Assembly: GCA_024239035.1 (NCBI GenBank)
Contig: JANBVK010000001.1
Location: forward strand, 572,202 to 621,264
Reading direction: 5' to 3'
Length of the DNA stretch: 49,063 nt
Source: Patescibacteria group bacterium
GTDB lineage: Bacteria; Patescibacteriota; Minisyncoccia; UBA6257; GWB1-50-10
A program made the position numbers and the translations under genes. The first letter of the stretch is position 1. Each line of letters starts with the position of its first letter. Below are positions 1 through 49,063 of this stretch, one piece after another. A model generated the notes under the pieces. It did no database searches, was not told the origin of the DNA, and saw only the letters and a list, made by a program, of their open reading frames with translations.

Positions 1-762
1 GATGTTATCCTTTTAGATAAAGAGAATGGTGTTTTTGCGGTCTTCGACGGGATGGGCGGTCACGCGGCAGGAGAGATGGCGGCACAAGACGCCAAAGAAT
101 TTATTGCCGGCCGGCTCAAGGAAATTCCGGATGGTGCCTCTCCCCAAGAAATCGCGGAAGCGATGGAAAGCATTCTTATTGAAGCTAATAAGGAGATTTT
201 TGAAAAAGCAAAAACTGATCCGGACCAATATAGTGGGATGGGTACAACTGCCTCAGTTGTAAAAGTTTGGGAGAGTGGCGATGAGAGAGAAGCGGTTATT
301 GGAAACGTCGGCGACAGCCGGGTGTATAAACTTTCAGCCGACGGTCATTTGGAACAAATTACGCTTGATGATGGGTATTGGCGGAATGAATTTGAAGATG
401 AAAGATTGCGTGAAATTCAGGGTAAGCTCAGTAATTTCACTGATCTTAGTGAGCTAAGCGGTGAAGAGCAAATGGTTTGGAATTTTGAGCACATAATCTC
501 TCAAGCTCTTGGTCCGAAAGAAGAAATCGTGCCGAGAATGCATACTACAAAGGTAAGAAAAGGAGAAAAATTACTTATTGTATCCGACGGCCTTGATAAT
601 CTTACCGATAAGAGAAAAGAAGAAATTTTAAGTCAGGCCGGAGGTCCGGAAGAAGCGGCTCAGTCCATGGTTAATGAGGCGAGAATTGCAAGTCGCGAGG
701 ATAGGAAAAAGAATCCCCACGCAAAACCAGATGACATGAGCGCGATAGTGGTGGAGTTTTAA
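1..762 (+). CDS. PP2C/PPM-family Ser/Thr protein phosphatase, 5' end cut by window edge
   Basis: Frame 1 is open from nt 1 (DVILLDKENGVFAVFDGMGGHAAGE), so the listed ATG at 52 is internal. FDGMGGH, GDSRVY, IVSDGL and C-terminal DDMSAIVV are PPM metal-binding motifs. Confidence 0.85.
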   Translation, partial: DVILLDKENGVFAVFDGMGGHAAGEMAAQDAKEFIAGRLKEIPDGASPQEIAEAMESILIEANKEIFEKAKTDPDQYSGMGTTASVVKVWESGDEREAVIGNVGDSRVYKLSADGHLEQITLDDGYWRNEFEDERLREIQGKLSNFTDLSELSGEEQMVWNFEHIISQALGPKEEIVPRMHTTKVRKGEKLLIVSDGLDNLTDKRKEEILSQAGGPEEAAQSMVNEARIASREDRKKNPHAKPDDMSAIVVEF

Positions 763-863
763 TATCGGTTTTCCCAACCGAGGTTTATATTGACAAATGC
801 TTTGTCTTATGTTACCTTTGTAGTGGTATTATTGCTAATCTGTAACAAGAAAGGAGCACCGTC

Positions 864-1145
864 ATGGTTGACATGGTTGATAAAAATGAGAAACAGCTGG
901 GCGAGCTCTGGGGCGAGTTCTTGGCGCAGAAACCCACCAAAGATGATTTAATTCATGCTGTCAGGATTGTTCCGCATCTTCGGATGCGGGCATGGCAGTT
1001 GCTCATGAGCGGAGACGCTCCTGGGGGTCTTCCAACGGATAGAGAACTCGTCTCCCTCATGCAGGAGGTTGGTGAGCTCTATCACACCATTCGGCAGGAG
1101 CTCATCGAGCGGAACCCCGGGATAGAGGAGCTCACCGTCCCCTAA
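864..1145 (+). CDS. hypothetical protein (GC-rich islet 1)
   Basis: 93-aa ORF with GGAG 7 nt upstream of the ATG and a hairpin terminator right after it. Hand count is 34/60 G+C at 1021-1080 against AT-rich flanks. No family recognised. Confidence 0.5.
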   Translation: MVDMVDKNEKQLGELWGEFLAQKPTKDDLIHAVRIVPHLRMRAWQLLMSGDAPGGLPTDRELVSLMQEVGELYHTIRQELIERNPGIEELTVP

Positions 1146-1168
1146 CGGCTTATGTCTCCCAGTAAAGA

Positions 1169-1198
1169 CCCCACGCAGAGCAACGCGTGGGGTTTTTC
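1169..1198 (+). terminator. intrinsic terminator of the 864-1145 ORF
   Basis: CCCCACGC (1169-1176) pairs with GCGTGGGG (1185-1192), followed by TTTTT. Confidence 0.75.
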
Positions 1199-1288
1199 AT
1201 TTTACCTGCCGGCAGTGGGTTGATATGCGGATTTGCTGGTGTCTTCAGTTTGTCCACATATGTGGATGAAGTGAGGACGGTATATCTG

Positions 1289-1320
1289 AACGGCTCAACG
1301 GTGGGTGTCGTTGAGCCGTT
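1289..1320. repeat. AACGGCTCAACG/CGTTGAGCCGTT palindromic hairpin repeat, copy 1
   Basis: 12-nt arms at 1289-1300 and 1309-1320 are perfect complements with loop GTGGGTGT. The same arms recur at 9666, 14186 and 35974. Confidence 0.9.
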
Positions 1321-1476
1321 TGGGTTTTTAGGCGAAAAAACGAGGTAGAATAAGGGTGTATAATTAATTTAGTGTGGAGGATTGGCCCGTTCGACAAACT
1401 CAGGGTAAAAAGAAGTAAAATTATTGTGCCTTGCCCGCCCGGAGCTTTACGCGAAAGAAGGGAGAATTGGATTCCC

Positions 1477-1505
1477 TTGACTTCTTACAAGATTTATGTT
1501 ATTTT
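1477..1505 (+). promoter_or_regulatory. putative sigma70-type promoter of the HNH endonuclease gene
   Basis: TTGACT (1477-1482), 17-nt spacer, TATTTT (1500-1505), about 50 nt upstream of the ATG at 1557. Confidence 0.4.
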
Positions 1506-1556
1506 GTACACAATGAAAAGAGGTGATGGCGGAAATAAAGAATTTAGTGAAAATTT

Positions 1557-2771
1557 ATGAATAAGCAAGAAAGTTTGGAACGAATAATAAAACATTTCAA
1601 GAATAAGGATTTTGATATCAGAAAAAAGCATCCTGGTCATTCTCGTTTTATGGATCAAAAGGTGACGCCTGATGTGTTGCAATTTATTGCAGAGTGCATA
1701 ATCCAGTATACAGGGAGCGTTCCAGGGCCCTTTACCTCACCAGAAATAGAACACTCTGATTACTTTGTTAAAAATGTAACACGAACATTCAATAAGCCGA
1801 CTCCAAAAGATAAACGTACAAAACATGAATACGATAAATGGCCTGCACAAATAATCCAGACACTTAGATTTGCGAAAGTTCTTGAGGAACACGGCAAAAA
1901 AGGTCGCGCAGTTGCATATGTGGTAACCGAATCTGAAATTCTAGAATATATCTCTTTACGATCTCAAAATGCCTATACTTTTCTATTTTATTATTTAACT
2001 AAATTACTGAAAGATAGTGGATTCTACAAGCACTTCGAGCGTTATCGTGACCTCTACGTTGCAGGAAAATTAGATAAAGCCGACTTTTATGATTTTAAAA
2101 AACGTTTCAAAAGATTTATTTTTGCGTATACCGAAATTAAAAAAGATTACGAACCACGTAGAATTTTTCCCAAAGTGATAAACGTTTTAGCATCAGAGCA
2201 CCGTATTCCTGGCACTATTCATGGGCACATGAGTAAGTTTCCCTTTATGATGAGTGATTTAATTTATAACCGAATTAATTTTAGAGATAAAGACAAATCA
2301 AAACACATATCTCGTCAAGAACAAAAGGAGCAAGAAAAAGATACAAAACAACGTAATAAATCTGTATATCGTATATCCAAAGCAAAAAAACGTATTAAGG
2401 AATTACATACTCAAAGTGAGATAAAAGATCAATGGTCAACCGGTAAGGCAACGCAGATACATCATATATTTCCGGAAAAGGAATTTCTACAGCTTGCGGA
2501 TCGTCTAGAAAATCTTATACGCTTAACTGCTACTCAACACAACGAGAAAGCACATCCGAACAACGATACTTCAGTTATTGATCGGGAGTATCAATATATT
2601 TGCTTGATTGAAAAATCCTATAGCGTTGAGGAATCTATCAAAAAAGGAGAATTTGATTATTCACGAGAATCATTTATTGGTGTTATAAACGCTGGGCTTA
2701 AGCAAAACATACCTTATGATTCTTCTTTTGAAGAAATCCGTACAGCGCTTAAAAAGATTTATAGCGCTTAG
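1557..2771 (+). CDS. HNH-motif endonuclease, putative restriction enzyme
   Basis: 404-aa ORF. The C-terminal third carries an HNH core (ATQIHHIFPEKEF ... NLIRLTATQHNEKAH). It is tail-to-tail with a DNA methyltransferase and the stop codons overlap. The N-terminal ~300 aa are unrecognised and could be the DNA-recognition part. Confidence 0.6.
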   Translation: MNKQESLERIIKHFKNKDFDIRKKHPGHSRFMDQKVTPDVLQFIAECIIQYTGSVPGPFTSPEIEHSDYFVKNVTRTFNKPTPKDKRTKHEYDKWPAQIIQTLRFAKVLEEHGKKGRAVAYVVTESEILEYISLRSQNAYTFLFYYLTKLLKDSGFYKHFERYRDLYVAGKLDKADFYDFKKRFKRFIFAYTEIKKDYEPRRIFPKVINVLASEHRIPGTIHGHMSKFPFMMSDLIYNRINFRDKDKSKHISRQEQKEQEKDTKQRNKSVYRISKAKKRIKELHTQSEIKDQWSTGKATQIHHIFPEKEFLQLADRLENLIRLTATQHNEKAHPNNDTSVIDREYQYICLIEKSYSVEESIKKGEFDYSRESFIGVINAGLKQNIPYDSSFEEIRTALKKIYSA

Positions 2772-5290
2772 CACCTAACTCCAAAAAAGAATACAGAGTT
2801 ATTATCTATGTTGAGAGAGCGCGTCCCGTAATTTCTTGCAACTCTATAGAACTCTACAAACTCTTCAGAATTGTAGTAAGCGAGATCTTTTTCAGTAATC
2901 TTAACTTTTTCTTTTGGTATCAAAATCGCTACGGAACCATCAACTATCGTGTTTTCCGGTAAAAAACAAGCTCGGGGGTTATAAGTAAGATTAGGAATGA
3001 GTACTGCATCGTTGTGATTAATGTATTTTGCAATAACCAGATCGTCATACCTATCCACATATGAGTCGTACTCTGGAATATTCACAATCTGATTACTTCC
3101 TATATTTCTTGATTTAAGCACACGAACACGCCCACTCAACCGTGTTATTTTTTTAGTTATTTGTCTATCTCTGTATGCAGTGAAAATTCCGAAACGAAGT
3201 TTCGAGGCGACGTTATCGAAAAAGTTGTCTCTATAAACCAGCCAATAAGGAAACTCTTGAGAACAAATATAATTTTGTTCTCTAAAACTAATCTCATTTT
3301 TTATATAAGATTCAACTAAAGTTCTGTTATCAACTCCGATTTCCTTTGTATTGATAATAAGACTTATTGTCTCAATTTTTACACCCCTAAATCCTTTCTC
3401 CCCATAATCAATAATTTTCTCAATAGCGAATTGTGATACGAATTTGCGGGTGTCGTTGAATTCTGGGGTCGAGAGGAAACTCTTCGGAATAATTAACGCA
3501 ACTATATCTGCATGATAGATGGCTTTTTCTAAGAAGAACGAAAACAAGTTGTTTGTTTTTTTGTTGTTTTTTCCTTTTTTGTATTCAGACAAGAGAGTAT
3601 TGTTGTCTGTAAGTTTTCCGAAAGGAGGATTGCCAACCACTATATCATAATGGATATCTTCATTGGCAAATAACCCATTTTGTCCGAACAATAAGAAGTC
3701 CTCATTTAGAAAATTTATTTTTATATTTTGAGGAATCTCTAGTTTACGAATTAGAATTTTTAGAATATCAATTGCATTTTTATCTATATCAACGACATCT
3801 ATCTCTACGTTTGGAACAGATTTATATTTTTCAATGAGAAGTGGAAGAAAATTGCCTGCTCCGACGGACGGTTCCAGAATTCTCACTGATGAATAGTTAG
3901 ATGCATCTGGTAAGTCCTTAATTATAGTGAAGCAAATATCCTGTCGTGTGTAATAAGCGGCGTGTTTGAATCTGTGAGCATTTGCTAGCTCAATAATCTT
4001 TGTTAATTCAGAAAAAGAATAATTTTCAAGATTCTTCTTCAAGAAAACTTTTAGATTTACCAGATTGCTTAGTTGTTTGCTTGCAATGAGTTTTTCGACA
4101 TCTTTCTCACCAAGTGTTTTGCTTTGGATTGCCGTTTTTATATTCTTGGCGATTTGATTAAAGATAGAAGTAGGAACAGCTTCACCGAGCGATTGGCGAA
4201 TATTCATTTCCTCTTTTTTCAAAAATTTCCGTTTTTGTTCTACTGTTAAATTATTCAACTCTTTTTCTGGAATGTCGGTCCATTTAAATGAATTAGGAAC
4301 AGACATCAATTTCATTAATTCCCTAATACTGAAAACCCGGTTATCTACTGGGTGCACTGTTGCTTGACTTGCCAGAATATCATTTCTGGTATGCACACAA
4401 GTACCGGGCTTATCCCAAAAGCAACGAGTATATTTATCTCCGTTTTTCTTTATGTTAGGGACAATCTTCCCATTTATAATCTTATGTGGACGTCTTTCAG
4501 GCTCTTTGTTATCGAAAGCAGACTCTCCTTCCTTTATTTTCTCAATCCAAGGGAGCATGCGTTTGGCATATGGACGAAAATTATGATAGATATCTCCCTT
4601 TTGGACTTCGCCCATCATCTTAAGTGACGGGAGATCACCAATTACCTTATGAATAGTTCTTTCTGGTTGTAGCGCCGGAATAAAGTCGAGAGGAGTTACT
4701 TCCTGTAAATCTTTACGTACACCCAAAACCAAAGTTCTAGTTCTGCTAGACGGATTGCCGTAATCCTTGAAGTTTATTATTTGGTAATGAATGTTGTATT
4801 TTCCTCCGAGATTTAATTCAATTGTCTCTCTGATTTTTTTATCTTTTCCATCAATGTCAGTGCAAAGACTATTTAAAAATGCTCTCACGTTTTCAAAAAT
4901 AAAGAATTTTGGCCTTATTTCATCCACAAGTTTAATAGACTCAACAACAAGGGAATTGCGAGCTAATTCGTTCCCCTTTTTATGATTTGCAACAGACATT
5001 CCCTGACAAGGAGGTGTTGCAATTAGGATGTCGAGTTCTTTAATTCCATGCTTTATCTTCCAAAATTCAAGTTCTTTTCTGATTTTGTCTTTAGTTTCTT
5101 TCTTAATAATATCGTCGGTTATATAACCGTTCTCGTAAAAGCATTTATTGTTGTGTTTTTGTATTTTCAATCGCCGTTCAATGAATTCAACGCTCGCAAC
5201 ACATTCAAAATTCTCAAGTTTAAATCCGTAGCAACCTACTCCCGCACCACTAAAAAGACTTATATAAGTTAAGGGTGTTTTTGGAATCAT
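2768..5290 (-). CDS. fused DNA (cytosine-5) methyltransferase / N6-adenine DNA methyltransferase
   Basis: Residues ~1-390 carry C5 motifs I LFSGAGVG, IV PPCQGMS, VI ENV, VIII SSRTR and X GEAVP. Residues ~440-840 carry the SAM motif EPSVGAGNF and catalytic GNPPFG of gamma-class (Eco57I/TaqI-like) adenine MTases, plus a TRD-like tail. Confidence 0.85.
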   Translation of the reverse strand: MIPKTPLTYISLFSGAGVGCYGFKLENFECVASVEFIERRLKIQKHNNKCFYENGYITDDIIKKETKDKIRKELEFWKIKHGIKELDILIATPPCQGMSVANHKKGNELARNSLVVESIKLVDEIRPKFFIFENVRAFLNSLCTDIDGKDKKIRETIELNLGGKYNIHYQIINFKDYGNPSSRTRTLVLGVRKDLQEVTPLDFIPALQPERTIHKVIGDLPSLKMMGEVQKGDIYHNFRPYAKRMLPWIEKIKEGESAFDNKEPERRPHKIINGKIVPNIKKNGDKYTRCFWDKPGTCVHTRNDILASQATVHPVDNRVFSIRELMKLMSVPNSFKWTDIPEKELNNLTVEQKRKFLKKEEMNIRQSLGEAVPTSIFNQIAKNIKTAIQSKTLGEKDVEKLIASKQLSNLVNLKVFLKKNLENYSFSELTKIIELANAHRFKHAAYYTRQDICFTIIKDLPDASNYSSVRILEPSVGAGNFLPLLIEKYKSVPNVEIDVVDIDKNAIDILKILIRKLEIPQNIKINFLNEDFLLFGQNGLFANEDIHYDIVVGNPPFGKLTDNNTLLSEYKKGKNNKKTNNLFSFFLEKAIYHADIVALIIPKSFLSTPEFNDTRKFVSQFAIEKIIDYGEKGFRGVKIETISLIINTKEIGVDNRTLVESYIKNEISFREQNYICSQEFPYWLVYRDNFFDNVASKLRFGIFTAYRDRQITKKITRLSGRVRVLKSRNIGSNQIVNIPEYDSYVDRYDDLVIAKYINHNDAVLIPNLTYNPRACFLPENTIVDGSVAILIPKEKVKITEKDLAYYNSEEFVEFYRVARNYGTRSLNIDNNSVFFFGVRC

Positions 5291-5291
5291 A

Positions 5292-5891
5292 TTATTTTAT
5301 TTTTCTTAGAATATTAGTAACCCTCCCTTTTATCTCAATATTCTTTTCATAAAAAGGCTTCATTGTCGGATTCGCCGGTTGCAGTTTCCATTTATTTTTA
5401 AGGCGGTAGATTTTTTTCAATGTTGCCTCGTTTTTGTCAGGTAAGTACGCCACGGCAGTTTCGCCGTCGTTGATTTGATTTTGTTCCCGGACTATTACGG
5501 TGTCGCCGTCAAAAATACCCTCGCCGATCATACTGTCGCCTTGTACTTTTAAAGCATAATGTCGGCCGCTACGGGAAAGCATTCTTTTCGAAACCTGAAT
5601 CGGTTCCGGATTTTCAATCGGTTCAATCGGCTCACCAGCAGTGATGACACCAAGTAAGGGAATCTCAACTAAGCCGTTTGATCGGTCATTGTAAATTGTG
5701 GCGGATCTTGGTTGGTGTTCTTGTCGGTCGAGATAACCTTTCTTTTTTAAATTTTCTAAATGTTCATGTACGGTTGCCACAGAAGAAACACCAAGATGTT
5801 CTGCAATTTCTTCCATAGAGGGGGAGTAGCTGTTCTTTTTGGAGTACTTTTTTATAAAATCAAGAATTTGTTTCTGGCGTTTTGTGAGCAT
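5292..5891 (-). CDS. lexA: LexA repressor (S24 autopeptidase)
   Basis: N-terminal wHTH (SMEEIAEHLGVSSVATVHEHLENLKKKGYL), Ala-Gly cleavage site (ITAGEP), Ser in GDSM and Lys in ATLKK. Length of 199 aa is typical. Confidence 0.85.
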   Translation of the reverse strand: MLTKRQKQILDFIKKYSKKNSYSPSMEEIAEHLGVSSVATVHEHLENLKKKGYLDRQEHQPRSATIYNDRSNGLVEIPLLGVITAGEPIEPIENPEPIQVSKRMLSRSGRHYALKVQGDSMIGEGIFDGDTVIVREQNQINDGETAVAYLPDKNEATLKKIYRLKNKWKLQPANPTMKPFYEKNIEIKGRVTNILRKIK

Positions 5892-5918
5892 AATTTAATA
5901 TTCCTCATTAACATTATA

Positions 5919-5989
5919 CCCGAAGGTAAACCGAAAGTTATCCACAGGTAATAAACAGTTAAATCGCATAGTTTCGGTTTATTTTCGGG
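5919..5989. promoter_or_regulatory. 19-nt inverted repeat (operator candidate) spanning the divergent lexA / GIY-YIG promoters
   Basis: CCCGAAGGTAAACCGAAAG (5919-5937) versus the reverse complement of 5971-5989 (CCCGAAAATAAACCGAAAC) gives 16/19 matches with a perfect 10-nt core TAAACCGAAA. The left arm abuts a minus-strand TATAAT (5913-5918). The right arm lies 12-30 nt upstream of a plus-strand TGcTATAAT (5998-6006). Confidence 0.45.
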
Positions 5990-6062
5990 CCCATCTGTGC
6001 TATAATGGTAGAAGAAAGGTCGTAGGCTGCGCCACCGGCGGCCCAAATTATTAATCAAGCAG

Positions 6063-6344
6063 GTGGGTGAATATAGCAAGATGAGCGAATGGTACAATTT
6101 CCCAGGTGACGTTAGTAATGCGCCTACTGACGAGGGCGTCTACATGTTAGCGGCTGGCAGGATTATAGTATACGTTGGGAGAGCCGATAATCTTCGCGAG
6201 AGATTATCGCAGCATCCGGACTCAAACAATCCTTGTTTACAGAGGAAAAATATCAGTTACTTCGCGTATGAAGTAACTGGTGATTCTCAAAGGCGAGAAC
6301 AGGAATTGATTGACCGGCATAACCCAGAGTGCAACCGCACTTAA
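6063..6344 (+). CDS. stand-alone mini GIY-YIG nuclease-domain protein
   Basis: GVYML...IVYVGRADNLRERLSQH...REQELIDRHNPECN covers the GIY, YIG, Arg, Glu and Asn positions of the GIY-YIG fold. Start is GTG 6063 or ATG 6081. Confidence 0.65.
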   Translation: MGEYSKMSEWYNFPGDVSNAPTDEGVYMLAAGRIIVYVGRADNLRERLSQHPDSNNPCLQRKNISYFAYEVTGDSQRREQELIDRHNPECNRT

Positions 6345-6352
6345 AAAGAGAA

Positions 6353-6384
6353 GCGAGGGTTTGCCGGTTTCCCGGCACCCTCGC
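6353..6384 (+). terminator. GC-rich hairpin after the first GIY-YIG gene (no clear U-tract)
   Basis: GCGAGGGT (6353-6360) pairs with ACCCTCGC (6377-6384), with an inner GCCGG/CCGGC stem. Confidence 0.35.
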
Positions 6385-6442
6385 TCCCCACGCTTTAATT
6401 ATAACAAAAGGTCGGAGATTTATTTAGAGAATAATAAAAAGT

Positions 6443-6748
6443 ATGCGCAAAAAATTCGGTCCACTCAAAAGTATAAATAAGGCCAATCTTAAAAAAGTAC
6501 CGAAAGATCAGCCGGGCGTTTATGGGATTTTTGCAAGTAGTGGTAGTGTGCAAAAAATTGGCAGAGCTAAGAAAGGTAGATTACCAATTAGAATTAAAGA
6601 AAGTTCTCAAGAAGTTAAAAACTCAAAGAAACAAGCTAAAAAGTTTGCTTTTATTCCCACTCTGACAGTGGAAGATGCTAAAAAGCTGGAAACAAGATTA
6701 ATCCGGAGTAGGAAGCCACCATTCAATAAGGAAAAGAAAGGTAAATAA
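6443..6748 (+). CDS. second small GIY-YIG-like protein with Lys-rich tail
   Basis: PGVYGIF...VQKIGRAKKGRL...KLETRLIRSRKPPFN has the same motif order as the upstream gene but is more diverged. Confidence 0.5.
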   Translation: MRKKFGPLKSINKANLKKVPKDQPGVYGIFASSGSVQKIGRAKKGRLPIRIKESSQEVKNSKKQAKKFAFIPTLTVEDAKKLETRLIRSRKPPFNKEKKGK

Positions 6749-6790
6749 GATACCTAAAAATCTAAAGAAAAAGCTGATAGAATACTATTT

Positions 6791-7741
6791 ATGAATAAAG
6801 AATTAGGAAAGATCAAAAGAGCGGATTTACGAGAAATTTTTAAGGATGAGGCGCGCGATTTTACTCCATGGCTCCAAAAGAATGTTGGTCAGCTTTCTGA
6901 TGTTTTAGGTATAGAAATTGGCGAGATTCGGAGAGAGGAAGGTGTGGGAAATTTTAACTGTGACTTAATAGCCATCGAGACGAATAGCGAAGATAAGATC
7001 GTTATTGAGAATCAACTAGAGTCAACTAATCATGACCATCTCGGTAAATTAATTACTTATGCCTCAGGCGTAGAAGCGAAATACGTCGTCTGGGTTTCTA
7101 AAAGGATAAGAGAAGAACATCAAAAAGCTCTTGAATGGCTTAACGAGAATTCAGGGACCACCACAGTCTATTTCGGCATTGAAGTGTCAGTTATAACTAT
7201 CGATGATTCGAAACCAGCTGTCAGTCTTAAAGTTGTAGTAGAACCAAATACCTGGAGTAAGGAGTTAAAACAGAAAACTGAAAAAATAGATGAACGGCAC
7301 CAAAAATATCTACAATTTTTCACTCGTTTAGTATCAGAATATGAAAAAGTTAAGCCAGAATGGGGTCATTTAACATCTCAACCAAGCTCTTGGCTTCAAT
7401 TCGGCGCTGGTAAGGCAGGATTTAGTTTTGTGTGGGCATTTAGAGGGAGTAATAGATTTGATATTGAGTTATATATTGATACTAAAGATAAAGAAGAAAC
7501 AAAAAATTATTTTGCAGAATTATCAAAATTCAAAAAAGAAATAGATTCCCAGATACCAGATTTAAGTTGGGAAGAACTTCCGGAACGTCGAGGTTCCAGA
7601 ATTGCTCTCTATTTTCAAATGCCAACATCTGCTAGAAATATGAATGATGATCAGATGAATCAATTAATAATTTGGGCCATAGAAAAAATGGATCTATTCA
7701 AGAAAATCTTTCCGAAATATATTCAAAAATTTGGGAATTAA
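6791..7741 (+). CDS. PD-(D/E)xK nuclease-like protein with DUF4268-type C-terminal domain
   Basis: N-terminal NFNCDLIAIE...IVIENQLESTNHDHLGKLITYAS is the D...E-x-Q/K restriction-endonuclease-like core typical of this family. Recognised from memory, not searched. Confidence 0.55.
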   Translation: MNKELGKIKRADLREIFKDEARDFTPWLQKNVGQLSDVLGIEIGEIRREEGVGNFNCDLIAIETNSEDKIVIENQLESTNHDHLGKLITYASGVEAKYVVWVSKRIREEHQKALEWLNENSGTTTVYFGIEVSVITIDDSKPAVSLKVVVEPNTWSKELKQKTEKIDERHQKYLQFFTRLVSEYEKVKPEWGHLTSQPSSWLQFGAGKAGFSFVWAFRGSNRFDIELYIDTKDKEETKNYFAELSKFKKEIDSQIPDLSWEELPERRGSRIALYFQMPTSARNMNDDQMNQLIIWAIEKMDLFKKIFPKYIQKFGN

Positions 7742-7781
7742 CTAATCCGTCGTGATTCAAAAGAGGGGCTAAAGATTAATT

Positions 7782-8588
7782 ATGGGAACTACCACCAAAG
7801 TGTTTGAGCTTATTCCTCTTAACTGGGAAGCATTAGCAGCTATAGCTACATTTTTTGCTGTTATTTTTGCTTTTTATCAACATCGTTCGTATTTAAAACA
7901 AGAAGAAAAGAAGATAAAACGAGATGTAGCTAAAGAAATTGTTATACCAATAAGAAAGAGACTATCGGAATTTCTTAATTATTCTCTATCCGATAATCGG
8001 TATTACAGAAGTTTTTGGCAAGATTTAGAAAAGTTGAAAAGGGAGTTTCCCTTCCAATATCAATCCCTAGAACCAGACATTAGGCAGTTGACAGAAGACT
8101 TTAATATTCGGTTTAGACGTTTTGGTCATCTAAGTATGCAATTACAGCCCCAATTTTTAAAAATTATTAGTGAGTGTCTTAAAAATTTTTTAGATCAAAA
8201 CAAAATATCGTATCAATTAAATAGTGAAATAGATCCTCCTTCTATGGATGATTATGCTAACGCGCATTGGCGTTGTTCTGTCGGGGGGAAAGAACGTTCG
8301 GTTACTTTATACGCTTTGGTAATGAGAAACATAAGTTTTCAAAAGTATCTTAATGAGAGACAAAAAGACGTTGATTTACCGGATACAACAATTGGGAGTA
8401 TTGTATTTAACATTCCTGAAATGAGAAGTGTCGATTTAGATAAAATGCAATCAAATAAACTATTATCTGAAATCGGTTTACAAATAACTAAAGAAAAAGA
8501 TTTACGAGATTATAGAAAAGATTGGAAAAATCTACACGAGGCGGGGCAATACTTGTTAATAAAATTTAATTCTTGGCTATCTTTTTAA
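7782..8588 (+). CDS. hypothetical protein with single N-terminal TM helix
   Basis: 268-aa ORF with a hydrophobic segment (ALAAIATFFAVIFAFY) followed by a charged soluble domain. No family recognised. Confidence 0.5.
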   Translation: MGTTTKVFELIPLNWEALAAIATFFAVIFAFYQHRSYLKQEEKKIKRDVAKEIVIPIRKRLSEFLNYSLSDNRYYRSFWQDLEKLKREFPFQYQSLEPDIRQLTEDFNIRFRRFGHLSMQLQPQFLKIISECLKNFLDQNKISYQLNSEIDPPSMDDYANAHWRCSVGGKERSVTLYALVMRNISFQKYLNERQKDVDLPDTTIGSIVFNIPEMRSVDLDKMQSNKLLSEIGLQITKEKDLRDYRKDWKNLHEAGQYLLIKFNSWLSF

Positions 8589-8637
8589 TGCGAAGATCTT
8601 AACTAAAAAGTTAAAGAAATGATTGGGAAATGAATTT

Positions 8638-8820
8638 ATGAACAATAAACTTATAAAGAGGAAGATAATTAATAATACAGAGTATCTATTTAGACAGAAA
8701 TACGGGGTTTTTAGTATTTATAAAACAGATAAGAACGTTACACAAATGCATAAAATGCAAGAAGTTTTTAAATCACGCAACGAAAGTGAGGCAAGAGAAT
8801 ACTGGAAAAACATTAAATAA
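8638..8820 (+). CDS. hypothetical small protein
   Basis: 60-aa ORF from ATG 8638 (the track uses TTG 8623). No motif recognised. Confidence 0.3.
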   Translation: MNNKLIKRKIINNTEYLFRQKYGVFSIYKTDKNVTQMHKMQEVFKSRNESEAREYWKNIK

Positions 8821-8955
8821 GATAATTTTTGTACAACATATTAAATATTTACCAACAAAAAATTAGGGGGGTTGATTTTTGCGTGGATGTGCTAGGCTAA
8901 TAATAGTACCGAGAGGAAATGTAGTTCACCCTACAACACGCGATGGAGGTGCGTG

Positions 8956-9165
8956 ATGAGTATGCCGAAGGATGGCAAATTTCGGAAACCTTCGTTCAGC
9001 AACATCGATCCTGTTCCGTACTGCGTCACGGTGGCGCGGACGGGAGACGGTCACGTTCTCGTGAAGCATTCGCAAGCCCCGGAGTCGGCGGAGCCGCAGG
9101 AGTACACCGAAGCGGAGTGGAAGGCGTTCACGGATGGAGTCAAGGCAGGCGAGTTCGACATCTGA
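8956..9165 (+). CDS. DUF397-family protein (GC-rich islet 2)
   Basis: GGAGG (8945-8949) lies 6 nt upstream of ATG 8956. FRKPSFS..CVTVA..VLVKHS...EAEWKAFTDGVKAGEFD matches the DUF397 pattern. Hand count is 37/60 G+C at 9001-9060 versus 17/60 at 8701-8760. Confidence 0.7.
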   Translation: MSMPKDGKFRKPSFSNIDPVPYCVTVARTGDGHVLVKHSQAPESAEPQEYTEAEWKAFTDGVKAGEFDI

Positions 9166-9192
9166 GCTCATCCCGTCGCAGTAGCAGTTCCA

Positions 9193-9225
9193 AGAGGGCG
9201 ACCCAGAGTCGCCCTCTATCTTTTT
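9193..9225 (+). terminator. intrinsic terminator of the DUF397 gene
   Basis: AGAGGGCGAC (9193-9202) pairs perfectly with GTCGCCCTCT (9208-9217), followed by ATCTTTTT. Confidence 0.8.
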
Positions 9226-9322
9226 GTAAAATTTCGAAAGATTTTGGGGTAGAATAGATTTATGGAATCGTCCAGCAAAAAATGGTTCGACTTTACTCAC
9301 CACAGGTTAGTATAATAAACAC

Positions 9323-9691
9323 ATGACTCAATTTTTGATTTTTATTCTCGGTTTGATTGTAGGAGGAGTAGCAGTGTGGCTTATAGTCCAGATGAGCGGG
9401 CCGCCGGTTCAAGCAGAAGAAAAGACAGAAGAAAAGAAAACTGAAAAAGAAAAGAAGGTTAAATTAATAGACAGGCAGAGAGAGGAGAAGCAGGAGAATA
9501 AAGAAAAGATTTTAAAATTTCTGCAGACGGAGGATAAGATTACGAACGACGACGTGGAGGATATGCTCGGCGTCTCTGACGCGACCGCCACCCGCTATCT
9601 GGACGAACTTGAGAAGGAGGGCGTTATTGAACAGGTGGGACGCTCCGGACAAAGCGTATATTATGAACGGCTCAACGACAATCCTCGTTGA
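9323..9691 (+). CDS. membrane-anchored winged-helix DNA-binding protein
   Basis: N-terminal TM helix, Lys/Glu-rich linker, and a C-terminal wHTH (ILKFLQTEDKITNDDVEDMLGVSDATATRYLDELEKEGVIEQ). Confidence 0.55.
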   Translation: MTQFLIFILGLIVGGVAVWLIVQMSGPPVQAEEKTEEKKTEKEKKVKLIDRQREEKQENKEKILKFLQTEDKITNDDVEDMLGVSDATATRYLDELEKEGVIEQVGRSGQSVYYERLNDNPR

Positions 9692-9697
9692 GCCGTT
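9666..9697. repeat. AACGGCTCAACG hairpin repeat, copy 2
   Basis: Arms at 9666-9677 and 9686-9697 with loop ACAATCCT. It encodes the last residues (ERLNDNPR) and the TGA stop of the upstream CDS. Confidence 0.9.
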
Positions 9698-9758
9698 GGA
9701 GAATTGACCGGATCCGTGTGAAAATTCTCGTCGGCGTGCTAGACTAATCAGTACAATA

Positions 9759-10721
9759 ATGACTGACTCTAAAAAAACAGGGCCGAAAGAAGTTTTCGGC
9801 CATCTTTTGGCAATCATCGGGCTTTACGTTTCGGTGATCTCATTTGGTGCGCTTCTTTTCGGACTCGTTAATATTTATTTTCCCGATGTTTTGAATTTTA
9901 GGTATGGGCGGTTTGCGGAGCGGTCGCTCAAATGGCCCCTTGCCGTGCTTGTGGTGGTTTTCCCACTTTATCTTTGGCTTACCGCTTATCTCCAAAAGGA
10001 CCTTGAGAAAAATCCGGAGAAAAAAGAACTTAAGATAAGAAAGTGGCTTCTGTATCTTACACTATTTATAACCTCAATTGTCATTGTTGTAGATTTGATT
10101 ACGCTTGTTTTCCGTTTCTTGGGCGGTGACCTTACGATTCAATTCATACTCAAGGTCTTAGCGGTTTTTGCGATTGCGCTTGCCGTGTTCGTTTATTACC
10201 TTTGGAACATCCGGAAAGATATTCCCGCGTCAAAACATTCAAAGATGAAATGGTTCGTGCGGGGAGTTATTGTGCTCGGCGCCATATTTATTGTTTTCGG
10301 CTTTTTCAAAGCAGGATCTCCTTTTGCCGAACGGGTGAGACGGTTTGATGAAAGGCGTGTGCAGAATCTTCAATCTATCCAAAGGGAACTTATAAATTAT
10401 TGGCAGGCGAAAGAGTCACTGCCGCAGAACTTAAGCGGGCTTCGGGATGACATTCGCGGGTTTGTTCCGCCGAGGGACCCCGAAACGGGGGAGGCGTACA
10501 GTTATAGCGTGCTCGGTGACAAACAGTTTGAACTTTGCGCAACTTTTAAAACGTCAAACGAAGGCTTAGAGACGATAGAGGGAAAGCCCCTGCCAGCTCC
10601 GCGAGGCGTGAGATCCCCCGTACCCGTACTTATTAGCGAAAGCTGGCTGCATAGCGTGGGGGAGGAATGTTTTAGACGAACAATAGATCCGGATTTATAC
10701 CCTACTATTAAAGAAAGATAA
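9759..10721 (+). CDS. multi-pass membrane protein (DUF5671-like N-terminal half)
   Basis: Six or so TM helices followed by a soluble C-terminal domain. The family guess is from memory. Confidence 0.45.
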   Translation: MTDSKKTGPKEVFGHLLAIIGLYVSVISFGALLFGLVNIYFPDVLNFRYGRFAERSLKWPLAVLVVVFPLYLWLTAYLQKDLEKNPEKKELKIRKWLLYLTLFITSIVIVVDLITLVFRFLGGDLTIQFILKVLAVFAIALAVFVYYLWNIRKDIPASKHSKMKWFVRGVIVLGAIFIVFGFFKAGSPFAERVRRFDERRVQNLQSIQRELINYWQAKESLPQNLSGLRDDIRGFVPPRDPETGEAYSYSVLGDKQFELCATFKTSNEGLETIEGKPLPAPRGVRSPVPVLISESWLHSVGEECFRRTIDPDLYPTIKER

Positions 10722-10798
10722 GCGGTTGTTGCGCCCATTTCTTGTTCAGCGTTCGGAGCTAGATCGTAAGTTTTGTTATAGGTGATAAATTAAACACC

Positions 10799-11332
10799 AT
10801 GAAAGAATTTATAATTAACATTATTAAACAAAACGCGATAGATATTATATGGATCGCTATTTTGTTCTTTTTTGGCAGATTGATTTTAAAGTTAATCGTA
10901 AAACGGCTGACGCGGATAGTTGATGACGGGGATGACGTGCATACTTCTCAAAAAGAAAAGCGGGCAGAAACTTTGGGTAATATCATTGTATCAATCGGAA
11001 ATATCGTTATTTACGCCATAATTTTGTTTATGATTTTAAATGTATTCGGTGTGGATATACGGCCGATTTTAGCGGGCGCGGGAATTATTGGATTGGCAAT
11101 CGGTTTTGGTGCCCAATCACTTGTCAAGGATTTTGTTTCCGGACTGTTTATTTTAATTGAAAATCAATACGGCATAGGCGATAAAGTAAAAATAGGCAGT
11201 TCTGAAGGGAATGTTATCAGAATCACAATGCGCTCCACTGTATTAAAAGATGAAGAAAGAAAAATATATTATATATCTAATGGGTCAATTAAAGATGTAA
11301 TTAATATGTCCCAGCAAAAAAAATCCTCGTAA
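10799..11332 (+). CDS. MscS-family mechanosensitive channel, short form
   Basis: Pore-helix signature LAGAGIIGLAIGFGAQSLVKDFVSGLFILIENQYGIGDKV. Confidence 0.7.
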   Translation: MKEFIINIIKQNAIDIIWIAILFFFGRLILKLIVKRLTRIVDDGDDVHTSQKEKRAETLGNIIVSIGNIVIYAIILFMILNVFGVDIRPILAGAGIIGLAIGFGAQSLVKDFVSGLFILIENQYGIGDKVKIGSSEGNVIRITMRSTVLKDEERKIYYISNGSIKDVINMSQQKKSS

Positions 11333-11421
11333 GATATTTACATCATTTTGACGAGGGGTGAAGTCTCTTACAAGTAAGTGTTTACAAACACGACAACGTC
11401 GCGTACGGTAATACTATTATT

Positions 11422-14178
11422 ATGATACAGAAACGTCTTGCTTTATATATTATCTACGGCCTGATAGCGCTCGTTGTTTTTGTCGTACTACCCCTCTTTT
11501 TTCGACTGTTAACTGACTGGTACTGGTTTGGAGAAATCGGCTTTAGTAATATTTTTACCACCATACTTTTCTCCAAGATTCTTTTGGGGTTAGCGGTGGG
11601 CGTTCTGACCTTTCTCGTTATCTACGGCAATCTAAGGCTCGCCGGGCGACTTGTTGTCTCAAGGCCGCTGGTTGTTCGTCTGCGTGAAGGTGCGCAAGGG
11701 GGAGCCATTCAGGTCAAAGAACTTGATGCAGCGAGACACGTTGATAGATTCATCTTGCCGGTCTCGTTGATACTCGGATTTTTTACGGGTCTCATCGGAG
11801 CAAGCAGTTGGGAGACGGTGCTGAGATATTTTAACGCAGTGCCTTTTAACACCTTTGATCCGATTTTTGGCCGTGATATTGGCTTTTACTTTTTTGATTT
11901 GCCGTTTATTCAGCTTTTGGTCGGGCTTGGGTTTTGGCTTATTACTATTTCTCTCATAGGAGTCGCTGCAAGCTACGCCTTGCGGGGCGCTATTACTTTA
12001 AGACAGCCGGTACCGGGCATGAGAGCACTGAAGTCTTTGTTTATGGAAAAGCCGGCCAAAGCCCATCTGTCAATCCTCATCGCTCTTTTGTTTGTTTTAA
12101 CTAGTTTCAAGATTTATGCCATAAGAATTCCCTCTCTGCTCTACAGTTCTACGGGGTCGTTTATCGGCGCCAACTTTACTGACATTAATGCTGTTCTGCC
12201 GTTCCTCAAACTATTTATTTTTGTTGCTATTGTCGCAGCCGTGCTGATAGTGATAAATATTTTCAAAACAAGTAACCGCTTAATTGTTTTAGCCGTCGGC
12301 ATCTATGTCGCAACTTCTATTTTGGGCGGCGGGGTATACCCTTTCTTCCTGCAAAAACTCGTGGTTTCGCCAAATGAGCTGGTTAAAGAAACTCCTTACA
12401 TAGAGCATAATATTGCAGCTACGCAAAAAGCATATGCCTTAGACATGGTGATGGAGCGTGATTTAACGGGTGAGGCCGCGCTAACTATGTCTGATATTAA
12501 CAGCAACCGCTCCACCATTAAAAATGTACGGCTCTGGGACCGTAAACCCCTGCTTGACACATTTGGCCAGCTTCAGGAAATCCGCACTTATTATGATTTT
12601 GTTTCCATTGACAACGACCGTTATAACTTAAACGGCGATTACCGCCAGGTTCTGCTTTCTCCAAGAGAGCTTAACTCCACGAGTCTTCCTCAGCGCACCT
12701 TTATTAACGAGAGGCTAACCTTTACTCACGGCTTCGGGCTTACTCTTAGTCCTGTTAATGAAGTAACGCCGGAGGGCCTGCCGGTACTGTTTTTAAAAGA
12801 TCTGCCGCCATCGTCTAGTATAGAATCGCTTGCGGTTAGTAGGCCCGAAATATACTACGGAGAGTTGGCCAGCGACTGGGTTGTGGTTAACACCAAAGCC
12901 AAAGAGTTCAATTACCCATCCGGCGAAGAAAATGTCTTTGCAAATTATGAAGGACAGGGGGGCGTGAAAATTAAATCAATTTTCCGCAAAGCGCTGTTTT
13001 CTTTGAAATTTGGGTCACTAAAAATTCTTTTGTCCGACGACATAACGAAAGAGTCAAGAATAATGTATCACCGCAATATTGAGGAGAGAGTCGGGCGGGT
13101 ACTGCCTTTTTTGAGTCTGGATGATGACCCTTACATGGTTGTCACGAAAGATGGCGAGCTGAAATGGATTTATGATGCTTACACGACCTCAGACCGATAT
13201 CCATACGCTGAGCGGATGAGAGACGTGTTTAGTTCTCTGCCGGGGAAGGAACTAAATTATATAAGAAATTCGGTTAAAGTGGTGATTGACGCCTACGACG
13301 GCAGGATGACATTTTATATTGCAGATGAAGACGACCCAATCATTAAAACCTACGCCAAGATTTTCGAAGGTTCGTTCCTGCCGCTTGAACAAATGGATGA
13401 AGATTTAAAGGCTCATATTAGATACCCGGAAAATTTATTTATTTACCAGACAGCGCTTTACACGGTCTACCACATGGACGAGGCGCAGATTTTCTATAAC
13501 AGGGAGGACGAGTGGCAGATACCATTCATTGCCAGCGGTGCGCAGGCCGATCCAATGATACGGCATATGATTATGAAGCTGCCGGGCGAAACCCAGGAAG
13601 AGTTTATTCTGATGGTTCCGTTTACACCTCGCGGCAAAGACAACCTCTCGGCCTGGATGGTGGCGCGCAATGACGGAGAATTTTATGGCCAGCTGGTGGT
13701 TTACCGTTTCCCCAAACAAAAACTGGTCTTCGGGCCCAAGCAGATTACCAACCGCATCAACCAGGACACGGATATTTCTCGACAGATCTCTCTCTGGGAT
13801 CAAAGAGGTTCTGAGGTAATCAGAGGAAATCTTTTGGTAATTCCGATTGAAGAGTCTCTCATTTATGTTCAGCCTATTTACCTGCGGGCTGAAGGCGGCA
13901 GGATTCCGGAACTTAAAAGAGTGATTGTAGCTCATGAAAACCGCATTGCCATGGAAGAAACCTTGGACTTGGCTTTAGGGAGAGTATTTGGCGGACAAGT
14001 TGCAGCGGGGAGAGAGGCGACTGCGGTAACTCCGGACAAACCGGCGATCAGTCAAGATTTAATCCAACAAGCCAAGGATCATTTTGACCGGGCTATGTCT
14101 GCTCAGCGCCGCGGCGACTGGGCTTTATATGGTGAGGAAATTAGAAAACTGGGCGAGGTATTTAATAGTGCGAGGTAG
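11422..14178 (+). CDS. UPF0182-family large membrane protein
   Basis: 918 aa. It has the N-terminal LLTDWYWFGEIGF motif, a multi-TM region and a large soluble domain, as in the UPF0182/COG1615 family. Confidence 0.75.
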   Translation: MIQKRLALYIIYGLIALVVFVVLPLFFRLLTDWYWFGEIGFSNIFTTILFSKILLGLAVGVLTFLVIYGNLRLAGRLVVSRPLVVRLREGAQGGAIQVKELDAARHVDRFILPVSLILGFFTGLIGASSWETVLRYFNAVPFNTFDPIFGRDIGFYFFDLPFIQLLVGLGFWLITISLIGVAASYALRGAITLRQPVPGMRALKSLFMEKPAKAHLSILIALLFVLTSFKIYAIRIPSLLYSSTGSFIGANFTDINAVLPFLKLFIFVAIVAAVLIVINIFKTSNRLIVLAVGIYVATSILGGGVYPFFLQKLVVSPNELVKETPYIEHNIAATQKAYALDMVMERDLTGEAALTMSDINSNRSTIKNVRLWDRKPLLDTFGQLQEIRTYYDFVSIDNDRYNLNGDYRQVLLSPRELNSTSLPQRTFINERLTFTHGFGLTLSPVNEVTPEGLPVLFLKDLPPSSSIESLAVSRPEIYYGELASDWVVVNTKAKEFNYPSGEENVFANYEGQGGVKIKSIFRKALFSLKFGSLKILLSDDITKESRIMYHRNIEERVGRVLPFLSLDDDPYMVVTKDGELKWIYDAYTTSDRYPYAERMRDVFSSLPGKELNYIRNSVKVVIDAYDGRMTFYIADEDDPIIKTYAKIFEGSFLPLEQMDEDLKAHIRYPENLFIYQTALYTVYHMDEAQIFYNREDEWQIPFIASGAQADPMIRHMIMKLPGETQEEFILMVPFTPRGKDNLSAWMVARNDGEFYGQLVVYRFPKQKLVFGPKQITNRINQDTDISRQISLWDQRGSEVIRGNLLVIPIEESLIYVQPIYLRAEGGRIPELKRVIVAHENRIAMEETLDLALGRVFGGQVAAGREATAVTPDKPAISQDLIQQAKDHFDRAMSAQRRGDWALYGEEIRKLGEVFNSAR

Positions 14179-14185
14179 TAGCACA

Positions 14186-14217
14186 AACGGCTCAACGACA
14201 TTCCTCGTTGAGCCGTT
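14186..14217. repeat. AACGGCTCAACG hairpin repeat, copy 3
   Basis: Arms at 14186-14197 and 14206-14217 with loop ACATTCCT, which differs by 1 nt from the copy 2 loop. Confidence 0.9.
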
Positions 14218-14228
14218 AGAGAAAATTC

Positions 14229-15545
14229 ATGACCCAACAGGAAGCGTTCGATATTTTAAAGCTTGGATACAACGTGTATCTTACGGGCCCCGCCGGAAGC
14301 GGAAAAACTTTTTTATTGAACAAGTACATTGAGTATCTGAAAAAGAAAGGGGTTAAGGTTGGCATTACGGCCTCAACGGGCATTGCGGCAACGCACTTAG
14401 ACGGAAGAACCATACATTCCTGGTCAGGTATAGGTATTAAAGACGAACTTACGGATAAAGATTTGCGCAGTATCTCAAACCGAAGATATTTGCGGGCAAA
14501 ACTCAGATTGGTAAACGTGCTCATTATAGATGAGATTTCAATGCTTCATTCATTTCGTTTGGATATGGTTGATAAGGTATGTAAAGCAGTGAAGCAGAGT
14601 AATGAGCCATTTGGGGGGATGCAGGTGGTATTGTGCGGCGACTTTTTTCAATTACCCCCCGTATGCAGGAACGGCGAGGACCCGAGCTTTGTAAATACAT
14701 CAGAGGCGTGGAGGGATATGAATATACAAGTTTGTTATTTAGACGAACAGCATAGGCATAAAGACGGGGATTATATGCAGGTTTTAAATGAGATAAGAGA
14801 CAACAACATTAGTGAGACGGGGCTGCGGTTGTTAATAAACTGCCAGAACAGAGAAATTGAATATGACATTACTGCCACAAAACTTTATACGCACAATGCA
14901 GACGTTGATGCGATTAATGATTCCAAACTTGAAGAAATAGATGAAAAAGAGATGGTTTATCAAATGACATCCACCGGTAGTAAGAAATTGGTTGAAAAAT
15001 TAAAAGACGGTTGTCTTGCGCCGGAGGAATTATTCTTAAAGAAAGGAGCGGTAGTGATGTTTGTAAAGAATAAATTTAGCAGAGGGTTTGTAAATGGAAC
15101 GCTCGGGGAAGTGGTTAGTTTTGACAGTGAGGATAATCCGATTGTCCAAACCGTCAAGGGCCAGCAGATTACCGCAAATCCTGAAAGCTGGGAAATAGAA
15201 GAAAATGGAACCGTAAAAGCAAAGATTGACCAGATACCCCTTCGCCTTGCCTGGGCAATCACGGTTCATAAGAGCCAGGGGATGAGTTTGGACGCGGCAG
15301 AAATAGATTTAAGCAGGGCGTTTGAATATGGAATGGGATATGTGGCGTTATCACGCGTGAGATCCCTTAAAGGTTTGAAGCTTGTAGGGATTAATGCATT
15401 GGCGCTTCGGGTGAGCGACGGGGCAGTAGCCCTGGATAGCGAGCTTAAACAGACGTCCCAAAGGGTCCTGCAAAACCTCCAAAAACTTGATTGTTTGGAA
15501 AAAGAGGAGAAACAAAGGGACTTTTTGGAGGCAATTGCTCTATAG
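14229..15545 (+). CDS. PIF1/RecD-like SF1 DNA helicase
   Basis: Walker A LTGPAGSGKTF, Walker B IIDEISM, and the C-terminal ITVHKSQGMSLD motif. Confidence 0.8.
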   Translation: MTQQEAFDILKLGYNVYLTGPAGSGKTFLLNKYIEYLKKKGVKVGITASTGIAATHLDGRTIHSWSGIGIKDELTDKDLRSISNRRYLRAKLRLVNVLIIDEISMLHSFRLDMVDKVCKAVKQSNEPFGGMQVVLCGDFFQLPPVCRNGEDPSFVNTSEAWRDMNIQVCYLDEQHRHKDGDYMQVLNEIRDNNISETGLRLLINCQNREIEYDITATKLYTHNADVDAINDSKLEEIDEKEMVYQMTSTGSKKLVEKLKDGCLAPEELFLKKGAVVMFVKNKFSRGFVNGTLGEVVSFDSEDNPIVQTVKGQQITANPESWEIEENGTVKAKIDQIPLRLAWAITVHKSQGMSLDAAEIDLSRAFEYGMGYVALSRVRSLKGLKLVGINALALRVSDGAVALDSELKQTSQRVLQNLQKLDCLEKEEKQRDFLEAIAL

Positions 15546-15555
15546 TCCAGAAGGG

Positions 15556-15584
15556 TTGACATTTATAATATGAATCCCTACTCT
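15556..15584 (+). promoter_or_regulatory. putative promoter of the cold-shock gene
   Basis: GGG-TTGACA (15556-15561), 17-nt spacer, TACTCT (15579-15584). It leaves a ~70-nt 5' UTR, as is usual for csp genes. Confidence 0.4.
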
Positions 15585-15657
15585 TAGGGGGTATTTCAAG
15601 AAGTAGAGAGGTGGTCGAGTTCTACAATACAATTAAAACAAAACATTCAAAGACAAA

Positions 15658-15855
15658 ATGGAAGGTGTTATAAAGAGACTTACTGACAGAGGCTTTGGTT
15701 TTATCGGAAGAGAAGGAGAAGAGAAAGATTTGTTTTTCCACTCTAACAGCTTGGTTGGAACTGATTTCAACAGCTTAAGGGAGGGAGACAAAGTGAAGTT
15801 TGAGGTTGAGCAGTCTGATAAAGGCCCGAATGCTGTTAAAGTAGAAAAGATATAG
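15658..15855 (+). CDS. csp: cold-shock protein (CSD)
   Basis: RGFGFI (RNP1) and DLFFH (RNP2) motifs in a 65-aa protein. Confidence 0.9.
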   Translation: MEGVIKRLTDRGFGFIGREGEEKDLFFHSNSLVGTDFNSLREGDKVKFEVEQSDKGPNAVKVEKI

Positions 15856-15881
15856 GTTTTTTCTAAAGTCAGAAACTAAAA

Positions 15882-15917
15882 CAGTCCCGATCGCGCAGAT
15901 CGGGGCTGTTTTATTTT
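15882..15917 (+). terminator. intrinsic terminator after csp
   Basis: CAGTCCCGATC pairs with GATCGGGGCTG (one G-U pair), followed by TTTTATTTT. Confidence 0.8.
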
Positions 15918-15995
15918 AGACTTGACATAGTTGTGAAATAATGGTTGACTTATAACAGTATTTTGCTTTTTTTCGCCCTAGCAGTGGAGGCACGA

Positions 15996-16442
15996 ATGGG
16001 TTCTCAACACGCCTTTCATGAATCTCACGTAGCAGAGCCCAAGGTCTTTGTCGCGGGCAGGGAGATAATGGTTCGGTGGTTCGGAGTGCCAGAAGAGGAT
16101 GAGTCGTTGGCGCCGAGGGGCCAGTTCTTTTTTCCTCTTACAAGAAGGTTAGAAGATATTCCTTGGATAGGTGATCCGAGAGAACTTCAAGTTGTTTTTC
16201 TGGACCAGGCCAAGAACTTTCCGGACCGGGGAGTTGTGGCCCAGATCGCCGAAGACCAAGCTGATGGAGCAGAAGCTTTGGTAGTAATACTCTGCAGCGA
16301 TCGTTCCAGAGGGCAGTATCCCAGAGGAGAAGATTTGGGGACGTTTACGTTCGTGAGCGGTATCATGCTGCTCGGCGATTCGAACATCGGATACACCATG
16401 CCGCAGCGTTACCAGAACCTTGGCGCTCTCAGCATGGAGTGA
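15996..16442 (+). CDS. hypothetical protein (GC-rich islet 3)
   Basis: GGAGG (15986-15990) lies 5 nt upstream of ATG 15996. It has its own terminator downstream. Hand count is 37/60 G+C at 16201-16260. No family recognised. Confidence 0.45.
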   Translation: MGSQHAFHESHVAEPKVFVAGREIMVRWFGVPEEDESLAPRGQFFFPLTRRLEDIPWIGDPRELQVVFLDQAKNFPDRGVVAQIAEDQADGAEALVVILCSDRSRGQYPRGEDLGTFTFVSGIMLLGDSNIGYTMPQRYQNLGALSME

Positions 16443-16476
16443 GTAGCGCGAGTAGTCCTCAAGCCGCAGAACAGCA

Positions 16477-16514
16477 GCCGGTTCACGTCATGTGCGTGGA
16501 CCGGCTTTTATTTT
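16477..16514 (+). terminator. intrinsic terminator of islet 3
   Basis: GCCGGTTCACG (16477-16487) pairs with CGTGGACCGGC (16495-16505), followed by TTTTATTTT. Confidence 0.7.
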
Positions 16515-16571
16515 AATTTTTTAAATTGTTAAGGGAATTACTTTTTGATACGATAAGACTAACTCCGCAAC

Positions 16572-16973
16572 ATGAATGATAAAGAGAAAAGTATAAAAAC
16601 CGAAGAAGAGTGGAAAAAAGAACTCACGCCGGAGGGGTATCACGTGATGAGGGAAGCAGGAACCGAGCCGGCTTTTACGGGTGAGTACCATAATACAAAA
16701 GAAAAGGGGACATATCGTTGTAGGGCATGCGGGAATGAGCTTTTCTCATCAGAGACGAAGTTCGATTCAGGAACAGGGTGGCCGAGTTTTACCGAACCTG
16801 TGAATCGGGAGCAGATTGAGCTCAAGGAAGATAAGAGTCAAGGCAAGACCCGGGTGGAGGTACTCTGCAGACGGTGCGGGGCGCACTTGGGGCATGTGTT
16901 TGATGACGGCCCTAAACCCACCGGTAAGCGATTTTGCATTAACTCGGTATCATTAAAACTTGATAAAGAATAA
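16572..16973 (+). CDS. msrB: peptide-methionine (R)-S-oxide reductase
   Basis: Two CxxC pairs ([25 protein letters not shown]) and the catalytic RFCINS motif. Confidence 0.9.
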
Positions 16974-16979
16974 TCCTAA

Positions 16980-18518
16980 ATGGAACAGTGCACGGTAGAT
17001 TCAAAGAGAGGCAGGTGGATTTTGGCGGCGACGATATTGGCAAGCGGGATGGCTTTTTTAATTGGCACAGCTTTGAGTATCGCTTTGCCGACGATCCAAG
17101 ACGATTTGGGTGCGGGCATTTCCGGAATGCAATGGGTAGTAAGTGCCCATGTTATCGTTCTCGCCTCATTTCTTCTACTTAGCGGTTCATTAGCGGATCA
17201 TTTTGGCAGGAAGCGCATTTTCAGTTACGGAATTATCGTATTCGTTTTAGGTGCTCTTCTTTCCGCGCTCTCAAAGACAATCGGCGCACTTATTGCTTTT
17301 CAGGCACTTGAGGGTTTGGGGGCGGCAATGATGATCCCGGGGAGTTTAGCGATTATAAACGTTTGTTTTGCCGAGTCCCACCGTGGCCGGGCGATAGGGC
17401 TCTGGGCAGGGTTGGCCGGCGGGATCGCCGCCTTGGGTCCGCTTTTGGGCGGCTGGCTTGTTGAGACGTTTGGCTGGCAGGCGGTTTTTTACATCAACTT
17501 GCCGATTGGTCTTTTAGCGTTTCTTATTACGTTGCGATTTGTGCCGGAGAGCCGAAATCCCGATGCCCGGAAATTAGATTTATTGGGGACACTCTGCATA
17601 ACCCTGGGTCTTTTTGGCATTGCCTACGGCCTTATTCGGGGGCCGATTGCCGGTTGGAATAATCCATTGGTACTCCTTGGTCTTATTGGTGGGGCGCTCG
17701 CGCTTATCCTCTTCGTTATAGTTGAGATGCGCGTGCGCGAGCCGATGGTGCCGCTTAAAATTTTTAAAAACCCCCTTGTTGCCGGCGCCAATCTTGTTAC
17801 GCTTCTTTTATACTTCGCTCTTAACGGATTAATCTTTTTTCTCGTCTTTAACCTGCAGCAGGTTCAGGGTTATACGCCGATATTTGCGGGCTTGAGTCTT
17901 CTGCCGCCCATTATCCTTATAACTTTTCTCTCCGGTCCGGCAGGTTCTCTTGCCGATAAAATTGGTCCGAGATTCCAGATGATTTTGGGCCCGTTCATTG
18001 TTGCCTTCGGAATGGCGCTTTTGATTATCCCCGGGGTCAGTGCTAACTATTTCATTCATTTTTTCCCCGGACTCGTACTCTTCGGCGGCGGTATGGCTCT
18101 TGTTATTGCGCCGCTTACCAAATCAGCGCTCACCGTAGAGCCGAAGTTTTCCGGGTCGGCATCCGGCGTGAATAATACTGCCTCCCGAATTGCCGCTCTC
18201 TTGGCGATTGCAGTTCTGGGCGCCGCTATGGTTTCTGTTTTTACCAGCCGTCTTAACACATCGGTACAAAATTCTTTACTGAGCGGTGAAGAAAAGGTGC
18301 AAATTTTAAGCCAGTCGGATAAGCTTGGAGGAATTGAAATTCCTGACACATTCAGCGAGGAGACTCGCGCCGCCGCAGAGGGCATAATTAAAGAATCGTT
18401 TGTCTATGGATTCCGCCTAATAATGGGGGTAAGTGCGTTACTGGCACTTCTTGGTTCTGGGATAGCTGCGGTTATGATTCATAATCCAGCTTCCCTAAAG
18501 AGACGGGAGTTGACTTGA
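16980..18518 (+). CDS. MFS transporter, 14-TMS DHA2 (EmrB/QacA-like) type
   Basis: 512 aa and about 14 hydrophobic segments. MFS motif A-like GSLADHFGRKR. Confidence 0.75.
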   Translation: MEQCTVDSKRGRWILAATILASGMAFLIGTALSIALPTIQDDLGAGISGMQWVVSAHVIVLASFLLLSGSLADHFGRKRIFSYGIIVFVLGALLSALSKTIGALIAFQALEGLGAAMMIPGSLAIINVCFAESHRGRAIGLWAGLAGGIAALGPLLGGWLVETFGWQAVFYINLPIGLLAFLITLRFVPESRNPDARKLDLLGTLCITLGLFGIAYGLIRGPIAGWNNPLVLLGLIGGALALILFVIVEMRVREPMVPLKIFKNPLVAGANLVTLLLYFALNGLIFFLVFNLQQVQGYTPIFAGLSLLPPIILITFLSGPAGSLADKIGPRFQMILGPFIVAFGMALLIIPGVSANYFIHFFPGLVLFGGGMALVIAPLTKSALTVEPKFSGSASGVNNTASRIAALLAIAVLGAAMVSVFTSRLNTSVQNSLLSGEEKVQILSQSDKLGGIEIPDTFSEETRAAAEGIIKESFVYGFRLIMGVSALLALLGSGIAAVMIHNPASLKRRELT

Positions 18519-18549
18519 AAACAGATAACTTTGAGTTATTATTGAAGTA

Positions 18550-18771
18550 ATGGAGATCACCAATGGCGAAGTAAAACAAGGTGATACTTTTGACGTTGGA
18601 AGTAAGGTATTAAGAAACGGAATGTATGTTTGCGTTCCCTGCGGTTACAGGTCGGAGTTTAGTAGAGGCGATACATTCCCTAGATGTTTCGATTGTCTTA
18701 AAGGAAAGAAATATGAGGGCGATGACTATATAAAAGATCTCGGGTTGTGGGAATTAATAAAAGAAGCTTGA
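18550..18771 (+). CDS. small Zn-ribbon protein, unknown function
   Basis: CVPCGY and CFDC pairs in a 73-aa ORF. Confidence 0.45.
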   Translation: MEITNGEVKQGDTFDVGSKVLRNGMYVCVPCGYRSEFSRGDTFPRCFDCLKGKKYEGDDYIKDLGLWELIKEA

Positions 18772-19148
18772 GAAATGCGAAAGCTGCAAGTTGGGTACTG
18801 CGCATCGTAGTTGCCGGCGAGTTCATCGGGCACGGCGTTTTTGCCCTGCAAGTAAAACAAGGGTGGATTCCTTACTTCACTTCGGTTGGTATTTCCGCCG
18901 GTACCGCTGCAACCCTTATGCCTTTGATCGGTATTATGGACATTGCTCTTGCAGTTCTTATACTTGTTAAGCCAATTCGTCTCATTGTTCTCTGGATGGC
19001 TTTATGGGCGTTTTTGACGGCGCTTATCAGACCGATTGCCGGCGAGCCAATTTGGGATTTCGTTGAGCGCTTTGCAAATTGGGGTGCGCCTCTCGCGCTC
19101 TTTCTCTTGCTTGATTCACCGAGACGTCTAAAGAGAGGAGAAAATTAG
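18747..19148 (+). CDS. small multi-pass membrane protein (DoxX-like?)
   Basis: Four hydrophobic helices. The GTG start overlaps the previous ORF, so the start is uncertain. Confidence 0.4.
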   Translation: MGINKRSLRNAKAASWVLRIVVAGEFIGHGVFALQVKQGWIPYFTSVGISAGTAATLMPLIGIMDIALAVLILVKPIRLIVLWMALWAFLTALIRPIAGEPIWDFVERFANWGAPLALFLLLDSPRRLKRGEN

Positions 19149-19149
19149 A

Positions 19150-20046
19150 ATGAAGACAAGAGACTTTGTAGGTATTATTGGCATAGTTGCTGTGATTGTC
19201 GTTATTGTAGGTCTCTTACAGAAAGTTCAGCTGCTGAATCAGACCGTTCAGTCGTCACAACAGCGAATCGAAAATCTTGAGGAGCAGATTACTGGTTTAC
19301 AATCTCAGTTGGGAAACCTGAAAAACGGAGAAACCCTTTTTAGTAAAAAGTTTAATAAGACAGTTTCCAATGAACCGTTAAAATTACCACCGTATAGTAT
19401 TTTACCGAAGCCTAACTACGACTTGCAGGATTTGGCTCTCGGAATTCACAAACTCATCAACCTTAAGAGAAATGAGGCCGGGCTTGCGCCTATTGTGTGG
19501 GATGACAAGTTAGCAGAGTTAGCTAGTGATCACAGCCGAGATCAAACCAAAGATAACATTGAACTCACCAATCCTGATTTACTGTGTCACTACCCCCTAA
19601 TTCGGCACGAAAGTTTTAGCCTCGGCTTTTATCCTAAAGACAGACTGGAGAATCGCGGTATTACTTATCGGGCAAGCGGGGAGAACCTTGCCGTAGTCTC
19701 CTTTGTTAAAAATGCGATTTATCGATATCCTGACGACACGCCACCCCTTATCTGCCCTGTAATTGAAAAATTTGAATTCAGTGAAGGTAGTCAAGAAGAG
19801 AGGGTTCAACTGTATCAAGAAATTTTAAATGAATCATTGGAAACAGTGAGAACTCTTAGTGCGGTGGAGTGGGTAAACAAGGAATGGTTTTCTAGTGATG
19901 AGATAGAAGAAAGGATAGTTGAGGGTTGGATGGAATCCTCCGGACATCGGCAGAATATTTTAAATCCAGAATTCAATTTTGGAGGGGTTGGTGTTATGGA
20001 GATAAATGAATTTATGATTATAACCCATGATTTCGTTGGTAAATAG
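19150..20046 (+). CDS. membrane-anchored CAP/SCP/PR1-domain protein
   Basis: N-terminal TM helix and coiled coil, then CAP motifs (SGENLAV; GWMESSGHRQNILNPEFNFGGVGV). Confidence 0.7.
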   Translation: MKTRDFVGIIGIVAVIVVIVGLLQKVQLLNQTVQSSQQRIENLEEQITGLQSQLGNLKNGETLFSKKFNKTVSNEPLKLPPYSILPKPNYDLQDLALGIHKLINLKRNEAGLAPIVWDDKLAELASDHSRDQTKDNIELTNPDLLCHYPLIRHESFSLGFYPKDRLENRGITYRASGENLAVVSFVKNAIYRYPDDTPPLICPVIEKFEFSEGSQEERVQLYQEILNESLETVRTLSAVEWVNKEWFSSDEIEERIVEGWMESSGHRQNILNPEFNFGGVGVMEINEFMIITHDFVGK

Positions 20047-20107
20047 CTTATTACGTCCTTGTGGATTATTTTTTGGCGGCTGATCAGAATATGCTATAAT
20101 ACACGTT

Positions 20108-20497
20108 ATGGATATTTTATTTTTAATAGGTCGGATAATCTTTGGGGGATACTTCATAATGAGTGGGATTAACCACTTTACGAAGCATGAGATGATGGTT
20201 GGTTATTCGGAGTCGAAAGGGGTGAAAGGAGCGAGTTTTTGGGTATACGTGAGCGGGCTTGTAATTCTTCTGGGAGGGCTGGGAGTGCTTTTGGGTGTAT
20301 ATATTGGACTCTCGGTACTGCTTTTGGTGGTTTTTCTTCTGGTGACTTCTTTTAAGATGCATGCTTTCTGGACGGTGACCGACCCAATGATGAAGATGCC
20401 GGAGATGGTTAATTTTATGAAAAACATGGCGCTCGTTGGTGCAGCTCTCATGATCCTTGGAGTCCCCACTCCTTGGCCTTTCAGTTTATTTCTATAG
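20108..20497 (+). CDS. DoxX-family membrane protein
   Basis: LIGRIIFGGYFIMSGINHF at the N-terminus and four TM helices in 129 aa. Confidence 0.65.
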   Translation: MDILFLIGRIIFGGYFIMSGINHFTKHEMMVGYSESKGVKGASFWVYVSGLVILLGGLGVLLGVYIGLSVLLLVVFLLVTSFKMHAFWTVTDPMMKMPEMVNFMKNMALVGAALMILGVPTPWPFSLFL

Positions 20498-20551
20498 ATT
20501 TGTAATTTAGATCAAAGCACCCCAATCTACGGGGTGTTTTGAATAAAATAG

Positions 20552-21550
20552 ATGGCCGTATTGTCCTACACTCTTATTATTTTTGCCGCGTTCGGCGGTT
20601 TTTTGCTCTCACTCTACATCCGCCACAAGAAGCAAAGAGGCGAGAAAATGATTTGTATTGTAGGTTCCGACTGTGACTCAGTTGTCCAGAGTGACTACTC
20701 GCTATTTTTGGGCATGCCAGTTGAATTACTTGGTCTTTTTTATTACGGCCTAATAGGGATAAGTTACGGAATTTTTCTTGCTGTCCCGCATTTTACCTCT
20801 CCTTTGTTAATTTTTAGCGTTCTGGTTTTCTCAACCGTTGCTCTTCTCTTTTCACTCTATCTAATTTTCATTCAAGCATTTGTGCTCCATAGATGGTGCA
20901 CTTGGTGTTTAATGTCGGCGGGGTTCTCTGCTGTTATTTTTATCTTTGCTCTTGTTGGTTCGGAGTTTGGTTTTATCACCCTTCTTAGTCAGCATCACGA
21001 ATTAATTGCGGTTCTTCATATAATTAGTGCAGCGGTGGGTTTGGGTAGCGCTACTGTTACCGACGTTCTTTTCTTTAAGTTTTTGAAAGATTTTAAAATT
21101 TCTGAGTGGGAAGCAGGGGTCTTGAGAGTATTATCGCAGATAATTTGGTTTGCTTTGGCGGTGGTTGTTATAAGCGGGGTTGGTCTTTATCTTCCGGAGA
21201 TGGCGGAACTCAACCAAACGCCGAAATTTCTGGTAAAGGTAATCGCGGTACTGGTGATAATTGTTAACGGAGCTTTCTTAAATCTTTTAGTAACCCCCCG
21301 GTTAGTAAAAATTTCGTTTGGGAAAAAGCATCATCATGAAATTGGCGAGCTTCATCACACCCGTAAAATTGCCTTTGCTCTCGGGGCAACTTCGATTATT
21401 TCCTGGTATTCGGCGTTTATTTTGGGGTCTCTGCGATCACTTGTTATTAACTTCGCGCCGCTTCTTTTGATTTACCTCTCGCTGCTCGCCCTCGGGATAG
21501 TAATTAGTCAATTATTTGAGCATTTATTTATTAAAAGATCGGGTGAGTAA
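20552..21550 (+). CDS. VKOR-family thiol oxidoreductase fused to an extra multi-TM domain
   Basis: Loop Cys pair CIVGSDCDSV and active-site CTWC in the first ~130 aa. About five further TM helices with a His-rich loop (KKHHHEIGELHH) follow. Confidence 0.65.
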   Translation: MAVLSYTLIIFAAFGGFLLSLYIRHKKQRGEKMICIVGSDCDSVVQSDYSLFLGMPVELLGLFYYGLIGISYGIFLAVPHFTSPLLIFSVLVFSTVALLFSLYLIFIQAFVLHRWCTWCLMSAGFSAVIFIFALVGSEFGFITLLSQHHELIAVLHIISAAVGLGSATVTDVLFFKFLKDFKISEWEAGVLRVLSQIIWFALAVVVISGVGLYLPEMAELNQTPKFLVKVIAVLVIIVNGAFLNLLVTPRLVKISFGKKHHHEIGELHHTRKIAFALGATSIISWYSAFILGSLRSLVINFAPLLLIYLSLLALGIVISQLFEHLFIKRSGE

Positions 21551-21571
21551 ATACAAGAGGGAAGAACGAAA

Positions 21572-21601
21572 GAAAAACCCCGACCTAAGTCGGGGTTTTT
21601 A
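21572..21601. terminator. bidirectional terminator between convergent genes
   Basis: AAAAA-CCCCGAC-CTAA-GTCGGGG-TTTTT. Confidence 0.8.
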
Positions 21602-21605
21602 TGAT

Positions 21606-21800
21606 TTAACGAAAGTCCCTTCGGAACGATCGGCTCTCACGGTGGCAGTCGTAACACTTTAGCTGGTCAAGTCGGTTTGGATCGGGATCAAAAGGAAGAC
21701 TAGTTATTTCTTTACTGCATTTTGAACACTTCCAGTTTCCTTGAAAACTTTTCTGCCCGAAACCACCGCCACCACCACCTTCGTCTTGCTGAAACGCCAT
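21606..21800 (-). CDS. small Gly-rich double-CxxC zinc-ribbon protein
   Basis: GGGGGG tract followed by CSKC ... PFDPDP ... CYDC. It resembles the CxxC-x17-CxxC-type small proteins, although the spacer here is 20 residues. Confidence 0.5.
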   Translation of the reverse strand: MAFQQDEGGGGGGFGQKSFQGNWKCSKCSKEITSLPFDPDPNRLDQLKCYDCHRESRSFRRDFR

Positions 21801-21944
21801 TTTGCTTTTTTATTTTTTGCGACCTTTTCAGGATTCTAAGCAAAAAGGCATACCAGCCGATTTTAGCTCAAGTTAATCCTCTATAGTTAGTTATTGTAGG
21901 GGTGGTGTTCTAGTTCGTCAACCCATATGTTCTATAATTAATTA

Positions 21945-23087
21945 ATGAAATCTTTTCAGAGAGCGTGGGTTGTGGCGGCGGAGATGGGTTACGGGCACAT
22001 GCGGGCAGCAAGGCCCTTGCGGGGCATTGCTGAGGGCGGAGAGATAATCCCGGCCGACAATTATGAAAATATCCCCGGGCGCGATCGCCGGATTTGGGTA
22101 AATTCAAGGAAATTTTATAACTTTATCTCACTCCTTAGCGATAAAGGACCTCCCGGCCGACTAATTTTTAATATTTTTGATTATTTTCAGAAAATTGAGG
22201 CAGTGGAAAAGAAGCAAATAAAGCCGACTTTTCAGCTGAAGCAGGGTTATGCGCTAATCAAAGGCGGTTGGGGGAAAGACTTGGTTGAAAAATTAAATGA
22301 CAAAAGACTTCCTTTGATTACGACTTTTTTCACCATCGGCCAGATGGCCGAGGTTTGGGGTTATAAAGGTGAAATTTATGTTCTCACGACCGATTCTGAT
22401 ATCTCCCGGGTTTGGGCCCCTTTGAATCCAAAAAAGAGCCGGATAAATTATTTGGCCTCAACCCGGCGGGCGGCAGAACACTTAGAAAGTTACGGCGTAA
22501 ATACCCAAAAAATACATTTGACAGGCTTCCCCTTACCCCGGGAATTAGTGATTAAGTCGCCGCTTTTCAAATCCGAGAAACCTCTTACAATTACTTTTGC
22601 CGTGGGCGGGGCCGGCGTCCAGGCAAAAATCGGAAAAGAAATCATCAAGAGTCTTACACCTTTAATCAGGGAAAAGAAAATCATTCTTAACATAATTTTG
22701 GGTACTCATCGCAATCTTGTTTCCCAATTTAGAGAAAAACCGGGTGTTCATATTTTCTCCTGCGAGACGAAAGAAGAATACTTTAATTCTTTCAATAAAA
22801 TTATTTCCGAGACTGACGTTTTGTGGACTAAACCCTCAGAACTCTCGTTTTACGCCGGCTTGGGTTTGCCGGTCATCATCGCTCCGCCTCTGGGAGCGCA
22901 GGAGGAAAAAAATAGAGAATGGCTTTTAAAACTTGGAGCGGGAATTGACCAGAGCAATCCCGCTGAAGCTTATAAGTGGCTTCCTAAGCTTTTGAAATCC
23001 GGCCAGCTGGCTGAAGCGGCAAAAGCCGGCTTTGAAAAAATTGAAAAAAACGCCGTGGAGAATATTTCTAAAATTGTACTAGGATGA
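21945..23087 (+). CDS. GT28/MGDG-synthase-like glycosyltransferase
   Basis: N-terminal GYGHMRAA motif and a C-terminal GT-B donor-binding region (TKPSELSFYAGLGLPVIIAPPLGAQEEKN). Confidence 0.5.
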   Translation: MKSFQRAWVVAAEMGYGHMRAARPLRGIAEGGEIIPADNYENIPGRDRRIWVNSRKFYNFISLLSDKGPPGRLIFNIFDYFQKIEAVEKKQIKPTFQLKQGYALIKGGWGKDLVEKLNDKRLPLITTFFTIGQMAEVWGYKGEIYVLTTDSDISRVWAPLNPKKSRINYLASTRRAAEHLESYGVNTQKIHLTGFPLPRELVIKSPLFKSEKPLTITFAVGGAGVQAKIGKEIIKSLTPLIREKKIILNIILGTHRNLVSQFREKPGVHIFSCETKEEYFNSFNKIISETDVLWTKPSELSFYAGLGLPVIIAPPLGAQEEKNREWLLKLGAGIDQSNPAEAYKWLPKLLKSGQLAEAAKAGFEKIEKNAVENISKIVLG

Positions 23088-24007
23088 CTTGGCTTTGGGT
23101 AACAATTATTGCTTACGCTATTTTGGGATTTGTTTCGGTTGTTGACCGATATCTTTTATCCGGGCCCCTGCCCAGTCCCAAGGCCTACACTTTTTACGTG
23201 GGTTCCTTAGGAATGTTTGTTTTTCTCTTGACGCCCATTTTTGGGCTCACCGTTCTTCCGGGTTTGGAGATGGCAGTCGCGTTTCTTTCCGGATTTCTTT
23301 TTGTGGCCGCGCTCTTCTTTCTTTACTCCGGTCTCCACAAATTTGAGGCATCGCGGGTGGTGCCGGCAATGGGCGGGCTTATTCCCATTTTTACTTTAAT
23401 TTTCAGTTTTCTTGTTTTTCGGGAAGGGGTAATAAACGGTACTGACCTCGTTGCGTTTATCCTCCTTATTTTTGGGAGTATCACCATAACGATTAAGAGA
23501 GAAAAGAAGATAACACTGCCGAGTTTGAAATTTGCCGGTGGCGCGGCACTGCTTTTCGCTCTTTCTTTTGTCCTTGCTAAATATGTTTATCTTACGGCGT
23601 CATTCTGGTCGCCTTTTGTCTGGATGCGTGTCGGTGGCTTCATTTTTGCGGCAGGTATTTTTGCTTTTTCGCACGATTTGCGCCGGACACTTTTCACTAA
23701 AAAAACTAAGGAACCCAAACGAACAAGGAAAACAGCAGTCATATTTCTAGGTAATCAGGTATTGGGCGCTGGCGGGAGCGTCTTGCAAAACGTTGCCATT
23801 TTTCTTGTGCCGGCACTCCATATCGCTTTTGTAAGCGCCCTTGAGGGAATTATTTACGTCTTCGTTCTGATCTACACCGCCCTCGCTTCAATCTTTTTAC
23901 CGCATTTGATTAATGAAGTTTTCACCAAGAAAACGGCGCTCCAGAAAGCAGTCGCTACGGTTTTGATTGTCGCGGGAATACTGATTCTATCCTTAAGCGG
24001 CCAATGA
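23084..24007 (+). CDS. 10-TM membrane protein, DMT/EamA-like
   Basis: ATGA overlap with the upstream gene. The hydrophobic pattern looks like two duplicated 5-TM halves. Confidence 0.4.
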   Translation: MTWLWVTIIAYAILGFVSVVDRYLLSGPLPSPKAYTFYVGSLGMFVFLLTPIFGLTVLPGLEMAVAFLSGFLFVAALFFLYSGLHKFEASRVVPAMGGLIPIFTLIFSFLVFREGVINGTDLVAFILLIFGSITITIKREKKITLPSLKFAGGAALLFALSFVLAKYVYLTASFWSPFVWMRVGGFIFAAGIFAFSHDLRRTLFTKKTKEPKRTRKTAVIFLGNQVLGAGGSVLQNVAIFLVPALHIAFVSALEGIIYVFVLIYTALASIFLPHLINEVFTKKTALQKAVATVLIVAGILILSLSGQ

Positions 24008-24023
24008 CAGCAATTAAACTGCT

Positions 24024-25034
24024 ATGATGCATCACAGAGGCAATACAATGAAAAAAATTATTAAATATATTGCCGTAATCTTATTAATAGTTGTTGTTGC
24101 TGCCTTCTCGTTTTTCTTCGTTGGCAGTAATGAACCGAGAGAGGACATCCGTTGGGGAGCGAATTTCTCCTATAAGCATGCTGAAAATCTGGGATTGGAT
24201 TGGCGGGAAACTTATATCGCGCTCCTTGATGATTTGAAAGTAAGGCGTATCAAACTTATTACCCAATGGAATCTTTTGGAGCCCAATGACGGTCAGTTTG
24301 ATTTTAGTGATATTGATTGGCAGATTAATGAGGCTGAGCAGCGCGGGGTAAAAGTACTTTTAGTTGCCGGCATGAAGACGCCGCGGTATCCGGAATGCCA
24401 TATTCCTGACTGGGCAGCAGGTCTTAATAAAGAATCCCGAGAGAATCGGGTGTTAGGGCTTCTAGAGACGGTAGTTCTTCGATATAAGGCATCATCTGCC
24501 ATCTGGGCATGGCAGGTTGAGAATGAACCGTTATTTCCTTTCGGGAAATGCCCCCCCAAAGACAAAAACTTCTTAAAGGAAGAAGTTAATTTAGTAAAAA
24601 AACTTGATCCGACCCGGCCCGTTGTTATCACCGACAGCGGCGAGTGGTCTCTGTGGTTTGATGTGGCAAAGATAGGGGACGTGGTAGGCACGACGCTCTA
24701 TCGGAAAGTTTGGTTTGATTCCTTAAACATCTACACGCCTTATCCTCTGCCGTCCGTGTTTTACGGCAGAAAAGCTATCCTTATAAAGAAACTTTTCAAT
24801 AAAGAAGTGATTAACGTTGAACTTCAAGCTGAACCATGGGGACCGATGCTTCTCTATGATTTACCATTAGAAGAACAGGAAAAAACAATGAACCCTGAAA
24901 GGTTCAGGAATGTTATAGAGTTTGCTAAGAAAACCGGTCTTCGTGAATTCTATTTTTGGGGAGTAGAATGGTGGTATTGGTCGAAACTGCAGGGTAACGA
25001 TGTAATTTGGGAAGAGGCGAGGAGTTTGTTTTAG
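24024..25034 (+). CDS. membrane-anchored clan GH-A glycoside hydrolase (GH5/GH42-like)
   Basis: N-terminal TM helix. WAWQVENEP carries the acid/base Glu motif and LQAEPWG is the probable nucleophile region. An alternative start is ATG 24048. Confidence 0.5.
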   Translation: MMHHRGNTMKKIIKYIAVILLIVVVAAFSFFFVGSNEPREDIRWGANFSYKHAENLGLDWRETYIALLDDLKVRRIKLITQWNLLEPNDGQFDFSDIDWQINEAEQRGVKVLLVAGMKTPRYPECHIPDWAAGLNKESRENRVLGLLETVVLRYKASSAIWAWQVENEPLFPFGKCPPKDKNFLKEEVNLVKKLDPTRPVVITDSGEWSLWFDVAKIGDVVGTTLYRKVWFDSLNIYTPYPLPSVFYGRKAILIKKLFNKEVINVELQAEPWGPMLLYDLPLEEQEKTMNPERFRNVIEFAKKTGLREFYFWGVEWWYWSKLQGNDVIWEEARSLF

Positions 25035-25045
25035 TGTAAATATTT

Positions 25046-27136
25046 ATGTCAGAACAGAGTAATATCTATACCTGTCCGATGCATCCGGACATCCAAAAAG
25101 AAAATCCCGGTCTCTGCCCCGAATGCGGAATGAATCTTATTGAGAGTAAATCAAAAAGAAAGAAAAAGGGTACCAAGCATGTTCCTAATGTTTTCGTTCT
25201 AAAGTTTTGGGTGAGTTTTATTTTATCCATTCCGGTAGTGTTATATTCCGACATTGTGCAGACGCTTTTTAGTTGGCAGCCGCCGGCTTTCCCTGGATCA
25301 AGGTATATACCTTTTTTCCTCGGCTCAATTATATTTTTCTACGGCGGCTGGATTTTTATCGCTAGCGCTTGGAGAGAGCTAAGAGCAAAGCTGCCGGGCA
25401 TGATGACGCTCATCACTCTTGCGATACTAACCGCCTACATATATAGCGTTTACGTCACTATCGTGGGGAGGGGAAATACGCTCTTTTGGGAGCTTGCGAC
25501 CTTAATTACTGTGATGCTTTTGGGTCATTGGATTGAGATGAGAGCGGTTCAGGGAGCTCAAGGCGCTTTAAGGGAGCTCTCTAAGCTTCTGCCGGATACA
25601 GCCGAGGTTGTACGCGGCGGAAAAACGGCAATTATCCCTTTAAATAAGCTAAAGGTCAGCGATGTTGTCTTTGTAAGACCCGGCGCCAAGATTCCCACTG
25701 ACGGAATTATAGTGGAAGGGAAATCTGAAGTGGATGAATCAATGGTGACCGGTGAATCAGCGCCGGTTATGAAAAATATCGGCAACGAAACGATCGCCGG
25801 CACCTTAAACGGTGACGGGTCTTTAAAGATTAAGGTTACAAAAATTGGCGAACACACATTTTTGGCCGGGGTGGTGCGATTAGTCGCTGAAGCTCAAGCG
25901 TCAAAGTCTCGTCTTCAAGTTTTATCTGATCGGGCGGCATTTTATTTAACAATTATTGCAATTGTCTCCGGTGTTGCTGCTTTTGGTTCTTGGATTTTTT
26001 TTAGCGAACGAGATTTTGCTTTTGCTATTGAAAGATTAGTGGCAGTTCTTGTAATTGCTTGTCCTCACGCATTAGGTTTGGCAATCCCATTAGTCTCGTC
26101 AATCTCTACAACACTTGCTGCTAAGAATGGATTTTTAATACGACAACGGTTATCACTTGAGGCGGCTCGGAATATTGATGTTGTACTCTTTGATAAAACC
26201 GGCACTTTAACTAAAGGAGAATATGGCGTGGAAAAAATAATCGCTAATGGCTCAGAAACCAATGATAAACTTTTACAACTTGCCGCATCGGTGGATAGTC
26301 ATTCAGAACATTTTATTTCAAAAGCAATAGTGAAGGCAGCAGAAGATAAAGGATTGACTATTTTGGAAGTGAAAAATTTTCAAAGAGTACCGGGGAAAGG
26401 TGTGAACGGTGATGTTCAAGGAAACAGCGTGCTTGTAGGAGGTGAGGCAATTTTGGGTGAAGCAAAGATAAAAGTTCCCGGCGAGATAAAATTAAAAATA
26501 AAAAAACTTACTAAGCAAAGAGAAACGATTGTTTACGTTATCTCTAATAAAAAGTTAATGGGGATAATTTCTTTAAGCGATATAATTCGTGACGAGTCAC
26601 GCGAAGCTATTTCAGAATTGAAAGCACTCGGAATAAAAACAGCGATGGTTACCGGTGATTCTTATGATGTGGCAGAACGGATTGCTTCGGAGCTGGGAAT
26701 TGATGAGTATTTTGCAAAAGTTTTACCGGGCGAAAAAGCCGAAAAAGTGAGAATTCTTCAATCAAAAGGATTGAAGGTAGCAATGGTAGGTGATGGGATT
26801 AACGACGCTCCTGCTCTCACCCAGGCTGATCTTGGAATCGCGATTGGCGCTGGAACAAACGTGGCGATTGAGTCAGCGGGGATTATTCTCGTCCGCAACG
26901 ATCCCCGAGATATTACCACTATTATTAGGCTTTCTCGAGCTACTTACTCAAAAATGGTGCAAAACCTGTTTTGGGCAACCGGATATAATGTCATTGCCCT
27001 GCCGCTTGCGGCCGGAGTATTTGTATCACAAGGGATTATCCTTCAACCGGCACTTGCCGCACTTCTTATGTCTCTTAGTACGGTGATTGTAGCTGTGAAC
27101 GCTATGCTTTTGAGGTGGCGAGGATTGAAACGATAG
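25046..27136 (+). CDS. copB: P1B-type copper-translocating ATPase (CPH-motif, CopB-like)
   Basis: N-terminal YTCPMHPDI...CPECGMNL metal-binding domain, TM CPH motif (ACPHALGLA), DKTGTLT, TGES and GDGINDAP. Confidence 0.85.
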   Translation: MSEQSNIYTCPMHPDIQKENPGLCPECGMNLIESKSKRKKKGTKHVPNVFVLKFWVSFILSIPVVLYSDIVQTLFSWQPPAFPGSRYIPFFLGSIIFFYGGWIFIASAWRELRAKLPGMMTLITLAILTAYIYSVYVTIVGRGNTLFWELATLITVMLLGHWIEMRAVQGAQGALRELSKLLPDTAEVVRGGKTAIIPLNKLKVSDVVFVRPGAKIPTDGIIVEGKSEVDESMVTGESAPVMKNIGNETIAGTLNGDGSLKIKVTKIGEHTFLAGVVRLVAEAQASKSRLQVLSDRAAFYLTIIAIVSGVAAFGSWIFFSERDFAFAIERLVAVLVIACPHALGLAIPLVSSISTTLAAKNGFLIRQRLSLEAARNIDVVLFDKTGTLTKGEYGVEKIIANGSETNDKLLQLAASVDSHSEHFISKAIVKAAEDKGLTILEVKNFQRVPGKGVNGDVQGNSVLVGGEAILGEAKIKVPGEIKLKIKKLTKQRETIVYVISNKKLMGIISLSDIIRDESREAISELKALGIKTAMVTGDSYDVAERIASELGIDEYFAKVLPGEKAEKVRILQSKGLKVAMVGDGINDAPALTQADLGIAIGAGTNVAIESAGIILVRNDPRDITTIIRLSRATYSKMVQNLFWATGYNVIALPLAAGVFVSQGIILQPALAALLMSLSTVIVAVNAMLLRWRGLKR

Positions 27137-27337
27137 TTGAAAAACTTCGCTAGCAACCTATAATTAGTTTTAAAAATTAAAAGGATATCATTTGTTAAAA
27201 AAATATGATTGGAAGAATTGAGTTTTGGTTGTTTATAATTATTGCTTTTGTTCTGGTCTCTTGGATTTACCGTCTTAATTTAATTTCCTAAAAAGAGTTG
27301 GTTGAGAAGCTTACTCCCTTAAGATATACTGGGTGTA

Positions 27338-28096
27338 ATGGAAGCAGTACCCGGATACATCCGCGTTACGGGGCGGAGAACAAGAAATATTTTCAATCCT
27401 GCCTCAGAAGAGCCGTTTAAACTCAGTCGTTCAAAGATCGAGTTATTTACCGAATGCCCGCGCTGTTTTTATTTAGACCGCCGTTTGGGCGTTGGCCGGC
27501 CGCCTGGCTTTCCTTTTACTCTTAATTCTGCAGTTGATACACTCTTAAAAAAAGAATTTGATATTCATCGAACTCGCGGTTCCCGCCACCCCTTGATGGA
27601 GGCGTATGAGGTTGATGCAGTACCTTTCATCCATGAGAAGATGAACGAATGGCGGGATAATTTTAAGGGAGTTCAACATTATCACCGACCGACAAATCTG
27701 GTTATAACTGGTGCGCTGGATGACATTTGGATTAATAAGGAAGGGGAACTAATGGTAGTAGATTATAAAGCAACAAGCACCAAGAACGAGGTTACCTTAA
27801 ACGCGAGACACCACGAAGCGTTCAAACGACAGTTGGAAATTTACCAATGGCTCCTGCGTCAGAACGATTTTAAGGTTTCTGATATGGGTTATTTTGTTTA
27901 TGCAAATGGCGATAAAGATAAGGAGGCTTTTGATGGAAAGTTAGAGTTTAACGTTAAAATCATCCCTTATAAAGGCAGTGATTCTTGGGTAGAAGGAAAA
28001 GTTATTGAGGCGCACAAATGTATGATGGGGGAGATACCTGCAAGTTCTCCAACCTGCCCGTATTGTCTCTATCGCGAAGCCGCAGGAGAATATTAG
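27338..28096 (+). CDS. Cas4/RecB-like PD-(D/E)xK nuclease with Cys cluster
   Basis: Has the D...VVDYK core, the QLEIYQWLL (QxxxY) motif, N-terminal CPRC and C-terminal C...CPYC cysteines as in Fe-S-containing Cas4/AddB-type nucleases. No CRISPR or cas genes are nearby. Confidence 0.6.
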   Translation: MEAVPGYIRVTGRRTRNIFNPASEEPFKLSRSKIELFTECPRCFYLDRRLGVGRPPGFPFTLNSAVDTLLKKEFDIHRTRGSRHPLMEAYEVDAVPFIHEKMNEWRDNFKGVQHYHRPTNLVITGALDDIWINKEGELMVVDYKATSTKNEVTLNARHHEAFKRQLEIYQWLLRQNDFKVSDMGYFVYANGDKDKEAFDGKLEFNVKIIPYKGSDSWVEGKVIEAHKCMMGEIPASSPTCPYCLYREAAGEY

Positions 28097-28108
28097 GGTT
28101 GGATGGGG

Positions 28109-28136
28109 TTGACAATTTTTTTTCCGCTGTTATCCT
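28109..28136 (+). promoter_or_regulatory. putative promoter of the arsR-grx-DUF3179-tlpA...ccdA block
   Basis: GGGG-TTGACA (28109-28114), 16-nt spacer, TATCCT (28131-28136). Confidence 0.4.
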
Positions 28137-28165
28137 TAAGTAGTTGCTTAAACGTTTAAACTTTT

Positions 28166-28486
28166 ATGGTTATAGGAGGATACAAAATTCAATATCGTCA
28201 GGCGGTAACTGAAAACGATCGGAGACTCTCATCCATGTTTAATGCCTTGAGCGATCTTAATCGTTTTCGAGTTTTTAAGCTGCTTGCCCGCCGTCAGAAT
28301 CTCTGCGTGAGTGACCTCGCCCGCGTTTTAGACGTGAGCGTGCCGGCTGTCTCTCAGCAGCTTAGGATTCTTGAGATGAACGGTCTTGTGAAGAGAGAAC
28401 GGCGGGGACAGATGATCTGCTATAAAGTTAAAAAGGATGACCCCGTGGTCAAATTCGTTATTAAGATAACAGGTTCAATAAAATAA
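28166..28486 (+). CDS. ArsR/SmtB-family metal-responsive transcriptional regulator
   Basis: LSDLNRFRVFKLL...NLCVSDLARVLDVSVPAVSQQLRILEMNGLV is a wHTH. ATG 28235 is an alternative start. Confidence 0.8.
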   Translation: MVIGGYKIQYRQAVTENDRRLSSMFNALSDLNRFRVFKLLARRQNLCVSDLARVLDVSVPAVSQQLRILEMNGLVKRERRGQMICYKVKKDDPVVKFVIKITGSIK

Positions 28487-28516
28487 AAAGGTCGGTCTTG
28501 GAAGTTAAACCATTTT

Positions 28517-28753
28517 ATGTCTATAACAGTTTATACAACCCCAACTTGCGTTTATTGCAAGATGATAAAATCTTTCTTAAAAGATCAGAATATTGATTAC
28601 AGCGAAAAAGACGTTGCCAGTGATGATAAAGCACGAGAAGAGATGATTCAAAAATCAGGTCAACTCGGCGTGCCCGTTGTTGATGTTGACGGTAAAATTA
28701 TTGTCGGCTTTGACAAGAAAAAATTGTCAGAGTTGTTAGATTTGAAGGAATGA
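28517..28753 (+). CDS. glutaredoxin-like protein (NrdH/YruB type)
   Basis: CVYC active site, GVPVV and a GFD motif in 78 aa. Confidence 0.8.
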   Translation: MSITVYTTPTCVYCKMIKSFLKDQNIDYSEKDVASDDKAREEMIQKSGQLGVPVVDVDGKIIVGFDKKKLSELLDLKE

Positions 28754-29847
28754 ACAAAATTCTTATGGGAGTCGCCGTTTTGGTTATTCTTGTTGGTGCC
28801 GGTTTTATAGTGCAGCGGAGTTTTTTTCGCGGCGGATTTGATTTACCGGAAGGCGGCGAAACAGTAAAAGAAACTATTGTTATTAGGGACGGCGAGGTTA
28901 TTGGAATTGAAGATGGTGTTCAAACGGAAAATATTGATCAGATGAAAAAAGACGGTCAGTTTTTTGAAACTAAAGAAATTATGATTACCGACGGGGTTAA
29001 ACACAGCATCCCCTTAGAAGAGCTTTTGGGGGGTGGTCCGCCTAAAGATGGAATCCCGTCTATTGATAACCCAAAATTTATCACGACCGGCGAAGCCGAT
29101 AAGTGGTTGAGCGACGACGAGCCGGGTATTGCTTTTTCATTAGGTAACACTAACCGTTTTTATCCGTATCAAATTATGGTCTGGCACGAGATTGTAAATG
29201 ATACTGTGGAGGGGAGGCGGGTTCTTATAACTTATTGCCCTCTGTGTCTTACCGGGTTTGTTTTCGATCCGGTAGTTAAAGGAGAGCGGGTGGAGTTTGG
29301 AACATCGGGTAAGCTTTGGAAATCGAATCTCGTGATGTATGACCGAAAAACCGACAGTCTTTGGCCGCAAGTGCTGGGGGAGGCAGTGGTTGGGGAGATG
29401 ACCGGCACTAAACTAAAAACGCTGTCATCCGATCAGGTTCTTTACAGTAATTGGAAAAAACTTTTCCCCAACGGAGAGGTGTTGTCACGCGAGACAGGCG
29501 CTAACCGGTTTTACGGATCAAGTCCTTATGGAGATTATTTTTCCGTTACTAACCTTTCTCTCTCGTTAGTGAATCCGACTGACACAAGACTTCCTAATGA
29601 CGCTTTTGTTTTTGGTATAGTAATAAAAGGAAAAGCGAAGGCTTATAGTACTGAAGCGGTGAAGGCAAAAGGTGAAGTGAAGGATAGCTTCCAAGACACT
29701 TCTATTGTTTTAAGATACGATAAAGAACTCGACGTTGTGAGAATGTTTAAGGTTTCTCCAGACGGCAGTGAGGAGCGTATTAATCCTTTCTCGTCTTTCT
29801 GGTTCAGTTGGGCCGCTGCCCACCCCGATACGGAATTATATAAATAA
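28750..29847 (+). CDS. DUF3179-domain exported protein
   Basis: N-terminal TM/signal anchor, then GIPSIDNPKF and ITYCPLC motifs characteristic of DUF3179 (from memory). Confidence 0.6.
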   Translation: MNKILMGVAVLVILVGAGFIVQRSFFRGGFDLPEGGETVKETIVIRDGEVIGIEDGVQTENIDQMKKDGQFFETKEIMITDGVKHSIPLEELLGGGPPKDGIPSIDNPKFITTGEADKWLSDDEPGIAFSLGNTNRFYPYQIMVWHEIVNDTVEGRRVLITYCPLCLTGFVFDPVVKGERVEFGTSGKLWKSNLVMYDRKTDSLWPQVLGEAVVGEMTGTKLKTLSSDQVLYSNWKKLFPNGEVLSRETGANRFYGSSPYGDYFSVTNLSLSLVNPTDTRLPNDAFVFGIVIKGKAKAYSTEAVKAKGEVKDSFQDTSIVLRYDKELDVVRMFKVSPDGSEERINPFSSFWFSWAAAHPDTELYK

Positions 29848-29849
29848 CT

Positions 29850-30389
29850 ATGAATAAACTAATTTTAGCCGTTGCTGGTATTGTAGTTGTTATCATCATT
29901 GGTTTGATAGTAGTTTCCAATACTAGCGAACAGCAGGGTCTACAACCTGGAAGTAGTATAATCTCAGGGCCGCAGGAGCTTGGTAGAGTACCCGATTTTA
30001 GTTTGCAAGATTATAACGGTCAAACAGTGAGTCTTGCGGATTTCTCCGGTAAGACCCTTGTTGTGAATTCTTGGGCAGCGTGGTGTCCGTTTTGTAGGAA
30101 AGAATTGGTTGATTTTGTGACTGTGCAGAAAGAATTTGGTGATCAAGTGGTATTTATTTCCATTGACCGAGCTGAGTCTCTGAAAGTTGCCAAAAAATAT
30201 ACTGATGAGCTTGGCGTGACTGATGAGTTGGTGTTCTTGCTCGATCCGTCAGATTCGTTTTATAGGTCAATAAATGGTTTTTCGATGCCGGAGACGATCT
30301 TTGTTGATCGCGATGGCATAATTCGTATTCACAAGCGAGGTCCGATGGATGTTTCGGAGATTAGGGAAAAGGTTCAATCTATTCTATAA
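29850..30389 (+). CDS. TlpA/ResA-like membrane-anchored thioredoxin
   Basis: TM anchor plus WAAWCPFC active site. Confidence 0.8.
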   Translation: MNKLILAVAGIVVVIIIGLIVVSNTSEQQGLQPGSSIISGPQELGRVPDFSLQDYNGQTVSLADFSGKTLVVNSWAAWCPFCRKELVDFVTVQKEFGDQVVFISIDRAESLKVAKKYTDELGVTDELVFLLDPSDSFYRSINGFSMPETIFVDRDGIIRIHKRGPMDVSEIREKVQSIL

Positions 30390-30408
30390 AACACGAGGAA
30401 TAACTAGA

Positions 30409-30762
30409 ATGCATATAAGCGCTCCAATTCCACCGAACCCTATGGAAGAGTTGGAGAAAAATAAAAAGCGGGCTGAACAAGAACTGAGTGCTAGAGAGTT
30501 ACGGGGATTCAAAAAGGTCGAGGGTAGTTTAGAAGAAACTAAAACTATTATGAAATGGTCACCAATTTTACATGGAGTTGCAGCTATTGCCGGCATTCTT
30601 GGTGTGCTAGCGCTCTTGAGTTTCTGGTTCGGTCTTGCAACAGGCACAACATTTCTTGGCAACACTCCAGAACACGCTTACGATGATGCAGTAGTAATGT
30701 TACTTGTCTCGATCGCTTTTGGGATAGGTACGTTAATTCACCAACGGCAAGAAGAAAAATAA
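30409..30762 (+). CDS. hypothetical membrane protein
   Basis: ATG 30409 is preceded by GAGGAA. The longer track ORF from 30349 overlaps tlpA. Two TM helices. Confidence 0.45.
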   Translation: MHISAPIPPNPMEELEKNKKRAEQELSARELRGFKKVEGSLEETKTIMKWSPILHGVAAIAGILGVLALLSFWFGLATGTTFLGNTPEHAYDDAVVMLLVSIAFGIGTLIHQRQEEK

Positions 30763-30768
30763 ACCCTT

Positions 30769-30963
30769 ATGGTAAAAGTTATACAAAAAGAAAGTGGTAA
30801 AGAATTATATCAATGCGAGGAATGTGGCTTTAAGTACGAAGATAGTTCGACTTCGCTCACTACAGGCAAGGAATGGGCAGAGAAATGTGAGGTGTGGTGT
30901 AAGGAACATAAAAGTTGTAATTTGGAGATCATTAAACACGGCATGCCGCCAGAAAAATCATAA
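30769..30963 (+). CDS. small Cys-rich Zn-ribbon protein
   Basis: CEEC ... CEVWC ... C in 64 aa. Unknown family. Confidence 0.45.
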   Translation: MVKVIQKESGKELYQCEECGFKYEDSSTSLTTGKEWAEKCEVWCKEHKSCNLEIIKHGMPPEKS

Positions 30964-30964
30964 A

Positions 30965-31417
30965 ATGAGTGACCAACACAAGAATTTAGAATTTAATTAT
31001 ATTACTGATGGTATCTACATCGGCACCAACCAGTGTTGTGAGACTCATTTTAATGAAGGATTATTAAAAGAAGGTATTATCGCGGATATTTCTCTTGAAG
31101 AAGAGCGTCTTGATGCCCCGTTTGGCGTTGAATTTTACGTTTGGATGCCGGTAAAAGATCACACCCCGCCCTCTCCAGATCAGATTGATTTTGGCGTTGC
31201 TGCACTTCAAAAATTGGTGACCTTAGGCAGAAAAATTTACGTTCACTGCAAAAACGGTCATGGTCGGGCAAACACTCTTGTGGCTGCATATCTTATCCGC
31301 AAAGGTAAAACGCCAGAGGAAGCAGAAGCTTTTGTAAAAAAGCAGAGACCGGTTACTCATCTCCGAGATATTCAGAGAGAGGCACTCAAGCGCTTTTATG
31401 AAAAGACAAAAGAATAA
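30965..31417 (+). CDS. dual-specificity (Cys-based) phosphatase-fold protein
   Basis: P-loop VHCKNGHGRANT (HCx5R). The start was trimmed to the in-frame ATG 30965, because the longer track ORF (30794) overlaps the previous gene completely. Confidence 0.7.
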   Translation: MSDQHKNLEFNYITDGIYIGTNQCCETHFNEGLLKEGIIADISLEEERLDAPFGVEFYVWMPVKDHTPPSPDQIDFGVAALQKLVTLGRKIYVHCKNGHGRANTLVAAYLIRKGKTPEEAEAFVKKQRPVTHLRDIQREALKRFYEKTKE

Positions 31418-31420
31418 TTT

Positions 31421-32191
31421 ATGGACGTAGCGGCACTTATTATCCCAGCATTTATAGCCGGACTTCTCACTTTTATCGCTCCGTGTACTCTACCGCTTGT
31501 ACCGGGTTATTTGGGTTTTATAAGCGGCGTTTCTTTAGAAGATTTAAAAGATCCCCAAAAATCGAAAAAAGTTCGTTTCAAGATCTTCTTAAATGGTCTT
31601 TTTTACGTTATCGGTTTTAGCATAATTTTTATTTTACTTGGCAGTCTTTTCGGCTTGGCGGGTTCTGTTTTAGCAAAGTATCGTATTTTACTCTCTCGCG
31701 TTGGAGGCGTATTTGTAATTTTTTTCGGGCTCTATATGGTGCTTAGCATTTTTAAGTTGCCAATCTTCAACTTCTTGAATAGTGATAAACAGATTCGGGT
31801 AGGTAAATTTATAAAACCAGGCAACCCTTTTAGTTCTTTAATTTTTGGTTCTGCCTTTGCTTTCGGTTGGACTCCTTGTGTCGGTCCGATTTTAGGGTCT
31901 ATTCTTCTTTTAGCTTCCGCCTCAACAACCGTTTTACAAGGAGCTTTCCTTCTTTTTGTCTTTTCAATGGGGCTTGCTGTACCTTTTCTTCTTATCGCTA
32001 TTGGTATTGGCTCGGCTTCTAAGTATCTCAGCAAGATTAGTAGATACTTGGGGTTTGTATCGGTTATAGGGGGAGTTTTTTTGATCTTTCTAGGCGTTTT
32101 ATTGGTTACAAACCAATTTGCTTTTTGGTTGGCGTATGCTTTCCAGCTTTTTGATTTTATTGATTATGAGATTTTGTTGGATTATTTATAA
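31421..32191 (+). CDS. ccdA: CcdA/DsbD-family transmembrane thiol-disulfide electron transporter
   Basis: FIAPCTLPLVPGYL and GWTPCVGPILG, the two conserved Cys-containing helices. Confidence 0.85.
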   Translation: MDVAALIIPAFIAGLLTFIAPCTLPLVPGYLGFISGVSLEDLKDPQKSKKVRFKIFLNGLFYVIGFSIIFILLGSLFGLAGSVLAKYRILLSRVGGVFVIFFGLYMVLSIFKLPIFNFLNSDKQIRVGKFIKPGNPFSSLIFGSAFAFGWTPCVGPILGSILLLASASTTVLQGAFLLFVFSMGLAVPFLLIAIGIGSASKYLSKISRYLGFVSVIGGVFLIFLGVLLVTNQFAFWLAYAFQLFDFIDYEILLDYL

Positions 32192-32265
32192 AGGGCTTTG
32201 TCTAAAATTTGAAACCGGAGGCGTACAAATTTTAGGAACAAAACCTTAATTTGTAAAAACTTAGC

Positions 32266-33234
32266 ATGATTAATGAAGCAATCAAAAGTTTCTCTAAGCA
32301 ATTCATTTACAAGCCCAAGGTTGAAAATCAAGAAAAACTTAAAAAGTTTAGTGGATTCATAGTTGTTGGAATGGGTGGGTCTAATCTTGCTACAGGACTC
32401 GTAAAAATTTGGAAACCGCAGCTTAACATTACCATTCATCAGAATTATGGCTTACCCGTCGAACCTAAAGAAGATTTGAGAGATAGCTTGATAATTTTGA
32501 GTTCTTACTCCGGCAGCACCGAAGAGGTCATTGATGCATTTCAGAGCGCAGGAGAAGAGGGGCTGGCTAGAGCAGTTATATCTACCGGGGGAGAATTGCT
32601 TGATTTGGCAAAAAAAGAGGAAATTGCCTACATCCAAATTCCCGATACCGGGATTGAACCACGGTTAGCTATTGGGTTTAGTTTTAAGGCTCTGCTTAAA
32701 ATAATGGGAGAGGAAAAGAGTTTGGATGAGGTTAATCAATTACCCGAATCATTTAATCCGGCTTCATACAAAGAAGCAGGCCGCAGTTTAGCAGAAAAAC
32801 TAGAGGGTTCTATTCCGGTTGTTTATTCATCCGCTCGCAATGGGGCCTTGGCATATGTTTGGAAAGTTTCATTTAATGAGGGTGGAAAAATTCCCTGTTT
32901 TTATAATGTGCTGCCGGAATTGAACCACAATGAGATGACAAGCTTCGACGTTACAAAATCAACAAGCGCCCTATCGGAGAAATTTCACTTCATTTTTCTT
33001 AGAGACGATAATGACACCCCCCGCATTCTTAAGCGAATGGAGGTATTGGAGAGGTTGTACCGCGACAGAGGTTTCAGAATTAAAACTATAGAACTTGAGG
33101 GAGAGTCAGTGCTGCATAAAATTTTCTCCTCAGTGATACTTGTAAACTGGGCTGCATACTATACTGCTCTTCAATATAATGTGGAGCCAGAGCAGGTACC
33201 CATGGTGGAGGAATTCAAAAAACTTATTAAATAG
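32266..33234 (+). CDS. bifunctional phosphoglucose/phosphomannose isomerase (SIS)
   Basis: VVGMGGSNLA and LSSYSGSTEE SIS motifs, with a C-terminal NHNE motif region. Length of 322 aa. Confidence 0.7.
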   Translation: MINEAIKSFSKQFIYKPKVENQEKLKKFSGFIVVGMGGSNLATGLVKIWKPQLNITIHQNYGLPVEPKEDLRDSLIILSSYSGSTEEVIDAFQSAGEEGLARAVISTGGELLDLAKKEEIAYIQIPDTGIEPRLAIGFSFKALLKIMGEEKSLDEVNQLPESFNPASYKEAGRSLAEKLEGSIPVVYSSARNGALAYVWKVSFNEGGKIPCFYNVLPELNHNEMTSFDVTKSTSALSEKFHFIFLRDDNDTPRILKRMEVLERLYRDRGFRIKTIELEGESVLHKIFSSVILVNWAAYYTALQYNVEPEQVPMVEEFKKLIK

Positions 33235-33248
33235 AGATATCTACAACC

Positions 33249-33449
33249 ATGATTGAATTTATCGCTACTACGTCAGACTTTATTGGTAAACTACTAATTG
33301 CCTATACTGCCCTTCGGGTACACCACAGATTTTTAAGCGAACATAAGGTTGATAGACTTGTGTTTAGGGCAATGAAAAGAGAACAGAGACTTGGTATTTT
33401 GGGAATTATTTTTATTGTGGCGGGCTATCTTTTGAAGATAGCGCTTTAA
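33249..33449 (+). CDS. small two-TM membrane protein
   Basis: 66-aa ORF with two hydrophobic helices. Confidence 0.35.
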   Translation: MIEFIATTSDFIGKLLIAYTALRVHHRFLSEHKVDRLVFRAMKREQRLGILGIIFIVAGYLLKIAL

Positions 33450-33490
33450 CGAGATGGGATTTGAGATTCAGATGAAGGGGGCATACAGCA

Positions 33491-34141
33491 ATGGAAATTC
33501 CTAAACACTGGATTAAGATCACCACTGCCCTTATTGCGGTAATTGTTGCTGCGGTTATTTGGTTTATTCCTGAGGATTCTTACGAGATTAAAAATTATCC
33601 TTCGGCCGGAGAAACGATAGTTGCTTTCGGTGACAGTTTAGTGGAGGGTGTTGGATCCTCAGCCGGACATGATTTTGTGTCACTTCTCTCAGAAAAGATC
33701 GGCGTACCGATTGTGAACGCCGGTCGGAGCGGGGATACAACCAGTATGGCGCTTCAGCGGTTAGGGAGTGATGTACTCTCAAGGGATCCGGACATTGTGC
33801 TTGTACTCTTAGGGGGTAATGATTATCTAGAGGGCGTTGCAAAATCCGAGACATTTGGGAACTTAAACCTTATTATTGACCGTATCCAAGAAGAAGGAGC
33901 CATAGTTGCTATATTAGCCATTCAAGGGGGGTTATTTCAGGACGATTACCGAGGGAGTTTCACTCGCCTTGCTGAGGAGAAGGGCGCTGCCTACGTTCCG
34001 AACGTTCTAAGGGGGATAATCGGGCGAGCTGATCTTTTATCGGACTCGGTTCATCCAAACGATAAGGGGTATAAAATAATGGCTGATCGGATTGAACCCG
34101 TTTTACAAGATTTATTGCCTATAAAAGTGTTACAGAGATAA
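33491..34141 (+). CDS. SGNH/GDSL hydrolase
   Basis: Block I AFGDSLVEG, block III LLGGNDY, block V DSVHPN, plus an N-terminal anchor. Confidence 0.8.
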   Translation: MEIPKHWIKITTALIAVIVAAVIWFIPEDSYEIKNYPSAGETIVAFGDSLVEGVGSSAGHDFVSLLSEKIGVPIVNAGRSGDTTSMALQRLGSDVLSRDPDIVLVLLGGNDYLEGVAKSETFGNLNLIIDRIQEEGAIVAILAIQGGLFQDDYRGSFTRLAEEKGAAYVPNVLRGIIGRADLLSDSVHPNDKGYKIMADRIEPVLQDLLPIKVLQR

Positions 34142-34152
34142 GTCAGATATTT

Positions 34153-35349
34153 ATGTTATTTGATCGGCATCATTTTCATTTTTTCGGTGGTAAAGAACTT
34201 AATTCTCTCTATGTAACGATAGGCCTGATTTATTTTGCGGAAGGTCTTATAAGCGTTTTTATCCCGATTTATTTCTGGCAAATTGGTTTTCCGTTTTGGC
34301 GTATACTATTTTTTTACCTTCTTAAATCTTTGTTTTTTGTTGCTGTAACATTTTCCTTACTACCGGTAATGAGGAAACTCAGCGATAAAATGATGATGTT
34401 TTTGAGTATCCCTTTTATAATTCTTTACTTTTTTGGTTTGGGTTTTATAACCGACATTCCATTCCTTTTTTATATCCTGCCGCTTGTACACGCATTCAGC
34501 ATGCTCTTTTTTAACGTCGGGTATCATATGGATTTCTCAAGTTCGGTTGACGATGACCATGTAGGCCAGGAAGTTGGTACGCGTTATATGGTTGGAGCAT
34601 TAACTCAATTCTCTTCACCTTTTATTGGCGGAGTCATTATTGGCTTTTTGGGCTTCCAATATGTATTTCTTATTGGCAGTGGTATTTTGCTTTTGGCCGT
34701 GTTGCCGCTTTTCTTCTTTCCGCGTCGGAATCTCTCACCGGATCTGCACATTTCATCTATTCTTACTTTTTTAAAAAGTAAGAGTCTTCGATCTTTTAAC
34801 TTGTCGGGATTTGGTTATGCGACCGAGATAATGGTTGGTCAAATTGTGTGGCCTATTTTTATTTTTTTGAGCGTTGGCAGTATTCAGAACTTCGGTGGTG
34901 TGATATCAATTGGGTTACTGGCGAGTGTAATGGCTATATATTTTGCAGGATTTATGTCAGATGTGGGTCGGAGACGCAAGATTCTTTCCTGGACGACCGG
35001 TCTTTTATCGCTTGTGTGGGTGATTCGACCGTTACTTACGGGCGTTGGGGCTATTGTGGGAAGTCACGTCGGTGGTAATGTGGTAAGTTCTGCTCTTATG
35101 GTTTCCTGGTCAAGTCAGTACTATAAGATCGCAAGAGCCGTTTCTAATAAGAGTTTATTTATTTTAAGTCGAGAGATACTCTATCATGTCTCTCGCATTC
35201 TTTTTTTACCGCTTCTTATAATTCTATCGCTTATATTTTCAACTGGTGGATTTTTCAAGGTGAGCTTCCTCGTAGCTGCAGTACTCGCTCTTTTCTTTCT
35301 TTTTGCTAACAAGCAGCACATGAAAGTTCTAAAGGACGAATCTTTATGA
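34153..35349 (+). CDS. multi-pass membrane protein, MFS-like
   Basis: 398 aa and about 11-12 hydrophobic helices. No crisp motif. Confidence 0.4.
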   Translation: MLFDRHHFHFFGGKELNSLYVTIGLIYFAEGLISVFIPIYFWQIGFPFWRILFFYLLKSLFFVAVTFSLLPVMRKLSDKMMMFLSIPFIILYFFGLGFITDIPFLFYILPLVHAFSMLFFNVGYHMDFSSSVDDDHVGQEVGTRYMVGALTQFSSPFIGGVIIGFLGFQYVFLIGSGILLLAVLPLFFFPRRNLSPDLHISSILTFLKSKSLRSFNLSGFGYATEIMVGQIVWPIFIFLSVGSIQNFGGVISIGLLASVMAIYFAGFMSDVGRRRKILSWTTGLLSLVWVIRPLLTGVGAIVGSHVGGNVVSSALMVSWSSQYYKIARAVSNKSLFILSREILYHVSRILFLPLLIILSLIFSTGGFFKVSFLVAAVLALFFLFANKQHMKVLKDESL

Positions 35350-35361
35350 TACTATTACTAC

Positions 35362-35991
35362 ATGGCTTACGAATTACCGAAGTTACCATATCCCTATGAT
35401 GCCTTAGAACCATACATTGATGCGCGGACGATGGAGGTTCATCACACAAAGCATCACCAAGGGTATGTAGATAAGCTAAACAAAGCGTTAGAAAGACATG
35501 CTGATTTAGAGGGTAAGTCTCTCGAGAAATTACTCCAGTCGCTTGACTCGGTTCCGGATAATATTCGCACGGCCGTACGTAGTAATGGTGGTGGTCACTT
35601 CAACCATTCACTTTTCTGGAGAGTGATGAGTTCACCAGCAGATGGAGGTGGTGGTGAACCGGGAGGAGATTTAGCTGAAGCGATTATTAAGAAATTTAGT
35701 AGTTTCTCAAGCTTTAAAGAAGAATTCACTAAAGCCGCGGTGACCCGTTTTGGCAGTGGTTGGGCATGGCTCTTTATAGATAAAGGAGGTGAATTTGCAA
35801 TTACATCTACTCCAAACCAGGATAGCCCTATTATGGAAGGACTGAACCCTGTTTTAGGCCTTGATGTCTGGGAGCACGCGTATTATCTGAAATATCAAAA
35901 CCGGCGACCGGACTACATTGAAGCGTGGTGGAACGTGGTAAATTGGGAGGAGGTTGGGAACAATTTCAAATCAAACGGCTCAACGCGTTGA
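35362..35991 (+). CDS. sod: Fe/Mn superoxide dismutase
   Basis: [19 protein letters not shown] and DVWEHAYYL motifs. Confidence 0.9.
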
Positions 35992-35997
35992 GCCGTT
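35974..35997. repeat. AACGGCTCAACG hairpin repeat, copy 4 (loop-less palindrome)
   Basis: AACGGCTCAACG (35974-35985) is directly followed by CGTTGAGCCGTT (35986-35997). It encodes the last five sod codons (NGSTR) and the TGA stop. Confidence 0.9.
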
Positions 35998-36012
35998 TAA
36001 CTCTTCGGAGTT

Positions 36013-36327
36013 ATGGCAGAAATTAATGTTAATGGGAATAAATCATCAAGTGGTGATTTATTCGTTTTTGATATTGAAGTAGTTGAGAATGACACAAAAA
36101 CAGCTCATACGGTTGAGGTGGGGAAGTCGTATTATGAGAAATTGACCAGTGGGAAGATTACTCCAGAGGAATTAGTGAGGAAATCATTTGAGTTTTTACT
36201 TAAGCGAGAACCCAAAGAGTCAATTTTAAAAGAATTTAATATCACAAAAATCTCCTATTATTTTCCTGAGTATGAGGAAGAGATTGCAAATTCTATTTCT
36301 CTAAAGTATGAAGAAGAGAAATCTTAA
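36013..36327 (+). CDS. hypothetical protein
   Basis: 104-aa acidic ORF that overlaps the next gene by 20 nt. Confidence 0.45.
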   Translation: MAEINVNGNKSSSGDLFVFDIEVVENDTKTAHTVEVGKSYYEKLTSGKITPEELVRKSFEFLLKREPKESILKEFNITKISYYFPEYEEEIANSISLKYEEEKS

Positions 36328-38206
36328 GATAGATGTACCGTGGCTCATTTATGACGGTGATTGCAGTTTTTGTCGTTTGTGGATTGAGCGCTGGAAGGAT
36401 ATCACCGGCGAAGAGGTAAGATACGAGCCTTTTCAGTCCCTCGACAAGCTCGGGACTGACCCTGAGCGAAGTCGAATGGGTCAGGAAGTTTCAAAACTTT
36501 TTCCTGAGATTCCACGCGAGAATTTTGTAAAATCTGTCCAGCTTATACTGCCTAACGGCCAGGTTTTTAGCGGTGCCGAGGCAGTATTTTGTTCGCTCAG
36601 CTTGGCTCCCGGGTCTCGGGGCAGGTTGTTTTGGCTTTATCAAAATGTTCCCGGTATGCGGTCCATTACCGAATGGCTTTACCGGTTTGTGGCAGAGCAC
36701 AGGAGCGGTCTTTATAGAGTAACTGTATTTTTATGGGGAAAAGACCTCAGGCGGCCCACCCACTTTTTATCGCGCTGGCTTTTTTTCCGACTCTTGGGAG
36801 TAATTTATTTTATTGCTTTTGTATCTTTTTGGCTGCAGATGGGGGGACTTATTGGTGAGAATGGTATTTTGCCGGTTCAGAATTTTCTCCAGGTAGTAGA
36901 AGACAATGTTGGTTCTGGGCGTTATTTTTCATTTCCGACTCTTGCGTGGCTTAGCGGTAGCGACACCTTTTTAAACTTCTTGGGCTTAGGGGGAGCGTTT
37001 TTATCCATCGCTCTTGTTTTTGGTTTTGCAACGGTGCCGGTTTTAATAATTCTCTGGATGTTCTATTTATCGCTTGTTACGGCGGGTCAGGTTTTTATGT
37101 CTTTTCAGTGGGATATTTTACTTTTGGAGATTGGGTTCTTGGCGATTTTTTTCGCTCCACTCCAGATTTTACCCAGGTTTTCCCGAGAATCACCGCCCCC
37201 GCGTAGTATTTTGTGGCTTTTTAGATTTCTTTTGTTTCGGCTTGTATTTGCATCGGGCGCGGTAAAACTTTTAAGCGGGGATAAAACGTGGCGGGATTTA
37301 ACCGCTCTTAGTTTTCATTATGAAACACAGCCGTTGCCGACGCCGCTCGCTTGGTATATGCACCAACTGCCGCTCTGGTTTCATAAGATATCAACTGTTT
37401 TTATGTTTACAGTTGAGCTTGCCGTCCCTTTTTTAATTTTTGCGCCGCGGCGACTCCGATTTTTCGCAGCCGGATCAATTGCATTCTTGGAAGTGCTCAT
37501 TTTGCTTACGGGGAATTACACTTTTTTTAATTTACTAACACTGATTCTCGCTCTTTTACTTTTAGATGACGCCCTCTTGGCCAGGTTTTTCCCAAAACAA
37601 ATGAAAGAAGAGCTTATAGGAAAAAGAGAGCGAGCAAGGAGCTTTTCTTTTGGGAAATACGCTCTTGGTATCTTTACAGCGGTGATTGTTTTTCTAGGTA
37701 GCGTTCAGCTCGTAGGGATGTTTTCTAGTAGTGGTGTGCCGGCAGTGCAGATAGTGAGGCGGATCGCGCCGTTTCATATTGTAAATAACTATGGACTTTT
37801 TGCAGTGATGACTACTGCCCGGCCTGAAATTATTATTCAGGGAAGTAATAATGGTGAGGTGTGGGAGGATTACGGATTTAAATACAAACCGGGCGACCCG
37901 GAGCGAGCGCCGCCCGTAGTTGCACCACACCAGCCGCGTTTAGACTGGCAGATGTGGTTTGCGGCTCTTTCTCCATACGAACAAAACCCTTGGTTTGTGA
38001 ATTTTATGGCTCGACTTCTCCAGGGTTCGCCCGAAGTATTGGCGCTTTTGGATAAAAATCCTTTTCCTCTCGAACCCCCACTCTTTGTTCGGGCTGTGCT
38101 CTACGACTACCACTTTACTGATTTTCCCACCAAACGCGGTGAGGGGACATGGTGGAGAGGAGAACTTAAGGGCTTATATTTCCCATCGGTTACGCTTAGT
38201 GGTTAA
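36308..38206 (+). CDS. DCC-type thiol-disulfide oxidoreductase (DUF393) fused to lipase-maturation-factor (LMF) membrane domain
   Basis: N-terminal YDGDCSFCRLW motif, then a ~500-aa multi-TM region with a C-terminal PRLDWQMWFAAL motif as in the LMF1 family. Confidence 0.6.
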   Translation: MKKRNLKIDVPWLIYDGDCSFCRLWIERWKDITGEEVRYEPFQSLDKLGTDPERSRMGQEVSKLFPEIPRENFVKSVQLILPNGQVFSGAEAVFCSLSLAPGSRGRLFWLYQNVPGMRSITEWLYRFVAEHRSGLYRVTVFLWGKDLRRPTHFLSRWLFFRLLGVIYFIAFVSFWLQMGGLIGENGILPVQNFLQVVEDNVGSGRYFSFPTLAWLSGSDTFLNFLGLGGAFLSIALVFGFATVPVLIILWMFYLSLVTAGQVFMSFQWDILLLEIGFLAIFFAPLQILPRFSRESPPPRSILWLFRFLLFRLVFASGAVKLLSGDKTWRDLTALSFHYETQPLPTPLAWYMHQLPLWFHKISTVFMFTVELAVPFLIFAPRRLRFFAAGSIAFLEVLILLTGNYTFFNLLTLILALLLLDDALLARFFPKQMKEELIGKRERARSFSFGKYALGIFTAVIVFLGSVQLVGMFSSSGVPAVQIVRRIAPFHIVNNYGLFAVMTTARPEIIIQGSNNGEVWEDYGFKYKPGDPERAPPVVAPHQPRLDWQMWFAALSPYEQNPWFVNFMARLLQGSPEVLALLDKNPFPLEPPLFVRAVLYDYHFTDFPTKRGEGTWWRGELKGLYFPSVTLSG

Positions 38207-38223
38207 CGGCGGTGATAGGAAGT

Positions 38224-38413
38224 AGAGAAGTGTTTATTCCTTCATCAGCCGAAGTTTCCATTCGGATAAATTATCCTCGCTCAAATTAAGAAGGGACAAA
38301 AAATATCGAACTCGCTACGCTCAGACAACGATATTTTTCTACTTCTTTAAATTTTCACTCGGTAATTTATGCACCTCATTCCAACGGGCTGATTCAGAAA
38401 CAAAAACTTCTCT
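38224..38413. repeat. 190-nt registered imperfect palindrome / long hairpin upstream of mgtC
   Basis: Four co-linear perfect blocks: 38224-31/38406-13, 38244-50/38387-93, 38266-73/38363-70 and 38299-308/38329-38. All are centred on ~38318. Confidence 0.75.
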
Positions 38414-38508
38414 TATTGGTGAAGTGGTGAAAAAATTATCAGCTACTTTTTGAGGTAAGTATCTGAGTGTTGGGGGGAAATTGTGGGTGTGGTAAAATAA
38501 AGTTACAT

Positions 38509-38964
38509 ATGGAATTAATTGGCGGGAACTTAGATATTTTCTTACGGCTTGTGGCAGCTATGGTTTTGGGCGGCGCGTTGGGTCTTGAGCGTTGGCTTGC
38601 CGGGAAAATGGCGGGAGTGAGAACATACGCCCTTATAAGTGTTGGGTCTGCTCTTTTTGTCATTGTCTCAATCGTTGTGTCGGAACAGTTCGTGGGGATT
38701 ACTGTTTTTGATCCTTTACGGGTGGCTTCTCAAATTGTTGTGGGTATTGGTTTTATTGGTGCCGGTCTAATCATATTTAAAGAATCGAAAGTGAGAGGAC
38801 TTACAACCGCCGCCGGGCTCTGGGTTGCCGCTGGCATCGGTATGGCTACGGGGTTCGGCTTATATTCAATAGCGGTTTTTACAACCCTACTTACACTATT
38901 TATTTTCACCGTTCTTTGGTTTATAGAGAAAAGAGCGATTATCAAGAAAAAGAAACCAGGGTAA
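38509..38964 (+). CDS. mgtC: MgtC/SapB-family membrane protein
   Basis: LRLVAAMVLGGALGLER...GVRTYALISVGSALF signature. The start was trimmed to ATG 38509. Confidence 0.8.
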   Translation: MELIGGNLDIFLRLVAAMVLGGALGLERWLAGKMAGVRTYALISVGSALFVIVSIVVSEQFVGITVFDPLRVASQIVVGIGFIGAGLIIFKESKVRGLTTAAGLWVAAGIGMATGFGLYSIAVFTTLLTLFIFTVLWFIEKRAIIKKKKPG

Positions 38965-38998
38965 GCGGCTTGTGGTGTGGGAGAGTCTTGTGGTTTTG

Positions 38999-39034
38999 AA
39001 AAAGAAAACCCGCCATATCCGAAGACATGGCGGG
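38999..39034 (-). terminator. intrinsic terminator of the minus-strand islet-4 gene
   Basis: CCCGCCAT (39009-39016) pairs with ATGGCGGG (39027-39034). On the minus strand it is followed by TTTTCTTTTT. Confidence 0.7.
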
Positions 39035-39067
39035 GAGCAGTGATTTTGCTCGATGCTGGTTATTCCC

Positions 39068-39409
39068 TCAGAGAGTGGGAAGGAGTTTATGAATGAAGGA
39101 ACAGCCGTGGTTGGACTGGGGAACGTAGGCGCCGAGTTTCAGTTGATATTTCTTGACCAACTCGGTGAGCGTGCTGCGGAAGTGACTCTGGAAATCTTCG
39201 TGCTGGGTCTTGTTGAAAAAACGAGTGTTCGCAATGATCCAGGGGCGTCCCTCCTCGTCGTAGATCACCGTGACACCGTTGTTGTCGTCGTAGGTGTTCG
39301 GCGTTCCGTATTTGACGAAGACGTCTCCGATCGCTCCCGGCACCTCGGATGTTCCGAGAGCCGAGAAGAAACCGAGATCCAACAGAACGTGAGAGAGTTT
39401 TGTACCCAT
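39068..39409 (-). CDS. hypothetical protein (GC-rich islet 4)
   Basis: On the minus strand, AAGGAGG lies 6 nt upstream of ATG 39409 and a terminator follows. Hand count is 36/60 G+C at 39241-39300. The two other overlapping ORFs are shadow frames. Confidence 0.55.
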   Translation of the reverse strand: MGTKLSHVLLDLGFFSALGTSEVPGAIGDVFVKYGTPNTYDDNNGVTVIYDEEGRPWIIANTRFFNKTQHEDFQSHFRSTLTELVKKYQLKLGAYVPQSNHGCSFIHKLLPTL

Positions 39410-39514
39410 CTTGCGCCTCCTTAAGGCATCTTGCGGGTCTGCACTCAAGATGAATTCTCAAGCATCTTTTGCGATTTTATCACGTTATCTACCATTTGTC
39501 GACGGTGAATATTG

Positions 39515-39598
39515 TGCCCGGGGTGGGGGTCGAACCCACATGATCTTGCGATCACAGGATTTTGAGTCCTGCGCGTCTGCCAATTCCGCCACCCGGGC
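39515..39598 (-). tRNA. tRNA-Leu (anticodon CAA)
   Basis: Minus-strand cloverleaf with acceptor GCCCGGG/CCCGGGC, anticodon arm CAGGA-CTCAAAA-TCCTG, a long variable arm, T arm GTGGG-TTCGACC-CCCAC and discriminator A. No encoded CCA. Confidence 0.9.
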
Positions 39599-39643
39599 AG
39601 ATTTTTATTGATAATGACACAAAGATAACGTACAGTAAAGATT

Positions 39644-40402
39644 ATGGCTCGTGTTATCGCAATCTGTAATCAGAAAGGCGGTGTTGGGAAAACAACAACG
39701 GCGATGAATCTATCAGCCTACCTTGCGATCTCAGGCAGGAAGACACTGCTTATTGATTTTGATCCGCAGTTTAATGCAACGGTTGGTTTGGGTATCCGTC
39801 ATTTACCCGACGAGACAATCTATCATGTGTTACTTGCTGGGCAAGCGCCGGAGAAAGCCATAAAACAAACATTTCTTGCAAATTTTAATATGGTTCCGGC
39901 CTCAGCCGATTTAGCTGGAGCGCTCATAGAATTAGTCAATATGCCCGATCGTGAAAGATATCTTAGAAATTTTGTTGAAAAAGTGAGCCCGGACTACGAT
40001 TTTGTTTTAATTGATTTGGGTCCCAGTTTAAATCTTTTAACAATAAACGGACTTCTCGCTGCCGATGAGGTAATTATTCCTGTTCAATGTGAGTATTATA
40101 GTTTAGAGGGCTTGACCCAACTTTTGGAGACTATTAATCTAATAAAACAAAATCTAGAACACCCCCTAAAGGTAGCGGGAGCACTCCTTACTATGTATGA
40201 CAAGCGGGAAAAGCTTTCCCGGGAAGTTGCGAGAGAAGTGAGGCGTCGGTTTCCTTACAGGGTCTATAATATTGAAATTCCCCGCTCGGTGGGTCTTGCT
40301 GAGGCGCCGAGTTTCCAAAAACCGGTTATATTCCATGCTCCTCAGAGTGCTGGTGCTCTGGCCTACGAGCGGCTGGCGAACGAATTAATTGAGCAAACCT
40401 AA
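39644..40402 (+). CDS. parA: ParA/Soj chromosome-partitioning ATPase
   Basis: Deviant Walker A NQKGGVGKTT. 252 aa. Confidence 0.9.
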   Translation: MARVIAICNQKGGVGKTTTAMNLSAYLAISGRKTLLIDFDPQFNATVGLGIRHLPDETIYHVLLAGQAPEKAIKQTFLANFNMVPASADLAGALIELVNMPDRERYLRNFVEKVSPDYDFVLIDLGPSLNLLTINGLLAADEVIIPVQCEYYSLEGLTQLLETINLIKQNLEHPLKVAGALLTMYDKREKLSREVAREVRRRFPYRVYNIEIPRSVGLAEAPSFQKPVIFHAPQSAGALAYERLANELIEQT

Positions 40403-40450
40403 ACTTGCCCTGAGCGGAGGCCCTATTTGAGCCAGACCGAAGTCGAAGGG

Positions 40451-40459
40451 TTATCCACA
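40451..40459 (+). promoter_or_regulatory. perfect DnaA-box consensus TTATCCACA
   Basis: Exact 9-mer located 14 nt upstream of the -35 at 40473. A second exact copy is at 5938-5946. Confidence 0.3.
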
Positions 40460-40472
40460 GTTAATATGGGGG

Positions 40473-40500
40473 TTGACGCACCCTGAGAAACGAGTATCAT
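40473..40500 (+). promoter_or_regulatory. putative promoter inside the parA-parB spacer
   Basis: GGGGG-TTGACG (40473-40478), 16-nt spacer, TATCAT (40495-40500). Confidence 0.45.
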
Positions 40501-40504
40501 TTTT

Positions 40505-40801
40505 TCTTAGTTCGAGCTTTTTGGAGGATGTTTGTTTGATTTCGAGGAGGAGAGCGTACGACTCTGAATTGGTGTCAGGCATTCGTTTTTCTAAAGATCA
40601 CGAACTACGTGCTTGCGCGTTTTGCTAAAACAGAGGAAGGTAAGCAATTAGTTTTTAGCAATCGGAGTACTTCATATTTCGAGGTGTTCTTTCTTAAGAA
40701 ATTAATTTATTTTACTCGAAATAAAATTTGAAGGAAACGATTGTAAGAGGCTTGTTGTTCGCCCCTCTGTTTTAGTGTTTATAGTAAACACTTTTCTTTT
40801 T
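40505..40801 (+). ncRNA. candidate structured leader / small RNA upstream of parB
   Basis: 12-bp perfect long-range helix 40625-40636/40764-40775, competing 8-bp helix 40623-30/40653-60, and 9-bp helix 40675-83/40715-23. A terminal hairpin 40775-81/40785-91 is followed by TTTTCTTTTT just before the parB ATG. Confidence 0.35.
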
Positions 40802-40826
40802 AATAAATTAGTAATAACATAAAAAC

Positions 40827-41825
40827 ATGTTAGGCAAGGGTTTAGAATCGCTCATACCCAAAAAAAATAGCGACGAGCGACAAACAACAAGTGATCAGGA
40901 TCAACGGGCGTCTCAGGAAGATAAGACTGAGTATGTTCCGCGGCACGAACATATTAAGTCGTTCGGTTCGGAGCGCCCGAACATAAACGAAGATTTCAGA
41001 GAAAGAGTAAAAAGCGTGCAGTCTCATCCACGACCGGTAAAACAGGATGCAGTTTTTCATATTGAGGTAGAAAAAATTAAACCCAACCCCTACCAACCTC
41101 GTCGCGACTTTAATGAGGAGAGTTTAGCGGAGCTTGCCCAATCAATTCGCGAGCTTGGCATTATTCAACCTCTTATTGTCACAAAAGTGGAAAAGGAAAC
41201 AGAAACAGGCGCCGACGTTGAATATCAGCTTGTCGCTGGTGAACGTCGTTTGATGGCAGCGAAACTTGCCGGCCTGGAACGCGTGCCAGCCGTGGTGAAA
41301 CAAATTAATCTTCACCGCGCTAAACTTGAGATAGCCCTTGTTGAAAATATCCAGCGGAGTAATTTAAATTCACTGGAACGCGCCAGGGGTTATGCCAGGC
41401 TCCAAGATGAGTTTGGTTTAACCCAGAGAGATATATCTACTCGTGTTGGTAAGAGCCGGGAAACAGTCGCTAATACCCTCCGTCTTTTAAATCTTCCTAC
41501 TCAAATTCAGGAAGCCCTTGCTCAAAATAAGATTAACGAGTCTCAAGCAAGAACCCTTCTTGCAATATCTGATATTAGTGAGCAAAACAGAATTTTTCAA
41601 AATCTCTTGGCAGGGCAGGTGAGTGTTCAGGGGATCCGGGAGGAGCAAGAATCCCGGTCAGCTGATCCGGAAAAAAAGTATTGGGAGCGGCGGCTTGAAG
41701 AGCATTTTGGAGCACCGGTCAAAGTTATGCGACGGAACGGAAAAGGAAAAATGGTTGTCCGGTTTCACTCTAACGAAGAATGGAGGGGGATTTTGGATAA
41801 ATTACTTGGTTCAGAGAGTGAGTAA
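40827..41825 (+). CDS. parB: ParB/Spo0J partition protein with extended N-terminal linker
   Basis: N-terminal LGKGLESLIP, ParB box GERRLMAAKLAG, and an HTH region. Confidence 0.9.
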   Translation: MLGKGLESLIPKKNSDERQTTSDQDQRASQEDKTEYVPRHEHIKSFGSERPNINEDFRERVKSVQSHPRPVKQDAVFHIEVEKIKPNPYQPRRDFNEESLAELAQSIRELGIIQPLIVTKVEKETETGADVEYQLVAGERRLMAAKLAGLERVPAVVKQINLHRAKLEIALVENIQRSNLNSLERARGYARLQDEFGLTQRDISTRVGKSRETVANTLRLLNLPTQIQEALAQNKINESQARTLLAISDISEQNRIFQNLLAGQVSVQGIREEQESRSADPEKKYWERRLEEHFGAPVKVMRRNGKGKMVVRFHSNEEWRGILDKLLGSESE

Positions 41826-41829
41826 AGAC

Positions 41830-43530
41830 TTATCTGTTAAATTTGCACCGTACCTCCCTTGTTTCCGGAATCTTTTTAAGTTTCACGAGTATCTTTTTAA
41901 TTTTTGACTCAGGTAGTGCATTACACCTAATAGTCACGATAGAGAAAGCCATTCGTTCATCGGTTTGGCTGTTTAAATAGGTGAGATTGATTTTAAATTC
42001 AGTAAAGATACTAGTAACCTCTTTTAAATATCCCGGTCGGTCTTTGTTTGTAATTTTAAACTCCATACCCGGAGCCTCGGCTCTTTTCTTAAAACTTTTG
42101 AATTTAGAACGGACAAAGCTCTGGATATGGTCTTTGGCAAGTGATGTTTTAGTGAATCGGAGCCAACTTTCTGAAGGTTTTTTGCCGCGTTGGGTCATAA
42201 TCTCAACCATATCACCGGAATTGAGCTCATAATCTAAAGGGACGATGCGACCGTTAATCTTTGCTCCGATACACTGGTTGCCGATTTCGCTGTGAATCCT
42301 ATAAGCGAAATCCACGGGAGTTGCTCCGGCCGGCAGATCAATAACATCGTTGTGAGGAGTGATTACGAAAATTCTATCTTTAAAGAACTCAACTTTTAGC
42401 GATTCAATAAATTTTTTCTCATCTGAAAATGACTTTTGCCAGTTTCGAAGTTGTTCAACCCATAGAAGTTCTTTACGGGAGGTAACCCCACCCCAGTTTT
42501 TAGAATGCTTTTTGGAGCTTTTAATTTGCTGGTATGCCCAATGGGCAGCGATACCGAACTCATTTTCTTCGTGCATTTCTTGGGTGCGGATTTGAAATTC
42601 CGTGATTTTGTTGTCTAGGCAAAATACCGTGGTATGGAGACTGCGGTAGCCGTTTGGTTTAGGCGTTGCGATGTAGTCTCTTATTCGACTGGGTAGCGGT
42701 GGCCACATTTTATGGATTATACCTAGAGCCGCATAGCAGTCCTCAATGTTTTTCACGATGATTCGGAGTGCTACAAAATCATAAATTTTCTCCGGGTCCA
42801 TATCATAACGGAGAAGTTTTTTATAGAGGCTTGAATAACGCTTAGCCCGCGAATCTACAATTACCGGGTAGATTCCGTTTTTCTCGAGCAATTTCTTGAT
42901 GACTGGTTTTATCTTTTCTGCGTATGCTGCTCGTTCTTGGTATTGCTCTTTAACGTTTTCTAACAGCCACTTATATTCCTCTGGGTAAAGGTAGGGGAAG
43001 GCGAGATCTGCCAGTTCACCGCTTAGTCCCTGCATGCCGAGCCGGTAGGCGAGCGGGGCGTAAATTTCAGTTGTCTCCCATGCCTTCTGCTTTTGCAGCT
43101 CGGGGGGCAGGAATTTAAGGGTTTGCATATTGTGGCGGCGGTCAGCAAGTTTGATGATAACAACGCGCAGATCATTGCTGAATGATAAGATGAACTTTCG
43201 CAGAGTTTCCACATCAGGATCTTTATCAGAATATTTAATTTTTTTAAGCTTAGTGAGTCCGCTTACCAGAGACGCTACTTCTTTTCCAAATCTTTTTTCA
43301 ATGTCCTTGAGAGTATAATCAGTATCTTCGACAACGTCATGAAGAAGAGCCGCGGCTATTGACGGTTCGTAAAGGTTCCATTCATGGACAGTTTTGGCAA
43401 CTTCCAGGCAGTGGGAGATGTAGGGGTCACCGCTTCTGCGTTTGGTGTCCTTATGGGCCGACCGGGCAAACTCATAAGCTTTTATTACTGCACCACCCGC
43501 TGGATACTTTTGGAGCCACTGGGTTGACAT
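41830..43530 (-). CDS. rel: bifunctional (p)ppGpp synthetase/hydrolase, Rel/SpoT homologue
   Basis: HD hydrolase (HDVVEDT), synthetase core, TGS (ITPHNDVIDLPAGATPVDFAY) and a C-terminal ACT-like domain. 566 aa. Confidence 0.85.
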   Translation of the reverse strand: MSTQWLQKYPAGGAVIKAYEFARSAHKDTKRRSGDPYISHCLEVAKTVHEWNLYEPSIAAALLHDVVEDTDYTLKDIEKRFGKEVASLVSGLTKLKKIKYSDKDPDVETLRKFILSFSNDLRVVIIKLADRRHNMQTLKFLPPELQKQKAWETTEIYAPLAYRLGMQGLSGELADLAFPYLYPEEYKWLLENVKEQYQERAAYAEKIKPVIKKLLEKNGIYPVIVDSRAKRYSSLYKKLLRYDMDPEKIYDFVALRIIVKNIEDCYAALGIIHKMWPPLPSRIRDYIATPKPNGYRSLHTTVFCLDNKITEFQIRTQEMHEENEFGIAAHWAYQQIKSSKKHSKNWGGVTSRKELLWVEQLRNWQKSFSDEKKFIESLKVEFFKDRIFVITPHNDVIDLPAGATPVDFAYRIHSEIGNQCIGAKINGRIVPLDYELNSGDMVEIMTQRGKKPSESWLRFTKTSLAKDHIQSFVRSKFKSFKKRAEAPGMEFKITNKDRPGYLKEVTSIFTEFKINLTYLNSQTDERMAFSIVTIRCNALPESKIKKILVKLKKIPETREVRCKFNR

Positions 43531-43650
43531 AAGTTTTTATTATGGCAGATTATAACGTTTTTGAAAAGAGCGGGGTTGATCCCCCATAACATAAATACTT
43601 ATGTGGGGGATTGACAAATTTTCCCTACTTACTACGCTTGTAATTAGATA

Positions 43651-44097
43651 GGGGATGCGCATGCAATTCCGGAGCGAGTTAGTCAGCCGATGACTGCAGC
43701 GGATTGCGCATCCCCGCTGCGCTTGAAAAAATATTGGGGTCGCCTCACCAACTGTTTTCGTGTGACGCTCGGATTCAGTTCCCTCGGGGTGAGGTTGTCT
43801 GAGGAGGTTTTCTGCCTTCTTGGGCCAACAGCCAGCCCCTCCAGGCTGCTGAAGACCCCTTCTAAATCGCGTGGGGCCGTTAAAGAGGTTTCCTCCGGGG
43901 AGCGTTTGGGACTGTTGTAATCGCCTCTGGAGAGCTTCTACCAGTTATTCTTTGGACACAGCTAGCCTTTAGTCCTAAAGGCAAGACTCACTTTTCTCTG
44001 ATCGCTGGTGGCCCCACGTTTCTACAATCCCAGCGAGCTTCATCGCTCGCTGTATCAGTATCCGCCCTCCGGCAGTTTTGGAGGGCGGCTTTTTTTA
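43651..44097 (+). ncRNA. unidentified GC-rich structured RNA with its own terminator
   Basis: Perfect helices: 43651-61/43705-15 (11 bp), 43743-49/43788-94, 43736-41/43854-59, 43870-78/44010-18 (9 bp), 43966-71/43976-81 and 44031-38/44045-52. Terminator CCGCCCTCC/GGAGGGCGG plus T7 at 44062-44097. Hand count is 37/60 G+C at 43801-43860. The only ORF there is low-complexity. Confidence 0.6.
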
Positions 44098-44120
44098 TAT
44101 CTAAGGTAAGGGTTTGGGGG

Positions 44121-44148
44121 TTGACAACTTTTTCCCCTTCCTTATACT
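44121..44148 (+). promoter_or_regulatory. groESL promoter
   Basis: GGGGG-TTGACA (44121-44126), 16-nt spacer, TATACT (44143-44148). Confidence 0.6.
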
Positions 44149-44159
44149 GAAGAACTGAA

Positions 44160-44186
44160 TTAGCAGTAAAAGGTCAGGAGTGCTAA
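44160..44186 (+). promoter_or_regulatory. CIRCE operator (HrcA binding site)
   Basis: TTAGCAGTA-N9-GAGTGCTAA versus the consensus TTAGCACTC-N9-GAGTGCTAA. It lies between the promoter and groES. Confidence 0.75.
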
Positions 44187-44198
44187 AAACTAAAAATT

Positions 44199-44489
44199 AT
44201 GAATCTAAAACCTTTATCAAACCGCGTTTTAATTGAACCCGTCGAGGAAGAGCAGAAGACAAAGTCTGGGATTGTTCTTCCCGATACAGTGGAAAAAGAG
44301 AGACCCATAAAAGGTAAGATTATTGCGGTGGGACCCGGTAAACTAAACGATAAAGGTGAGCGAATCTCAATGTCAGTTAAGGTCGGTGACGTCGTCCTCT
44401 TTAAGAAGTACGGACCGGATGAGTTTGAGCTGGATGATAAGAAATATTTAGTTGGGGACGAGGATGATATTCTCGCAGTTATAGAATAA
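44199..44489 (+). CDS. groES: co-chaperonin GroES
   Basis: LKPLSNRVLIEP...KSGIVLPDT mobile loop. 96 aa. Confidence 0.95.
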   Translation: MNLKPLSNRVLIEPVEEEQKTKSGIVLPDTVEKERPIKGKIIAVGPGKLNDKGERISMSVKVGDVVLFKKYGPDEFELDDKKYLVGDEDDILAVIE

Positions 44490-44496
44490 CTTTTAG

Positions 44497-46158
<1,662 letters not shown>

Positions 46159-46180
46159 GAGCAAAATTTATACACAGCAA

Positions 46181-46218
46181 AACAATCGGCTCACACACAT
46201 GTGAGCCGATTGTTTTTA
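46181..46218 (+). terminator. groEL terminator
   Basis: 14-bp perfect stem AACAATCGGCTCAC/GTGAGCCGATTGTT followed by TTTTT. Confidence 0.85.
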
Positions 46219-46257
46219 CCCCGAGAGATGCGCTTTTTACTCCTTTAGCGTTTGAGC

Positions 46258-46286
46258 TTGACAAGCATATACCTCCTGAGATATAA
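46258..46286 (+). promoter_or_regulatory. putative promoter of the 3D-domain gene
   Basis: TTGACA (46258-46263), 17-nt spacer, ATATAA (46281-46286). Confidence 0.4.
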
Positions 46287-46295
46287 AAGGGGACT

Positions 46296-46718
46296 ATGCG
46301 TAGAATAGTGATCTTTACGCTTTTTTTATTGATAGTCCCGGCTCTCTTTACGCCTACTCTAGAGCGAGGGAGGGATATAAGAGTTGACACGCCTGAATAT
46401 GGGGAGCGTGCCGTTCCAGAAGGGTATTCTCTCTCTGCTGTTTTTACGGCGTATTCGTCAAGTCTCGATGAGACGGATAACACGCCGTTTATTACTGCTT
46501 CCGGTGCAGGGGTTCGGGACGGTATAATCGCGAATAACTGCTTGCCATTTGGAACGGAGATTGTGATTCCTGGACTTTTTGATGATAAGGTCTTTGTAGT
46601 GGAAGACCGGAAAAATTCACGCTATGGCTGCCAGTGGTTTGATATTTGGTATTCCAGTAAATCTGAAGCAAAACGATTTGGTATAGTACGAAACGCCGAG
46701 GTGCTGGTTTTGAATTAA
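46296..46718 (+). CDS. 3D-domain (MltA/YuiC-like) cell-wall-binding/lytic protein
   Basis: Signal/TM segment, then FTAYSSSLDETDNTPFITASG...LPFGTEIVIPG...FVVEDR, which is the 3D-domain pattern. Confidence 0.65.
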   Translation: MRRIVIFTLFLLIVPALFTPTLERGRDIRVDTPEYGERAVPEGYSLSAVFTAYSSSLDETDNTPFITASGAGVRDGIIANNCLPFGTEIVIPGLFDDKVFVVEDRKNSRYGCQWFDIWYSSKSEAKRFGIVRNAEVLVLN

Positions 46719-46745
46719 TGAGAGTTTTATTGTAGCATTACTCTT

Positions 46746-47300
46746 ATGAGTACTCTTACAATTATCTATATTGTTTTAGGTATCCTTGTTGTAGGGATTA
46801 TCTGGACCTTTAATAGTTTGGTGCGGTTGAGGGTCCGCGCCAAAGAGGCGTGGTCAGACATTGAGGTACAGCTTAAGCGCCGATACAATTTGATCCCGAA
46901 TGTGGTGGAAACGGTGAAAGGATATGCTAAACATGAGCGGGGAGTGTTTGAAAAAGTTACCGAGGCACGGACGAGAGCTATGGGAGCAAAAGACCTCCAT
47001 GATAAAGCCGGTGCGGAGAACATGCTCTCAAGTACCTTAAAGACGCTCTTTGCGGTTTCAGAGAACTATCCTGACTTAAAGGCGAATGCTAATTTCTTAG
47101 ATCTCCAGAGAGAACTAGCGGATACAGAAAATAAAATTCAGGCAGCGCGAAGATTTTATAACACAATGGTTCGTGATTTGAATACGAAGATTGAAACGTT
47201 CCCGCCGAACATTATCGCGCGGCTTTTTAATTTTAAGAAAATAGAATTTTTTGAGACTAAAGAAGAACTTGAGAGAGAACCGGTAAAGGTACGATTTTAG
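46746..47300 (+). CDS. lemA: LemA-family protein
   Basis: N-terminal TM helix and YNLIPNVVETVKGYAKHE...ENYPDLKAN...RRFYN motifs. Confidence 0.85.
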   Translation: MSTLTIIYIVLGILVVGIIWTFNSLVRLRVRAKEAWSDIEVQLKRRYNLIPNVVETVKGYAKHERGVFEKVTEARTRAMGAKDLHDKAGAENMLSSTLKTLFAVSENYPDLKANANFLDLQRELADTENKIQAARRFYNTMVRDLNTKIETFPPNIIARLFNFKKIEFFETKEELEREPVKVRF

Positions 47301-47303
47301 AGT

Positions 47304-48212
47304 ATGGCATCTTTATATACGCACAAGGCGTCTAATATCAGAAAGACGTGGTTGCTCCTTACGGTTTTTTTGATTGTGGTCGTCGGTTTGGGATGGGTGT
47401 TTTCTGGAGCTTATGGGAGCCCGGTCATACTGTATTTTGCTGTGGGTTTTAGCGTGATAATGGGCATCACGAGTTTTTGGTATTCGGACAAGATTGTACT
47501 CCGGATGTCAAAGGCTCAACCAGTATCAAGGAAAAATGCCCGGGAGCTTTACAATATTGTTGAGAATCTGGCGATTACTGCCGGTCTTCCTCTGCCAAAA
47601 ATATATTTAATAAATGAACCGGCACCGAATGCTTTTGCTACCGGGAGAGATCCGAAACACGCGGTGGTAGCAGTAACAACCGGACTTCTCGATAAACTAG
47701 ACCGGTCGGAGCTTGAAGGGGTTATTGCGCATGAACTCTCTCATATTGGTAATCGTGACATGCTTGTTTCCACTGTTGCCGTAATTTTAGTTGGCTTTAT
47801 TGCGATCTTGTCTGATTTATTTTTACGCTCAATGATTTGGCGAAGCTTTACGGGGAGCAGAAATCGAAGCAGCGGACAGGCGGGAGCCGTGCTAATGCTT
47901 GTTGGTATCGCGCTCTCAATCTTGGCGCCAATTGCGGCAATGCTCATGCAACTTGCAATCTCGCGTAAGAGGGAACTTTTAGCTGACGCCTCGGGCGCGC
48001 TCCTTACTCGTTACCCTGAAGGACTAGCGAAGGCGCTGGAGAAAATATCTCGGGATCAAACGCCGCTTCGTGTTGCACAAAACACAACCGCGCATCTCTG
48101 GCTCGACGATCCATTCAAAGGAAAAAGCAAGAAAGGTTTTTTACATAAATTATTTATGACTCACCCTCCAGTAGAAGAACGTGTAAAGGCATTGCGGGGG
48201 ATGTCTTCATGA
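47304..48212 (+). CDS. htpX: HtpX-type M48 zinc metalloprotease
   Basis: HELSHIGNRD (HExxH) and four TM segments. The LemA-HtpX pairing is common. Confidence 0.85.
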   Translation: MASLYTHKASNIRKTWLLLTVFLIVVVGLGWVFSGAYGSPVILYFAVGFSVIMGITSFWYSDKIVLRMSKAQPVSRKNARELYNIVENLAITAGLPLPKIYLINEPAPNAFATGRDPKHAVVAVTTGLLDKLDRSELEGVIAHELSHIGNRDMLVSTVAVILVGFIAILSDLFLRSMIWRSFTGSRNRSSGQAGAVLMLVGIALSILAPIAAMLMQLAISRKRELLADASGALLTRYPEGLAKALEKISRDQTPLRVAQNTTAHLWLDDPFKGKSKKGFLHKLFMTHPPVEERVKALRGMSS

Positions 48213-48901
48213 AACATTCTTTCGGAAAGACAGTAGTTATTGCTTTGGGAGGTTCTATTATATATCCCAAGGAGATTGACGTCAGGTTTTTGGGGCAGTT
48301 TAAAAGTTTTATTGAAAGTTTTACGAAGAAGGGAATGCGTTTTGTGCTTGTGGTGGGCGGCGGAAAAGTAAGTAGGATATACCAGGCTGCTGCAGCAAAA
48401 GTTGCTCCGCTTACCGATGATGATAAGGACTGGTTGGGGATTCATGCTACGCGTTCTAACGCACACCTGGTCCGCACGGTGTTTCGAAAAGTTGCGGACC
48501 CTGTGATAGTTGACAGTCGTAATAAGATAAAAAAATTAAAACATCCCGTCACTGTGGCAAGCGGTTGGAGGCCGGGATGGTCTACAGATTATGTAGCAAT
48601 GGCGATTGCGCATAAACTCGGCGTGAGAGAAGTAGTGATTGCAGGGAAACCCAACGCAGTATATGAGAAAAATCCTGATCGGCACGTGAAGATGGGGCGT
48701 ATCTCGTGCTTGAGATGGGGTTCTTACCGGGCGCTCATTCCAAAGGAATGGAAACCGGGACTTCATGCTCCGGTTGACCCGGTCGCGGCAAGGTTTGCTG
48801 AGAGAAATGGAATAGTAGCCGTTATTGTAGGTGGCCGCCGACTCAAAAATCTTGAGCGCTCATTGCGGGGAGAGAATTTTCAAGGTACGATCATTGAATA
48901 A
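48209..48901 (+). CDS. pyrH: archaeal-type UMP kinase (amino-acid-kinase fold)
   Basis: VIALGGSII...VVGGGKVSR...GWRPGWSTDYVA...VDPVAA aligns by eye with the short (~225 aa) archaeal PyrH type. Confidence 0.7.
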   Translation: MKHSFGKTVVIALGGSIIYPKEIDVRFLGQFKSFIESFTKKGMRFVLVVGGGKVSRIYQAAAAKVAPLTDDDKDWLGIHATRSNAHLVRTVFRKVADPVIVDSRNKIKKLKHPVTVASGWRPGWSTDYVAMAIAHKLGVREVVIAGKPNAVYEKNPDRHVKMGRISCLRWGSYRALIPKEWKPGLHAPVDPVAARFAERNGIVAVIVGGRRLKNLERSLRGENFQGTIIE

Positions 48902-48919
48902 TCTTAAGAGAAAAATCTT

Positions 48920-49006
48920 GGTGGGGTCGCATAGTGGCCTAGTGCGGTTGCTTGGAAAGCAACTATGTCAGAAATGGCATCGTGGGTTCGAATCCCACCC
49001 CCACCG
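48920..49006 (+). tRNA. tRNA-Ser (anticodon GGA)
   Basis: Acceptor GGTGGGG/CCCCACC, anticodon arm GTTGC-TTGGAAA-GCAAC, a long variable arm, T arm GTGGG-TTCGAAT-CCCAC and discriminator G. Confidence 0.9.
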
Positions 49007-49063
49007 CATGAAAACCCCGACCCCCGCTTAAGACACCTGTCGGGTTTCTTAGCTCCCTTCGGT

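Follow-up and report, generated by a model that had tools for sequence, protein, structure and literature searches.

In the Patescibacteria locus analysed here, lexA is followed after a single base by the methylase gene of a restriction-modification (R-M) cassette, and in each of two independent samples about 79% of the related lexA genes have a DNA methylase fused or directly adjacent to them. We consider it probable that a self-repressed lexA is read through into the methylase gene of the acquired cassette, such that methylase synthesis would be slaved to a LexA-repressed promoter and DNA damage would shift the balance towards protection. The window, by which we mean the whole stretch of 49,063 nucleotides that was analysed, comes from an ultra-small Patescibacteria bacterium with a genome of 729 kb. 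The two genes and their convergent neighbor are arranged as follows.

1477..1505, plus strand, promoter-like site of the nuclease gene (TTGACT, 17 nt, TATTTT with a TG extension)
1557..2771, plus strand, candidate restriction endonuclease gene (404 aa, GC3 0.274), convergent on the methylase gene, with stop codons overlapping by 4 nt
2768..5290, minus strand, gene for a bifunctional DNA methylase (840 aa, GC3 0.315) with C5 and N6-adenine domains
5288..5294, minus strand, junction TAA-t-ATG (lexA stop, one base, methylase start)
5292..5891, minus strand, lexA (199 aa), with the winged helix-turn-helix at 5888-5706 and the S24 domain at 5660-5319
5639-5634, 5534-5532 and 5417-5415, minus strand, lexA codons for the cleavage site Ala85-Gly86 and the dyad residues Ser120 and Lys159, respectively

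The lexA product scores 182 bits against the TIGR00498 equivalog model (cutoff 111) and contains a LexA_DNA_bind domain (PF01726, residues 2-62, E 9e-22) and a Peptidase_S24 domain (PF00717, residues 78-191, E 2e-27). These domains and the invariance of A85, G86, S120 and K159 among 48 LexA homologs confirm the winged helix-turn-helix, the Ala-Gly cleavage site and the Ser/Lys dyad noted in a preliminary description of this DNA.

On the minus strand, only base 5291 separates the lexA stop TAA (5294-5292) from the methylase ATG (5290-5288), and the one-nucleotide spacing described earlier is borne out by these coordinates. The 20 nt before the ATG had been described as purely A/T, but the actual sequence, TCTAAGAAAAATAAAATAAT, contains one C and one G. 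The absence of a Shine-Dalgarno sequence, which had been taken to indicate translational coupling, fails as an argument: a core of at least 4 nt at positions -18 to -4 before the start was identified in only 5 of the 45 genes in the window, leaving 40 without one, and TATAAT is located 5-8 nt ahead of the ATG in several window genes. Gaps of 1-3 nt and 4-nt overlaps are also common between same-strand neighbors in the window (19148/19150, 29847/29850, 23084/23087), and the tight junction is thus ordinary operon packing in this genome. It is the identity of the two joined genes, not the tightness of their junction, that is far beyond chance. Since genes without a Shine-Dalgarno sequence are the norm in the window, the methylase could initiate alone, and strict translational coupling can for the same reason only be suggested.

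A terminator between lexA and the methylase gene had been named as evidence against coupling; no terminator-like site was found there on the minus strand. An independent promoter or ribosome-binding site had been named likewise. The Shine-Dalgarno sequence is indeed absent, which is uninformative here, and a weak promoter-like pair, TTGAGA-16-TAATAT (9/12 match), is located at 5338..5311 inside the 3' end of lexA, with such matches occurring around the junction at chance frequency (14 vs 16 expected in shuffled sequence). The junction RNA is unstructured (z = +1.13) and the methylase start region is A/U-rich. At the corresponding junctions of relatives, the two genes are 2, 4, 4 and 4 nt apart or overlap by 8 nt. 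Judged from the sequence, co-transcription of lexA and the methylase gene is better supported than strict translational coupling.

The methylase contains a C5-cytosine domain (PF00145, E 4e-41; residues 8-385, ~5269-4136) with the motifs FSGAGVG, PPCQGMS and ENV, and an Eco57I-like N6-adenine domain (PF07669 and PF02384; residues 436-650, ~3985-3341) with the motif NPPFG. LexA and the methylase are encoded by two ORFs and do not form one SsoII-type polypeptide. The candidate nuclease contains an HNH-type motif, HH...ENLI.LT..QH..AH, at ~2460-2555, which is invariant among its homologs, all three of which match the HNH family PF01844 weakly (E 0.024-0.09). The window nuclease itself produced no match in Pfam, PDB or NCBIfam. 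Together with the methylase family of the window it is conserved in three contexts, including the loci L088 and L092. An assignment to RE_Alw26IDE (PF09665) was rejected, as the protein is unrelated to the nucleases of L002 and L104 (BLASTP E 0.85, hhalign probability 0.1), which are true members of that family adjoining lexA. No LexA-type repeat was found near the promoter-like site of the nuclease gene, and a search for a C-protein gene revealed no helix-turn-helix ORF in 1146-1556, where a 62-aa ORF (1372-1560) lacks this motif.

Upstream of lexA, the following elements were identified.

5906-5902, minus strand, lexA Shine-Dalgarno sequence GAGGA
5918-5913, minus strand, -10 element TATAAT of the lexA promoter
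5920..5936, minus strand, candidate LexA operator 1, TTTCGGTTTACCTTCGG, a direct repeat of period 11 in the lexA promoter spacer
5938..5946, minus strand, DnaA-box-like sequence TGTGGATAA, the reverse complement of the DnaA-box consensus TTATCCACA, adjoining candidate operator 1
5972..5988, plus strand, candidate LexA operator 2, TTTCGGTTTATTTTCGG, in the orientation opposite to operator 1
6063-6344, small divergent GIY-YIG gene, downstream of candidate operator 2

The divergent GIY-YIG gene has a promoter (TATAAT 6001-6006) whose -35 region overlaps candidate operator 2, and the two candidate operators together make up the inverted repeat noted in the preliminary description. Of 83 loci, 46 have a repeat of this period-11 type ahead of lexA, as compared to 17 copies elsewhere in 877 kb, and the same direct repeat precedes both fused and unfused lexA genes. 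Neither recA nor uvrA is encoded in the window. The DnaA-box sequence is present in two copies in the window (0.29 expected), with an exact copy upstream of lexA in 35/79 loci.

We compared the composition and phyletic distribution of lexA and the cassette. The GC3 value of lexA (0.395, or 0.40 when rounded) is inside the host range (genome 0.44), as compared to 0.32 for the methylase and 0.27 for the nuclease gene. Between the window and L088, the methylases are 82% identical, whereas the LexA proteins are only 31% and the nucleases 30% identical. In L084, whose LexA is 94% identical, lexA, its promoter and the divergent gene are shared at 85% nucleotide identity, and the junction and five methylase codons are kept, but the cassette is absent. 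Homology to this locus ends at 5276, 15 nt into the methylase ORF, which we therefore take as the left edge of the cassette. L001 (LexA 68% identical) contains neither cassette nor remnant. The GC3 values, the L088 identities and L084 indicate that lexA is native and the R-M cassette foreign, and the two relatives without it that the cassette is dispensable.

In total, 76 related lexA loci from species-representative genomes could be evaluated: 54 encode an in-frame fusion of LexA to a DNA methylase, and in 6 a methylase gene is directly adjacent. Among 70 evaluable loci from JGI metagenomes, there are 35 fusions and 20 adjacent pairs. The synteny that had been proposed for inspection is thus widespread in relatives (60/76 and 55/70 loci), and two loci scored as lacking a methylase are in reality lexA-vsr-C5 methylase operons. 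Other methylase-like regions in the same loci number 4 in the 385 kb upstream and 5 in the 353 kb downstream (about 1 per 80-100 kb), a local density from which ~1% would be expected after lexA, as compared to the roughly 79% recovered. The coupling of methylase output to the SOS repressor, inferred earlier, is strongly supported by these comparative data, which take the place of the lost Shine-Dalgarno argument for translational coupling.

The lexA-linked methylases represent all four methylase classes and are accompanied by at least seven nuclease families. Their convergent partners include the MvaI/BcnI, Bsp6I, His-Me, NgoFVII, AlwI and Alw26I families, and such partners from known nuclease families indicate that these are real R-M systems. 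The methylase is nearly always co-directional with lexA and first, while the nuclease is distal and convergent; a single locus (L009) has the nuclease gene first and convergent, and in a few loci a nuclease (DpnI, a protein of PLD type or a NOV_C protein) takes the methylase's slot after lexA. Pfam searches of 10 ORFs identified LexA_DNA_bind, Peptidase_S24 and a D12, N6_N4, Eco57I or C5 methylase domain in 10/10, and the Ala-Gly site, Ser and Lys are retained in 53/53 aligned LexA-methylase fusions. Among the best 50 cluster representatives, 36 are LexA proteins with a C-terminal extension (279-890 aa in total). Because fused ORFs recur on many contigs, one of which is a complete genome, they are not assembly artefacts. 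They are annotated inconsistently, as LexA, methylase or hypothetical proteins or split in two, and SOS regulon and R-M censuses in Patescibacteria are therefore expected to miscount them. In the LexA tree, methylase classes are mixed inside LexA clades, and in the whole clade of the window LexA the methylase is a separate polypeptide. Every genome but one contributed a single lexA locus; the exception is the bin JAHITV01, which contains a plain (L065) and a fused (L070) lexA. One fused locus (L177) is located on a contig classed as viral, and only 2 of 80 viral matches reach at least 43% identity.

Unrelated genes after lexA in close relatives had been named as evidence against a link. The closest relatives instead carry methylases, which differ from that of the window (2, 4 and 4 nt from lexA, or overlapping it by 8 nt), the exceptions being L084 with its remnant and L001 with none. 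In the reverse test, homologs chosen by methylase similarity alone (82% and 70%) were all located directly after lexA, with LexA proteins only 31-47% identical to that of the window. LexA is even fused to the methylase family of the window in P0301 (58% identical over 564 aa). In L088, lexA and the methylase gene are separated by 41 nt, with TATAAT 5 nt ahead of the methylase ATG, and L088-L091 combine a lexA-linked methylase with an HTH_3 ORF upstream of the nuclease gene.

Expression of the methylase from a LexA-repressed promoter is the most likely arrangement. The resident, self-repressed lexA, with no terminator behind it, would be read through into the methylase as second cistron. The cassette would be a horizontally acquired type II (IIS-like) R-M system, with its convergent HNH nuclease under a promoter of its own that has no LexA box. 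The window would represent the unfused form of a rule in this Patescibacteria LexA clade, by which an R-M methylase nearly always follows lexA and is either abutted translationally or fused in frame to a full-length, cleavage-competent LexA. Negative autoregulation by LexA would keep the methylase at a steady level, and DNA breaks, including those from self-restriction, would lead to RecA-triggered LexA self-cleavage and more methylase. The same read-through, once stronger, would run into the convergent nuclease gene and oppose its transcription, and the net effect would be a damage-induced shift to protection, analogous to restriction alleviation. Protective methylation raised during the SOS response would be compatible with this architecture. 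Two points count against the mechanism. A phage that induces the SOS response could benefit from a rise in methylase, and in fused proteins the sign of the effect might be reversed, depending on what becomes of the S24-methylase fragment once LexA is cleaved. More tentatively, LexA and a type II R-M methylase may form one regulatory, often physical unit throughout the Patescibacteria, that is, a RecA-cleavable repressor-methylase under a DnaA-box promoter, with R-M as a branch of SOS and replication status.

It is rather unlikely that the methylase is merely adjacent, with its own promoter in the lexA 3' end and translation without lexA ribosomes. The 9/12 match at 5338..5311, the TATAAT in the 41-nt gap of L088, the prevalence of leaderless-looking starts without a Shine-Dalgarno sequence and the unstructured, A/U-rich start region would permit this, but promoter-like matches are not enriched around the junction, independent expression is impossible for in-frame fusions, and the lack of a terminator implies that read-through from the lexA promoter would reach the methylase in any case. 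Alternatively, the lexA 3' flank might be a favoured landing place for mobile defence genes, where compaction creates tight junctions with no regulatory meaning. Cassette turnover down to the remnant in L084, the foreign composition of the cassette, the defence-like DpnI, PLD and NOV_C genes in the same slot, a low-GC stretch with a DUF4268 gene nearby and the tight gaps usual in this genome all agree with such docking. We regard it as improbable, given the enrichment after lexA and the constant order and orientation of methylase and nuclease, and because chance insertion neither generates nor maintains in-frame fusions, of which there are 54 across four methylase classes with LexA catalytic residues intact.

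Two other readings give LexA a different role. Self-cleavage might destabilize or inactivate an attached methylase, so that the nuclease kills the damaged or infected cell, as in abortive infection. The cleavage site and dyad are kept in the fusions, and in E. coli the products of LexA cleavage are broken down by ClpXP and Lon. However, a methylase that is a separate polypeptide, as in the window and its whole LexA clade, cannot be touched by LexA cleavage, and derepression should then raise its level; damage-triggered suicide is thus quite improbable. In the remaining reading, LexA belongs to the mobile element and travels with the cassette as its controller; the preliminary description had likewise considered that a LexA-type repressor might stand in for the C protein of a mobile R-M system. 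Contiguous lexA, methylase and nuclease genes in many genomes, the two lexA genes in JAHITV01 and the viral-classed contig of L177 could be read in this manner, but we consider it very improbable. The cassette is mobile and lexA resident, as seen from the host-like GC3 of lexA alone, the discordant L088 identities and the cassette-free L084, and the mixing of methylase classes within LexA clades, the single lexA locus contributed by every genome but one and the scarcity of close viral matches also argue against it. LexA may nonetheless have a controller-like role in function.

R-M systems must balance the killing of invaders against cutting their own genome, and the control circuits known to us are all self-contained in the cassette. 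If lexA is read through into the methylase gene, as we propose, the protective half of the system would be plugged into the host's master switch for DNA damage. The joining of lexA to a methylase has arisen repeatedly, in independent events involving every methylase class, and has often proceeded to gene fusion. Functional wiring of this kind would provide a built-in feedback between self-inflicted breaks and protection, would explain how organisms with few regulators and many R-M systems tame new cassettes, and would offer natural cleavable repressor-methylase proteins for study.

Some elements of this arrangement have precedents. In the lexA-dinF operon of E. coli, the gene downstream of lexA is SOS-regulated simply through co-transcription, and dcm-vsr, whose genes overlap, is the textbook example of translational coupling between a methylase gene and its neighbor. 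Neither links LexA to an R-M methylase, whereas lexA-vsr-C5 methylase operons occur here. The type IIS systems Alw26I, Eco31I and Esp3I produce m6A and m5C with one methylase domain per strand of an asymmetric site. The window methylase likewise carries both domains, but in reversed order (C5 first) and with an unrelated nuclease. The SOS network of the Patescibacteria, that is, the same regulator in the same group of organisms, was reportedly treated by Sanchez-Osuna, Barbe and Erill in 2017 (Environ Microbiol 19:3465), a study to which PMC8565304 and PMC7739468 refer. The literature searched, which did not extend to that study, contained no description of a linkage between lexA and an R-M methylase, in agreement with the earlier statement that no R-M system is known to be controlled in this way.

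The dual-function type II methylases M.SsoII, M.Ecl18kI and M.EcoRII repress their own promoters through an N-terminal DNA-binding domain (PMC12707154), and the methylase level is self-limited because the repressor is the methylase polypeptide itself. The LexA-methylase fusions share this layout of DNA-binding domain and methylase. Their DNA-binding module, however, is a complete host SOS repressor with a RecA-responsive, self-cleaving S24 domain, its candidate operator would also serve at least one further gene, namely the divergent GIY-YIG gene, the pairing covers all four methylase classes, and the window has the two parts as separate cistrons. In C-protein systems such as PvuII, BamHI and Esp1396I, a dedicated transcription factor balances methylase and nuclease (PMC12707154), and a transcription factor would likewise set this balance here. 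A C gene moves with the cassette, is located upstream of the nuclease gene and encodes a small HTH_3 protein that activates this gene. No ORF of this kind is present in the window, and LexA, in contrast, is resident, located ahead of the methylase, represses and senses DNA damage. In type I restriction alleviation (EcoKI, ClpXP), unmodified self DNA is protected after damage or recombination (PMC11109961, PMC4231737), and damage thus moves the balance from restriction to protection, as proposed here. That process acts by proteolysis of the restriction subunit in type I systems, without transcriptional wiring of LexA to a methylase, and not in type II systems. The current catalogue of R-M control comprises promoter methylation, methylase-repressors, antisense RNA and C proteins. 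If our reading is true, the LexA-methylase unit would constitute a class of R-M control outside this catalogue, and possibly the main mode in the superphylum.

The junction between lexA and the methylase gene proved to be as the preliminary description had drawn it, with the lexA stop codon, a single nucleotide and the methylase start codon in direct succession on the minus strand.

Features of the lexA locus
5891..5292, minus strand: lexA, stop codon TAA at 5294-5292
ATG at 5290-5288, end at 2768, minus strand: methylase ORF, 840 aa, one base after the lexA stop codon
1557..2771, plus strand: candidate nuclease ORF, 404 aa, converging on the methylase gene with overlapping stop codons
5936-5920: candidate LexA operator, copy 1, in the spacer of the lexA promoter
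5972-5988: candidate LexA operator, copy 2, opposite orientation, over the -35 region for the divergent GIY-YIG gene
5938-5946, minus strand: DnaA-box consensus (TTATCCACA / TGTGGATAA), abutting the candidate LexA operator
6063-6344 and 6443-6748, plus strand: two small GIY-YIG ORFs (UvrC/Cho-like N-terminal domain), divergent from lexA

The lexA product is a genuine LexA. Its score against the TIGR00498 equivalog was 182 bits, where the cutoff is 111, it contains the LexA_DNA_bind and Peptidase_S24 domains, and the residues that had been described as intact (Ala85-Gly86, Ser120 and Lys159) showed no variation among 48 homologs. The 840-aa protein contains a C5-cytosine methylase domain at residues 8-385 (motifs PPCQGMS and ENV) and, C-terminal to it, an Eco57I-like N6-adenine methylase domain (motif NPPFG).

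Co-transcription of the two genes is well supported by the sequence between them, since a search for terminators retrieved no terminator-like site, the single promoter-like match (5338..5311, in the 3' end of lexA) was at chance level, and the junction RNA, in which we looked for a hairpin masking the methylase start, was unstructured. A terminator or a separate methylase promoter had been named beforehand as evidence against coupling; the former is absent, while the latter, which would also be the basis for an independently expressed methylase, is represented only by this chance-level match. A strict hand-over of ribosomes from lexA to the methylase is only plausible. The argument previously made for it was that the 20 nt before the methylase ATG are purely A/T and lack a Shine-Dalgarno sequence, but this stretch contains one C and one G, and the missing motif is not diagnostic because a Shine-Dalgarno core is present in only 5 of the 45 genes in the window, lexA being one of the five. 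Gaps of 1-3 nt and overlaps of 4 nt are common among same-strand gene pairs in the window. Leaderless mRNAs are suggested by a TATAAT 5-8 nt ahead of the ATG in several window genes (e.g., at 9323, 20108 and 21945). Nearly all genes from 9.3 kb on are located on the plus strand.

A direct repeat with a period of 11 nt, TTTCGGT-N4-TTTCGGT, was found upstream of nearly every lexA gene, fused to a methylase or not, inside or beside a TATAAT promoter and with the lineage variants TTTCTAT, TTTAGGT and TTCGAT. Exact 6-mer repeats were identified upstream of lexA in 46 of 83 loci, as compared to 17 elsewhere in 877 kb. The window contains exactly two copies, in opposite orientations, and these account for what had been reported as a 19-nt inverted repeat. 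The first GIY-YIG ORF (6063-6344), the start of which is conserved in the closest relative, L084, is a likely SOS gene because it is preceded by the LexA-type operator at 5972-5988 and a TATAAT at 6001-6006. In 35 of 79 loci, the 140 nt ahead of lexA contain an exact DnaA-box, and the number rises to 51 when one mismatch is allowed; the expected rate is 0.003 per 140 nt. The only other copy in the window is at 40451-40459. The promoter of lexA, and of the methylase with it, may also sense replication status.

The candidate nuclease gave no strong match in a family search. The motif HH...ENLI.LT..QH..AH is invariant in this ORF and two homologs, all three of which have weak matches to Pfam HNH. 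The 404-aa protein is likely the endonuclease of the R-M system. No sequence match was obtained in the PDB, and a comparison with the Alw26I family showed no relationship. A gene for a C protein was looked for upstream of the nuclease gene and not found, nor was a LexA-type operator found ahead of the nuclease genes in the window and the related loci.

The window LexA has its homologs in Parcubacteria and other Patescibacteria; the source contig measures 729 kb. At third codon positions, the GC content is 0.395 in lexA, 0.315 in the methylase gene and 0.274 in the nuclease gene, compared with an average of 0.435 +/- 0.04 over 17 other genes (minimum 0.368). The LexA protein of L084 is 94% identical to that of the window, with 85% nucleotide identity over the divergent gene, lexA, the TAA-t-ATG junction and the first five methylase codons. 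The homology ends at window position 5276, beyond which the L084 contig has no match to the window. At L084 825-870, the TAA-t-ATG and the codons for MIPKT are retained in an ORF of 11 codons that then comes to a dead end; we read this remnant as the scar of a cassette that was lost or replaced. It is followed by a convergent 141-aa ORF without matches in a family search. On the composition and the comparison with L084, which retains lexA and the junction in the absence of the cassette, lexA is the resident gene and the R-M cassette a mobile, replaceable insert. Other close relatives contain different cassettes at the same position, except for one that has none.

Loci of close relatives (LexA identity to the window)
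L002: 63%; 2-nt gap, then a 1024-aa Eco57I+TaqI_C+C5 methylase; convergent Alw26I-family nuclease
L085: 67%; 4-nt gap, then an N6 methylase
L086: 62%; 8-nt overlap with a D12 methylase
L087: 62%; 4-nt gap, then a D12 methylase
L003: in-frame fusion of LexA and an N6 methylase
L001: 68%; no cassette

Three homologs of the window methylase (82%, 70% and 70% identity), selected on methylase similarity alone, were all located directly after lexA, at distances of 41 nt and, according to which start codon is taken, 4 or 25 nt. The LexA proteins of these loci are only 31-47% identical to that of the window, and the surroundings differ. The same methylase family is fused to LexA in the protein P0301 (58% identity over 564 aa). 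In the cassette with the 82% identical methylase, a 73-aa HTH_3/HTH_31 ORF that looks like a C protein is located directly upstream of the nuclease gene (L088 8719-8940, minus strand; the same ORF in L090 and L091), and C-protein-like and lexA-linked layers of control appear to coexist there.

The synteny of lexA in relatives, raised as a check in the preliminary description, was surveyed in 80 loci from one genome per species, counted together with L001-L003. The methylase was fused in frame in 54 loci, adjacent and unfused in six and absent in 16, while seven could not be judged. Of the fusions, 27 carry beta-class N6/N4, 16 C5, 7 D12 and 4 gamma-class methylases, and Pfam confirmed the three-part architecture in all ten ORFs tested. 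In an independent sample of JGI metagenomes, in which three loci were inspected by hand, 31 loci were fused, 4 were fused and ended at the contig end, 20 were adjacent, 15 had none and 10 could not be evaluated. Only 9 methylase-like regions were identified elsewhere in the same loci (~740 kb), which puts the enrichment of the linkage to lexA at about two orders of magnitude. The best 50 LexA matches in a library of 1.84 billion cluster representatives included 36 proteins of 279-890 aa with an N-terminal LexA, and 9 of 10 representatives tested were LexA-methylase fusions, a figure that reflects diversity rather than frequency because clustering separates fusions by methylase partner.

Several loci without a methylase by these counts still contain R-M genes. 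In three of them, including two JGI loci on inspection, vsr is placed between lexA and a C5 methylase gene with a 3-nt gap or an 8-nt overlap (L004 1372-2807, L096 4601-6135, L114 1323-2857); Vsr is a mismatch endonuclease that repairs deaminated 5-methylcytosine. Another type has a convergent AlwI nuclease with the methylase beyond. Co-directional nucleases without a methylase follow lexA in L030 (7610-8380, DpnI, methyl-directed, 18-nt gap), L083 (7655-8518, PLD family) and L036 (3865-4617, NOV_C), so methylases are not the only occupants of the position after lexA. Fused ORFs occur on many contigs, including the complete WWE3 genome, and their public records (e.g., AHB40674.1, a 564-aa WWE3 protein, KKQ55453.1 and MCX6718457.1) name them variously as LexA, DNA methyltransferase, hypothetical protein, or BseMII or Bsp6I methylase. 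In some annotations the ORF is split in two, and some records retain no more than the methylase part (314-336 aa), so automated censuses will miscount LexA and R-M genes.

The convergent partner nucleases belong to the MvaI/BcnI, Bsp6I, His-Me/EndoVII, NgoFVII, AlwI and Alw26I families. In the LexA-domain tree, the clade of the window is wholly unfused, yet contains all four methylase classes, and the classes are interleaved in the fused clades. We infer that the lexA-linked cassettes are real, independently acquired R-M systems. The Ala-Gly pair, Ser and Lys are kept in 53 of 53 aligned fusions. No second lexA was found inside the window, and all genomes but one contributed a single lexA locus to the sample; the exception, bin JAHITV01, has a plain copy (L065) and a copy that forms a fusion with a beta-class methylase (L070). 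A phage origin of the LexA clade was rejected, as it is nearly absent from viral contigs. The stretch at 6400-9000 is low in GC (0.32-0.36) and encodes a DUF4268 protein (6791-7741) as well as an uncharacterized ORF of 268 aa (7782-8588); it may represent additional foreign or defence DNA next to lexA.

The evidence best supports expression of the methylase within the lexA transcript or the LexA polypeptide. Made from a self-repressed transcript, or in fusions as part of LexA itself, the methylase would be supplied at a steady, self-limiting level, and LexA cleavage at RecA filaments would raise it. Stronger lexA-methylase transcription should also oppose transcription of the nuclease gene, because the convergent genes leave no room for a terminator. 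We infer how strong these effects are and in which direction they act. Three other explanations, namely that the position after lexA is a neutral docking site, that LexA travels with the cassette, or that the arrangement serves damage-triggered suicide, fit poorly with the bias in orientation, with the fusions, or with the data on composition and identity.

The earlier claim that no R-M system under such control had been described agrees with literature searches on LexA in combination with R-M systems or methylases, which retrieved no account of a LexA-linked methylase; a search on LexA and SOS in Patescibacteria led only to a 2017 paper on the SOS network of this group, which is outside this scope and may have priority. 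LexA is absent from the text of a 2025 review of R-M biology, and a preprint of 2026 that deals with the methylases of these bacteria makes no mention of fusions or SOS. The nearest known kind of system is the dual-function methylase-repressor (SsoII, Ecl18kI, EcoRII), from which the window locus differs in not itself being a fusion, while the C-protein circuit is a more distant relative (PMC12707154), from which it differs in having no C gene. Nor is the window locus a member of the Alw26I family. In terms of effect, the closest analogue is the alleviation of restriction in type I systems (PMC11109961, PMC4231737).

Follow-up and report, generated by a model that had tools for sequence, protein, structure and literature searches.

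The window analysed here is a 49,063-nt stretch of a Patescibacteria group bacterium genome (C1:572202-621264), from an assembly of 795 kb in 12 contigs with a G+C content of 42.8%. The nearest named relatives of its Rel and GroES proteins are found in Candidatus Jorgensenbacteria, Wolfebacteria, and other Parcubacteria/Paceibacteria MAGs. The 668-nt spacer between rel and groES houses a candidate RNA element of approximately 450 nt. Its left neighbour, rel (41830-43530, minus strand), is a 566-aa open reading frame for a (p)ppGpp synthetase/hydrolase of the RelA/SpoT family. The gene reads away from the element, and HD, RelA_SpoT, TGS, and ACT domains were found in its homologues. On the right lies groES (44199-44489, plus strand), on the same strand as the RNA, followed by groEL (44518-46158, plus strand); Cpn10 and Cpn60 were called at the loci of relatives. 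The promoter scan assigned groES a promoter of its own, TTGACA-16-TATACT (44121-44148, plus strand, 11 of 12 matches), and a CIRCE-like operator, TTAGCAGTA-N9-GAGTGCTAA, can be read from the sequence at 44160-44186 (plus strand). This operator resembles the HrcA operator consensus, which we take to be TTAGCACTC-N9-GAGTGCTAA. To our knowledge, almost nothing is known about the noncoding RNAs of the Candidate Phyla Radiation (CPR).

Upstream of the element, at 43571-43609, a G-tract (CGGGGTTGATCCCCC) is followed by a palindrome (CCCCCATAA...TTATGTGGGGG). The first part of this G-tract/palindrome element was listed by the terminator scan as a terminator-like site on the minus strand. A preliminary sequence-only reading of the spacer had pointed to a GGGGG-TTGACA motif at this place. 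The motif is indeed present (GGGGG-A-TTGACA, 43605-43616), and its TTGACA (43611-43616) would form the perfect -35 box of a putative plus-strand promoter (43611-43638), but after a spacer of 16 nt the -10 box, TACGCT (43633-43638), is weak and the site was not called by the promoter scan. The position of the promoter is kept in both relatives that carry the RNA, L182 (TTGACG-17-TACACT) and L185 (TTGATG-17-TATATT), and a conserved TTGTAATTAG follows each of the promoters. Transcription of the RNA is predicted to start near 43645. The RNA promoter region and the groES promoter region contain a 20-nt direct repeat (85%, 510 nt apart), which suggests an origin of the unit in a duplication of the groES promoter around inserted sequence. 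The RNA gene was probably born in this way. In L182, the G-tract/palindrome element precedes the groES promoter, not the RNA promoter.

At the other end, the terminator scan detected a strong intrinsic terminator at 44062-44097 (plus strand). The sequence-only reading had described it with a 9-bp stem and a run of seven T; we count 11 pairs in the stem (44062-44088, 8 of them G-C), with a 5-nt loop and the T7 run directly after the stem. The terminator is conserved among the homologues, with one compensatory pair (helix 9), although its T-run is weaker in L185 (CTTATTT). Promoter and terminator are both retained in every carrier of the RNA. The terminator ends ~25 nt upstream of the groES promoter and ~100 nt before the groES start codon. 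As the promoter and CIRCE-like operator of groES both lie after this terminator, the element appears to be a unit of its own and not simply a groES leader.

The predicted fold of the element is strong and favours the plus strand. The minimum free energy (MFE) of the plus strand at 43620-44100 is -199.9 kcal/mol, compared with -160.2 +/- 6.3 for dinucleotide shuffles (z = -6.3), and none of 100 shuffles was as good. The minus strand of the same region gives z = -3.3. Of the 154 predicted pairs on the plus strand 21 are G-U, which fits that strand. The G+C content of the element is 54%, 11 points above that of the genome, and the RNase P RNA of this genome has a similar value (51%). The GC-rich block noted earlier at 43801-43860 holds 37 G or C in 60 positions. 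All five helices proposed from the sequence alone are perfect complements: 43651-43661/43705-43715 (11 bp), 43743-43749/43788-43794 (7 bp), 43736-43741/43854-43859 (6 bp), the long-range 43870-43878/44010-44018 (9 bp), and 44031-44038/44045-44052 (8 bp). The small hairpin at 43966-43981 (CCTTTAGTCCTAAAGG) is present as well.

In the predicted fold these helices belong to a series of plus-strand modules. The first, H1 (43651-43715, z = -4.2), forms a hairpin of 65 nt at the 5' end, whose base is a perfect helix of 11 bp. It is particular to this genome, being missing in L182 and its strain variant L184 as well as in L185, and has no second copy there. Domain A (43736-43859, z = -4.5) is predicted to be a four-way junction, in which the closing helix 43736-43741/43854-43859 encloses the arms A2 (43742-43749/43788-43795), A3 (43797-43808/43814-43825), and A4 (43829-43837/43844-43851). 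Domain B (43869-44019, z = -4.0) is predicted to be a three-way junction with a closing helix at 43869-43878/44010-44019, a first arm at 43884-43939, and a second at 43940-44009. It is followed by hairpin P (44031-44052), CAGCGAGC-UUCAUC-GCUCGCUG, which all homologues within the genus retain; together with the terminator it reaches z = -5.9. Sensitive BLASTN and nhmmer searches of the whole 795-kb genome matched the element alone, so that it is single-copy, and a reading as a repeat or mobile element was rejected for this reason.

Searches against known RNA families were negative. At the gathering thresholds of Rfam 15, only two tRNAs in the whole window reached threshold, and at E-values up to 10 the region 43500-44250 gave nothing beyond matches driven by the terminator, the best of which was Qrr (28.8 bits against a threshold of 50). 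The Rfam 15 models of OLE, GOLLD, ROOL, raiA, HEARO, riboswitches, leaders, ribozymes, and introns did not match the element, nor was there any meaningful Rfam match at eight analogous loci of relatives. No description of such an RNA was found in the literature. The element, which the sequence-only reading had been unable to assign to a class, therefore matches no known RNA family.

Homologues of the element were found by way of contigs that encode close Rel proteins. BLASTN with the element against 60 related genomes returned only the element itself, and 160 groES loci taken from collections of genomes and metagenomes gave no match with BLASTN or nhmmer. The contig L182, with a Rel protein 94% identical to that of the window, has a spacer of 648 nt that contains a homologue at the same locus and on the groES strand (nhmmer E = 6e-43). 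Its strain variant is L184 (E = 1.7e-34). Another contig with the same Rel protein as L182 (L183) ends before the spacer. In L185 (Rel 87% identical, spacer 398 nt) a homologue again lies at the same locus and on the groES strand (E = 3e-27). L182 possesses domain A, domain B, hairpin P, and the terminator, without H1, while L185 retains only domain B, hairpin P, and the terminator. Domain A is accordingly common to the window and L182/L184 (covariance model R1, 126 bits) and missing in L185, and domain B is common to all four sequences. The ~450-nt RNA proposed earlier is consequently not conserved as a single unit: the genus shares only its 3' ~230 nt (domain B, hairpin P, and terminator).

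A relative with 78% Rel identity has a spacer of 84 nt in which the RNA is missing, and several further relatives likewise have short spacers without it. The organisms can therefore do without the RNA, whose modules are gained and lost fast. Across 401 genomes of the order, covariance model R1 (domain A) matched none but the window's own, and model R3 (domain B and hairpin P) likewise matched this genome alone across 96 of the family. By these searches, the RNA is confined to one genus.

Comparison of the homologues shows that base pairing was maintained while the sequence changed. An RNAalifold structure was tested on a four-sequence alignment (A3) of domain B, hairpin P, and the terminator, the structure being derived from the same alignment. 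Standard pairs make up 94.3% of the cells, as opposed to 38-48% when the pairing partners were slid. Pairs changed on both sides number 11, against 0-4 in the slid controls, and none of 500 shuffles reaches these values; with only three independent lineages and one strain variant carrying the homologue, these covariation statistics are thin. Of the pairs that differ between two genomes, 49 of 60 stay canonical (26-61% in the slid controls). Compensatory pairs in domain B are found in the closing helix and in both arms. For example, a C-G pair in the long-range closing helix is U-A in L185, and the base of arm 2 contains two compensatory pairs (CUAGC/GCUAG, CUAGU/ACUAG, and CCAGU/GCUGG). In hairpin P (numbered helix 8 here) 100% of the cells are paired, and one of its pairs is compensatory. 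Domain A shows exchanges between G-C and A-U in its arms A3 and A4 when the window is compared with L182. Pairs are thus kept through compensatory changes, within the limits of four sequences and a structure taken from their own alignment.

The rate of change differs along the element. For domain B, the window and L182 share 57% identity and L182 and L185 share 67%, where the 4-fold degenerate sites of groEL show 54% and 76%. Domain B therefore evolves at about the rate of synonymous sites. Hairpin P and the terminator are 77-87% identical between the genomes, which is above the groEL 4-fold sites (54-76%). When each relative is compared with the window, conservation is higher in paired than in unpaired columns (0.66 vs 0.41 for L182 and 0.59 vs 0.33 for L185). 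These comparisons are best explained by selection that maintains the fold and not the sequence. The flanking genes also tell different histories. By identity at rel 4-fold sites the window groups with L182 (0.82 vs 0.62), whereas in groES/groEL L182 groups with L185 (0.76-0.80 vs 0.54-0.56). This disagreement between the flanking gene trees points to recombination inside the spacer.

Taken together, we put the probability at roughly 55% that the element is a genuine RNA gene, a rel-groES spacer RNA that is noncoding, structured, modular, and restricted to one genus, that is probably transcribed independently, and that may act in trans. Transcription would begin near the predicted start at 43645, from a promoter of the sigma-70 type that is probably a diverged copy of the groES promoter, and would probably end at the intrinsic terminator at 44062-44097. 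The resulting RNA would consist of H1, domain A, domain B, hairpin P, and the terminator hairpin, of which the 3' end would be genus-wide while the 5' modules come and go. It might act in trans, as a stable RNA that binds protein or has a regulatory role, and be recognised through its shape together with the conserved closing helix and the 3' hairpins. The analysis found no binding motif, no seed, and no partner protein. The position between rel and groESL suggests expression alongside these stress genes, through which the RNA may be linked to stress.

A number of known RNAs are similar in general character. Like OLE, GOLLD, ROOL, raiA, and HEARO (omega RNA), the window RNA is long, multi-domain, and G+C-rich, lies between genes in a genome of lower G+C content, and has transcription signals of its own. 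Unlike these large ornate RNAs, it has no match to a covariance model of Rfam 15 at E-values up to 10 and is found in one genus rather than in many phyla. Its near-neutral interior and optional modules argue against an elaborate conserved tertiary core. Another parallel is 6S RNA and other bacterial RNAs that conserve shape, which are likewise independent stable transcripts (a property that the window RNA would share if the predicted signals are used) whose structure is kept while the sequence drifts fast. The window RNA nevertheless differs from 6S RNA in having branched junctions instead of a long rod with a bubble that resembles an open promoter, in not matching RF00013, and in being missing from close relatives.

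It is also conceivable, though we consider it unlikely, that the element is nonfunctional, hairpin-rich spacer DNA. In this view GC-rich inverted repeats would have been inserted, duplicated, and deleted in a spacer prone to recombination, and processes at the DNA level, for instance template switches from one hairpin arm to the other, would keep the stems without selection on an RNA. Such an origin would agree with the fast turnover of modules between close relatives, the near-neutral divergence of domain B, the absence of the element from several relatives, the many perfect stems, and the discordant trees of the flanking genes with the recombination in the spacer that they indicate. However, the helices kept with compensatory changes include long-range ones that close domains of 120-150 nt, the many G-U pairs make the fold strand-specific, and paired columns are the more conserved ones in comparisons with the window. 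Promoter and terminator accompany the element in all carriers, and it exists in the genome as a single copy. The last point also separates it from REP/REPIN and BOX repeats. These are, like the window element, G+C-rich hairpin modules in intergenic DNA that are inserted or deleted between relatives, but the window element is single-copy, keeps one syntenic position, and comes with signals for a promoter and a terminator.

The spacer RNA could instead be a cis-acting leader or attenuator of groESL, in which the promoter copy would escape HrcA and yield a long structured leader, and read-through of the terminator, governed by temperature or a ligand, would offer a second route to groESL expression. 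Several observations lean this way. The RNA lies on the groES strand with its terminator ~100 nt before the start codon, its promoter duplicates that of groES, the terminator of L185 has a weaker T-run, and all relatives with such an RNA have it in association with groES. The arrangement is also reminiscent of riboswitch and attenuator leaders, in which a structured RNA likewise ends in an intrinsic terminator before a co-oriented gene. An attenuation leader, however, would have no promoter between its terminator and the gene, and here the two are separated by a complete near-consensus promoter together with a CIRCE operator, whereas known attenuators are built otherwise. Such a leader would also need a mutually exclusive antiterminator, and no alternative pairing of this kind was noticed. 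Nor is there a conserved aptamer-like, ligand-binding core, as the interior is near-neutral and whole domains are optional, and no riboswitch or leader family matches. We therefore regard a leader function as improbable and the independent spacer RNA as the preferred reading.

The sequence-only reading had left the choice between a highly divergent housekeeping RNA and a new large noncoding RNA. The second part of this proposal gained support from the homologues at the same locus and their compensatory changes, all within the same genus. The first part, in which the element would be a divergent RNase P RNA, tmRNA, or SRP RNA or a functional analogue of 6S RNA, is now very improbable. Two of these RNAs, normally present once per genome, are encoded elsewhere in the genome. 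RNase P RNA would be marked by its P4 core and other conserved elements, and tmRNA by a tRNA-like domain with a T-arm and an ACCA end together with a tag reading frame. RNase P RNA (RF00010/RF00011) was found at C1:57881-58228 (83 bits, E = 3.5e-26) and tmRNA (RF00023) at C1:384423-384736 (124 bits), and the element matched neither of the RNase P models at E-values up to 10 nor the tmRNA model; ARAGORN detected no tmRNA in the window. In accordance with the earlier remark that RNase P, tmRNA, and SRP signatures are lacking in the element, the Rfam covariance models, ARAGORN, and the search for the SRP helix-8 motif all agree. Essential RNAs would also be poorly compatible with the absence of the element from close relatives.

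The remaining two candidates require a closer look, since neither SRP RNA nor 6S RNA was found in the genome by the Rfam models. Moreover, the module is closed by a G-rich 5' end paired with a C-rich 3' end (GGGGYC...GRCCCCAC(C)), which recalls, in a loose way, the paired ends of E. coli 4.5S RNA. A motif resembling SRP helix 8 (domain IV), to which the M domain of Ffh binds, was not found anywhere in the genome, and no SRP RNA (RF00169, RF01854) scored above the cut-off in 31 genomes (the window's own and 30 relatives). The SRP54-type GTPase domain of Ffh and FtsY (PF00448) was detected in 0 of 21 genomes of the order, compared with 14 of 14 controls. In motif scans of the genome's ORFs, DT[AS]GR occurred only in one unrelated Cys-rich ORF and no ORF combined the SRP-GTPase motifs. 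The SRP RNA reading was dropped because the clade lacks Ffh and FtsY, because no helix-8 motif is present, and because a loss of ffh and ffs in Parcubacteria has been published (PMC4508563). The 6S RNA model (RF00013) matched neither the element nor the genome, and the fold is branched, whereas 6S RNA is a rod of about 180 nt with a large central bubble. A reading of GGGGUC...GACCCC-ACC as a tRNA-like structure or RNase P substrate was likewise dropped, as the 'A' after GACCCC pairs with the U before GGGG and merely lengthens the helix.

That the element is a protein-coding gene or a decayed pseudogene can be practically dismissed: the 76-aa ORF at 43690-43920 does exist, as had been reported together with its noncoding appearance, but it begins inside the window-specific H1, spans domain A, which is missing in L185, has no Pfam match, shows no Shine-Dalgarno sequence, and is not conserved in relatives, where indels of 1, 2, and 4 nt between the homologues break its frame.

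Beyond the genus, relatives with 67-73% Rel identity often have a spacer at the same place that is G+C-rich, free of ORFs, and strongly folded on the groES strand. Such spacer RNAs were found at L077, L050 (identical to L193), L117, L186, L190, and L191. A ATTGACAAA-type promoter is present in most of them and a terminator lies at the end of all. L077, L050, and L117 constitute a separate family (nhmmer E 1e-16 to 1e-8) that is restricted to one genus and has no Rfam match. None of the sister-genera RNAs has nhmmer similarity to the window RNA, and model R1 gave no match on the loci that were run (all but L193).

A common frame is nevertheless visible in the predicted structures. In the MFE folds of the window RNA and eight others, a module of 91-151 nt is closed by a RUGRGRYC/GRYCYCAY helix and followed by a hairpin; the closing helix is looser in L186 and L190. 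It shows compensatory differences between genera (e.g. GUGGGGUC/GACCCCAC vs GUGAGGUC/GACCUCAC), and TGGGGTC is found at its position in 5 of the 9 sequences. Model R3 matches L191 weakly through the frame of closing helix and hairpin (E = 4e-4). Model R1 misses the L191 module, even though ATGGGGTCGCC is common to both. A MAFFT alignment that paired L191 with domain A was wrong and was set aside. As R1 misses L191 and R3 matches it only weakly, deep homology with the RNAs of the sister genera is unproven.

The RNA of the neighbouring genus (L077, L050/L193, and L117; genomes G009 and G353) offers the most detailed comparison. Like the window RNA, it lies in the rel-groES spacer, on the same strand, with a ATTGACAAA promoter and a terminator. 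The order of parts in L077 and L050 is that of the window: a module, in these two closed by GUGAGGUC/GACCUCAC, is followed by a hairpin and then by the terminator. L117 is without the module. The conserved core of the neighbouring-genus RNA (UCUCC...GCGCGUCGGGCGCAGGAGGGCGGG...CCCAAAC) is missing from the window. Since this core is missing and neither nhmmer nor the covariance models detect similarity, homology with the neighbouring-genus RNA is suggested by position and closing helix only. For the spacer RNAs of the family as a whole, common ancestry is likewise no more than suggested.

A wider proposal can be built on this frame. The rel-groES spacer of Jorgensenbacteria-like Parcubacteria would carry a family-wide, hypervariable class of RNAs, in which only the frame (RUGRGRYC/GRYCYCAY module, hairpin, and terminator) persists and the interior is free to be rebuilt. 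The class would have a conserved cellular partner, perhaps RNA polymerase or a stress-linked RNA-binding protein, and would form with it an RNP specific to the CPR. We regard this extension as a long shot.

The rel-groES spacer RNA is a concrete and well-delimited candidate for a CPR noncoding RNA: multi-domain, equipped with independent transcription signals, accompanied by evidence of selection on its fold, and with no relative in Rfam. Its neighbours are both central to stress, rel as the stringent factor and groESL as the chaperonin operon. The locus further illustrates how an RNA of this sort may be born and change: the groES promoter was duplicated, whole hairpin domains were gained or lost at Rel identities of 87-94%, and the spacer underwent recombination. 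If the shared frame of the sister genera does reflect a common partner, the RNAs would be part of a CPR-specific RNP; otherwise the element would be an ordinary lineage-specific sRNA of modest interest. A hypervariable class of this kind, if real, might have assumed a role that was lost with SRP or 6S RNA in these reduced genomes.

In the neighbouring genus, the rel-groES spacer holds a second family of structured RNA, different from the window RNA and unannotated. It was found at L077:2339-3000, L050:2465-3000 (L193 is identical), and L117:2641-3000, with further copies in two related genomes (G009, C1:196441-196613; G353, C3:59608-59789). The conserved core of the family reads UCUCC...GCGCGUCGGGCGCAGGAGGGCGGG...CCCAAAC and comparison with Rfam returned no match. 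Across the 401 genomes of the order that were searched, the family turned up in this one genus only.

The window's own genome and 20-30 of its relatives in the order seem to lack the SRP pathway. No SRP54-type GTPase (Ffh or FtsY) was detected in any of 21 genomes of the order, with control genomes positive, and neither small nor large SRP RNA scored over the cut-off in 31 genomes (the window's own and 30 relatives). Absence of the SRP pathway in Parcubacteria has already been published (Nelson and Stegen 2015, PMC4508563). A motif scan of the window's genome also uncovered, by chance, a large ORF that is very rich in cysteine and has numerous CxxC pairs (contig C1:183487, minus strand, 629-codon open frame).

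A candidate rel promoter, TTTTCA-17-CATAAT, lies on the minus strand at 43539-43567, with TG preceding the -10 hexamer. With just 8 nt between its end and the start codon of rel, the rel transcript may be leaderless or almost leaderless. The gene groES is preceded by a CIRCE-like operator (44160-44186) with an imperfect left arm, TTAGCAGTA; the consensus is TTAGCACTC, and TTAGCAACA is present in relatives.

A G-tract and palindrome element, composed of GGGGTTGATCCCCC, a palindrome and GGGGGATTGACA, lies ahead of the -35 hexamer; the regions considered are window 43571-43616 and 44116-44135 and the L182 and L189 spacers. In the window it is located ahead of the putative RNA promoter, but in the same-genus locus L182 it is ahead of the groES promoter instead. 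Both L182 and L189 contain a related copy interrupted by a G+C-rich hairpin insertion of ~75 nt. The element could serve as a binding site for a regulator or represent a mobile promoter module. In one relative (L191, Rel 71% identical), a 94-aa ORF with a GIY-YIG nuclease domain (L191:1705-1989) separates rel from the spacer RNA and lies immediately upstream of rel, a hint that mobile elements have moved through the spacer.

Gene trees for the two flanks of the spacer (window 41830-46158 against the same-genus loci L182 and L185) disagree. In the rel tree the window is nearest to L182 (4-fold identity: 0.82), whereas for groES and groEL L182 and L185 are mutually nearest, at 0.76-0.80, with the window well apart at 0.54-0.56. 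As read from these alignments, such discordance implies recombination within or close to the putative window RNA gene.
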